Shown: positions 1 through 64,000 of the stretch, piece by piece
How the letters are laid out: the number at the start of each line of letters is the position of its first letter
Position numbering within the stretch: the first letter of the stretch is position 1
Origin: Octopus vulgaris
Taxonomy: Eukaryota
Reading direction: 5' to 3'
DNA: 64,000 nt
NCBI GenBank assembly: GCA_951406725.2
Contig: OX597825.1
Span: 48,236,001 to 48,300,000, forward strand
Position numbers and translations under genes: made by a program
The notes under the pieces: generated by a model
What the model was told of the DNA's origin: nothing
The model's input: only the letters and a program-made list of their open reading frames with translations
The model's database searches: none

Positions 1-814
1 ACAAAGCAACATGCTGTTCTCAATTATTTAGTGGTGCTGTTGCTAAAAAGCATTCAGTACACCATGTATGTAGCTGGTAATAATAAATAAAATTGAGTAG
101 TGACAATCTAGGATATGAGAGGGCCCTTTACTCTTGAAAACAGCAAGACAGCCTCTACAGTGATGGGCACTTTCTTTAATGGTTAGTGTTAGAAAGGGTA
201 GAAATCGTGTCAAAACTGAGACACTGGAGCAAAACGTCCTCTAAACTGTTGGATCCTATTGAAATGTTCAATGGACATTATAACTGGTTACTCTGTGCTT
301 TTAGGTATGTGCATTATAAAGAGAATCTTTACTTCAAGACAAGTATGAGTTGGCAACAGAAAAAAGCATCTGGCAATAAAGTCCAGTTTCAAATAACTCC
401 AGTCTGAACAATTCTAATCTAGAAAAACAAATGTTAAATCCACAATATATGTGTGTAAATGTGTGTGTGTGTATGTATATATATATATGTATGTGTGTGT
501 ATGTGCATATTTATATTCATATATATATATTTATACTTGAATATATATATCATTTAACGTCTACTTTCCATGCTGGCATGGGTTATATATATATATATCT
601 ATATATATGACCATATAGTAAGAAGCATGCTTCCTAACTGCATGGTTCTGGCTTCAGTCTCACTGCATGGCACCTTGGGCAAGAGTCTTCTTCTATAGAC
701 TCAGGCTGCCCAAAGCTTTGCGAGTGGATTTGGTAAGCAGAAACTGAAAGAAACTCGTCATATATACATATACATGAGTGTGTGTGTATATATATGTGTG
801 TGTGTGTGTATATA

Positions 815-898
<84 letters not shown>

Positions 899-1038
899 TG
901 TGTATATATATATTCATTTTGTATATATGTGTGTCTATTTTGTATATCTGTGTGTGTGTATATATATATATGTATATATATATTTCTAATTTGGATATAT
1001 ACATATGTATTTGTGTATATATTTATATATATATATGC

Positions 1039-1111
<73 letters not shown>

Positions 1112-1269
1112 TTTATTTATATATGTGTGTGTTGTGTGTGTACATTACTGTTACAGAACAGATGGTGGAGGTCTCTCTGGTAAGAATATAATTAGAAATG
1201 TCTCAATGCTTAGATGTAAGTTGCTTTGCAGATATCTTTTTATTGAGAGAAAATGTTGCTCACAACTAA

Positions 1270-1665
1270 CTTAAACTCAGTGCATAATTGGAGATGGCCA
1301 TTGATGTTCATCTTGCCCTTTTGCCCATACTATAATGTCCTAAAGCACTCCAGGTGTTGTGATCACATTTGCATTGAAATCTCCAAGGAGCAACGCTTTA
1401 TGTGCTCATGGAACAGATGTTCCACACTCTTACAAATTGTGTGTAAAACATCATGTGATTGGTTTCTGAGTGCTATCTCTAGTAGGACCATGTACTGAAA
1501 TGTCAGTCATGAATCATCCCTATGATAGAGGACTCCTCAGGTGCATAATTTACAGGGAACTGACCAGAGGGAAAAGGTAAGATCACAAACCAAGAAGTGA
1601 TTTAAAGATGTTACAAAAGACAATTTTAAAAGCTTTTATGTTAGATATGGATAACATTGGGAAAG
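1270..1665 (+). mobile_element. Degenerate RTE-clade LINE 3' fragment
   Basis: 1535-1640 translates with stops and shifts to LRCIIYRELTRGKR*DHKPR..FKDVTKDN, resembling the RTE ORF C-terminal motif (PKxxLYGELxxGKRxxGRPKKRFKD). Boundaries are approximate. Confidence 0.55.
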
Positions 1666-1667
1666 GT

Positions 1668-1796
1668 TGTGGAAGTCTTACTTAAAGATCTTCTTCAAGA
1701 CCTGTGAATGCAATGTTGCATGCTGCCTAGACTTGGTTTGATGTGAAATAATCATGCAAAGGGCTGCGGAAGTCCTTTGCATGAACTGAAACTAAT
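1668..1796 (+). repeat. Upstream copy of the nuclear receptor stop-codon region (paralog of 3030-3163)
   Basis: tgtggaagtcttacttaaagatcttcttcaagacctgtgaatgca is identical for 45 bp to 3030-3074, and diverged similarity continues to gaactgaaactaat. Confidence 0.9.
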
Positions 1797-2547
1797 AGAT
1801 GTGATGTCTTTGAGTGAACGCTTCAATGCAGCATACTTCTCTGTGCAATCACTCCACAAGCAAGACTCAAGAGCAGTGCCTGCGGAGCTCCAGCTGGAAT
1901 TGAAGTGCAATGTGTGTGGATGATTTCTTCTCAAGAGCTGGATTAATCACACATTCACATGGGCTAGGGAGAAATCAAGCAGCTTGCATGGTGGTTTTGC
2001 TGCCACATCCTCTTTGACAACATTTGTAATGAATGTAGCTTAATTTGTGAGTCAGCTAGTGACTTAACCAGGCATAGTAAAATACATGAGATCACAACTC
2101 CACTGGTGATATCAGGAAACAGGATAGTTCAAGGGTTATATCTGTGAATGTTCTTGCTGAATGGAAGCTGGTTTGAAGAGCCACCTACATTCATGTGGAC
2201 ATGTGAAAGTATGGTGCTCTTCTGATAAGGAGTAATTGGGATGTAGTTACATGTGTGTGTGTATATAAATAGATGTATAAATATGTATCTATATTTGTGT
2301 GTGTGTGTGTGTATATATATGTGTGCATGTATGTATACTTATATCCATGTCTGTACATACACAAAAGCACATTTATATACAATGGGCTTCTTTCAGTTTC
2401 CCTCTATCAATCCACTCACAAGGCTTTGGCCTGAGGCTATAATGCAAGATACTTCCTGAAGGTGCTACGCAGTAGAGCTGAATCTGGATCCATGTGGTTG
2501 GGAAGCAAACTTCTTATCACCCAGCCATGCCTGTAGCAAAGTCTGTG

Positions 2548-2588
<41 letters not shown>

Positions 2589-2827
2589 AGGCCTTTAAAT
2601 CCATATGAAGATTACTGATGAATACAGTTCTGACATCAGTGTATATCTTTGTGAAACCAAATAGTCAGTGATTGTTTTGATTATTAGCAAACATTTTTAA
2701 AATGCTAAGTTTCTCTGATCTGTGAATTGATTGAGTGAATGGTTTTTACTGTTTCTGTGTATTGGCCATGATTCTACCACTTTTTCTTATTGTATTATTA
2801 ATATTCTATTGTTTTGTCACCTTTCAG

Positions 2828-3069
2828 GTTATGTTGGATTAGAGATGGCTTCCATTGTCGATAGCATGAACAGCTGTATTCAACAAAGACTCCAGCAACA
2901 TATCAACACCAAACATCCACGGGACCACATCAGATTTTCACGTGTTCTTATGAGTCTCCCTTCTTTGTATGGCATCAATTGTAAAATGGTAGACAATTTG
3001 TTTTGCCGTTATATTCATGGTAAAACTGATGTGGAAGTCTTACTTAAAGATCTTCTTCAAGACCTGTGA
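2828..3069 (+). CDS. Terminal exon of a nuclear hormone receptor ligand-binding domain, NR2-like (COUP-TF/TLX/PNR-related)
   Basis: Pyrimidine tract plus AG acceptor (ttttgtcacctttcag|gt). Peptide YVGLEMASIVDSMNSCIQQRLQQHINTKHPRDHIRFSRVLMSLPSLYGINCKMVDNLFCRYIHGKTDVEVLLKDLLQDL* aligns by eye to helices 9-12 of NR2F/NR2E LBDs (RF..LL..LPSL, ..LFF....G.T..E.LL.D), ending in an AF-2-like LLKDLL. No upstream exon was recognised in the window. Confidence 0.8.
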
Positions 3070-4141
3070 ATGCACTGTAGCATGCTTGCATGCTACCTAG
3101 AAGTTGGATTGATGTGAAACAACCATACAAAGGACTGCAGAAGTCAACAGAACTGAAACTAATTCCATCAAAGAAAGACATTATGAAAGCTATCAAGAGT
3201 ATACTGCTGATATTGCTGTTAGTGCCATCTATCTGGGTTGATTGTTGGCAAAGAAACAGAGAAGAAATGGAGGAAAAAGAAGCTTTCATATCATTGAGAA
3301 AGCAGAAAATCCAGTTAATTCTGGTTCTAATGCTGATTCTAAGAACTTACATTTCTTTTTTGTTAACATTGGCAGGAAAATTCCCTCTGTTACTGCAATG
3401 GTTGACATTCAGAGAAAGATGTGCAAAGCAATATGGAGAGAGGAGAGCACCATTGTGCATTTGAAGTAGCACAAGTGTGTGCTTGAGAGCTAACACAGCG
3501 CCGTGATACAGATTGTGCAGGTATTAGACAGTAAACTGTCTAAATAGAAACTAATTTATAAAAGATTGTGGAACAAATATATAAATGGACTGACTTGTGA
3601 TTCCATTGGCAAATAGAACAACTGTGGTAACAGATGGGCCAAAATGAAGCTAGAACCAAACATGGGATTATAGACTTGCAGACTCAAAAGTGACTATTAT
3701 GAATCCCATCCCTTGTTCATGTATTTCAATGTGTTGCCATATGTGCACTATAAACTGCAATTTATGTATTTTGTGTGTATATATGTATGTGTGAGTGAGT
3801 GTATGTATATATGTATGTATGATGATGATGATATATATATATATATATATAATGTGTGTGTGCGTATATGCATGTGGCTATGTAATTGTGAAAGAAAAAG
3901 CCTGTATGCAAATTTCATTGTGAAAGATCAACAAAACCAGAAGTTGAGATGGAACAATAAAACACAATGAGTGTTAAAGCATCTAAAAGACCTAAATTTT
4001 ATTTGGTAGGGTCCAAAATATAAGTCCCATACACACACAAACCTCTTTCTATGTAATTATACTGTTGAAGGGAGACACTTGGAGAATGGTTAAAATAACT
4101 TTTAATATTATTATTTATTTTTTCTATTTATAGTAGAATTT

Positions 4142-4179
<38 letters not shown>

Positions 4180-5338
4180 ATAAACACTCACGCACCAATT
4201 ATTATGAGGTCACTATATGCAAACATAGGCAGTTATAAAATTCTGTGAGGGAATTTCAATTTAAGAAATTCTCAGACTTCATGGTCTTTTATGTTACATG
4301 CACAAGTGACTGTTGTGATTTGCTGTATCTTCATATCTGAGAAACCACATCTACCTTTGGTTTTGGTTGTGACAATATCCTGTATTTTGGAGTTGTGGCC
4401 ACCACAGGAAAAGAAAAGCTACACAACCAAGCTTCATATGTAATACACTATATATATATATATATATATATGCATGTGTGTGTGTATATGTATACATATA
4501 CATACACACAGTTGTACACATACCTATATTCATATACATACATACACTTGATACTTTTTTTTTGTTTTAGAAATTTTAAGAAACTACAATTTACTGAGCA
4601 GAAACCAGAATGCCTTAACATATTTGGTTTTCAGGGATCTAAAAATGTCTTTCTTGTTTTTAAGAAAGTAGCTTCTCCAGTGTCGTTGACAGCTGGATTG
4701 CTATCAACAGCTGGTTGTATGTTTGTAAAACTACTTGCTTGTGTGGATGACACAGCATATTGTGATAAACCTGTAGTGTCACTTGGAGTGGACCAACTGC
4801 TGAACAACGGTGGCCAAACTACTAAGATGACCATATTCAACAAAGGGCAGGAAGATATGTTGAACTCTTAACAAGAATATCTTGATTATCATTTTCTTCA
4901 TTAGGGTTATTTATCATTTTTTTGTATATAATAATTGTCTTGTTTGGGTAATTGAATCATTAAACAAATTTCAGTTCCCAGTGAGAAAATGCAAAACATT
5001 TCATATAAGTTGCCAGTGCCCTTAGGAAAAGCATGATTGTCATACTCCTGTATCCCTCCCCTATAAGTCTGAGACGTCATGCCTATGTAAGAAGTGATTA
5101 TTTTATAAATATTCAGGACAGAAACCCAATGGTACATGTTTTTATTTGAATTATTTAAGTGAAATTTTTCCAAGGTGAAACATCTAGGTTGGCCTCATAG
5201 CTTTATGGGATGTGAACACTATTTACAAAGACTGATTACATGCAACTCGTGGTACCACATATGCAGGGAACGTGTACCCCAGTTTAGCCACCTCTATTCA
5301 TGGCTCCTGAAAGAACCAAAACACTTTCCAAATTGTAA

Positions 5339-5391
<53 letters not shown>

Positions 5392-5599
5392 TACACATAT
5401 GCAATGTCAATGATAAAATATATAATTAAACATTTCAACTATAATTTGTGTTTGTCTTTTTTATTCCTGTTCAGAAATTAATTTCCTGTGATTCTAATTT
5501 TCAGCTGAAGCTCGTGTGAAATAATTGAACTATGATCTTTTGGGTGTACCATGTTTAATTTACATTAATGATAAACTCCACTTAATGTAGGAAGTGGAT

Positions 5600-6700
5600 A
5601 ATATATCATTGTCAACAATCCCTCAGTGGTCACAGAAAATTATCCTTGAAATTTTGTACCCCATATGGCTATTGCTGGCCACTGTCGGTTCCAGAAATTT
5701 TACTAGAGTAAACACACTGTTGGTTGTTTCTCACAACTTACTACATCCAACGTTTATTGTTGAGAAGTTCTTGTGTTACATTCAAATGTTGGTCCTTATC
5801 ATAAACAATCTGTCTCCATTTGTGTTGGTTTCTTCACTACCAATTATCATAATGATACTAAACTTTGCTAAATATGTCTTTGAACCATTCCTTCATACTC
5901 GTTGCAAGGAGTAAATCAGTTTATTTGGGTAAATCGATGGTTGAACGTTTGCATGATATGGGCCAAACTCATTGAAGCTGACAGTTACATAGTGTCAGTA
6001 CAAGGGACACACCTCTATTCTACTTTTGGCTGCATATGATTTTCCTTAGACATCTTTAGCAATATATTTCCAGCTTATGGATATGTCACCTTGTCTAAGT
6101 TTCAGAGCTATAAAGGACAGGATACAACAGCTACTTTATATTCTATAACTTTGTCTCAAATCGCGATCTCCACAGAACTGCCTGTCTTAGTCGGGTGATC
6201 AAAGGTAGCACTGGAACGTTTCATCCAGTGTTGGACATCTTCATCAATATCTGATTGGTGATTACTGAAATACTGAAAGTACTCTATTCTACACAATCTT
6301 TCCATGTACAGATGTGCTAGTTTTTTTTTGTTTTTTTAAAACAGCTTTTGTGAGTTAAACTCATATTCTCAAATGGTTCAGGGAATATATATTGGTAAAT
6401 ATCTGTTACCATTCTGCTGTGGCATCATCTGTATTTGAAATTCAATTACTGATGTAGTCATGGACTTAGTTCTCATACTGTGTTTACTGAGGCTGACCCG
6501 CATACCATCTGTATGGTTTGAGATCTGGACGCCAACTAGCAGTTATCCCATAATGAGTTCGACCACAACTGAATGGAAAATAGATTATACAACTTTTCCG
6601 TGTTTCAGTTCTCACTTCACACTGGCTTGTCATAGAAGACTGGCACCAAACTTGTGTAGAAGCCATGTGATTACCACAAATAATGGCTAATACATTAGTG
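5600..6700 (-). mobile_element. Highly degenerate RTE-like LINE reverse transcriptase fragment
   Basis: Minus-strand CEVRTETRKSCII resembles FEVxTGVRQGCIL, and TTSVIEFQ/TDDA near 6420-6460 resembles the ELxYADD motif. Many stops; boundaries approximate. Confidence 0.45.
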
Positions 6701-6849
6701 CACTTAAAGACACTGACTAATGTATACAGGTGAGAGCAGTGTTATGGGAATGGATGCTGAGTGGAAATATGTCTGTGTACTGACAGAAGAGGGTTGTCTC
6801 TGGTACACAGGAACTAATGGCGTTAATTCTTGAGATATCGATCTCAGAG

Positions 6850-7430
6850 ACTCATAACATATAAGTTAGACTTGTCTTTGTTGGAGCTTTTCTCATCAGA
6901 AAAGAACCAAGCTATGCGATGTTCGTGAGGTTTCCAGCCTTGTTAAGTGACTGCTGACACAGATCAAACGGCTTTACAGACATGAATAGGCCTCTTTTCA
7001 ATACATACGACTTGTATCGAATGTACGCATGCACCACAGTTTTGATTGTCCGTTTCGATACCAAAAGTTCTTTGGCAATACCCTTATTGATTTTTCGCGA
7101 TCATCAACTGTAATGAATTGAGACCGTTGGATGACTTGCCGTGTCCGAATGTTTAGAATGTCTTTTTTTTTTTCTCATTGATAGTCAAAACATTACCACT
7201 TCAGGCTTGAAAGTCTATTCGTACTTTGTGTACAAATGATCTTACGACGTTTAGAAAGTTGGTACCTTCTACATCGCTGTGCTCCGCATATGTGGCGTCA
7301 GTGACTGCATATCTTTTCATCCCTTTGCTAGTATTTTATTTGTCACAGGGATCTGAAATAAACAAAAACTTTTAATTGATTTGAAATGTATAGTACATTG
7401 TTAGTTAAATGTCCTCTAATACTGCTCGTA
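6850..7430 (-). mobile_element. Tc1/mariner (DD37D/maT-like) transposon, 5' half with TIR
   Basis: Minus strand gives MKRYAVTDATYAEHSDVEGTNFLNVVRSFVHKVR...WFFSDEK. A TIR-like end TA|cgagcagtattagaggaca starts at 7430. Confidence 0.7.
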
Positions 7431-7556
7431 TCCTGTTTACATACGCGCACACACATAATTATGTAAATGAATGTGTGAGTACATCTATAACATAATATAA
7501 AGAAAATGGAGAAAAGCCATTTCTTTCTATATAAAACTATATATATATATACATGG

Positions 7557-7963
7557 TACGAGAGGTATTTAAGGACAGTTTTGGTAGACAATAAAACAAC
7601 TATATTTCAGCATAAATAAATATGTATTTGAAGAAACATTTGTGCAATTAGTCTTGATAATGATTTTTAAGTAAATTATTCTATGAAACCTCATTCTGCT
7701 TCAATACGGGACCGAAACCACTGGCATGCTGACACTATGGGATTCTTATTCATTTCGGATATCACCTGGACAATGGCGGCCTTCTGCGAAGCTATTGCAT
7801 TATGAAGTTGACGATTGGTCTCCCTTCCAACAGCGCTACACATATAGTGGTCCATGAGGTTCAAATCTGGCGAGTTTGGAGGCCACATATTGGGTGTTAC
7901 ATAATCGTAAAGATTGTCTGGCAACCATTCTTGGGTGACTAGGGCTTTGTGAGGTGCTGAGTC
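7557..7963 (-). mobile_element. Tc1/mariner (DD37D/maT-like) transposon, 3' half with TIR
   Basis: ORF 7691-7924 contains WPPNSPDLN..D and is preceded by DSAP-HKAL. The TIR TA|cgagaggtatttaaggaca at 7557 resembles the TIR at 7430. The piece is cut off at the Gypsy LTR remnant. Confidence 0.8.
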
Positions 7964-8369
7964 TTAAAATCCAAGGTTCGAAAACCGAATTTCTACAAAA
8001 ATGGAAATCCAGATTTTATGAAATCCAAATTTTTGGAATCCATCTTTTTGAAAAACCAAATTTGTGAGGCCAATTTTGGTGAAACCAAAAATTGCAAATC
8101 CAGAGTTATGGATCCAAGTTTGTGAAATCAAGTTGGTGAAGCCGGGATTCTGAGTCCGAATTTCTGAATTGTATATATATATGTTACCATTGTAAATACT
8201 TTGACTGCACGTCTGGTGTGGCATTGGTTTTTTGTTTGTATGTAGGCTGTTTTTTCCATGCTGAGAATTGTTAATATTTTCCAAAAAATTTCATGGTGTG
8301 TTGTTGTTTTGGGTTCACCCTATCCTTGTGGATTCTGTAAATCTAGGTTATGGTCACCAGGTCGTAACA
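7964..8369 (+). repeat. 5' LTR, 5'-truncated
   Basis: Matches 12466-12876 and ends in ...gtaaca directly before the PBS. Confidence 0.9.
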
Positions 8370-8372
8370 AAT

Positions 8373-8390
8373 TGGGGGCTCGTCCGGGAT
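8373..8390 (+). other. Primer-binding site complementary to the tRNA-Pro 3' end
   Basis: TGGGGGCTCGTCCGGGAT, the canonical 18-nt tRNA-Pro PBS, 3 nt after the LTR end. Confidence 0.9.
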
Positions 8391-8542
8391 TTCGAACAGT
8401 TGTACACACCAAGATTTTCTTAAAAAAAAATAATAAATAAATAAATAAATTTGTAAATTGTTAAAGCGCCTTTTATCAAATATTACCATTGTGATGTTAT
8501 ATGTAAACCTGTTTTAATGGGTGTCTTATTCTTTGGTAAACT

Positions 8543-9600
8543 ATGGTAGTCATGGAGTGCACCATAGCAGAAGCCTTACTGCAGAAAGATACAATCACTT
8601 TGAGGGAACTGCAGCAGTTAAACAAAGATGCGCTTTTAGAGATGAGTGCTAAACTTGATTTAGAGGTATCTGCAGGTAATCTTAAAAGTGTAATTTTTTC
8701 GCATGTGAAACAGGCCCTAATTGTTGAGGGTAAAATGTCTACCATCGGTGATGAGACAAACTCAGATTCAGTCGCCCCTTAATTATCATCTAGTGAAAGA
8801 ATGATGGCTTATGAACTTGAAAAGTTAAGACTGCAAATTAGTTTAGAACAGGAAAAATGTGCCGCCGGTAAAGAGAAGCAGGCGCATGAACTAAAATTAA
8901 AAGCGAATCAAATTGATTCCGAGTCTGAGGAGGCTGATGTTGCTACTCCATCTAAACACTTTAACATTGCTAGTGCTTGTAAATTCGTTCCTAGATTCCA
9001 GGATAGTGATTTGGATAATTATTTCTTAGCTTTTGAGAAAACAGCTGAGTTAATGAAATGGCCTAAAACTAAGTGGTCAATACTACTCCAAACTCAACTT
9101 ACTGGGAAAAGTTTAGAGGTCTATTCTGCTATGAGTATAGCTGATTGCAAAGATTATGACTTAGTGAAACAGAAGATATTATATTGTCATGAACAAGTAG
9201 CTGAAGTGTACCAGCAAAAGTTAAGGCAAGCTTGGAAAAATTCCTGTGACTCTTACATAGAATTCACTAGGAAAAAAGGTCATATGGGGTAAGTGGCTTA
9301 GGTCTAAAAAAGTTGATACTTTCAGCCAGTTGGAAGAGTTGATGTTGATAGAAGAGTTCCTGAATATAATTCCCCCTATGACGTGAGAGTTTTTGTAGCC
9401 GAAAAACTTGCCGATGAGTATGCATTGATTCACGGCAAGTGTCAATAAAAGAATGACAATAAAAAAACAATCTATCAAGTCAGATGGTGTTATTCAGAAA
9501 ACAGAAGCAGCAGAAGGCTCAGTCTAGTGCTTCTTCTAAACCCTGCCATTACTGTAAGACTCCTGGACGCTTAATTGCTGATTGAAGAAAATTAAAGGCT
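8543..9600 (+). pseudogene. Gypsy gag (Gmr1/SCAN-related capsid region) with a degenerate zinc knuckle
   Basis: FVPRFQDSDLDNYFLAFEKTAELMKWPKTKWSILLQTQLTGK...DYDLVKQKIL; CHYCKTPGRLIAD* knuckle remnant near 9545. Confidence 0.8.
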
Positions 9601-9859
9601 AAGGAGACAGCTCAAGCAGGTCAGTCAGATTGAGCTGTTCCTGAAGCAGCTTTTAAGTGTTGTGATTTGTCAAATGTTGTAGGTTCTGTAGAGGTAGCTG
9701 TGCCATTAGGTTTTAAGTGTATTTCGGACACAGGGGTTTTGTCTAAGATCAAGTTGGACCCAGATGTGGGTGTTTCTGATGCAGATTTAGTTATGACTTC
9801 AGTTGTGGATAATTCTAGTGTTGATGCTACTTCTGACAGTTCGTCTACCCCTAAGTCTG

Positions 9860-11980
9860 TTACAGTTTTTTGAGATGCTAGTGCAGAACAAACTCTCTTG
9901 AAGCATGATGCTATACCTATTAGCATGCTGACATCTTTGGGAAAGGAAGTACTAATTAAAGGTATTACTGCAGAATGTGATTCCATTCCTTTGTATCGAG
10001 TTCACTTAGATTGTAAATATGTAATAGGTCCAGTTGCTGTTGGATTAGTTACTACCTTACCTATTGATGGAGTGGACCTTTTGTTAGGCAATGATATTGT
10101 AGGTAATAAAGTTTATGCAGTTCCCATTGTGCTGTCTAAACCTGAGACTGATCATGAGACAGAGAAGTTAGAGACATTGTATCCAGGCATATTTCCTGAA
10201 TGTGCAATGACAAGGTCCCAGACCAAGGCTATGAATAGGGAGGCTAGTATTAGTCCCAGTACGGAGGAATCTAATATTAGTTCAGTTAATGATGGTAACA
10301 TAGCTTTGTCTAATACTTTCCTTGTTGATCTGAATTCTGGTGGTGAGGAGCCTACTTATCCTAATGAAGCTGAATTCAAAGCAGACAAGAAAACTTTAAT
10401 CCTTAAGCAGAAAGAGTATTGCAGTTTAAGTAAGCTTTATACTAGAGCTTTCTCAGAGAAATTGCCAATATGTTTTTATCTTCATGATGGTGTTTTAATG
10501 AGGAAGTGGAGGCCATGTGATGTCCCAGTATCTGATCATTGGCAAGTTAGTGAGCAAAATGTAGTCCCAAAGGAGTATAGACTTGATATTATGAATCTGG
10601 CACATGATATTCCATTGACTGGTCACTTAGGTGTTTAAAAAAAAACAAGTATAGAAGTTTACAGTACTTTTATTGGCCAAGTTTATCTTACGATGTTGCT
10701 AGTTGTTGTTGAACTTGTAAAACATGTCAGTTGGTGGGTAAACAAAATGCAACCATCGACAAGGCACCCTTATAGCCCAATCCGACTGTAAAAAACCCTT
10801 TTCCAGGATTATTATCATTGATGTGGCTGGTCCATTGCCCAGAACAAAGGCAGGATATCGCTACTTATTAACTGTATTGGATCAGGCGACTAGGTATCCA
10901 GAGGCAATTCCATTGAAAGAAGTTTCTGCAACTACTGTAGCTGATGCTATGGTTTTTCACCCAGTTTGGTTTTCCAAAGGAAATTCAGGGATCCAATTTC
11001 ATGTCAAGTGTGTTCCAGATATTGATGTATAAATTAGGGATCAAACAGCTTCGTTCTACAGAGTACCACCCACAAGCACAGGGAGCCTCAGAACATTACC
11101 ACCAAGTATTGAAGAATATGTTGTGGACTTATTGTCTGGAACATGAGGAGGATTGAGACCATGGTGTCCCTCTAGTATTGTTTGTAGCTAGGGAAGTTCC
11201 CGTGGAAACTTTAGGGGGTCTCTAGTTTTGATATGATCTATGCCCATAGCGTGCGAGGACCCTTAACAAGTACTAAAAGATAGTTGGTTGAATAGTGATA
11301 ACATTGCACCTAAGTTTAATCTGATTGACTATATTTCTGAGTTTAAGGAGAGATTGCGTTCTGCAATAACACTGCGCATGTCAACTTAGAGTCTAGTCAG
11401 CAACAAATGAAGCAGAGATATGATGGTAAATCCCAAAAGCGTAGTTTTCCTCTTGATAGTAAGGTGTTAGCTCTACTTCCTGTACTAGGTAGTTCCTTGA
11501 AGGCTAGATTTTCTGGACCTTACAAAGTTGTTAAGCAACTTAACAATTTGGATTATGTGATTGAAACTCCGGATCGTAGAAAGAAGCAACAAGTTTGTCA
11601 TGTCAATATGTTAAAGCCATTCTATGAAAGAGATGTTGAATCCAAATCCTTTAATGGTGTTATGCCGGTCAAGGACAAATTAGTTGATGAGAAAAATCAG
11701 GAAGAATTCTATGAAGTTTAATTCTTGTCAAAAGAATTACTCTACCATCGAGAAAGAGTGTTTAGTTCTTGTGTGGGCAGTTCAGCACTTTCAAATTTAT
11801 ATAGGTTCAAATCCCACCACTGTCTACACAGATCCCAATCCTTTAGTTTTCATTAATAAGGTGAAAGGCACTAATCAGAGGATTCTGAGGTGGAGCTTGT
11901 ATCTGCAACAGTTTAGTTTGAATATTTGTCATATTGCAGGAAATGCTAATTTACTTACAGATGCATTATCCAGAAGTTAG
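9860..11980 (+). pseudogene. Gypsy pol remnant: protease, integrase (HHCC, DDE, GPY/F) and RNase H tail; RT absent
   Basis: LPIDGVDLLLGND (protease end), AHDIPLTGHLG, GPLPRTKAGYRYLLTVLDQATRYPEAIPL, STEYHPQAQG, FSGPYKVVK..VCHVNMLKPF, then YSTIEKECL..TD..LRWSLYLQ..ALSR. Confidence 0.85.
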
Positions 11981-12085
11981 CACTTACCATGTACATATTT
12001 GACTTCTGTATTTTCTGGATGATATTGTATCTTTCTGAAAATTGTTTATTGTGTATAAAAATTTTCCCTTTTAAGGGGAAAGGAA

Positions 12086-12876
12086 TGTTAGGAAATTATA
12101 AATTATAATATCAAGTTAATCAGGTAAACAGTTTTTCATGCTGCACTCTAAGGTCAGGATGAAGTCCATTGTCAAAATGGGGGAAGCTAGGTGTTATTAG
12201 ATAAAACTGTGAAACTATAACAAATTGGCTAGACTGTGGCAAACCTTTATAAGCAGAGAAAATTGTATCCGCCAGTTTTTGTGACAGTTTTTTTTCTGTG
12301 AGACAAAGTTGTTCCATTGGATTCTGGAAGTTATGATTGCCTGTTTAGTTTATGCACATTGTGCTTTTTGTTAGGCATTTAGGGCTTTATTTTATGCTCC
12401 AGGAATTCGCCAGAACTTTTGTCAGATTTAAAATAATTTCTGTGTCACATCTGGGTCCTAGGTTCAAAATCCGAGGTTTGAAAACCGAATTTCTACTAAA
12501 ATGGAAATCCAGATTTTATGAAATCCAATTTTTTGGAATCCATCTTTTTGAAAAACCAAATTTGTGAGGCCAGGTTTTGTGTGAGGCTAATTTTGGTGAA
12601 ACCAAAAATTGTGAATCCAGAGTTACGGATACAAGTTTGGGAAATCAAGTTGGTGAAGCTGGGATTCTGACCTGTATATATATATATATGTTACCTTTGT
12701 AAATATTTTGACTGCCTGTCTGGTGTGGCATTGGTTTTTTGTTTGTGTATATATCTGTTTTTTCCATGCTGAGAATTGTTAATAATATTTTACATTAATT
12801 TCATGGTGCATTGTTTTGGATTCACCATATCCCCGTTGATTCTGTAAATCAGGGTTATGGCCACCAGATCGTAACA
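12086..12876 (+). repeat. 3' LTR, full length (~790 bp)
   Basis: Begins TGTTA after the PPT and ends TAACA (inverted termini). Confidence 0.9.
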
Positions 12877-12881
12877 ATATA

Positions 12882-12949
<68 letters not shown>

Positions 12950-12951
<2 letters not shown>

Positions 12952-14262
12952 TTAGGGAATAAATCCAAATTTACAAGGAAAAATCAGATTTAAGATTGAA
13001 TCCAATTTTATAATAAAATATTATATTATAATAAATTAGAGACAAAACCACTATTATGCAAATCAAACAAAGAAAGACTTAAGCCAATACATAAAATATA
13101 AAATAATTTATATAAATTAAAATTTAACAAATGAATAACCACTACGATCGTTTCGTGTCAGCACATCTTAGACATTCTTCAGGTGGTTTCTAAACCTAAA
13201 ATATAAAATATAATCAATATTTTTACGATATAAATATCTATATAATCTAAATAAACTCTATTATTAAATATGATTATATCGAAATCGACTATAATGTTAA
13301 ATATTAACTTTAATTTATAAGGTAGAAAAACCATATGCTAATATCCATTTTAGTCTATATCTACTTATATAGATATTTGAAATAACTAATATATATAAAT
13401 TATCAATGAAAATATATATAAAAAAATATTATAATCAAGATCTAAAATAGACTCTATAAACGATTGTATGTAATGAAAACCTAATATATTTAATTTCTCA
13501 TATTTAAAGATGAAATAGCTAATTTCAAAAAACAAAATATATATATACACACAAGCTCATGCACCTATATACATGTATGTATATAAACACATCCAAATAC
13601 GCACACAAACTCACACACACACATATATATCTACACACACACATATACATCTACACACACACATAAACATATAGACAGAGATATATCCATAATGCAGCCC
13701 TACACCTCTACACATCACCTATTCATACTCACACACACACACATACAATCACTCATTCATAAACATATACTCTCAACAGGACACTAACACAGAGGAGAAA
13801 TAACATCCAGTATCCGCAGATACTCAACCACATACTTATAGAAATATTTCATTCTTAGTTAAATAGTATTAAATACTATATACTATATATATGTAATAAA
13901 CATATATAAATACGTAAACAAACACACACACACATATATATCTATACATACACAAATTTAGTAAAATAGTATTAAATACTATATACTATATGTATATAAC
14001 ATATATAAACACGTAAACAAACACACACACACACACACACATATCTATACATACACAAACACATACAGACACGGACATGTTATAAATTCAGCCATATACC
14101 TCTACACATCAATTATGCACACCCGCACACACACACATACAATCACTCATACAAAAACGTATGTACACTGCACTACACTAACACATAGAAGAAATAACAT
14201 CAATAGCCACATATACACAACCACAAACTTATAAGAAATAATAGTGGTTTTGTCTCTAATTT

Positions 14263-14314
<52 letters not shown>

Positions 14315-14333
14315 GTGGTTTTGTCTCTAATTT

Positions 14334-14381
<48 letters not shown>

Positions 14382-14459
14382 TGTGTATTTTATTTAATTT
14401 TAAAGTATTTAATTATTGAAGTATTATTTTATTTTTCACTTATGTATATTTAGAATTTT

Positions 14460-14509
<50 letters not shown>

Positions 14510-14880
14510 AGTATATTAATTAATTAATTATTTTATTGTTCTATTTTATTTTTAACCTGATGAGTGACTATATTTATATGCAAGTGGTTTCTCTACTACT
14601 ATAATCATTTTTAAATATAGCAGCAAAGTATGTGTCATTTTTCTACCTATTATACATATTATATTATTTTTGTAATTTACTTAATCTTTACTTTTTATTG
14701 TTATTTTAATTTTAACTTTTCTATTACATGTAATTTTCTAGATGGTGTAATTTAATTATTCATGGTGTTTTTTTTTAATATTTTATATATATATTATATT
14801 GTGTGGAATTTGATTTAGTATTTCTAAATTGAATTCTTTTTCCTTGTAAGTTTCGATTTTATTCCCTCAAATAATAATTA
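12950..14880 (-). mobile_element. Non-coding Penelope-like remnant with an HHR and inverted terminal segments, in (TA)n
   Basis: HHR at 13137-13188. 13024-13057 recurs inverted at ~14239-14272 and ~14310-14343, and 14790-14880 is a diverged inversion of 12950-13030. Internal imperfect direct repeat (13660-13850 vs 14050-14240). Confidence 0.55.
13137..13188 (-). ncRNA. Type I hammerhead ribozyme (family A)
   Basis: Minus strand: AACCAC CUGAAGA AUGUC..GACAC GAAA CGAUCG UA GUGGUU. 6-bp helix I, palindromic helix III, GUA cleavage triplet. Confidence 0.8.
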
Positions 14881-14930
14881 TATATATGTGGTAAAGTAAA
14901 TTTTTTTGCTGAACCCTAATTATATAAAGT

Positions 14931-14987
<57 letters not shown>

Positions 14988-15356
14988 ATTTTGCATATAT
15001 GTTTTTTTCACCTGCTTACTTTTTATCGAATCGTAACTTTTCCTCCGACTTTGGCCTTGGTTATATATATGAGATGTCCTTGGTTATATACATATGAGAT
15101 GTAAGTCTGGTGTAGGTTTAGAGAGGGGTGTGAATAGAAAACTGTAATATATATATATATATTCTGTGACCGTCGTTGGCCAGCTAGAGATGCCTTCCTG
15201 GGGCTATAAACGCCAGTGGCACTGTCCTGTGTAAGATGCCACACTTGGTTGGCCCAAATATGTTATTGCTACTTTGTATGTGCAACCGTAGCAATAATCA
15301 TATTTACATGATTCCGTATTGCTACTGTTTGCATCTCGCTCAGAGATTTAATATAG

Positions 15357-15412
<56 letters not shown>

Positions 15413-15424
15413 TATATGCATATA

Positions 15425-16001
15425 TATAAGGACCCCAAATTAAAGGAAATTCTAAACACACACCAAATCATTAAAAGCTACAAACAACCTAAATCACTTA
15501 AAAAGATTCTCACAAAGGCAAAATTGTTTTCTGAAATTACGGATGCAAAAGTAAAAAAATGTGGTAGACCGAACTGTGCAACATGTCCAAACCTACTAGA
15601 AGGATCAGAATTCCTCTTCAAAGAGGGACAGAAATTCAAGATCAAATCTAATTTTACTTGTGCCTCTGAAAACATAATTTATGTCATAAAATGCTCGGGC
15701 TGCCACCAACTACGTGGGGTCCATGGGACTATCATTCAGACGTAGATGCACACTGCATCGACAACAGATTGCATTCCCAGAATACAGAATGATACCCTTT
15801 AGTGAGCACATTGAGAAATGCGCAAAGCAACTACTATCACAATTTTTAATCTTTCCATTTGACCAATGTGCTATCGGAACACCAACACAAATTAGACTAA
15901 ACAAGGAAACATTCTTCATTGAAAAATACAAGCCCAAACTTAACCATTCCAACATTCTTATACAGAGAAACTCACTCCAAAAGAAAAGCAAGAAATATTA
16001 A
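15425..16001 (+). pseudogene. Penelope-like element C-terminus: Cys-rich linker and GIY-YIG endonuclease (Neptune-type), frameshifted
   Basis: KCGRPNCATCP..FTCASENIIYVIKCSGCHQ / YVGSMGLSFRRRCTLHRQQI..FSEHIEKC. The 5' end is truncated in (TA)n. Confidence 0.8.
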
Positions 16002-16174
16002 GCGATTATTTCCCTTACACCGGAAGAAATCACTTATTACCTCCCCTTATCTGGAACTCACTTTCACTCTCCTTCACACTTCTCAACGTAAACATAACGA
16101 TGTAAGAAATTTGAAAAGCTGAACGTGAAACCGGTCTTTCTTCAAAAACTATGTCATTGTATGAAAACAATTTA

Positions 16175-16260
16175 TAACATTCTTCAGACATAATGACTCA
16201 AATATATATTTTTTAACCTTCTAAAACAAGCCTTCTGTAGTTTTTTCACTTTTTACTATT

Positions 16261-16326
<66 letters not shown>

Positions 16327-16328
16327 AT

Positions 16329-16384
<56 letters not shown>

Positions 16385-16464
16385 GTAAAAAGTGAAAAAA
16401 CTACAGAAGGCTTGTTTTAGAAAGTTAAAAAATATATATTTGAGTCATTATGTCTGAAGAATGT

Positions 16465-16466
<2 letters not shown>
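16175..16466. repeat. 86-bp inverted repeat flanking a (TA)n tract at the PLE end
   Basis: 16175-16260 is the reverse complement of 16381-16466 with one mismatch. Confidence 0.9.
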
Positions 16467-16499
<33 letters not shown>

Positions 16500-16502
<3 letters not shown>

Positions 16503-17670
16503 TGAAGTTAATCCAAACAAGAAAACACAAAAAAACAAAAAAAACACAACAACGCTAGGACGTGGAACAAATAAAGTATTATTGGACGCTCAGGAAAGAA
16601 GGGAAGAAGGAGGGTTTAACGTTTCGAGCGGAGCTCTTCGTCGGAAACATAGAAGAAGGAAAGATCCCGAGAAGGGAAGACAGAGGAAAAAATCGCCAGT
16701 GGTACTCACGAGGTCACGTATTGAAAGACCGGAAGTAGAAAGGTGGAAGAATAATGTTTTTTAAAGACAGGAGAGTTTTCAAAGACAGTATGGTAAAGAC
16801 AGGGAAAGTGGGAGGGGGAATGTGTGTGGATGTGTGCGTGCGCGGAGGTCTGCGTGTGCGCGTGTGTGTGTATGTGTGCAATGATGAACGTGTGTGTGTG
16901 CGTGCGTGTGTGTGTGTATGTGTGTATGGCGAACAACTGGCTAGTAGCTGGCCAGTATGTAAGAATAAGGAGTGGTGTTTTTTGTGTCCAGCCACAGGTC
17001 AAAAACAAAGAGGTATGTGTGTGTGCGTGTATGTATATGTATCGTGTGTGTGTTTTGTTTGTAGTGTGTGTGTATGTGTGTGTGTGTGTTCGTGTGTGTA
17101 TGCGTAGAGTTTGGGTGTGTGGCCAGTAACTGTGCTTAACTTAGTGTATGTGTGCGTGTGTGCTTGTACGTGCGTGTGTGTATATATATATGTATGTATA
17201 ATTGTGTGCCGTGTGTATGGGACGTATGTGTGGGTTCATTTGTGTGTGTGTATGTATGTGCGTGTAGTTGTATGTGTGTGTGTGTAAGCGTATATGGATG
17301 TATATGCGTGTATCCGTGGGGTTGTGAGTTTTGGGTGTGTGCGTGCGTATGTGTGAGCATGTTTTTGTGTGCGTATGTGTGTGTCTGTGCTTATATGTGT
17401 GTACGTATGTGTATGTGTACGTGCGCGTGTAGGTATATATTGTGTGTATGTATGTGTCGGTGTGTATGTGAATTTGTGTGTGTTTGTACGTGTGTATATA
17501 TGTGTGCGTGTATTGTATATATATGTAAATGTGTGTGTGTGTGTGTGTGTGTACGTGTGTGTGTACGTGCGTGCGAGTGAATGTATGTATATATGTGCGT
17601 GTGTGTACAAATGTAGAGGTTTATATGTGTGTTTATATGTGTGTATATGTATGTATGCAAGCACACACTT
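16500..17670 (-). mobile_element. PLE family B terminal region with a long TG-rich low-complexity tract
   Basis: 16500-16700 is homologous to 42630-42835 and, inverted, to ~38000-38182. It is followed by the same kind of TG/CA-rich tract seen at 35180-37900. Confidence 0.7.
16614..16648 (-). ncRNA. Minimal hammerhead-like motif (family B, U4C variant)
   Basis: Minus strand: GUUU CCGACGA A GAGC UCC GCUC GAAA CG UU AAAC. Helix I GUUU/AAAC, helix III ACGU. Confidence 0.65.
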
Positions 17671-17729
17671 TATAATTGAAAGATTGATGGAAAAAAAATT
17701 GGTGTGGGTTTATGTGATATATGTATACA

Positions 17730-17763
<34 letters not shown>

Positions 17764-17807
17764 ATCGTCACTTTTCCTCCGATTTCGACCTTGGTTTTAT
17801 TTCTTAA

Positions 17808-17838
<31 letters not shown>

Positions 17839-17880
17839 TGTATGTATGTATGTATGTATGTATGTATGTATGTATGTATG

Positions 17881-17923
<43 letters not shown>

Positions 17924-18792
17924 ACATACATACATACATATATATCACCTTTTACACAGTTTTCTATTCACGCCACTTTCTAAACCTACACCAGACTTAT
18001 ATTTCGCTTTTATGCAACTCCATCATCCCTTGATAACCAGCTGGCCCCCACAATGCTCACACACCTTCCTCTATATCATCTCCCTACACTGTTACCCTCC
18101 TAGACATGCAGACTGCTTCCTCTCTTCCTAATTCCTCCACATACAACCGTATTCCAGCCTGGCCACTAAACATTTTTCCGTCTCTCTTTTTTTTTGCTTC
18201 TGTTTCCTTCCTTTTCGCAACCTTCACTCCGCCTTTGAATTTCTGATGAAGAACCAACGTCCGAAATGAAAAAGTCACTTTCTGTTTCGCTTCAAGTATT
18301 TCATAAATAAATTAATAGTATCTTTGTGAAAACTTGTTTCCCTTGTGTTTTTCTTGTTTTTACTCATTCATCATTATATATATAAGCATCTCACGTGACC
18401 AACTTTCTTTCCTGCACGGACCTTCTGAGGACTAGAGATATTCAATTTCTCTCTTCTATCTTTACTCTTTTCACTATTTCCCCCCTCGTTCAGGTCGAAC
18501 AACCATCCATGTTTGTTTTCGTTCGGTTTCTCTGTATGTCTATAATGTCCAGTATTTGTTCCTAACTTTGACTCTCCATAAATCTAAAATTTTATTTTGG
18601 TAGTCATGGGAACAACTGTCTTCAAAGACTCATATTGTCGTTGATTGTTCGAAATGGGGAGTAGATAGACATCTGACAACTGATGAAGGGTCGTCTTACT
18701 TGTCTTGTTTTCCATTTTTTCTCTCGCTATTTGCGTATTTAACTCTTATTTTCGTATTTCATGTTGTTTACTGTTTGTCACGTCTTGTACCC

Positions 18793-18827
<35 letters not shown>

Positions 18828-18923
18828 TGTAAACAGATATGTATTTATCTGTTTACAGATAAATTCCTCTATTTACATAATATCGAGATCTCTTTCTTTC
18901 TTTTGTTGTCTCACCATTTTTAT

Positions 18924-18963
<40 letters not shown>

Positions 18964-19786
18964 CGTGTATGTGTGTGTGTGTGTTTGTACTCTCATCATC
19001 GCTTGACAACGGACATTGCTGTGTTTACGTCCCTGTAATGTAGCCGTTTCGATAACACACTCCGATATAATAAATACTAGGCTTGCAAAGTATAAAGCCT
19101 GCGCTTTCTCCGACGTAATTCTACTATAATTTTAAGTAGAATTGATTTGTCATCGACTATTGCAGTGCTAGATTCCAGTGACATTCCTAATTAAATTTCT
19201 TGTAAGAAATAGAAGACATTACGAATGAAAAGTTCCAACTGTCGCCTAAATCTGTGGCACATTGCGGAGGAAATTTAAATATTGTGACGCACTAAACACA
19301 TCATGTTTACATGTACATATTCCTTCTCATAAATATAAATAATTAAAACAGAAGTAAATATAATAACTGCTAATTAATTAGTATGCAGTAAACACCCTCT
19401 CACCTCTCTCCTTGTTTTAGTTTGATGACAATACTTACATTTATATTTCCAATTATATTTTGAATTCCAGTTTACATTTTTCACATGTTTTTAAAAATAC
19501 AATTTTATTATCTTAGTATTTATCTGCTGGCCTTGTGCCTTAATAAAAAATCATTATTTTCGAGACGCATTAAGCAACTTTTAGGCAGTACAGTGATTAG
19601 GAATCGTTAGTCTAAACCAATCAAAATGGCTCATAAGATTATTTTAAATTTAAAAATACCAAGTCTCCTATTTACTTAATCTGTTTTAGCTTTAAAAACA
19701 AGTAGAGATAAAGTTACCTTGAAAATCTGTTTCTGTATTTTAATAACTACTTGTTGAATTCTGTTTGTTTGATAAACTATTATCGG

Positions 19787-19787
<1 letters not shown>

Positions 19788-19845
<58 letters not shown>
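19788..19845. repeat. (ATT)n microsatellite
   Basis: Read directly from the sequence. Confidence 0.95.
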
Positions 19846-19846
<1 letters not shown>

Positions 19847-19969
19847 CAAGAAATGCTTTATCAACATTGTGCTATCTCTGACGTAATACTTTGATAAGTT
19901 AACCTTCACCGATTTTCACCAGTGTTAGGGTTGGGACATAAATGATGACGATACTAAGAAATATTACAT

Positions 19970-20470
19970 TTATCAAAGGTGGTGGATTGTTTACCTCCAG
20001 CAGAGATACGAACAAAAAAATCTTGTAGTTATTTATGTCCCTTCGTGCTCTGAGTTCAAATCCCATTGTAGGTCATCTTTGCTTTTCACTCTTCGGGGGT
20101 CGATGTGAACGACTTACCTTCCCCTTAAAATTAGTCATGTGCCTAAATTAGAAACATAAGGTGGTGGACTGGTCGAATTATTGGAACAGCGAATGTAATA
20201 TTTTGCGATATTTGTTTAGGCTCATTACTTCCTGAGTTCAAATCTTACCGAGGTTAACTTTGCCTTTCATTCCATAGAATAGGTAATCAGCGAAATATTG
20301 CGGTCAATGACATGGACTAAACCTCCTCCCAACAAAATTACTCACCTTGTACTTATTTAAAATGCAATTGTTGTGGCTGTTTACGTTGGTTAAATTAGTC
20401 TTTAATCCTTTTGGGTGTTGATAAAATAAAATGCCAATCAAATATATGGATCGATGATATCGACTTATCT
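19970..20470 (+). mobile_element. Tandem degenerate SINE copies (family 2)
   Basis: Repeated tgagttcaaatc (B box-like) and ttgcctttcatcc..ggggtcgat cores. Confidence 0.55.
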
Positions 20471-20476
20471 TTTCCC

Positions 20477-20900
20477 CTTTAGTTACCGACTTCCATATAT
20501 ACTTTTAGTTACCATCTTCAAGGATCTTGAATCAAGTTGATATATATATTTAGTCACCGGCTTCTATAGATATAGCCACTGACATATCTATATATCTTTA
20601 GTTACCGACTTCTATATGATATATATGTCTTTAGTCACTGACTTCTAAATGGTGTATATCTTTAGTCATCGACTTCTATATCATATACATCTTTAGCCAC
20701 CGAATTCTATATTATGTATATCTTTAGTCACCGACATCTATATCATATATATCTTTAGTCACCGACTTCTGTATGGTATATATCTTTAGTCACTGACTTC
20801 TATATGCTATATACCTTTAGTTGCCGACTTCTATATGATATATACCTTTAAATAATAACTGCTATATGAGATATATCTTCAGCCAACAGCTTTAAAATGA
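20477..20900. repeat. Minisatellite, ~31-bp unit, about 12 copies
   Basis: Unit atctttagtcaccgacttctatatcatatat, with variants. Confidence 0.9.
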
Positions 20901-20979
20901 TTTATATTTATATATATTTCGTTTTGGGATTTGATTTGCAGGATTCCTTATGTGAGTTCGTGTGTTGAAGCATATTCTG

Positions 20980-21150
20980 TTGTATCGGGAGAGTCATTCT
21001 CTTTTAGTGCCTTATTATTCAACACACTCACGGACAGAGTCAAAGGTTGCAAGGCACAACGAAAATTTTAGAAAAATAAATGAGTGGAAACTTCACCAGT
21101 GACTGTGTTATTTAATAAGGCATTAAAAGAGAATGACTCTCCCCAGACAC
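20980..21150. repeat. Imperfect ~50-bp inverted repeat element next to (TA)n
   Basis: gggagagtcattctcttttagtgccttatta ... taataaggcattaaaagagaatgactctccc. Confidence 0.8.
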
Positions 21151-21151
21151 G

Positions 21152-21291
<140 letters not shown>

Positions 21292-21469
21292 TAAGTAATT
21301 AAGGGTTTAGCAACGATTTGCCTCACCACACACCGAGTTTAGAAATAGCAGTCAAAGAGTTATAGCTATTCTTTCTACTAAAAGGGAGATCTCAGTAAAA
21401 CCACAGCACTTAGAAGGCAAACGCAGGCAAGAGAGAAAGAAATGACGACAATCACTCAATATTAAGTCA

Positions 21470-21559
21470 CCTACGGACGTACGTTTCGAAATTAAGTTTT
21501 AGGAAAGCATAAGAATTAGATAATTATGTCTTACCAAACTTTTTTTCTCATCAGCGCAG
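21470..21559 (-). ncRNA. Type I hammerhead ribozyme (family C, left arm)
   Basis: Mirror copy of 21566-21652. Confidence 0.8.
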
Positions 21560-21565
21560 ACACGT

Positions 21566-21652
21566 CCTGCGCTGATGAGAAAAAGTTGGGTAAGACAATT
21601 ATCTAATTCTTATGCTTTCCTAAAACTTAATTTCGAAACGTACGTCCGTAGG
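21566..21652 (+). ncRNA. Type I hammerhead ribozyme (family C, right arm)
   Basis: CCUGCG CUGAUGA GAAA..long stem II..UUUC GAAA CGUACG UC CGUAGG. Predicted GUC cleavage after 21646. Confidence 0.85.
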
Positions 21653-21928
21653 TGACTTAATATTGAGTGATTGTCGTCATTTCTTTCTCTTTGCCTGCGT
21701 TTGCCTTCTAAGTGCTGTGGTTTTACTGAGATCTCCCTTTTAGTAGAAAGAATAGCTATAACTCTTTGACTGCTATTTCTAAACTCGGTGTGTGGTGAGG
21801 CAAATCGTTGCTAAACCCTTAATTACTTAGTATTACTTAAACTTTCCTCGAATGGGGCTTTTACATGCCGAAATCTACTTGGTGAAATTAATGATTATTC
21901 CAAATTAATTAATTTCACCCTATATTAT

Positions 21929-22008
<80 letters not shown>

Positions 22009-22174
22009 ATAAAAGAAATAAAATATATGCATATATATAAACATATATGTACATACCTACCTCTACATGTACATATACACGCATATATGAGTACAGGACA
22101 CCAAATGGACGTCGAACACATAGAGAAACGAAAACATAGACACAAACCAAGGGATATATATATATATATATATG

Positions 22175-22207
<33 letters not shown>

Positions 22208-22208
<1 letters not shown>

Positions 22209-22504
22209 GAGGCGCAATGGCCCAGTGGTTAGGGCAGCGGACTCGCGGTTGTAGGATCGCGGTTTCGATTCCCAGACCGGGCGTTGTGAGTGTTTATTGA
22301 GCGAAAACACGCGGCTCCGGCAGGGGGTGGTGGCGATCCCTTCTGTACTCTTCCGCCACAACTTTCTCTCACTCTTTCTTCTGTTGGCCTGCTCGCTTAG
22401 CCACCGGGGTGGCGTCATTTAAAGGCTAAAACAATGCGAAGCGCATTGTAACCAGCGATGTGTAGTAACATCTGATAGCCTGGTCGGTCACGGCCATCAC
22501 GGTG

Positions 22505-22506
<2 letters not shown>
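22208..22506 (+). mobile_element. tRNA-derived SINE (family 3)
   Basis: A box TGGCCCAGTGG and B box GGTTTCGATTCC, followed by a non-tRNA body; flanked by microsatellites. Confidence 0.8.
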
Positions 22507-22562
<56 letters not shown>

Positions 22563-23084
22563 TTAGTCAATCCAGATATTGATCATGGTTTCTGTTCATT
22601 AATGCTCCAGCTCCCCTCTTTAAATTACCACTATATTGCCATTTCCAAGAATGCCAATCGTAAGACATCTCAGTCTTTAACTTAGATATTTGTCGCTCAA
22701 ATTGGCCATGGAATGATTTTCTAACAATTCTCTTTTATCTTTAAACCCTTCCCGCCTCCCCACTTTTTTCTAGATCCACTTCTGCTGAACGAAATTGTAA
22801 AAAAGATTCATTGCAAATTACCTGCCACTAATTAATGACCCGCCTCTCATTTCAACACATCCTGTCACGCTTATCAGCCATCTTGCTTCCTCTGTGTACA
22901 GTAATCATTTTTCTTATACTGTGGGCCACCACATCAACCTTGACGACCTCAATACCGGACTCTATCACAGATACGACCAAAGTTTTGACAGAAAGAAGCT
23001 TTAAACCTCGGCAAAGAAGTTAATTTTTTTTACATTGGCTTTTATTATATCATATATATAATCGAGATGCATTGTAATAATCCT

Positions 23085-24310
23085 TTCTACTGGAAACACA
23101 AGGTGTCAGATTTGGGGAAAGGGATTAAGTCGATTACATCGACCCCAGTGCATAACTGGTACTTATTTAATCGACCCCGAAAGGATGAAAGGCAAAGTCG
23201 ATCTCGACAGAAATTGAAGTCAGAACGTAGAATTTGATCTCAAAACTCAGACGGGCGAAACACCACTAAGCATTTCGTGGAAAGACTTCCACCCGTCCCC
23301 CCACCCACATTTTCTCCCAAATTTGTTTATTTAAAAAAAATTTTTGGCCAAAAATCCCCATTTTCGGATACGGAGGTTCCGGAAAGTTGCCAAAAATCGG
23401 CATTGTGAAATTTTCACCCCCTCCCCCATTCTTCGATTTTGACTTTTCCCCAGCACTAACACTAAAACCTTAACCCTAACCCTAAAACCCTAACCCTAAC
23501 CCTAAAACTCTAACCATAACCGTAACCCTAAAACCCTAACCCTAACTGTAAGTACAGAAATGTTTTGAAATTTTTGTCCGAATCATAATGTCCGTATTTT
23601 TGCGCATATTTAGAAAAAAAAACGTTCTTACAAAAAATTTTACAAAAATTGTTGGAATTTTTTTTCAGAATCATAATCTCCGTATTTTTCTGCATATTTT
23701 GAAAAAAGAAAATTCTGAAAAAAGTAAAAAATGAGGGTGGGGGTGGTAATTTAAAAATGCCGATTTTTGCCAATTTTGTTGCAGGAGGTTTGTGTCGAAA
23801 AAAAATTAAAATTTTAAGGGTGTTTTTGTGTGTGTGAGGGGAGGGGGTGACGGGTGGAAGTCTTGCCCATTACGTTCAGTGTGCTAACGAATATGCCAGC
23901 TCACCGCCTTAGTTGCCTTTCAATAACCTTTTCGACTCTAGGCACAAGGCTTGAAATTTTTCGGGAGGAGTCCAGTCGATTAGATTCACCCCAGTACGCA
24001 ACTTGTACTTCCTTTATCGACCCCGAAAGGATGAAAGGTAAAGTCGACCTCGGCGGAATTGAACTCAGAACGTAAAGTCGGACGAAATACCTATTTCTAT
24101 ACCACCCACAAGGGGCTAAACACAGAGAGGACAAACAAGGACAGACAAACAGATTAAGTCGATTATATCGACGCCAGTGCGTAACTGGTACCTATTTAAT
24201 CGACCCCGAAAAGATGAAAGGCAAAGTAGACCTCGGCGGAATTTGAACTCAGAACGTAGCGGCAGACGAAATACTGCTAAGCATTTCACCCGGCTTGCTG
24301 ACGATTCTGT
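23085..24310 (-). mobile_element. SINE family 2 cluster (multimeric), first copy split by a MITE
   Basis: Repeated cgaccccgaaaggatgaaaggcaaagtcgacctcggcggaatttgaactcagaacg. The head ...ctaagcatttcg (23277) resumes as cagtgtgctaacg..gccagctcaccgcc (23877). Confidence 0.8.
23278..23869. mobile_element. MITE with long imperfect TIRs and internal telomere-type repeats
   Basis: aagacttccacccgtc..ccc / ggg..gacgggtggaagtctt termini, a subterminal IR (23390-23430 vs 23730-23771), and a (TAACCC)n-like tract at 23455-23546. Confidence 0.75.
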
Positions 24311-25399
24311 AATGAAAAACACCACCACCACCACCACCACCACAACAACAACAACAACCATGATAGTTCCTTCTACTATCGGTATAAGGCCTGATATTAT
24401 AGGGGATGGGTTGAGTCGATTACATTGACCCCAGTGTTCAACTTATTTTACCGAAACCAAAAGAATGAAAGGATGAAACAACCAGTATTGCAAAGGTCTG
24501 GTTTTCATTTTGCTTCGGAAAAAAATAGTTAAAATAGAAGGGTAGAGGGGAAGTGAACACTTATCAAATCTAGTGGACCACTACGACGCCTAACAGCAAC
24601 AGCAACAATGACAACACAGAACAGAAATTTAATTCCACTAAAAAGTTGACTTCCCCCACTCCCCTGCATAAAAGTGACAATACCACAGACATCAACCAGC
24701 AGCGGCAACAATGCGACCATGAACACGACTATCACCAACGCCATCAACACCACCACTGCAACAGCAAGATAAAAGAAAAAAGCAAAAACAACAGTAGTCT
24801 TAGCAACATAAGCAGCAACAGTATTTCCAACAGGAATAGCAATAACAACATCAACAACATTAACAACAATATATTTGCTGCAACGGCTACCTAAGACAGT
24901 GAAATACATAGAATAGATACCCTACTAAAAGACATATGTCTGGCCCAAGCTGATCAAGCTTGAAAAATCATGGGGTAGCACAGACACCGCCCGAGCTATG
25001 AGCAAAAACGAACAAAAAACAGTAATATACAAATGGGTTTCCACTAACACAAAACGGTCGCAGACAGCTGGTCAGCCAGACGTGATGAGAGCGTTAGAAA
25101 TATTATGCCTGACATTCAGTTCTCGTGAGCCAAGCAATTTTCAGGTATTTCAGCGTTCTTCAAGATTGAATGTCTAACCGTCAAAAGACTCCTTATTTCC
25201 CTGTCAGATCGAAAAATAGGTTCTCTAGCCATCTAGAATGAGGACAACGAGTCTCAGGAATAACAACCTCCTGGAGGTGAGGCAAACCTGTCAGAAAATT
25301 GGCCTGGGATTAGTGTGGACGTGCTACTCCACATCAAACCAGGCACAATCCACAAGATCCCAAACCTCATTTGCCTTCCACGAGAGGAAGAGATGCATG

Positions 25400-27395
25400 T
25401 TACAGTTGAGTGTTGATCACGGTGTCACCTGTGTGAGGAGATTAGCCGATCAAAGAAGTGAGGGAACCATAGGACCAAAACGCCGCAACAACTAAAGCAC
25501 CAATGATGTTGAGTATGTCGCTGGAAACATAGGGAAAACTTCCCAAACGTTGTAAAATCCACAAGTATGCTTTCAAGAGTGTTCCAAAAGGAACCCCAAC
25601 AGGATACGGATTCTGGTAAATAAGTAGCCCTTAGGTCACTAGCTATGGATGCGACGGCAGTCAGCGAGACCAGGATTTCTGACACACACGATCTAGCCCC
25701 TATTTTCTATGACTTTGTGATCTACGCTTCTCTTAGTCGGCCTGGAATGGGAAGTGGAGTGGAAGTGCTGTTTAGGAAAAGCCTGGACTCGGGTGATAAG
25801 TTGGTGGTCCCGGATGTGAGCAATAGCGAAGATGGTGCATTTAGACTAGTCGCTGTGTACGCCCCAACTGGGGCGGAGCAGCAAGATTTCTTCAGACATG
25901 TGAAGGTTTTCCTTGGGAGAGTTCTCTCTTTTGATCCTAGTGGGCAATTGGAAGCTATCTTGGATGTACGCCTGGATAGGGTGGAGGTAGCCGATAGGAG
26001 AGGGGATGTAAAAAAAAGCCTCACAAACCTGCTCAGCCGCTTTCAACTGGCTGACAGGTACCGATTGGATTTCTCGAATGCACTAATGTGGATATGAGAA
26101 AACAGAACCGGGTCTTCCAGATTGTATCTAGATAGAGTCATTTGTAGGTCTGTACCTAAATTGTCCACAACTAAAACTCGTCGGCTACACAGGTCACAAA
26201 TTTGTGTCGACCTAGATAGGATACACAGGTAGGGCCCCGAATACTGGAAGTTGAATGCGTCTTTCTCGGCACCCAAAGCTTTCAGAGACCGAGTTAGCAA
26301 GTTAGTCCATCGGAAGTTGTCGGGTGCAATTGCCAACACCCAAAGATGGATAGCCCTACTATTAGAGTAGAGGTAGTTGGATTTAGTAAAGAAATAATGT
26401 TAGAGAAATCTAGGATAGAGAGAGATCTAGTTAGGAAGTTAGAAAAGGCGCTAAAAAGTGGCATAGCAACCGACATGCTGGCGACAAGACTGTTTCTTTG
26501 TTGAACTGTACGGAGCACACGGTGAGTCGGAGATGTGGGAGGATTTGACCTCCTAACTCGGTGATATGCAGCGCCTTTCTAACAGGTATGCGGAATTCTA
26601 CGAAATGCCGATAATAGCAAATGACATATGGGGCGCAATGACCAACTGCACAAAGGAAAAGTCCTCGCGGCTGGATGGTCAGCCTTTCAAACTTTATTTT
26701 CATATGCCAAACTTATTCGGCGATCTTTTGGCGGATGTCTACTGTAACTGGCAGCAGAACGTAGCGTGGTAGTGCTGCTGAGAAAGGATCGGAACAGGAG
26801 GGGGGGAATGGACAATTTTAGGCCTATAACTTTGCTGAATGAATATTATAAGATTTTGGCCAAGGTGTTAGCCAAGTGGTTGACGCTTGTCGTCGATTAG
26901 CTGATCGAAGATATGCAGACAGTTTTCTTGTCTGGTGGCTATGGCGGAAGAGTTAGTGTGGTGGATGTGGTTGAAAGTACTGAAGACAGATACTTTCCTC
27001 TTCGACCAAGCCCTCATCGATTTTTTAAAGTTCCACTTGAAATGGAAAGTGAGGGTGGAGAGGGAAGTGCTTCTCCTTAGTATTTTTGTTGAAAGGGTAG
27101 TGAATGCAACAAGGCTGGCCCGTGTGAATGGGCGTACACTGAACATGCGTCTGCGGAGAGGAGTATCCGTCCGAGGTATCCTTGGCATTCGGTATGTCCA
27201 GGATGTGTGGTGTTCCATGGTTGCCCCTGGGTTGAGCGTCCTCCCCTTTTGGGGAATTTTATTGTTCGAATTTTTATTGTTCGTTGTCATTGTTTTTTAA
27301 TTCTTTACACGCACTATATGTAAATACCCGATTATCCTTTGTGTCGTATCGTCTTTTGATTTCATGTGCGGCCCTTGTGACCAATAAAGAAAGAA
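25400..27395 (+). mobile_element. Degenerate L1/Tx1-clade LINE (APE endonuclease, RT start, 3' end), internally deleted
   Basis: AVSETR..FRLVAVYAP; GPEYWKLNAS; KSSRLDG; NFRPITLLNEYYKILAKVLA. Ends in ccaataaagaaaga followed by (ATT)n. Confidence 0.75.
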
Positions 27396-27442
27396 TTATT
27401 ATTATTATTATTATTATTATTGTTATTATTATTATTATTATT

Positions 27443-27478
<36 letters not shown>

Positions 27479-27544
27479 GCTGTTGTTGTTGTTGCTGCTG
27501 CTGTTGTTGTTATTGTTGTTGTTGTTGTTATTGTTGTTGTTGTT

Positions 27545-27586
<42 letters not shown>

Positions 27587-27590
27587 ATAT
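27395..27590. repeat. Compound (ATT)n(GTT)n(GTA)n microsatellite
   Basis: Read directly from the sequence. Confidence 0.95.
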
Positions 27591-30500
27591 TGCTGTTGCT
27601 ATAAGAGGGCGGATGATTATGACCCTTATATAATCAAACATTACACCATCAATATCCTCATAACCTCCTCCACGACCACCATAACACTACTTTCGCCATT
27701 ACTATTACTACCATTTCCACTACAATCATCATCATCATTGCAATATTTTACATTGTCAAATATCCAAGTGGGTTATACCAAGCGAACAAGCGATATTTTG
27801 GCGATAGTTATTGGCCGTTGTGGAGACAAATCGCTAACTCTCGTCTTGGTTGGTTGAGACTAATCAACAACGAGAGAGATACTTAAATGAATATGTGTTC
27901 CATTTGACAATAAAGGCATTGCGCAAATGCCTAGCATAAAACTGTACATGCGATAAATGAAAAAACAAAAAAAAAACTATTTAAATATCGTTAATTGTTT
28001 CATAATTAAATAGTTAGACGTTACTATGAAGAATCACAATAAACGTATGTGAAAATTAAATATAAAGACAACTTTGAAATCCATCAATATTTGAGTTACA
28101 AAATACAATATTATAACAAGTGTGTTTATTACAATATTTCTACAGTTTGTGATACATGTACGACTATCACAATATGTCAACTGTAACTCTGTTAAATGTT
28201 GTGCCAGAGTTTGCGGTAAAAGTATGTTTATTACCGTGTCCACTGTAACCAAATAAATTTACCAGTGTTTGTGCTTGAAGCATATCTATGTCTATGTGAT
28301 TGTACTAGTGTTCTGTCACTCTACTTTTTAACAATAAGGGAAGTCCACAATAATGTACCAACTCCAATGAAATGATAGACTCGGTGATTATATACTGCTG
28401 AACGAAGTTTATAGTAATAGTTTCGAATTCAGACAGGGAAATGATATTTTTAAAAATTTGAAGGCAATGTGGATGACCTTGTTTTCCATGCTAGCGATGG
28501 TCAATAAAATAAGTACCGGTTATATATAATGACAGATGAAATCGACTTTCCCTTCCTCGAAATTTATGTCCTTCTTTCTATGCTAGAAATCATTATATTG
28601 GAATCGATTCAATCGTCTATATCGCTTCCTTATTATCTTTGTTATCAAGAGGTCAGGAATCAATAACTGGAAGATAGTGTGGTGGTTAGCTTAGTAGAGC
28701 ACCCATCTAAATACAGGTAAGTATACCACCAAATACTGACAAGATTAGGTTAACCCAGGTGAACATGATATTAATTCCGTCTTAAGTAATATTTTCTATC
28801 TCAGGGGTAGATATAAGATACCCTAATCTACATTCAAGGTAGATCAAATATCGTATTCTCCCATCGCTAATTCAGCCAACTGTATTCAGTGCCCCTATGT
28901 ATTGCAACCTTGTGACTAAGTAACGTTTTGAAACTGTATAGTGACCTTGTTACTAATTAAATAATGTTTTAAAACGCTGTAGCAACAGAGATTTTGCTCT
29001 TGTCGAGAACAATCAAAGACATGGGTTCATTCCTGTATTTCATCGATACATTCTCATTTGTTATTGGCATCAGTAACAGTGGAAGAAGACAGGGCTGTGA
29101 GGTAAAGCTCGTAACTACATGGTCGAAGGGATAGCACTTGGGCCAAAAATTTTCAGCTACTTGGTTTCCTGTTCAAATCCCACATTGGGCAAATGTCTTC
29201 TGTCATAACCTCAGGGATAAATCAACGCCTTGAGAATAGATGGGTGGAAACTGCACGGAATTCCGTCAGAGGGACCGGTATACTTAACATCGCCACCTAG
29301 TCTCTGTGTGCATTTTGTGGGACCCACTCTCTTTTTCAGAGTCAGGCCAATTCTGTGATCTGAGGAGAGCATCTATCTCGCAGTTTCGGAGGATACCGAG
29401 ACTTGTCCTTTCGTCTTTCCTCTACTTTTACTGATGCCAAGAATAAATGAGAATATATAGATGAAATTCAGGAGAATCTGTGAAGTTGATTTGACATTAA
29501 TAAATTGTAGGAAGACCAAGTCTTTAGAGAGTGACCCAATAATGAGGGTTTTAGAATATTTAAAGGAAACAATGTTTATAGTTTAGCCAATTCTTACATT
29601 TTTACATACAACAAAATTCTTTGGAAATTATTTGGAATTTTGAACAATTAACATTTTATTTAGTTTCTAACATGTTCTATCTCAACGAGAATTTCTACAA
29701 TGAACCAACCCTGTTTTAAGAAGAGGTCAAACTTCATTGAATAGGATATTTTATTTTTGTTAGATTATGAAGGACAAATAAATCAAATTTATACATAATT
29801 GACCTTAATTTCTAGGAAAACAAAGCAAAGATACGGCTCGAGACTTGCTTAAATGGCAGCACTCAAAATGTCACATTTGGTTTCTCTGAACTAAATCACA
29901 TCCATATTATCGTGATAACTAGTTCACGAGCGACCCCTTTAGTCACTCTTGGGGAAATGTTTAATTATATTTTAACCAATACACAATAATCAATATTGAA
30001 GATATTATTTCTGCGAAAATATAAATAGCTTGTTTTAAAAAATCCCTGTTCAGTATGCTACCTTACAGTGTGTAGTTTGGTCCAGGTACAAAACTGGATT
30101 AATTTCAACTTTTACTGAATTGTGTTTTAATATATCTCACACCAATCCAACTCACTCACAGCGGCATCTCTATTACAGTTAATCATAGCCAACTTTACTT
30201 CCCTATGGTATCTATTTATGCATCAGGGAACTGATACATCGACGCTTAAGTGTCTTCAACTTGCTCACACTAGTGATTTGAAATGACTTATCACTGCATC
30301 GTCTGAAAGCTGGATTCTCTTACGGTTGTGCCAACCATGACATTAATAAGTCAATACTCAACCTATAATTATACTTAATGTGACAATACTTAACCATTAA
30401 TTAACTACACCATAATTGATTATACTTAACCTAGAAACTCAACGAATCTGTCATCCCTTTCACAGTAACTGCAGCGGATAATACAGCAACTGTTGCACCC

Positions 30501-30846
30501 ATGACATCATTTTGTTCCTGTTTATGGTGTGATTAAACCATTAAGCGACTTTCACATGATTGTAGCACCCTTTAATCTTCTTACACCTCTATTTTTCAGT
30601 ATGTTGCAAATGCCCTTATTTTTTCACAACCAGCCTTCTTTCTGTCATTTCACCCCTTTGCACTCATTAATATAACTCAGTTATTACAAGCTTAATGGAA
30701 GTTAATCTTCATAGGTTTAGAGGTCATTTTCCTAACTGGCCTCTTTTTGTATTAACAAAGAAGTTTGTCTGTTCGTTCATTTATTTATTTATTTATCTAT
30801 TTACTATAATTTTAATTGTCTGACGCAATCAGAGGCTGAGTTCAAG

Positions 30847-30980
<134 letters not shown>

Positions 30981-31138
30981 AAGGGCTAAAAAACCACTAT
31001 GTAGTCAGCCATATGCTAGAAGTAGATCACCTGCGATCAAACTACAAAAAAAAAGCATGTTCTCTAGAGAAAAATTCAGCGGGCACTAGAACAATATGCG
31101 GGCAAGACAGATGAAAATTATATAAAAAACAATAATTA

Positions 31139-31215
31139 ATCGCAGACCTAGGTTTCGCTTATTAACGAATGAATCACTTACGTAATCCCTCGTCCGTAGG
31201 GCTCGTCAGTACGAT
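31139..31215 (-). ncRNA. Type I hammerhead ribozyme (family D)
   Basis: Minus strand: AUCGUA CUGACGA GC..long stem II..GC GAAA CCUAGG UC UGCGAU. Confidence 0.8.
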
Positions 31216-31824
31216 CGTTCCACAGGTAATATAATTTGTAAAACTAACCACCAGTTTTCCGTATAAAAACAGACACGTGCTTAGTTTCACCGATTACCTT
31301 GGGGTTAATTTCAAATGTCTGAGTTCTGGCACGCTAAAATTCCGGAAACAAAATCTGCAGTAAATAATTTACTGCAGTTAATGCTGCCTATTAGAGAACA
31401 TATTTATTTTAGCATTTAAATAATGAGGGAGATAAATTAAATATTAATTTAATTAATATCAATTTAAAACCAGTAGCCTAGCATACAAAAATCTGAAGAA
31501 TCAGAGAAAATTCTAATACAAGTGTACATATTTAAAGGGCTAAAAAACTACTATGTGGTCAGCCATATGCTAGAAGTAGATCACCTGCGATTAAACTACA
31601 AAGAAAAGAATGTTCTCTAGAGAAAAATTCAGCGGACACCAATACAATATGCGGGCAAGACAGATGAAAATTATATAAAAAACAAGAATTAATCGCAGAC
31701 CTTAGCGCGTCAGAACTCAGACATTTGAAATTAACCCCAATGTAATCGGTGAAACTAAGCACATGTCTGTTTTTTATACGGAAAACTGGTGGTTAGTTTT
31801 ACAAATTATATTACCTGTGGAACG

Positions 31825-31890
31825 ATCGTACTGACGAGCCCTACGGACGGGGATTACGTAAGTGATTCATTCGTTAATAGGCGAAACCTA
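31825..31890 (+). ncRNA. Truncated hammerhead (family D, inverted copy lacking the cleavage site)
   Basis: ATCGTA CTGACGA GCC...GGC GAAA CCTA, then homology stops mid-palindrome. Confidence 0.7.
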
Positions 31891-32069
31891 TCCACTGTCA
31901 ACCAAATCCACTGACATGGCTTTGGTCGGCCGAAGGTTTTAGTAGAAGACACTTGTTCAAGGTGACACGCAATGGAAATGAACCCGGAACCATGTGGTTG
32001 GGAAGCAAGCTTCTTAGCACACAGCCAAGCCAGCATCGGTGAAACATATTTATATGTATGCATATATAC

Positions 32070-32100
<31 letters not shown>

Positions 32101-32134
32101 TATGCATACATATAAATATACATACGTACATATA

Positions 32135-33238
32135 TCTATATACATAAAACTCAACTTGTGTGTCTGTGTGTGTATCTGTGTGTGTGTCTGTGTGTTTAAC
32201 TTCCCGGCACATCTTCTCCTAGCCAACAAATCGTAGAACCAGCAAAAATGGGTCACTTAAAGTTTAGGCGAATGAAAATTGAACTGCGCTATTTCTCTTC
32301 CGAAATTCATCTCGCAAGTGCAAAAATCGATAATGTGTTTGTTTAGGCCTTATCCCATGCATTGAATAATGAACTTTACTCAGCTGTTTGACGTGAAGTG
32401 TGTTCACCACGCGTGCAAACATGCATAAATTCATAAAAAAAAAAAATCAAGATGTAAAAACGAATCGCCGTAAACATTGTAGAAATTTGGCAAAGAAATG
32501 AATTTTCGGGATGTAGCCTGGGGTTTTTTTTTTCGTATTAATCGTTTGGACTTTGTGAACACATACCAATTGTTTTCATAACATTTTTAACGCTTTGAAT
32601 TAAATGCGACCATTTTGCGTTGAGTCTGCAGTTTGAATCACTTTAACCAAATTTTAGCTGGCCGGATTTTTGATCATCACGATACATCGCCAGCGACTCC
32701 CTGAAACTGTCCCCTGAAATCCCTGTGGAGAAATCTATATATATAAAACTCAACTTGTGTGTCTGTGTGTGTATCTGTGTGTTTGTCTGTGTGTTTAACT
32801 TTTGGATCTACCAAGTTTCATTATTAAGGATGGAAAGTAGTGTGTACCAAATCTATATATATAAAGCTGAAGTGGTCTGTGTGTGGCAGGTTTGGCAGCC
32901 TCCAACTAATACTATCTCCTTCGAGACCCTGCAGTGCAAGTTAACCAAAATTGAGAATATGATAGAAGGCTTGCTCTTTATTCTGTAGAAGATAAAATTC
33001 AAATCGAACCATGTTAACACCAAAAATTATTTACATCAAAGAGGTGTTTTTTTTTCTATGAAAATCCCTATTTTTTACGATTTTTGACAGCTGTGTCACC
33101 ATTTTTCGGTGTATTTCAACTGGAAAAATGTTCACTTGAAGAGAATAACAAGTTGCATAATGCAAAATTTTTACTTTTCAAAAATTCCAATTCTAAATGG
33201 TCGAAACATACCCAAGCAACACCGGGTGATACTGCTAG
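32135..33238 (+). mobile_element. Non-autonomous Helitron composite
   Basis: a|TCTATATA(C/T)ATAAA 5' ends at 32135, 32734 and 32852. Degenerate 3' hairpin cccaagcaacaccggg, then CTAG|t at 33235-33239. Confidence 0.65.
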
Positions 33239-33430
33239 TATATATTAGTATATATATATATATATATGTATCTCTTTCTCTCTCTCTCTCTATATATATA
33301 TACACCTATATACATATATATATATACTTACATATATATATATACATATATATACAGATATATATACAAATATAAACATATATGTATATACATATACACA
33401 CATATGTATACATATACATATACATACATA

Positions 33431-33956
33431 TACCGTAAATCTTCGAGTATAGTCCGCCCTTGAGTATAATACTCAGGGGATTTTTAGGGGCTATACTTCT
33501 GAAAAACCTAAACCTTTTGTATAATACGAACCCCCTTCTTTAACTTGAGTCGTGCGTAATTAAGCCAGCAGCATCTAGTCGAACAAACACTTCCGCGCAT
33601 GCGTAATACAATAATGGTGATGTTCTTAACTGTTATATGGAAATGTAAATATGTTTGTAAATTGTTTTTCTTACATGTTATTCTGTGTTCTGAATACATT
33701 AATTTTAAGAAATGTTGCTTACTGGAAGTTATGGATGATTGTTTTATGACTTCATTGTTTTTAGGCTTAACTCAAGGTATTTTCGCACCCGACATCACGG
33801 AATGCGTCTGAATATACACTGCCGGACTGCAAATACAGACTCGGACATTGCTCAGAAAATATTTTTCATTTTTAACCTCGTATATAGTACGCACTAGACA
33901 TTTTGACCTGTAAATTTTGGGAAAAAAGAACGGATTATACTCGAGGATTTACGGCA
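33431..33956. mobile_element. Tc1/mariner-pogo-type MITE
   Basis: TIRs taccgtaaatcttcgagtatagtccg / cggattatactcgaggatttacggca. A separate end fragment lies at 38231-38270. Confidence 0.75.
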
Positions 33957-33977
33957 TAAATATATATATATATAGAT

Positions 33978-35170
33978 ATCCAACAGGTGTCCGGGGTCGC
34001 GATGGGAACTAGGATGGGCCCCAATTTCGCCAATCTCTTTCTTGGCCACATTGAGGCCCAAGTGTTCTCCCAGTTCTCTGGGCCGACCCCCGAACTATAC
34101 GGTCGCTATATCGACGACTGCGTAGGTGCCACCTCCCTTTCCCGTGAACTTCTCGGCCAATTCATCTCTTTCCTTTCCAACTTTCACCCCTCTCTTCAAT
34201 TCACCTCCACCATCTCCAACACCTCTGTCAACTTCCTTGACATCTCTCTCCGCATCGATCACCCCTCCAGCTCTCTCACCACCACCGCCTTCTTTAAACC
34301 TACGGATTCCCACCTCTATCTCAACTTCTCTTCCTCCCACCCCTTCCACACCAAACGAGCCATCCCCTACTCCCAGTTCCTCCGCCTCCGACGTTTGTGC
34401 AGCCGCGACCAGGATTTCGAGACCCAATCTCAATACCTGGCCCGCATGTTCAGACTCCGAGGTTACCCACCCACACTCCTCTCTGATGCCCTCACCCGCG
34501 CCCGTCGCATCGACCGCACTACCGCCTTGTCTCCTTCCCCCGCCCACCCCCCAACCGCACCCCCTTCCCCCTCCTTTTCCACCCCTCTACCCTACCCCTT
34601 CGTCGCAAGATACTACGTGCCTTCCGTCGCCTCCAGCTTGATCCCACCACCCGCCCCATTTTCCCTAACCCACCCCTGTCCTCTTTCAAACGAGCCCGCA
34701 ATCTGCGTGACCTCCTGGTCCACAGCACCCTCTCTCCTTCCCCCTCAGCCCCACACGGATCATTCCCTTGCTCTAGATCCCGCTGCAACACTTGCCCCTT
34801 CATCACCAACACCACCGCTGTCACCGGCTCCAACCTGCATACTGTACGCATTAGGCACTCTTTTACGTGCACCTCGTCTGGCCTTATTTACTGCATTAAA
34901 TGCAACCTATGCGGGATGCTGTATGTAGGTCAGACGGGACGCCGGTTGTCCGACCGTTTCACTGAACACTTGAGGGACGTTCGCCTACACTCTTTTTCTC
35001 CCGTCGCACGCCACTTCCGCTCGGCCGGCCATTCCCGAGATGACATCTCAGTGTTTGGTCTCGCCCCCCACAATGGTCGCCCACTTTCCAGGCTCCACTT
35101 GGAGCAACGCTACATCTTCACCCTACAAACTACCACCCCACACGGACTTAACACAGCCCCCTCCTCTTGA
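33978..35170 (+). pseudogene. PLE reverse transcriptase (from the GxAMG motif), thumb, Cys linker and GIY-YIG endonuclease; one frameshift near 34545
   Basis: GVAMGTRMGPNFANLF..YGRYIDD..FLDI..KPTD..YL..S.HP....AIPYSQFLRLRRLCS. After the shift: CSRSRCNTCPF..FTCTSSGLIYCIKCNLCGMLYVGQTGRRLSDRFTEH..VARHF..GLN. Confidence 0.9.
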
Positions 35171-37161
35171 GATCGGTTTTTTTTTTCCGGACACACCACC
35201 CACACACACACACCCACCTACCTCCCACCCACCTACCTCCCACACGCCTGTTCACACACACACATACGTAGACCCATCTACGTACATACATTCACACATT
35301 TAATCACACACACTTACATACACACACACATACATACACACATACATACATACACACACGCATACATACTTACACACACACACACACACAGACATACATA
35401 CACACATACACTCACACATACATACGCACATACATACACACACACTCACACACACACACCGCACGTACATACTTCACACACACACACATGCACACATACA
35501 TGTAGGCACATACATACATACATACCCACACATGCACACCCGTACACTGAATGCACACACACATACACCTTTTTGCATCCAGGCAGCCCCCCCTCTTTTC
35601 TGCTTTCCGGTTTTGGCTGATGGATCCTCGGTTCCCGCGTAGCGGGGCGTTCGAGGGCCATTGCGCTCGCGCGCCTTGGCGCGCGCTGGGGGCTCGGCCG
35701 GCCCCTTTGGGCTTGCGTTGTACTGCTTGTGCGCTGTGTGCGTGAGCGCGCTTCGCGTGTGTGGGCTTGCTTCGGATGTGCGCATGCGTATGTTTGCATA
35801 CATACCCACACACTCGCATGCATCCCTACCCACATACATACACGCACACCTACTCACACACACACATACACACACACACATACCCGCACACACACACACA
35901 TACATACATACACACACATACCCACTTCAGACATACACACACACAGACATACACCCATACACCCACACTCACACACACACACACATACACACGCACACGT
36001 ACACATACACACACACACACACACCTACATACATACATTACACTTGTATACACACACACTTACATTCATACACACACACACCTACACAGCCATACCCTCA
36101 CTCAGACACACACATCTACCTACACACACACACAAACACACACTGACACACACCCATACATACATACATCTACACACTCACGCCTACACACATACATACA
36201 CACATACATAAACACACACACATACACATACACACACATACGCACACACGCATATACTTATACACATGCACACACACACACATACATACATACACCCATA
36301 TACATACACACACACATACCTACATACTCCTATACGCACATACATACACACAGACATACACACATACACACTCACACAAACATACACACACACATACTTA
36401 CACACACACTCACCTGCACGCGCACACACATGCATGACAAACACCCATACACTCACACTCACATACGCACACACCAACATAAACACGCACACGCACACAC
36501 ACACCTACACTCCCACACACACCTACACTCCCACACACATACACACGCACCTACATACACACACGCACGCATACACACGCATACACACATACATTACACA
36601 CGTACACACACACCTACATACACATGCATACACACACACACAAACATGCACGGACACACCCAGACATACATACATACACCTATATACACACGCCCACACA
36701 CCTACATACACACACATATACACACGCCCACACAGCTACATACACACACATACATACACACATACACGGACACACCCATACATACTTATATACATACACC
36801 TATACACACACGCCTACACACCTACACACACACATGCATACACACACACATGTACGCACATACACACACATATACGCACACACATATATACCCACACACA
36901 TGCACACACACACATACGCACATACATGCACGCATGCACACGCGCACACCTACACGCATACACACACACACACGCACGTACACATACATACATACACACA
37001 CGCATACATACACCCATACACATACATGCATCCTACACACACATACATACACACTCACACATACATACACACACACGCACTCACTCACACACCTGTATGT
37101 TCGCGCACACACATGCACATACACACACTTCCCCACACCCACACGTACATACATACACACT

Positions 37162-37192
<31 letters not shown>

Positions 37193-38055
37193 GGACATAC
37201 ATCTATGCACACACATATATACACACATACTCACATACATTCATCGGACACACTGCCACCCAGACATACACACAGACACACTCACACATCCACACACACA
37301 CATACGTACGCGCACACTCGCAGGCGCGCGCACACACGCGCTTGCGCCGGTTCGCGCACGCATGCGCGCCGCATGCACCTCGCCCTTGGACCCGACGAGA
37401 CCTCCCGCCCGTTCCTGGGATGTCGCTTGTCGTTGGGTTTTCCCGCGCCCGTCTCCGCGGGACCACTCTTCCATCTTCCTCTCCGCTGGAGTCCTTTTCC
37501 TTAACCCCCCCCTTTTTTTCGTTACACACACGCGCACACATATACACACATTGCGTAAACATATACATTACTCTTACACATTCAATCTACTCGCCACTAA
37601 TACTACCACGACACTGGACACACACACACACTACTACTCAACACACGCTGGCACGCTACATACGCCCCCACCCCTTCCCCTCCCTCCCTTCCTCCTTCCT
37701 CCCTTTTCTTACTACTGACCTTTGTCTGCTATGCTGCTGCTATGCTGACCACCGTCTCGCCCTACCTCACACGCCTACACACAGACGCACACACTAACAC
37801 ATACATATATTTTTTGTTTTTTTATCTCGCCTCACACACACACATACACACACGCACACGCACACACTCACACATACACACACATCTGTTGCGTTACCAA
37901 CCTTGTCTCCACTCTTTTGCCTTTAAAAACCCACTTTGCTCTTGTTATCGTAAACATCCGCCTTTCACCATGTGTAACTCCTAACACCAGTCGTTTTTTT
38001 CTCTATCTCCGTTGCCCGCTCCGGGATCTTTCTTTCCTCTCTCTTCCTTCTTTAT

Positions 38056-38090
38056 GTTTCCGACGAAGAGCTCCGCTCGAAACGTCATAC
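38056..38090 (+). ncRNA. Minimal hammerhead-like motif (family B, U4C variant), sense to the PLE ORF
   Basis: GUUU CCGACGA A GAGC UCC GCUC GAAA CG UC AUAC, with one helix I mismatch. Confidence 0.65.
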
Positions 38091-38176
38091 CTCCCTGCTT
38101 CCATTTCCTGAGCGCCTATTAATAATAATACTGTAATTGTCCCATTGTTGTTGTTTTTTTGTTTCCCGTTTGGATT

Positions 38177-38234
<58 letters not shown>

Positions 38235-38265
38235 TAAATCCTCGAGTATTCCGCTCTTTTCCCCA

Positions 38266-38305
<40 letters not shown>

Positions 38306-38322
38306 AACACACACACACACAC

Positions 38323-38396
<74 letters not shown>

Positions 38397-38476
38397 TATA
38401 TACATATATTTACACACACATATATATACCCATAAATATACATACATAAATATACATACATAAATATACATATATA

Positions 38477-38513
<37 letters not shown>

Positions 38514-38654
38514 TCTAGGTATGGTAAATAAGTTCAGTAAAGTTTAGATTCAGATGAATATGCTACCTAAGTTGAAGGCACCAGAATTTAGTATGGTATT
38601 ATCCATATAATTTAAAATAAGGTGATTATTATCAATATAATCAACAAGGATATC

Positions 38655-38737
38655 CAGTACGAACGTTTCATGCGACTCTATTTAATTGAGCAATGCAAAC
38701 ATTACATCAATTTAAAATGTAGAGCAATCTTCAGCTG
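38655..38737 (-). ncRNA. Type I hammerhead ribozyme (family E, left arm)
   Basis: Minus strand: CAG CUGAAGA UUGCUCUA...UAGAGUCGCAU GAAA CGUUCG UA CUG. Confidence 0.7.
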
Positions 38738-38777
38738 CATAAAAATATAGAATTTAGCTAAATCCTATATTTTTATA

Positions 38778-38828
38778 CAGCTGAAGATTGCTCTACATTA
38801 AATAGAGTCGCATGAAACGTTCGTACTG
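38778..38828 (+). ncRNA. Type I hammerhead ribozyme (family E, right arm)
   Basis: CAG CUGAAGA UUGCUCUACAUUAAAUAGAGUCGCAU GAAA CGUUCG UA CUG. The first stem II pair is U-U. Confidence 0.7.
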
Positions 38829-40716
38829 CATTATCTCTGTATATCCTTGTTGCTTATGTTGATTATATATACATATATATGTGTACATACATATGCATAC
38901 ATATACATGCATACTTATGTATCTACTACATATGTGGAAAATCGGTGGCGTTGTTAGCTAACTCCTCCTACATCGTTTTATTGATTTTGATGAAACTTGA
39001 CACGTGAGTAGAACTCATGTCTGGAAATCCCGTGACATGCTTAGATTGTTGAAAGACATCGGTAATACGGCCCCAGGAAAGGATCTTTATATCTACCTCA
39101 TATAACTAATTTGTTTAAACACCCAAGGGAAATAACCCATAGCACCTGCAAAATATTTTTGAAATACTTAAGGGAAATGACCTATAGCACCTGCACTTAC
39201 AGTTGTTAGTTTTTAGCAAAGCGATCAATATTTGATTCCAGATTCAGCGGACTTAATTCTGCATTTCACTATTCACAGTTTTCAACTGCTAAACTTTATT
39301 AGAGAACTTGATGCATGTACAGTTTCAATGCTTATAACTCCGATAATTCTGCATTTTTCCAGTTAAATTTTTTCGATGACAGTACACAAATTTTTGATTC
39401 CAGAACGTATTTAATAAGTGTGTCCCAATACAATGAACTCATAGTTTGAATGCTTAAAACTCTTAAAAAATGAAACCAAACTACCACATCACATTCAGCT
39501 GGGACACCCTGTATCACTTATACTTATTTTACAAATCATAATATTTATTGCTTATTTACAGTTCATACAACATTTTCGTGTATGTATATGTTGTGTGTGT
39601 ATGTGTGTTTTGTGTGCAGTGTGTGTACGTATGGGTATGTGAGTACGCGTGAGGTTTTGTGGGGGGGGGGGGGGGGGCTGATAATTCTGCATTTTTATAG
39701 TTACCCTTTTTCCATGACAGTCGATAAATTTTTTATTCCTCAACGTATTTGTAGTGGCTTCATGCAGACATATCGTGGATTCGATCCTCGATTGCCAAAT
39801 TTCACTTAACACTTCAACAGCGCTTTTCTCGCGAGCAGTTGTACATTTCCTAGATGCCTTCGCTAAGCAGAATAATGTCTTTGCTACTTGACCCTTCTAA
39901 CCTCATCTAGGCCACCAGGGGCTGGAATAGAAATAACAGGCCTCCAACGAAACCATTTGTTTTCAACAATATGTCTATCCTTCTGGATGCTTTTTGATAG
40001 TTATAAAAGTAAGAACTTCGTAAGCTAAAGGTCTCGAAATACGTTTGTGAAAAGATGGACGAATGTTGCAAGGAAGTTGAGAGCGTGCTGGTGTAGCCGG
40101 TCTAATCAGAAAGGAAAAGTAATAAGGAGAAAAAGGGAGAAAAAAAGAAAAAGAAAAAGGGACAGAAAAAAAACAAACAAAAAAACACCCGTGTGTCGAA
40201 CACGAACCCGAAAATATAATCACAGAAATTTTTATACGATTCTCGATTTCATTTTTCTGATTCCATATTCCAATTTCCATTAAATCGTAACCCCCAAACC
40301 TAAATGTTTTGTATTGTCTTATATTGTCCCCTCTCTGTATGTCATTCATTGACAAATTAAGAAATAAGTTGCTGAGAGCGACCATCAGTGAGTGTGAAAG
40401 TCATTATTGCACTTTCTTCATTTCATTCCAAAACATTAAACACTTCATGCATATATTCATGTACATATATTCCACATTAATATATTACTGTTATTAAATT
40501 AGCCTTCATAAAGTTCACCTTTAAAATGCCACGACGAGTCAGAGTACTTTCTCGCCTCCTCCGAAAACCTCTCGCGCCAACCTCCAACACCCTCTCCCTC
40601 CTCCAGCTGACAGTTTTTTGTACTTTTTCGCGACGGAAAATGCACCTTTTGTGGCAGTTATAACGAAATTAGTTTCTTATATCAGAGTAATAAGGCGTTT
40701 CAATACAACATCTTTA

Positions 40717-40746
40717 CCCCGGAAATTACCGGGCACACCAGCTAGT
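40717..40746 (+). mobile_element. Helitron-type 3' terminus
   Basis: Hairpin cccgg-aaatta-ccggg, then CTAG|t about 8 nt downstream. The 5' end was not located. Confidence 0.55.
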
Positions 40747-40797
40747 ACATAAATACACACACACGCACGCACACACGCACGCACACACGCACGCACG

Positions 40798-40850
<53 letters not shown>

Positions 40851-41039
40851 CGCTAACCTCTACACATTTTTTATTTTCTCTCCTTGTTTCTTTCTGTATT
40901 CCTTTCTGTGGAAGAGCGTTAAAGACTTTTTCACTTCCCAAGCGTTCAACTAATACATCTGTTTGTTGTGTACAACACCTGACTTCGTCTTTTGTTTTTC
41001 TGTGAATTTTCCCCCTATATATATATATATATATATAGT

Positions 41040-41600
41040 AAAGGATAAAATCATAAATGATTTTTACCAAGTGGTCAGCGCGGAAATAAAACCTCATAGG
41101 TAAATTTTATAAATATTTTATAATTATATACATAATTATAACAAGGGCATTGGCTTATGCCTCACCACGCACTGAAAAATAGACGTCAAAAGACACTATT
41201 ACCACCATAAATTCTCCGAGAAAAACACACTACCTTATAGGCTAGTAGAAGAAAGAAAATGAATTAAAACTTTGGTTAACCACGTACATGATCGTGTTTC
41301 GGGCTTAAAGTAATAAAAAACATAACCTTTTTGCCTTCATCAGCGTCGGTATACCCAGGCATATAAATACGAGTGGCCACGGATATGCAAGCGAGCTGCG
41401 TCTTCGCTCATCTTTTACCCATCAAGACTAATTTTACCCATAAAATTTACCCTTGATCAAGGAGTAAATATTTTTTCAAATATTAATTATAATAATAATA
41501 AAAGGTAAAATCATAAATGATTTTTACCAAGTGGTCAGCGCAGAAATAAAACTTCATAGGTAAATTTTACAAATATTTTATAATTATGTATATAATTTAT
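41040..41600 (-). mobile_element. Non-coding PLE-like element with a partial tandem repeat and an HHR
   Basis: 41040-41140 is repeated at 41500-41600; flanked by (TA)n. Confidence 0.75.
41280..41349 (-). ncRNA. Type I hammerhead ribozyme (family F)
   Basis: Minus strand: CCGACG CUGAUGA AGGC...GCCC GAAA CACGAUCAUG UA CGUGG. Confidence 0.75.
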
Positions 41601-41689
41601 ATATATATACACACACACATACAAACACGCACAAACATGTAAATAAATTCATAGCGAAACTAATAATAATAATATATATATATATATGG

Positions 41690-41900
41690 TGAAAGTATTA
41701 ATAGTGAAACAAGTATTATCTCATATTACAGTAGGGATGTTATTGTTTCATTTTTTGACACGTAATACTCAAAATAGTTTAAGAGATGAGATTGCTCCAA
41801 GGTCGTGATAGGCAAGAAGTTGAACCTAAGAATGCATGTGTAAAATTTGAATGAAATCTGTTGAGAAGTTCTCAAGTTTTGGTGATGCACACTTACATAC
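41690..41900 (-). repeat. Interspersed non-coding repeat; related copies at ~52855-53100, ~57380-57600 and ~60155-60410
   Basis: Shared gatttcattcaaattttacac and tgaaacaataa..ctattgtaatgtgatataata blocks. Class unresolved. Confidence 0.7.
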
Positions 41901-41929
41901 ATATAGACAGACAAACACACATTATCAGT

Positions 41930-41961
<32 letters not shown>

Positions 41962-42053
41962 TATATGTACATACATATACATGACAGATACAAACAACAA
42001 ACACATACATACATACACACACACACACACTCACACACACACACGTGTATATA

Positions 42054-42459
42054 TACTCTTTTACTCTTTACTCTCTTTTACTTGTTTCAGTCATTTGACT
42101 GCGGCCATGCTGGAGCACCGCCTTTAATCGAGCAACTCGACCCCGGGACTTATTCTTTTGTAAGCCCAGTACTTATTCTATCGGTCTCTTTTGCCGAACC
42201 GCTAAGTAACGGGGACATAAACACACCAGCATTGGTTGTCAAGCAATGCTAGGGGGACAGACACACAAACACACACACATACATATATATATATACATAT
42301 ATACGACAGGCTTCTTTCAGTTTCCGTCTACCAAATCCACTCACAAGGCATTGGTCGGCCCGGGGTTATAGCAGAAGACACTTGCCCAAGATGCCACGCA
42401 GTGGGACTGAACCCGGAACCATGTGGCTGGTTAGCAAGCTACTTACCACACAGCCACTC
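42054..42459 (-). mobile_element. tRNA-derived SINE (family 1), full length
   Basis: Reverse complement of 58991-59391. Confidence 0.9.
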
Positions 42460-42734
42460 ATTGGCCGTTTCTAGTAATCTCAAGATTAATCAGCCGAAAT
42501 TACTACGATGATCCGGTTCTTGACTGAAGACTGAGGGCTTCGAATGTCCTGTCTGTGTTTGTTGTATCGTCTTCTAAGTTTTTATGCGTTCTTGTCTCAG
42601 TTTGTATTTTTCTACATATCATTATATATATATAAAGTTAATCCAAACAAGAAAGCACAAAAAAACACAACAACGCGAAGACATGGAACAAATATAGTAT
42701 TATTGGACGCTCAGGAAAGAAGGAAAGAAGGAGG

Positions 42735-42769
42735 GTTTAACGTTTCGAGCGGAGCTCTTCGTCGGAAAC
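42735..42769 (-). ncRNA. Minimal hammerhead-like motif (family B, U4C variant)
   Basis: Identical to 16614-16648, inside a ~200-bp solo terminus (42630-42835). Confidence 0.65.
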
Positions 42770-43152
42770 ATAGGAGAAGGAAAGATCCAGAGAAGGGAAG
42801 ACAGAGGTAAAAAATCGCCAACGGTACACACGAGATATATATATATACACGACGGGCTTTTTTAGTTTCCGTCTACCAAATCCACTCACATGGCTCTGGT
42901 CAGCCCGAGGGTATGGTTGAAGACACCAAATTGCCACGCAGTGGGATTGAACCCGGAATCATATGGTTAGGAAGCAAGCTTCTTACCACACAGCCACGCC
43001 TGCTCCTACATATATTTATATTTACATACAATATTCATATACATACATGTATGGATACATACACAAATTTATATACGCACATAAAAACCGCACCAAAAAT
43101 CTTAGTATTGAAAGAAGTGTTAGCGAAATTATTGTCAATAGTGAGAGAGAGG

Positions 43153-43185
<33 letters not shown>

Positions 43186-43988
43186 GAAGAGAGAGAGAAG
43201 AGAAAGAGAAAGAAAGAAAGAGAGAGACAGAGAGAAGGGTGGAGAACAAAGTAATGTCATTGTCTGTGATGCACCATGAAAAAGTGGTACTATGGTAGGT
43301 GATGGCATCTCTACTGAATGAAGAAACAAGTAAATTCTTAGCTAACCGAAACCTCAATACTGAATCTTTAATGAATCCTCGCAAATATGGTGTGATGGAG
43401 CTGGCGATTAACTTATTTTAGTGCTAAGAATGTGGTTCAAGTTATTCCGAACACAATATTCATTACTAGTTTCCTAACTGAGGAATAACCTTAAAATTAT
43501 ATGAAGAAAATTATAGTTCAGAATGATTTTAGTATGTGAGTGGTACATCTTTTATTGTATTCATCGAAAGCAAGGAAAATTTTAACAGGGTTTGAATTGA
43601 AATATCAAAGACATAAACATCATACCCCAAGGTTAGCCAACTCTCCACCGTCTCTACCTATCCAACAAGAAATCCTCTACGTACAACAATCAGAAAAATA
43701 TGCTAAATATGTTTCTTTTTTTTTTTCATTCACTCGAAATCTAGGTATGAGTGGAGTGGAGAGGGGTACATCCGTCATTCTATCAACATACAGTCTGGTA
43801 AATCTATTACCCCTGTAGGTGAGGGGTGAGTATGCAACAAGCAACTCGTTTACACCCATCCTAACTTCTAATGTACAGCATTATTATTGCTAAGGCTTCA
43901 AGGTTAAAGCATGTAGACGCCATAGTTATATTTAGGTCACTAACCGAACTAATAATATCGCATAAACGCACACGCGCGCGCACACATA

Positions 43989-44023
<35 letters not shown>

Positions 44024-44176
44024 TTATATTTTTCCATTCAAACTTATTTCTTTCCATCCCGTTTACACCCCGGTATTATTTTAAAGCGGGAGTTTGGTTA
44101 GCACTGATTAAATACATATGTTTACAACTAATTAGTGATAATTTTAAGAAATACATTTTAGTGCAGGAAATCGCCG

Positions 44177-44377
<201 letters not shown>

Positions 44378-45293
44378 GTCTGTCTGTCTACCTGTCTGTC
44401 TGTCTGACTGTCTGCATGTCTGCCTGTCTGTCTGTTTCTTCTATCTGACTGTCTCCCTCTCTGTGTCTCTCTGTGTGTCTCTTTGTCTCTCTCTGTCGCT
44501 CTCACTATCTCTGGTTCTCTTTCTCCCCTTCTCTTTCTCTGTATAAGAACTGAAACTTGAAAGATAGTGAACGTTTCTTTGAAAAATAAAGTTACTCTAT
44601 AGAAGAGTACGGGCTGCTTCTTCAATTTATAGTTTAACCGCTTCTATATATAACATTACATAAAAACAGAATAGTAATACACACACACACACAAGTGTTT
44701 GTATATATATATATACACACATATATAAAATCCGTTCTGTGTGTGTGTGTGTGTGTGTGTATGTGTGTGTGTGTGTGTGCGTGTGTGTGTCTTCTAGGAT
44801 CTCGGGCATCCTTCATCCGATTGTGCTTAAATTTGATTTGTAGATACCGACGGTATCAGGGCGTGTATAAGTCTTGAAAAAATTACAAAAATCGATTTCA
44901 GGTGAGAATACGATCGATAAAGCCGTGGGAACGTGCATTGGTACGCGCAAGTACATCAGCTGTTGCGATCGATACTACGCGTACGCGAGAAAAATGTACG
45001 TGAAGTTTGCGCAAAAATATCCGGCTGGCTTGAGATAATGCCACAAAATGCAGTAGATTTAAGAGACCAAAAAAGTAAGATGCAAAAGAGATATTTTCTT
45101 CAAACTTGGCATGAAAGAAGGAAAGACTACTTGGTTTTTCAAGAATTTTTTTTTTTGCCTTAACTTCGTTTAACAAAACCAAACATTTTATTAAAATATA
45201 GGCATGCTTAATTATTTGAGAAAATTTGGTTTAAATGTTTGCCAACTCAGCACCGTCCATTGGACGGGGGGCGTTTTGCTCGTATATATATAT

Positions 45294-46480
45294 ATTAGGT
45301 CGTCAAGTAAGACATTTGTAGAAAAGAAAAAATGTTTGCTAATGTTTTATAAACACAAGGAATAGTTGTATTCATCAAAGTATGCATCGAAATTGTCAAT
45401 ACACTTTTGCCATTTCAGCGGTAGTGTGTCAGCCCGGAACTGTAAAAGCCTGGTAATCTAGAGTCAATAAAATCTTAGAAGGCCAGTTTTACAGCATCAT
45501 CGAAATTAATTTTTTTCCTAACAAAAAGTTATCCAATTTCGGGAAGAAGTGGTAGACAGCGGGGGGTGGGGTGGAGATCAGGTGAGTATAGTGGCTGATG
45601 GAGAACTTCCAGCTACAAGTCCTGTAGTTTCGCCAATGTCATTTGTGCGGTATGTGGTCTGGCGTTATCTTGCAATGAAATAGGAGTGGATCCGTTGACT
45701 AATCTAGGCTGTTTGTAAGTTTCTGTGTCATTTGGTCCAGTTGGCTGCAGTATACTTCGGCCGTGATTGATGAGCTAGGTTTAATGAAATCATAATGGAT
45801 CACACCTGCGCCAGACCACCAAACACACACCATTAGCTTCTTTGGATGAATTTTGCTTTTTGGACTGTGTCTTGGTGGCTCGTTGTCCAAACATTGTGCT
45901 GAGCGTTTACGGTTGTTGTACTGGATCCATTTCTCATCACATGTTACAATTCGATTCAATAATGATTCAATTTTGTGACGAGAATGCAGCACAATGCAGG
46001 CTTCCAAATGTTGCTGTTTCTGATTTTCATTGAATTCACGTGGAACCCACTTATCCAACTTTACCACTTTACCGATTTGAACTATGTGAGTCAGTATTGT
46101 TTGCTTGCAAACACCAAACAACAATGATAATTCATGGGCACTTTGAGATCTGACTTTACGGTGGCTTTCAGTTTGTTATTATTCACCTGTATTTCTGGTC
46201 GACCGCGTTGCTCATTTGTGAGTTCAAAGTTACCAGAACGAAATTTTGTAAACCAATTTGATACTGTCTGCTGTGTTATAACATTAGAATGAAATACTCC
46301 ATTGATATTCTGAGCTGCCTGAGATGCTGTATTTCCAGGAAAGAACTCATATTTCAAAACTGTATGACTTTTCGACTTAGCTGCTTTTAACAAAGATACA
46401 AAGCTCCATCTTTGGAATGTAGATAGCAAAAATGTCACATTTTTAGCCCGAGAGATGTCTTGCATAGTCTTACTATTCCG
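45294..46480 (-). mobile_element. Mariner (cecropia/Hsmar1-like) transposon, degenerate
   Basis: HTH region YEF..G..ASQAAQNIN.VF..TVSNWF.KFRSG; KWVPREF; IVTCDEKWI; MVCVWW..GVIHY; YSPDL; ta|ttagg end at 45294. Confidence 0.85.
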
Positions 46481-46509
46481 CTTACAGATTCTATTTGTAA
46501 TATGCGAAT

Positions 46510-46806
46510 CAGTTGGTTAATTTTTTTTTCGGAAAATCCAAGCTTAACCGGACTGAGAGTTAGGTATTTACTAACAAAACCAAGTGTACCAATTATTAAT
46601 GGTATAAATGTAAATTTGTAATCCGGATATAAAAGTTGGAGTTTATGAAGCAGTTGTCCATAGATATCTGCTTTTCATTTGATTTACAAAGTGATATTCA
46701 CACCAGCAAGACAGTTGACCTCTATGACGGTACATGCTTCTTCTTGTCTGTCCCAAACAATAACATCAGGCCTGTCATGCTTGCATATGACGGATATTTT
46801 GATGGG
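46510..46806 (-). mobile_element. Restriction-like endonuclease fragment of an RLE-bearing non-LTR element (R2/NeSL/CRE group)
   Basis: CKHDRPDVIVWDRQEEACTVIEVNC (RPD..E motif) ... LQLLYPDYKFTFIPLIIGTLG. Confidence 0.65.
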
Positions 46807-46846
46807 TATGTATGTATGTATGTATGTATGTATGTATGTATGTATG

Positions 46847-46875
<29 letters not shown>

Positions 46876-46877
<2 letters not shown>

Positions 46878-47320
46878 CATGTAACCCAGTACAACCTGTT
46901 GCATGGTCGGGTCGTCGGCGACTAAACCGGTAACCCCACCAAGCTTGCTTGGTGAGGAGGTTGTTTATTGGACACCTTACGGGATGAAAAACAAAACCCG
47001 TCAAAGGGCGGAGGAACTCTTGAGAGTCAACGGCCATCCAATAAATGTTTTAAGGCTGTGTCATGCGCGGGGACATAGAAATAATCGGACTGAATACCCG
47101 ATCGCGCGGTTAAACCATTGAGAGTGACAGACCCCTAGCCTTTGTTAGGACATCCTTCTAGGAGAAGGTAACTCAGGTTACTGGGATAACTCCGATATAA
47201 AACCTGCGGCTCAGTGGTTAACGATGATGTTGACTTGTTCTTCTTTTCGGATTATGGCTGCTGTTGCTTAGTGAGTGGGATTGACTCAGTGCATAGCCTT
47301 TCCTCACTTTAAAAAAAATC
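46876..47320 (+). mobile_element. RTE-like 5' UTR-derived segment
   Basis: Several hairpins and a ctaggagaaggtaactc motif resembling RTE 5' UTRs as I recall them; possible HDV-like fold at the 5' edge. Confidence 0.45.
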
Positions 47321-48009
47321 TTCTTGCACAGGCATTGCATGATAACAACATTGACTAAGCTTCGTGCAATGGCCATACTCGATAACGAGGGGGCAGCCAC
47401 CATGTACGTATGTAAATTATGGAGCTGATTAATGGAAAAGGACAAATAAATATGGAAAACCTCTCGTTTGTCATAGAGGCCTGAGTAAATCTTGTTTCGG
47501 CACTTTCAAAGTTAAAAAAATTTCATCCCATGTTACGACTGCACTGGCTGCATTAGCGCATACATACATACATACATACATACAAACATCAATATGTATG
47601 CGCGCGCGCACACACACATACACACATATACACATTCGCTGTAGGTGACGGAAAATAACGGATAGATACATTGAACAGAAAAATTGATTTTAGTCTAGGA
47701 ACCTGTGTGTGTATGTGTGTGTGTGTGTGTGTTTTCGTGCGCGCGTGCGTATTATGTGTGAAAATGTGGTGTGTGTATATTTGTATGGGGGTGACAACAG
47801 CGTAGCTTCATCACCAGTCAAATATCATCACCTCCTTCCTGTCATCGCCACTGTACTTTCGTTGTTACATAACTGTTATCACTGCTATATCAATACCTCA
47901 TTCATGATGGCGTCATTGTCTGGATACGATAATCGTCTCTATACACATCACCTCTATTCTGTCCTAACCGCTTTATTGCTTTTGCTGCTATATGTCAAGG
48001 CCGCAATAT

Positions 48010-48712
48010 TTATTTCTTTATTGCCACAGGGGGATAAACATAAAGGAGATACCTATTTCTTTACTACCCAGAAGGGGCTATACATAGAGTGGACAAACAG
48101 GGACAGACAAAGGGATTAAGTCGATTACACCGACCCGAGTGCGTAACTGGTACTTAAATTATCGACCCCGAAAGGATGAAAAGCAAAGTCGACCTCGGTG
48201 GAATTTGAACTCACAACGTAAAGGCAGGCGAAATACCGCTAAGCATTTCGCCAGCTCGGCCGCAATATTGTCACTCTCCAAGTTGTCATTAATTCTTTGC
48301 TCAGTGCTGTTGTAATAAACTATTTTTATTTATAATTTCCTATGTTACTTCAGCCTATCCCAAATGCCTGCCTCGTTACTTCTCATGAGGTATCCCGTCA
48401 TACGTGCACATATTCATTACTACTCTAAGCACAAGGCCCGAAATTTTTGGGGAGGGGCAGTCGATTAGATCAAAACGTAAAGACAGACGAAATACCTATT
48501 TCTTTACTACCCACAAGGGGCTAAACAAGGACAGACAAACGGATTAAGTCGATTATATCAACCCCAATGCGTAACGGGTACTTAATTTATCGATCCAGAA
48601 AGGATGAAAGGCAAAGTCGACCTCGGCGGAATTTGAACTCAGAACGTAACGGCAGACGAAATACGGCTACGCATTTCGCCCGGCGTGCTAACGATTCTGC
48701 CAGCTCGCCGCC
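48010..48712 (-). mobile_element. Two SINE family 2 copies (48010-48262 and 48420-48712)
   Basis: Minus-strand head ggcggcgagctggcagaatcgttagc, B box-like gagttcaaattcc, and core gcctttcatccttt. Confidence 0.85.
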
Positions 48713-48740
48713 TTTACTCTAGACGAAATACCTAACAAGG

Positions 48741-48771
<31 letters not shown>

Positions 48772-50003
48772 CATACATACATACATACATACGTACATAT
48801 ATATTATATGCATGAACGTATGTATGTATACGTATAAGTGCGTGTGTATGTATGAGTGTGTATATCTATGCTTCCAGCTTATCTTTGTTGCCATTCACCC
48901 CCTATCCCTACACTACCCAGTTCCAAATATATAAGCCGTTAATTCTTCCTCCTACGTAAAAAAAAAAAGATATAATCACACCCACCAGCATTCCTCCTCC
49001 AGTTTCTGATGTTTCTTCCTTCATATACACACAAAAATATACTTTCTCATGGCTAATTTGTAGTGTTGTCTGAGCCCTTTCACCTACCCTATTTGTTCTA
49101 GTTTACAATCCTTTCTAAATACCAGAAAACCAATACTTTCCTAGAATCATCGTCTGCCGCTGTTAATACCAACCTTCAACGCCCTTTCACTTGTAGACTA
49201 TTCTGTTGCATTTGTCGACATTTCATGGGGATTTATCTTCTGTTTATGATATATTTGATCTTTCAACTGATCTGTCGTTTGCCCTTGTTTCACATTTAGT
49301 CTATTCTGTTTATCAGCCACAAAAGTCACAGATCTTGTTGCTATGCATATTCTGACTGAAGTGCGTCATTCTCTTTTGTCGCCAGCGCTTTAGTTCTCTC
49401 CCCTGTTCATATTTTGAATGCTCTTTAGTGCGAGTTGGAACATTAAGAAATAGGTCAAGCACATCTTGAACAATACTGCGTACATTTTATTTCAAATTCA
49501 GACATTTGCACCACCAAACATTCTTTGACACTCCTACCCAATGAGTGGTCTAAATTCTCACAAATTTCCTGTTTTATTTAGTTATTTATAAACAAGGAAA
49601 GGTCTTATTACATACATTTCGTCAATGTTAAATCTATTCTCCTTCTCTGTCTATCTTTCTCTATCTTTCTAATCTTGGCACAATACTTCTTTTCTCTCTC
49701 TCTCTCCCCCCTCTCCCCCTCTCTCAAATGACCTAAAGTTTGTAGAAAATTTAGCAATGTAACGTGTGATGAATCGAAGGTATCAGAGCACTTACCGCAC
49801 CGTTTTGTCGCTTATTTGTCTCTGTCTGTAAGCTATTATGTGTTTTTTCTTTCTTTCTCGTTTATTTTTATTATTGATTTATATCATTGTCTAAAAACAT
49901 TTCAAAAATTAACCTATTTCCCTTTTAACCTTTTACAAGAATTTCGACTATATGTAAATGTGCGATTGTAACAATGTTGACACCTAGAGGACCAACAATC
50001 TCC

Positions 50004-50097
50004 TCACCCTTCACAGATCAAGATATGGTTGGAAATAAGGAGAGTATGATTCACCCTTCACAGATCAAGATATGGTTGGAAATAAGGAGAGTATGAT
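50004..50097. repeat. Perfect 47-bp tandem duplication
   Basis: tcacccttcacagatcaagatatggttggaaataaggagagtatgat, twice. Confidence 0.95.
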
Positions 50098-52654
50098 TTC
50101 TGTGTCCCATATATAATTACTGGTAGTCAGTAGCTTCTGAAAAAAAATTTAATAAGAACATTGAAATTCATTGAACTGAAACTTAGAGACTAAAATTATT
50201 TCATTTAGTCAGGATAAACTAAATAATCCATAATTTTTAAACAATGACTTCTCATTCGTCATTAAAATTCTTTGTCTGCAGTCGCTCAGTTTCCACCGGA
50301 CATTGGCTCTCTTTCATTGGTGGTCCACTACACTGTGCTTTGGGAGAAGTTGGATGGTTGACATCGTTACATCACAAACTGACGGTTATTTCAGAATTGA
50401 ACAATTCCAATGTGTTTCTTCTAGCAATGCTCCTTGTTCTCTGGACCCTAAAATCTAAAGACAGGACAGGAAATTCTTTGAAGGGAATTTCTGGATTGTT
50501 ATGTTTACGATTTATACTATGGATAGCAGAGCAACACGTGTAAAAATATTACACGAGAAAAACATTTAATATGACGTAGGCGCACACGCGCGCGCACGTA
50601 CAGACATTCTGCACAGTTATCCGTCGACCAAATTCCACTCACTAGGTATTAGTTAAACCTGGACTATGTTACAAAAAAGTAATTTTTCGGAAGGTACCAC
50701 GCAGTGGGATCGAACCTGGAATTATGATGGTTCCAAAGTGACCCTTTTAACTTCATAGTCTTCATCTCCATCAAAACTAATAATTACGATCCTGAAAGTA
50801 TTTATCGTAGAATATGGTGAAAATCCCTAAGTGTCTGTCATTTGGTTTCAATAACCGTTTCTATAATAGACATTTACCTTTGCTTTATCCTTAAGAAAGG
50901 CATGAATGTCATACACTCTCATTTACTAACCCTCTATTATTCTGAAACTTTGTGCCAAAGTAAGCAATTATTGTTAGCTAAATAAGAAGGTCTACGTGAC
51001 TGTTGTTCATCATTCTATTTGATGACGTCATCACCTTACATCGCAGACAAGTCCAGTAATACTACTGTCTCCATTTACCATTATCAATATGTAGTCTTGT
51101 CGGGTCGCTAATAAGAACACTACCGCCCCTCACTCACTAACTCAAGGAAGTAGTAGTAGTAGTAGTAGTAGTAGTACACTTAAAGATATTTCTGTAAAAA
51201 GTAAATCACATCCGTTATTGTCGACATTTTTAGACATTAGTCACATCCTTTCTTCTTAACCAACTCGTCTCCCTCACTCTCTTCCTCACTGTGTCCTTTC
51301 TCTTTTCTCGCCGTCATTTCTCTTTTTCTATCTCCTCCTCCTTCCCTCCACTCCCTCTCCTCTCATGCCATCTCCATCGACATTCATTTGTGTTGACCAC
51401 TTAACAATTTTCTAATAAATAATTAATTTAAGTTTCATTTATTCTTGTTCTTTCCAAAGTTGTAGGCTGGTGGTAAGCTATCATCAAGCTGACCCGGCAA
51501 CACATGTTCAATACCAATTTGAGACATTTCTCATTTACTCCTTGTACAAGTGATTACTGGTCCATAGACAATAGTGGGAGTAAATAGGTGACGAACGCGG
51601 GGGGAATCAAATTTGCTATTTTTTTTTTCCTGTCTATAGTAGTTATACCTGGCATTTAGATTTTAAGCAGCAAACCTCTTTTGAACGAAGATCAAGATAC
51701 GGTTTCAATCCCTAGTTATAACTATTTTATTTCAGTTGGAGACCTATAAATATTATTCCATTTCATTCCAGTTCTGAGTAAAATATGCGTTTTGGTTTAA
51801 CATTATTAACTAACAGAACCTATGTACATAAAGACAACTGTGGCAATCATTCATTAGGGTAGTTTCAATAAAGTAGTAAGAGTAGAGAATCGTCTATACA
51901 TGAATGGGACACAGGTTTTCTTGGAATATCAAAGATTATCACTAAGTGGTGGGTTCTTGTGAAAGCAGCTGTTAGCTCCTGAAATAATAATGATAATAAT
52001 AAAAGAATTCTTTGAAGTTCTAGACTTCAAACATTTTAACGAAAATATTGCTTTTCTTCCCTCTCTTCACATTTATAAATGGATCAGTTGATGATAGAGA
52101 CAAAAAGGATCGCTTGTATACTACTATAACTGCAGCTTGGAATGACGTGTATAGTCGAGAAGCTACCACATTGTGATCTATTGAATTGCTTCTCGAGAAC
52201 GACACGATCCGAATTTTTGTAGGCGCAGGCATGGTTGAGTGTAAGAAACTTGTTTTCCATCCACGTGGTTCTGGGTTCAGTCCCACTGTACGGCACCTGG
52301 ACCAAATGTCTTCTACTGTAATTCAGGACAGTATTGTTACTGAATTTGGTAGAGGGAAACTGAAAGAAGCTCGTCGAGTATATGTATGTAAATATGTGTG
52401 TATGTATAAGAAAATAAACTGATAAACTTCATTAGCTTACAGGTGTTTCTCTTATAAGGTGCAATGCACTCATAGTTGTGTGCGTGTGTATCAGCCTATA
52501 ACTTCATTGGACCTTTAAAAAGTGAAGTACAACTTTATTTAGGAAAGCATTTATCTTTATTTATGTATGTATATATACACATAAATATATATAAATTTAC
52601 ATACATAAATATATACATATATACATACGTATACATACATATACATACATATGC

Positions 52655-52690
<36 letters not shown>

Positions 52691-52778
52691 GTATATAAAT
52701 ATATATATATATACATATATACAAATACATACATATATATACATATATATATATATAGATACACATACATATATACAT

Positions 52779-52811
<33 letters not shown>

Positions 52812-53127
52812 CACACACACATACATATATACATATACAAACATCAATATAAAAATACAGTGAAAGTAATTGAAATTAGAACCATATAATAATGAAAGTA
52901 TTATATCACATTACAATAGAGATGTTACTGTTTCACTTTTGATACGTAATACCGATACATTGTAAGAGATAAAGGAATGCTCTGGGGTCGCTTTATTTAC
53001 TCACTTCATGTAGCCGAAGTAAGGCATGCGTAAAATTTGAATGAAATCGGTTGAGTAGTTCTGGAGTTTTAGTGATGCACACATACACGTACACACATAG
53101 TGACAGACGCTCATTGTGAGTTATATA

Positions 53128-53187
<60 letters not shown>

Positions 53188-53202
53188 TATGTATAATATA
53201 TG

Positions 53203-53246
<44 letters not shown>

Positions 53247-53825
53247 TATGTATAATATATGTATATATTTATGTGTGTGTTTATCCCCTCCACAGCTTGA
53301 CCACCGGTCTTTGTGTGTTTACGTCTACCTAAATTAGCGTAAATGACATATCCGTCTTCATCATAACATTTAAAATTGGTTACAGTGAAAATAGTGAAAG
53401 TTGCTCAAGTTTGTTTGCATTTGATGACAATACCGGAATGTGTGAGAAGTGGATATTTGAACCTGTGAAAAATCTTGACTTAATAGAAGACAATGAAAAT
53501 CATTTTTGAAATCACCAAATCAAAATTTCTAGGAAACATGTCTCCAACACCAGACAACAAAAACCAAGTTACCCACTGTTAGATATCTCTTCTATTGCAT
53601 TCGTTTCAGTCATTAGACTGCAGCCATACTGGATTTTAGTCGAACAGATCGCCCCCAGGCCTTATTTTTGTTTGAAGTCAGGTATTTATTCTATCGGCGT
53701 CCTTTTACCAACCTTCTAAGTTACAGGGAGATAAACAACTAGCACCGGCTGTCAAACAGACAGACATACACAAACACTCACACATGTATATATAGATACA
53801 TGTATGTTTGTATACACACACACAC

Positions 53826-53856
<31 letters not shown>

Positions 53857-53892
53857 TGTTTATATATGTATATATATATATATGTATGTATG

Positions 53893-53988
<96 letters not shown>

Positions 53989-54009
53989 TATATATATTTT
54001 ATTTTTCTT

Positions 54010-56265
54010 GCTGATGCACCGCCGTTTTGTGCTACACTGTTATTACGAAGAGCCTCCTCTAATATGAGGCACTTGGTGAAGAATGGAGTTTGATATAACT
54101 ACTCTCATTTGCACCTGGGACTCTCGACAGGAAGATGTCCAGCTTTCATTTAAAAACAGCTACATCTACTTTGTGCAAGCTCCTCAGACTCTTTGGGAGA
54201 ATATTAAAAAGCTGTGGGCTCTTGAAACCCAGGCTGTTGCAGTAGCTGGTCCTGAAGCGTGATGGCATTGCTGGGATCTTTGGCACTATGCAGTGTCGTC
54301 CCGTTCTAGCATTGGTGTAGCTTACAATGCCAAAATTTGGCACAATTCCTTCAGGATCTTCCAGACATATATTACAGCATACCTCTCCCGTCTACTCTCC
54401 AGGGTGTTGAGTCTTAGCTGTTTCAACCTTTCCCAGTAGCTGAGCTGTTGCAAAGAGACGATTTTTTTGTGAATCTTCTCTGGATTGCTTCAAGGTCCGC
54501 TGTTAATTTCACACTGGTGGGTGACCATAGCTGTGAGCAGTAATCCAGGCGGCTGAGGACGAATGTCCGCCAGAGGACCATCATGGTTTCCTTATCTCTT
54601 GTTCTGAATGTTCTTAGGATCCACCCAGCCAGTCGTCTGCACTTTGTCGCCATCCTGGTAATGTGCACTTGGAAAGAGGTATCCTCACTCATGTCGATAC
54701 CCAGGTCCCTCACAGACTTAGGCTCTGGGATTGAAATTCCCTGTGGACCAGTGTATCCTGTAAGTTTAATATTCAGTTTTGGATGCTGGTAGCGCAGGGC
54801 CTGGAATTTTTCAGCATTAAACTGCATATTATTATCCTCAGCCCATCTGTAGATTGAGCCCAACTCCTGCTGCCGGTTTGCAACATCGCTGGAGTTCTGT
54901 ATTTTCTGCGAGACTTTCGTATCGTCTGCATAGTTTGCCAGAGTTGCTATCCGGGCATTTGAGGGCATATCTGAGAGGGCCACTATAAAAAGGAGTGGTC
55001 CCAAGACAGTGCCCTGTGGAACACCACTCACTATTTGTGTGTTCATAGAGGTGGCTCCATTAACCACTACTGCCTGACTCCTATCTTTCAGGAAGTCATG
55101 TAACCACACTCCAAGTTTTCCAGCTATGCCGAGGTAACGTAGTTTGTGGCATATCATACCATGATCCACCTTGTCAAAAGCTCTTGCAAAATCAAGGTAG
55201 ATTACGTCCACATTTGATTTGTTGAGTAACTGCTTCAACACCCAGTCATAATGTTGTAAGAGCTGGGTCAGGCAGCTCCTACCTGGTCGAAAACCACACT
55301 GGGTATCACTCAGCAAGTTATTTTCCTCAAGGAAAGTGATTAGTTTCTTTCTGACTATCCGTTCCATGACTTTGCTGATGTGTGAAGTCAGAGAGATAGG
55401 CCTATAGTTTTTGGCATCTGCTCTACTTCCCCCTTTATGTATTAGGCATATTATTCCCTCCTTCAGCTTGCTTGGCAGTTTGCCATTTGTAAGAAAGCTC
55501 TGGAAGAGAATCTTGAGGGGTTTTGCCAGGGCATGCTTACACGCTTTGAGGAGGATTGCTGGGAAACCATCTGGACCAGCAGTTGAGTTTGTGTCCACTT
55601 CATCTATGGCTTGTAAGACATCTTCTTCGCTAATGTCAATACATTCTATTGTAACCGCCTCGCTAGTTATAGGTGAGGTGGCAAAGAAGTCCACTGGTTC
55701 GTTCACTTGTCTGTGTTCCAACGGGGTGGTAAAGACACTTTTGAACTGGTCATTCAGCATCTCACTGATCTTAGTTGGGCTGTCTGTGAGGGAGCCATCC
55801 TTTTGGAGGAGGGGTCCTATCTTGTAGTGTACTGAGACTGTTTCTTTCGCGTAATGAAAGAAGGCCTTTGGGTTTGATTTAATGTTTTTATAACCCAGGC
55901 TTCTTTGTCTGCTTTCTCCCTCACATAGGATTGTTGCAGCCTTTTTTCGATCTCCATCAGTGTTGTTTTTAGGCGGGACGTTTCGCTACTTTTGGGATGT
56001 TGGTTGAGACGATTTGCAACCTTCGTCTGTCCTCTCATGAGGATCTTCTTGTCTCTTGGAATCTTGCTCCTATTTCTTTTGGCCTTGTGCTCTGGGACAT
56101 ATTTCTGGCATACGGCTTGCACAGAAGACATGAAACATTCTAGTTTCATATCAATGTCTGGTGTGGAGAGACATTCCGGCCAGTCCTCTCTGAGGATCTC
56201 TTTTTGGATCGATTTCCAATCTGTTTTGTGGAAGTTCAGATTGGAGAGATTTCGGGTGCTTCCTT
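54010..56265 (-). mobile_element. CR1/L2-group LINE, 5'-truncated, with a 445-aa open RT segment (54423-55760)
   Basis: AGPDGFP; NYRPISLTSHISKVMERIV; Q.GFRPGRSC; YLDFARAFDKVDH; GVPQGTVLGPLLF; YADDTK; RDLGI. Confidence 0.9.
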
Positions 56266-56375
56266 TATATGTATATATATGTGTGTGTGTATAAAAAATC
56301 TTGACGTAATAGAGAACAATGAATTTCATTTTATGAGTCAGCACGTCAAAATTTCCAGGAAGCATGTCTCCAACA

Positions 56376-56454
56376 CCGCAGTGAGCATTACTGATGAGTA
56401 TTAATTTCCTATACGAAATTTTCATGCTAATATAATGCATCTCGCTTACTGTGG
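56376..56454 (+). ncRNA. Type I hammerhead ribozyme with an extended bulged helix I (family G)
   Basis: GCAUUA CUGAUGA GUAU uaauuuccu AUAC GAAA UU uucaugcu AA UA UAAUGC. Distal helix CCGCAGUGAG/CUUACUGUGG lies beyond a bulge. Confidence 0.8.
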
Positions 56455-56572
56455 GATGTTTTCTCCCCTGTCAAAATGTGCTTTTTGTGGCTGAGGTGTG
56501 CTCACTGCACACATGTCACTCTTAGTGACAGTGAATTATTTTCTAGTTGGTTTTAAATTACTGATATCCACC

Positions 56573-56603
<31 letters not shown>

Positions 56604-56605
<2 letters not shown>

Positions 56606-56825
56606 CTCTTACTCTCTTTTACTCTTTTACTTGTTTCAGTCATTTGACTGCGGCCATGCTGGAGCACCGCCTTTAGTCGAACAAATCGACCCCGGGACTT
56701 ATTCTTTGTAAGCCCAGTACTTATTCTATCGGTCTCTTTTTGCCGAACCGCTAAGTGACAGGGACGTAAACACACCAGCATCGGTTGTCAAGCAATGCTA
56801 GGGAGACAAACACAGACACACAAAT

Positions 56826-56866
<41 letters not shown>

Positions 56867-57025
56867 TACGACAGGCTTCTTTCAGTTTCCGTCTACCAAA
56901 TCCACTCACAAGGCATTGGTCGGCCCGGGGCTATAGCAGAAGACACTTGCCCAAGGTGCCACGCAGTGGGACTGAACCCGGAACCATGAGGTTGGTTAGC
57001 AAGCTACTTACCACACAGCCACTCC
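56604..57025 (-). mobile_element. tRNA-derived SINE (family 1), full length
   Basis: Reverse complement of 58991-59391. Confidence 0.9.
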
Positions 57026-57243
57026 TTACACACACACAAAAATACTATAATAATATACTAATATATTAAGATATATTAAACGCTAGCAATTAAAAACCCC
57101 AAAGAAATTAATAAATAAAGGGTGCAAAATAGTGCCAGCGATTGCTAAAAATAAGAGTCAAAATTAACTCTAAAAGCCACTTCACAATGGAAGTATCATT
57201 TAGCGAAAATATAATGAGGTTAGTATAAATATATATATACACA

Positions 57244-57316
<73 letters not shown>

Positions 57317-58282
57317 ACTATATATATGAAACTGAGAATGTGTGTGTGTGTGTCTCTGTCTGTTTCTGTGTGTCTGAGTGTGTGCATCACTAAAGCTCGA
57401 GAAATACCCAACCGATTTCATTCAAATTTTACACATACACTACTTAGGGTCCAAAGAGCATGATGGGCCGAAAAATTATCATCTTCTTGCCTAATGCGAG
57501 CCCAGAGCAATCTTTTAGGCTGTTTCAGTATTACATGTCAAAAGTGAAACAATAATATTTCTATTCTAGTGTGAGATAATAGTTTCAATTTTAATAGTTT
57601 CACTATGTATGTAATATATACATAGTGAAACTATTAATACTGAAATTATTAAAAGTGAAATTCTTATCTCACATTACATATATACATGCATACATATATA
57701 TATACACTACACAATTAACGTGCTCCTTTGATATAATTATATACACTTGTACCTTATTAATTTAATGTATTGTCTATAAATTTTTATAGGATGCTGACTA
57801 CTCGATAAAAATCATTAACGTGATTTTTATCCTTGTATTCTTTTATGAATTAATAAATAATTTAAATAAAATTTAATTATTTTAACTCGTGACCGGAAGA
57901 TCATTTGCTGCTTGACTATTCCAATTATATACACGTTGGCTTTCGTGAAAGAATTTAAAATTGACTTTCCTTGGATCTATACGTGCAAATATTTGTATGT
58001 AGACGTCTGAACTTGCTTTGGACGGTATGTACAATTATTTGGACTTATATCCCCACCCCCGTGTATTGTCTTGACGAACGAAAAAGGCTTATTTTTTGCT
58101 TTAATCCAGAAACTGGAATCAATTCACATTTTAACGTGAAGTCTTTTTAATTTTCTCTCACTAGCCCGCTTTCAGCGACGTGTATATTTTTTGCTGGAGT
58201 GTTTGGCAATTTTTTTTTAAGGTATCGGCTCTTCAAGTATGCTGGAGACAGGTCGTTTTCTCCCTAGCTCCCTTGATAAAAT

Positions 58283-58318
<36 letters not shown>

Positions 58319-58358
58319 CCCATACATAATTGGTTGACGGAAACTGAAAGAAGTCCAT

Positions 58359-58452
<94 letters not shown>

Positions 58453-58454
<2 letters not shown>

Positions 58455-58663
58455 CTCTTTACTATTTTACTTGTTTCAGTCATTTGTCTGTGGCCATGCT
58501 GGAACACCTTCTTTAGTCGAGCAAATCGACCCCAGGACTTATTCTTTGTAAGCCTAGTACTTATTCTATCGGTCTATTTTGTCAAATCGCCAAGTTACGG
58601 GGGACGTAAACACACCAGTTATCAAGCGATGCTGGGAGGACAAACACAGACACTCAAACACAT

Positions 58664-58743
<80 letters not shown>

Positions 58744-58927
58744 ACACATATATATACATATATACAACGGGCTTCTTTCAGTTTCCGTCCACCAAATCCA
58801 CTCACAAGTCTTTGGTCGGCCCGAAGCTATAGTAGAAGACACTTGCCCATGGTGCCACGCAGTGGAAATAAACTCGGAAACGTGTGGTTGGTAAGCAAGC
58901 CACTTACCACACAGCTACTGCTGCGCC
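58453..58927 (-). mobile_element. tRNA-derived SINE (family 1), diverged
   Basis: Same blocks as 42054-42459, with an expanded internal (CA)n. Confidence 0.85.
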
Positions 58928-58990
58928 TATTATGTCTATAATATATATATAATATCTATTTATATATATCTATAATATCTATATATATAT

Positions 58991-59391
58991 GGAGTGGCTG
59001 TGTGGCAAGTAGCTTACTAACCAACCACATGGTTCCGGGTTCAGTCCCACTGCGTGGCATCTTGGGCAAGTGTCTTCTGCTATAGCCCCGGGGCCGACCA
59101 ATGCCTTGTGAGTGAATTTGGTAGACGGAAACTGAAAGAGGCCTGTCGTATATATGTATATATATATATGTATGTGTGTTTGTGTGTCAGTGTTTGTCCC
59201 CCTAGCATTGCTTGACAACCGATGCTGGTGTGTTTACGTCCCCGTCACTTAGCGGTTCGGCAAAAAGAGACCGATAGAATAAGTACTGGACTTACAAAGA
59301 ATAAGTCCCGGGGTCGATTTGCTCGACTAAAGGTGGTGCTCCAGCATGGCCGCAGTCAAATGACTGAAACAAGTAAATGAGTAAAAGAGTA
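58991..59391 (+). mobile_element. tRNA-derived SINE (family 1), full length; partial copies near 615-760, 2380-2535, 18960-19100, 31900-32030, 42845-43010, 50620-50760, 52200-52380 and 53600-53770
   Basis: A box-like TGGCTGTGTGG, B box GGTTCAGTCCC, an internal TA/TG microsatellite, and a (gagtaaaa)n tail. Confidence 0.9.
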
Positions 59392-59648
59392 AGCAAAAAT
59401 TCTTAAAATTATGAGTATAACTATAATTAGGGTTCAGCAAAAAATTTGCTTCACCACATACCGAAATTTAGAAATATCAGCCAAAACTAGCTATTTCTCT
59501 ACCATACGTAGGCAAAGAGAAATAAAATAACGAATTTGTTTAAGTTTACCGATAATGGTTCTTTTAACATGCCAAACTACTTGGTAAAATTATTAATTAT
59601 TAATTAATTATTTAATTTTACCCATTATTATTATTGATATATATAATG

Positions 59649-59687
<39 letters not shown>

Positions 59688-59990
59688 GCATATATATACA
59701 TACATATATATGTGTAAATACATATATAAATATATATATATATACACAAAGATATACATACATACACACTCACATATATATATACGTATATATTTATGTA
59801 TAGTTCGTTTCCATGTTTTTGCATTTGTTTTCGTTTCTCATTGTGTTCAACGTTTTTTTTAATGTCCTATACCCATATGTGCATGTATATATACATATAG
59901 ATGTAAGTATGTATATATATGTATGCATATATGCATATATTTATATATTATTTATATTTTTATATGGTCGAACGCCACGCATCCTTTTCC

Positions 59991-60052
<62 letters not shown>

Positions 60053-60065
60053 TTATCTATCTATC

Positions 60066-60137
<72 letters not shown>

Positions 60138-62084
60138 CAAGCATATGCATAAATATGTAGTGAAAGTAATTGAAATTGAAACAATATAATAGTGAACGTA
60201 TTATATCACATTACAATAGAGACATTATTGTTTCACTTTCGACACATAACACCGATACAGTGTAGGATATAAGAGATTGTCCTGGGCCCGCATTAGGCAA
60301 GAAGCTGAAACTTGTTGGGTCCCACGACACTCCATGGATCCTAAGTAAGGCATGTGTAAAATTTGAATGAAATCGATTGAGTAGCTCTCGAGTTTTAATG
60401 ATGCACACATACAGACACACACACAATCACACAAACACACAGACACACACACTGACAGATAGACACACATTCTCATATATATATATACACACACACACAT
60501 ATATGTTTGTCTATGTGTGTATAGACTTACAAAACACACATACATAAAGAGAAGGCTTTAAAACCAAGAGCTGTTTGCAGATTTTACATATGAGTGGAAA
60601 CTAACGACTCTTTGAACATTCAGGGGCCATGGTATTTTCCCATAAATGTAGTTCTCGCAGTTGGCTGGTGAAAGTGAAGTATCTTCTACCAAGGAAACAG
60701 AGAAAGGTGACTGAGAAATACTAAACAGTCATGATATAAAAGAATATCAATTATGTTCTGAGTATATTATATTTTAAGTATTGAAAACCAAGTCTCCCTC
60801 TGAAATCACGTAACCACCAATTGCCAATCGAAGATATCGTTTTTCATCATGTAATGAGTTGAGTGCACAAGAAATTGGCGTAAATTGCACTTATCAAAAT
60901 GCCAAAAGCATCAGCTGATAGATTTTAAAGAAAGTTTCACATTCTACCGTAATAACAATATGTTTTTATGTGGAGAATGAAATCGACAGGGAAAGTGTAG
61001 AACACCCAACTGGATATATTTTTTAGTTATTTTTATTTGTCTATGCCTGAGCACCAAAGACCTTACAACTTTCAGTTTCATCATTTTTATTTCTGATATC
61101 AAATCACTGTGGAGTCATTTTCGTCTTTTGTCCATCTGGCATCGATAAAATACGTCAGGCATGTATTCGAAACCAGTAGATGTTTTAAATATTAAGTACG
61201 TACTTTATTTGACTCCTCAGCATTTGCAGACAATTTAGTGTGAAGAAATGAAATTCACCCCAGTAGATGTTGTGTACAAGTTTTTAACGTGGAAAATGGA
61301 GGAAACGGTGAAGTTGATTTTGGTAGTTTTCGACTGACGAATGTTATTACATTGTGTACACGCAGAAAACCCATTGTATCGTTCTGTTTTTGTCTTTTAT
61401 GCTGCTGTGTGTCACTAATGTTTGCGTATATGAGTCCTTGTGGCTAATAAAAGAATAAATTATAGAAAGAGTGGGAGTAAGAGGAATAGATATTAGGATG
61501 GGAGGAAGAGAGGACGAATGCAGCCAAATTTGAGGCGAAGAATAAATGTTTATTCAGTCATTGTTCTAGAGGTCAAGAAGGCCACTTGACACAATAGAAA
61601 ATTTTTCAAGGACATTGCTATTTTACTGTCAGTGATATTAGAGCAAGGTTAACTATGTTCTAATTCGTGTCCTCACCAACGTTTGCTATATGACTCTCTT
61701 CGTACAAGTCACAGCTCATATCGCCAAACACTTGACGTCATGCTGCACCTTGTTTAATTGTTGATTCAGGGAAGAAAGCGGAGCAAGTGCTGAACAGGTC
61801 AAACTATTGTTTCATAGGTTCTGTGTATATGGTGGAGATATAACAGAATAGACTAAAATATGCCACCACCTGTCCACAATTCATCACCCATCTCAGTTGG
61901 ACAGCATTAGTTTTTATTGCCACAGCGATACAGTTTTTCTACAGATCAGAATTTCACATAAAAAGGGATCGGTCGAGACGGTCAATCAAGAAATATCTTT
62001 GAGCGAGTCGAAGTGTATGTGTGTGTGTGTGACTGAATGTGTGTAAGAATGTGTGTTTGTGGGAGCAAGGGTATCTTTAATCTT

Positions 62085-62261
62085 TTCTTTTACTTGTCTC
62101 AGTTATTAGACTGCGATCATGCTGGGGCACCGCCTTGAAGAACTTTTAGTGGAACGAATCAACCATAGTACTTATTTTTAAGTCTGGTGTTTCCTCTATT
62201 GGTCACTTTTGCCGAACTACTAAGTAACCATCACCAGTTGTCAAGCGGCAGTGGGGGACAA

Positions 62262-62329
<68 letters not shown>

Positions 62330-62490
62330 ACATACGACAGGGTTTTTCAGTTTCCGCCTACCAGATCCACTCAGAAGGCTTTGGTCGGCCCGAGGCTATA
62401 GTGGAAGACATTTGCTCAAGATGACACGCAGTAGAACTGAACCCGTAACCATGTGGCTGGGGAGCCAACTTCTTACCAAACAGTCACGTG
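62085..62490 (-). mobile_element. tRNA-derived SINE (family 1), diverged
   Basis: Same conserved blocks around a (CA)n tract. Confidence 0.75.
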
Positions 62491-62906
62491 TGCATGCACT
62501 AATTAAATACACGATATTCCGGGACGAAGAGTGAACTATTGAAATGACTGAAGCAATAGTTTCGGTCGTTTTGATGTCTTCAGAAGTTGTGGCTAAAAGT
62601 CAAACTACTTGAAGAATGGAGAAAAAGAAGAAAACAGACGCAGAATAGAAACAAAAAAAAAAGAAAGTTAATAGAAAAATGAACGATGGATCAACATGGT
62701 AAATTTGGTAACTTAGTAAAGGTTTAGTTTAATAATTATATGTGCTGAACGTTCACATTTATTCGTGATGGAGTGAGTAAACGGTTTGGTGTTTGCAAAG
62801 GTGCTAGAGAACAGGAACGTAAAGAAACTGCCAATGTCGCAAAAGTTCAAGGGATTTAGAACGTGCGACACGCACGCACACACACCCGCACACATACACA
62901 TACACA

Positions 62907-62999
<93 letters not shown>

Positions 63000-63755
63000 A
63001 TAGTTTACTTGTATTTTGTCGTGTGTTTCCTCTGTGAAGTTGAAGTAAAAGTTTCATATATATTGCTAACAAGGGCAAGGGGAGAGATCGAGTACTTTGT
63101 CTTCACTACTTATTTACGAACCTACCTCATAGTGGAACACAGATATTCTTTTCTACTCTAGGCGCAAAGCCCGAAGTTTCGGGGGAGGGGCCCAGTCAAT
63201 TAGATCGTCCCTAGTATGCAACTGGTACTTAATTTATCGACTCTGAAAGGATGAAAAGCAAAGTCGACCTCGGCGGAAGTGGAACACAAATATTACACAT
63301 CTCATAACTGTTCTCGTCTATCTTTTAAAATGGAAGATCATTATTGGCGAGAAAGAGGTAGGTATGGATAGCGTCTAGGCTGTTAAATATTATAATACAC
63401 ACACACACACACACACACAAATATGCGCGCGCGCACATATACAAACACATGTTTGAGTATACGTATGGGAAGGGAACGAAAGAAATTCCCTTCAGTTGAT
63501 CGTTGTAATCTACAATGAAAGAAAGAGAGCACAATGTTTACAAACTGAGTCGATAATTGCAGTTTCTTCTTTCCTTACATCGCCAGACGTTTCAACTTCC
63601 GTTGAAACGTCTATGGAGAACACTATGGAGTTCTTCTTCGTGGAAACAGGTGTTGAAACATCTAGCCATGTCGTTAAAAAGCAACATATATGTGTGTATA
63701 TGTACACACACGCGCGCGCTAGCACACACAATCTCTCTCTCTCGCACGCGCGCGC

Positions 63756-63799
<44 letters not shown>

Positions 63800-64000
63800 G
63801 ACAGTTTAATGTAGGAGCGCCGGAAAAAATAGTTCTGTTAGTTATGCCCTTAACGTTCTGAGTTCAAATCTGTCTGAGGTCGACTTCGCCTCCGGTTCGA
63901 TAAAATAAATCCTAGTCAAGTGGTGAGATAAATTTAATCGAGTGTGCCGCCCCCAACATATCTGGCCTTGGGCCAGTGGAATAATTGTTATTATTCTAAG

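Follow-up and report, generated by a model that had tools for sequence, protein, structure and literature searches.

The locus considered here raises the question of whether an island of about 280 bp between microsatellites in the genome of Octopus vulgaris holds a hammerhead ribozyme that still acts in the cell, as the original prediction put forward. The answer that is very probably correct is that the island joins a fragment of an unrelated repeat to a copy of a hammerhead-bearing repeat of 345 bp that has been truncated and mutated, this copy being likely a dead non-LTR retrozyme insertion at a TA tract, with a Penelope-type enzyme as the likely agent. The window, i.e. the whole stretch of 64,000 nucleotides that was analysed, holds the following features:

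53345..53581, plus strand: second, independent copy of the repeat called family B below, which includes 53468-53551 and has no hammerhead
54423..56261, minus strand: 5′-truncated LINE with a reverse-transcriptase frame of 520 residues (RVT_1, E 5e-30), outside the element
56266..56292, no strand: TA/TG microsatellite at the left edge of the island, adjoining the 5′-truncated end of the minus-strand LINE
56293..56377, plus strand: family B subterminal fragment, likely a Chapaev3-type DNA transposon end, without the last ~35 bp of that end
56377..56453, plus strand: 10-bp distal pairing of the original prediction, an alternative register in which junction bases give three pairs
56380..56578, plus strand: 5′-truncated retrozyme copy, unit positions 162 to ~400, differing from the group majorities at 24-26 of 198 positions and with deletions of 10 and 29 nt
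56385..56438, plus strand: type I hammerhead (helix I 56385-90/56433-38, core 56391-97 and 56415-18, helix II 56398-56414, helix III 56419-56430)
56419..56430, plus strand: helix III region, a 12-nt palindrome in the family, of which 2 bp and the A15.1-U16.1 pair remain in the window copy
56430..56432, plus strand: cleavage triplet AUA (AUC in the family), with the predicted cut after 56432
56523..56578, plus strand: ~57-bp stretch at the 3′ end of the copy, repeated at both ends of 1.17-mer family insertions
56578..56605, no strand: (TA)14 tract at the 3′ junction, the usual target of the retrozyme family

Much of the motif is as first described. The CUGAUGA box (56391-56397), the 4-bp helix II with its 9-nt loop (56398-56414) and the GAAA box (56415-56418) are seen in the sequence, as are the AUA triplet at 56430-56432 and the mutated helix III, and the assignment to a type I hammerhead of a retrozyme-kind element is correct. 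The core agrees with the hammerhead consensus C3 U4 G5 A6 N7 G8 A9, G12 A13 A14 A15, U16 H17, in the published form of which position 17 may be A, according to the available part of PMC3088659. The core-adjacent pairs of all three helices form, with an open helix I of 6 bp and a helix II of 4 bp, and the palindrome of helix III is disrupted by two substitutions at 56421-56422. An Rfam scan of the window returned no matches at the gathering score, and no second family hammerhead lies within the window. The hammerhead region folds more stably than its shuffles (z of -2.9 and -3.0); its minimum-energy fold is not a hammerhead, and in the predicted fold of the window copy the UGA of loop I is paired. 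Constraining the sequence to the hammerhead fold costs ~12 kcal/mol in the window copy and 7.8-13.6 kcal/mol in family copies with 11-12 helix pairs, and since these costs overlap, constrained folding does not discriminate activity. The 10-bp extension of helix I (56377-86/56444-53, past a 7-nt bulge) can form, at an energy equal to that of a slipped 6+8 register, but it is not the register of the family. Elsewhere in the window, CUGANGA..GAAA motifs at 62583, 41343, 18243 and 13182 are candidate hammerheads of other families; a short degenerate (AACCCT)n telomere-like tract lies within the contig at 23456-23551; and 45699-46516 (minus strand) is a putative broken mariner-like transposase.

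The microsatellites flanking the island are there, but the view of the island as a single element does not hold, as it joins two unrelated repeats. A search of the genome (2.8 Gb, 227 contigs) with the island gave 51 matches, all of which, apart from the window itself, start at query position 78 or later; the best start at query position 88, which is 56380, and only one starts earlier, at 56370. The first 85 bp of the island match another repeat family, family B (57 matches), and the family B loci displayed have no hammerhead at the corresponding place. Since the retrozyme matches start at 56380 and the 85 bp upstream are family B, the island is not one element. In 15 of the 17 loci in which the right end of family B was found (20 examined), this end has the sequence GTG and is followed by TAA or TTA, and the signature of Chapaev3 in the accessible text of PMC4079192 is a GTG-3′ end followed by a TWA duplication; judged on this right end, family B is likely a Chapaev3-type DNA transposon. 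Two other placements were rejected, namely that the upstream 87 bp are the end of a Penelope reading frame, because the sequence belongs to family B, and that the island lies inside the LINE, because it adjoins the truncated end of the latter. In a second study, one DNA contig is identical to 56303-56404 and extends only 25 letters beyond the junction, too few for bridging it; the contig carrying the AUA allele stems from the study that also supplied the best-matching one, and may not be independent. Among the sequencing runs listed as containing the sequence there is no RNA run, a result that has no bearing on expression.

The composite nature of the island bears on two other proposals of the original prediction. 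The stretch 53468-53551, read there as a diverged copy of the upstream part of the ribozyme element that stops before the core, is a member of family B with 83% identity over 84 bp, and as the other members (the other 19 of 20 loci) show 76-83% identity to the island, it is no closer than they are and does not represent the ribozyme element in truncated form. The further pairing ggaagcat/atgttttc, which had been added to the extended structure, joins the two unrelated repeats and is at the level of chance: in 2000 shuffles, helices of at least 8 bp occurred in 15%, and those of at least 9 bp, the observed best, in 5.75%.

The family to which the downstream part belongs has a non-coding unit of 340-350 bp with a GC content of 36-41% and one type I hammerhead. 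Searches with two core patterns found 81 and 29 matches, against 1 and 0 in the reversed controls, which makes at least 110 cores. In the two DNA searches the best 40 of 446 and the best 40 of 695 first-look candidates were scored, so that the family size of a few hundred copies is an estimate. Tandem genomic arrays, which had been proposed as something to look for, were not seen in these searches, which score part of the candidates, none of the 81 and 29 core matches being spaced by one unit. About 34 of the 81 matches represent a single near-identical variant, which was duplicated together with the flanking sequence and is located at G000:C31:1.5-10.8 Mb, on C30 and close to the ends of C2, C7 and C14 (L005-L030), the copies often forming pairs separated by 12-25 kb; it has an intact core and a G-A mismatch closing helix II in 16 of 16 examined. 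The motif in its family form, having both C17 and the bases of the palindrome, also occurs in sequencing-run contigs labelled organisms B and D. Listings of the literature on octopus and cephalopod retrozymes, Penelope hammerheads and DNA-transposon hammerheads yielded no description of the family; it may already be included in the supplement of PMC7229834 and in the repeat library on which PMC13282606 is based.

The manner of insertion can be read from 74 clusters that remain after 21 loci of the duplicated variant (kept as L012) and the clusters flanked by a hAT transposon (see below) were dropped; a few of the 74 are split pieces of one insertion, and for many loci the flanks comprise only 1.5 kb. 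Thirty-six of them are longer than 350 bp and have the unit end preceding the unit start at many offsets, i.e. permuted head-to-tail junctions; a piece in inverted orientation is present in 23, and 49 have a microsatellite at the end. The sampled non-hAT copies showed no non-unit flank in common. Two same-strand hammerheads, both degraded, are held by only 2 of the 74, L193:770-1310 (minus strand), in which both cores are mutated and an inverted third copy is present, and L179:1435-1865; these two copies led to the rejection of the idea that the 5′ ends are capped at the cleavage site. Nine of 29 sub-monomer copies start at unit positions 150-162 (p ~6e-4), in a hand-picked list whose starts are local-alignment ends that may stop early and overstate the hot spot, and the 5′ end of the window copy falls within the same interval. 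The inversion or truncation points of L107, L113, L141, L150, L167 and L205 are grouped at unit ~145-165, the 5′ arm of the distal helix, and this clustering suggests a structure-linked stop of the reverse transcriptase.

A separate set of sister copies is carried by a DNA transposon. hAT flanks are common to 15 of the 20 copies closest to L002, the carrier being an element of ~4 kb with 15-bp inverted ends and an 8-bp target duplication that is exact in L088, 7/8 in L043 and absent in L052. A transposase profile of six fragments matches Hermes (E 0.004), with weak support from Pfam: Dimer_Tnp_hAT was returned at E 0.036, below the cut-off, for one of four carrier fragments, the other three being uninformative, and two L052 fragments gave no informative Pfam match. 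About 28 hAT loci carry the retrozyme (L044, L048, L052, e.g. G000:C1:64195500-64199950), 18 of them with the same 5′ junction. The insert is a 1.17-mer in the sense of the transposase, situated in a predicted intron whose GT donor and AG acceptor connect two coding stretches. Empty-site copies of the hAT exist as well, and L083 retains a single 57-bp repeat. The tree of the hAT copies is star-like and contains no branch with good support, although filled and empty copies cluster on it (3 changes vs 6.9 when shuffled); with the tree weakly supported, the split into lineages rests on six diagnostic sites (shuffled mean 0.8; 0/200) from 22 filled and 8 empty copies, of which L080 and L089 are partly mixed and L083 is of the filled type. 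A single insertion of the retrozyme into a hAT, followed by continued transposition, is likely. The window copy is not among the hAT-borne copies. Titles and abstract beginnings of the literature on retrozymes nested in hAT introns and on DNA-transposon hammerheads revealed no such case.

The fold of the family was derived from an alignment of 53 of the 57 independent motif-covering copies and one hAT copy (54 rows), L108, L194, L198 and L204 having been excluded for deletions or truncation in the motif. It consists of a 6-bp helix I, an internal loop with URA, 3 bp and a 6-bp distal helix (unit 153-158/228-233), together with a 4-bp helix II and a 4-bp helix III within the 12-nt palindrome. 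Of the 1371 cells, 85.9% are paired, and double changes number 77 versus 37.7 in shuffles, with compensatory pairs in helix II (CG 30, UA 20) and helix III (GC 26, AU 17); as three subfamilies drive these counts, they reflect few events and are inflated by subfamily relatedness. RNAalifold, applied to 21 copies, recovered the family helix I and paired the core with the palindrome, without real covariation there. The original prediction had named conservation of its distal helix in other copies as one of the points on which it could fail, and that register is largely not conserved: it is 66% paired versus 82% for the family register, two of its pairs fail to form in 50 of 54 and 45 of 53 rows, and in a smaller copy set 157-229 covaries (p 0.005) whereas 165-229 does not (p 1.0). 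Owing to a near-repeat in the 5′ strand, four of its distal pairs can form in 81-91% of the copies, which makes the register an available alternative.

The loop II sequence UAAWUU and the URA of loop I are kept in the family (39/54), loop II starting with a near-invariant UAA, UU, which at the level of sequence suggests tertiary contacts between loops I and II in the family; the general role of such contacts in hammerheads is treated in the accessible portion of PMC6155905. The longer helix III of the family would favour cleavage as a monomer; animal motifs with a helix III of 1-2 bp need dimers, as stated in the available text of PMC4209133. What had been claimed of an extended helix I and of monomer competence thus finds its place, as a prediction, in the family with its covarying helix I and stable helix III, but not in the window copy, which has lost them.

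That copy comprises unit positions 162-400 of the 345-nt circle, i.e. its 3′ 60%, and is 12-13% diverged; a divergence of 12% would correspond to roughly 30 million years, if the dating in the available part of PMC13282606 applies. Its A17 is unique among 66 copies (the 65 others having C in 62, U in 3 and A in none), and it is without the 5′ arm of the conserved distal helix and without two helix III pairs. With the 5′ arm gone, the freed 3′ arm pairs with 56377-56386, an arm that takes three bases from the junction, and it is by this pairing that the UGA loop becomes paired. A complete monomer unit flanked by a second hammerhead is not present at the window copy, which, with one hammerhead and no 5′ half, would be unable to release a monomer. 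The view that selection has instead kept it as a ribozyme or monomer active under physiological conditions, with cleavage sped by the extended helix I, and that it is indeed the best candidate for one, can draw on an intact core with core-adjacent pairs, on the possible 10-bp distal pairing, on a fold z of about -3, on a core identical to the family majority despite the overall divergence, and on a helix III of 1-2 bp being normal for animal type I motifs in the text available from PMC4209133. It is very improbable all the same, as the copy is chimeric and truncated, has lost the distal helix and the helix III palindrome, carries the unique A17 and has no second hammerhead nearby, and as the distal pairing uses junction bases and pairs the UGA left unpaired in the family fold. 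The intact core argues little in its favour, being found in about half of the non-duplicated copies (11 of 24 hAT-borne and 12 of 25 independent ones, in a sample that favours intact cores since many copies were found via the core pattern); in the 24 hAT passengers core decay amounts to 16/254 (6.3%) versus 367/5066 (7.2%) elsewhere, and as cores decay at the neutral rate, an intact one is no sign of selection. The window copy is likely a dead relic and not a working ribozyme; residual test-tube cleavage of the isolated motif is conceivable, if on balance doubtful, and would be without a role.

In the model proposed for the family, multimeric transcripts would self-cleave at AUC into ~345-nt monomers, which would circularise, following which a Penelope-like reverse transcriptase with a GIY-YIG nuclease would prime at (TA)n and copy 0.3 to 1.6 turns of the RNA circle, with frequent stops or inversions at the 5′ arm of the distal helix (150-162), where the window copy begins. 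It is the combination of Penelope-like insertion marks with the lack of a coding part that leads to the non-LTR retrozyme picture. Penelope-type GIY-YIG frames are abundant and reach 781 residues, and three of the six displayed are followed by (TA)n; an autonomous partner was not found among them, none of 25 GIY-YIG loci (of 150 scored) sharing sequence with the retrozyme unit. With no array among the 110 core matches and two hammerheads in just those two clusters, the source array is unseen. Two GIY-YIG elements, L213 and L218 (G000:C16:20838796 and C16:33685215), have open 781-residue frames, and their 3′ ends carry repeated TGATGACGTC motifs and no hammerhead by a simple pattern. The same footprint of partial tandems, inverted 5′ copies, a short repeated tail and TA targets would also be left if the family were the pseudo-LTR of an autonomous Penelope-like element (PLE) whose coding part was unsampled, the window copy then being a 5′-truncated PLE end; animal retrozymes are reported to derive from such pLTRs in the available part of 10.64898/2026.07.22.740005, and just the best 40 candidates were scored per DNA search. 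This origin is nevertheless unlikely, since the sequence upstream of the unit start in long copies is the unit's own end, at varied offsets and never an ORF, since the 25 GIY-YIG loci show no similarity to the unit, and since the canonical 6-bp and 4-bp helices are unlike the minimal PLE form described in the accessible text of PMC4209133; no reverse-transcriptase/GIY-YIG frame between pseudo-LTRs was found either, the sampled copies having no shared coding flank. If the family were a satellite at the DNA level or belonged to the hAT, and were not mobilised through RNA, this would account for the shared hAT flanks and for the many near-identical copies within duplicated blocks, but such an origin is scarcely credible: the empty-site hAT copies form a separate lineage, which largely refutes it, the 74 clusters outside the hAT bear retro-insertion footprints, and RNA-structure covariation extends across the subfamilies.

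As a non-LTR retrozyme the family is a further example of a kind of element already known. It has the 150-450 bp non-coding unit, the GC content below 50% and the one type I hammerhead by which non-LTR retrozymes are recognised, and shares with those of metazoans (220-240 bp in coral, 350-390 bp in mussel and 330/350 bp in axolotl, in the available part of PMC7229834) its unit of 340-350 bp, the 6-bp helix I, the 4-bp helix II and the head-to-tail junctions, as well as a moderately self-paired circle (z of -1.4 to -3.1 in 10 of 10 copies). It differs from them in being old and in consisting of 0.3-1.6-mers, a few hundred in number and dispersed, among which no array was found, the window copy being a fragment, and in its helix III, a 12-nt palindrome able to form 4 bp where 1-2 bp are usual. 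Penelope-like insertions are characterised by 5′ truncation, partial tandems, inverted 5′ copies and (TA)n targets, according to the available text of 10.1101/2021.04.23.441226, and with the PLE pseudo-LTR hammerheads, as far as PMC4209133 was available, the family has in common the insertion footprint, the short repeated tail and the palindromic helix III, whereas it has no attached RT/GIY-YIG frame, no long helix II and no extra base after A9. For vertebrates, the accessible part of 10.64898/2026.07.22.740005 regards solo copies as non-transposing offspring and gives cleavage in one of nine dimers tested; the two consecutive intact hammerheads that define an active element there are found neither in the window nor in any sampled copy. 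The carrier, in turn, is like the Hermes hAT in its ~4-kb length, 15-bp inverted ends, 8-bp duplication and putatively Hermes-like transposase, and unlike it in holding a hammerhead retrozyme in a predicted intron. A broader reading, in which the hAT acquired, in the intron of its transposase, a monomer-competent retrozyme that would cut its transposase pre-mRNA, and continued to transpose as the vehicle of this ribozyme, and in which the family would have spread from circles without lasting arrays, with a loop contact of its own and a long palindromic helix III, is put forward tentatively and is rather doubtful as a whole.

For the window copy, the implication is that what looks like an extended, fast hammerhead can result from the joining of two dead repeats, and that a helix of this sort needs to be checked against its family. 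The family in turn offers a usable fossil record. Compensatory changes in its three subfamilies delineate a type I hammerhead whose helix III is a long palindrome, and the insertions, of which there are dozens, preserve traces of the way in which a small RNA circle is likely copied by a Penelope-type enzyme, among them a hot spot of stops or inversions at the distal helix. The filled, empty and solo-repeat copies of the hAT, finally, constitute a natural test of whether an intronic self-cleaving RNA may silence a transposase.
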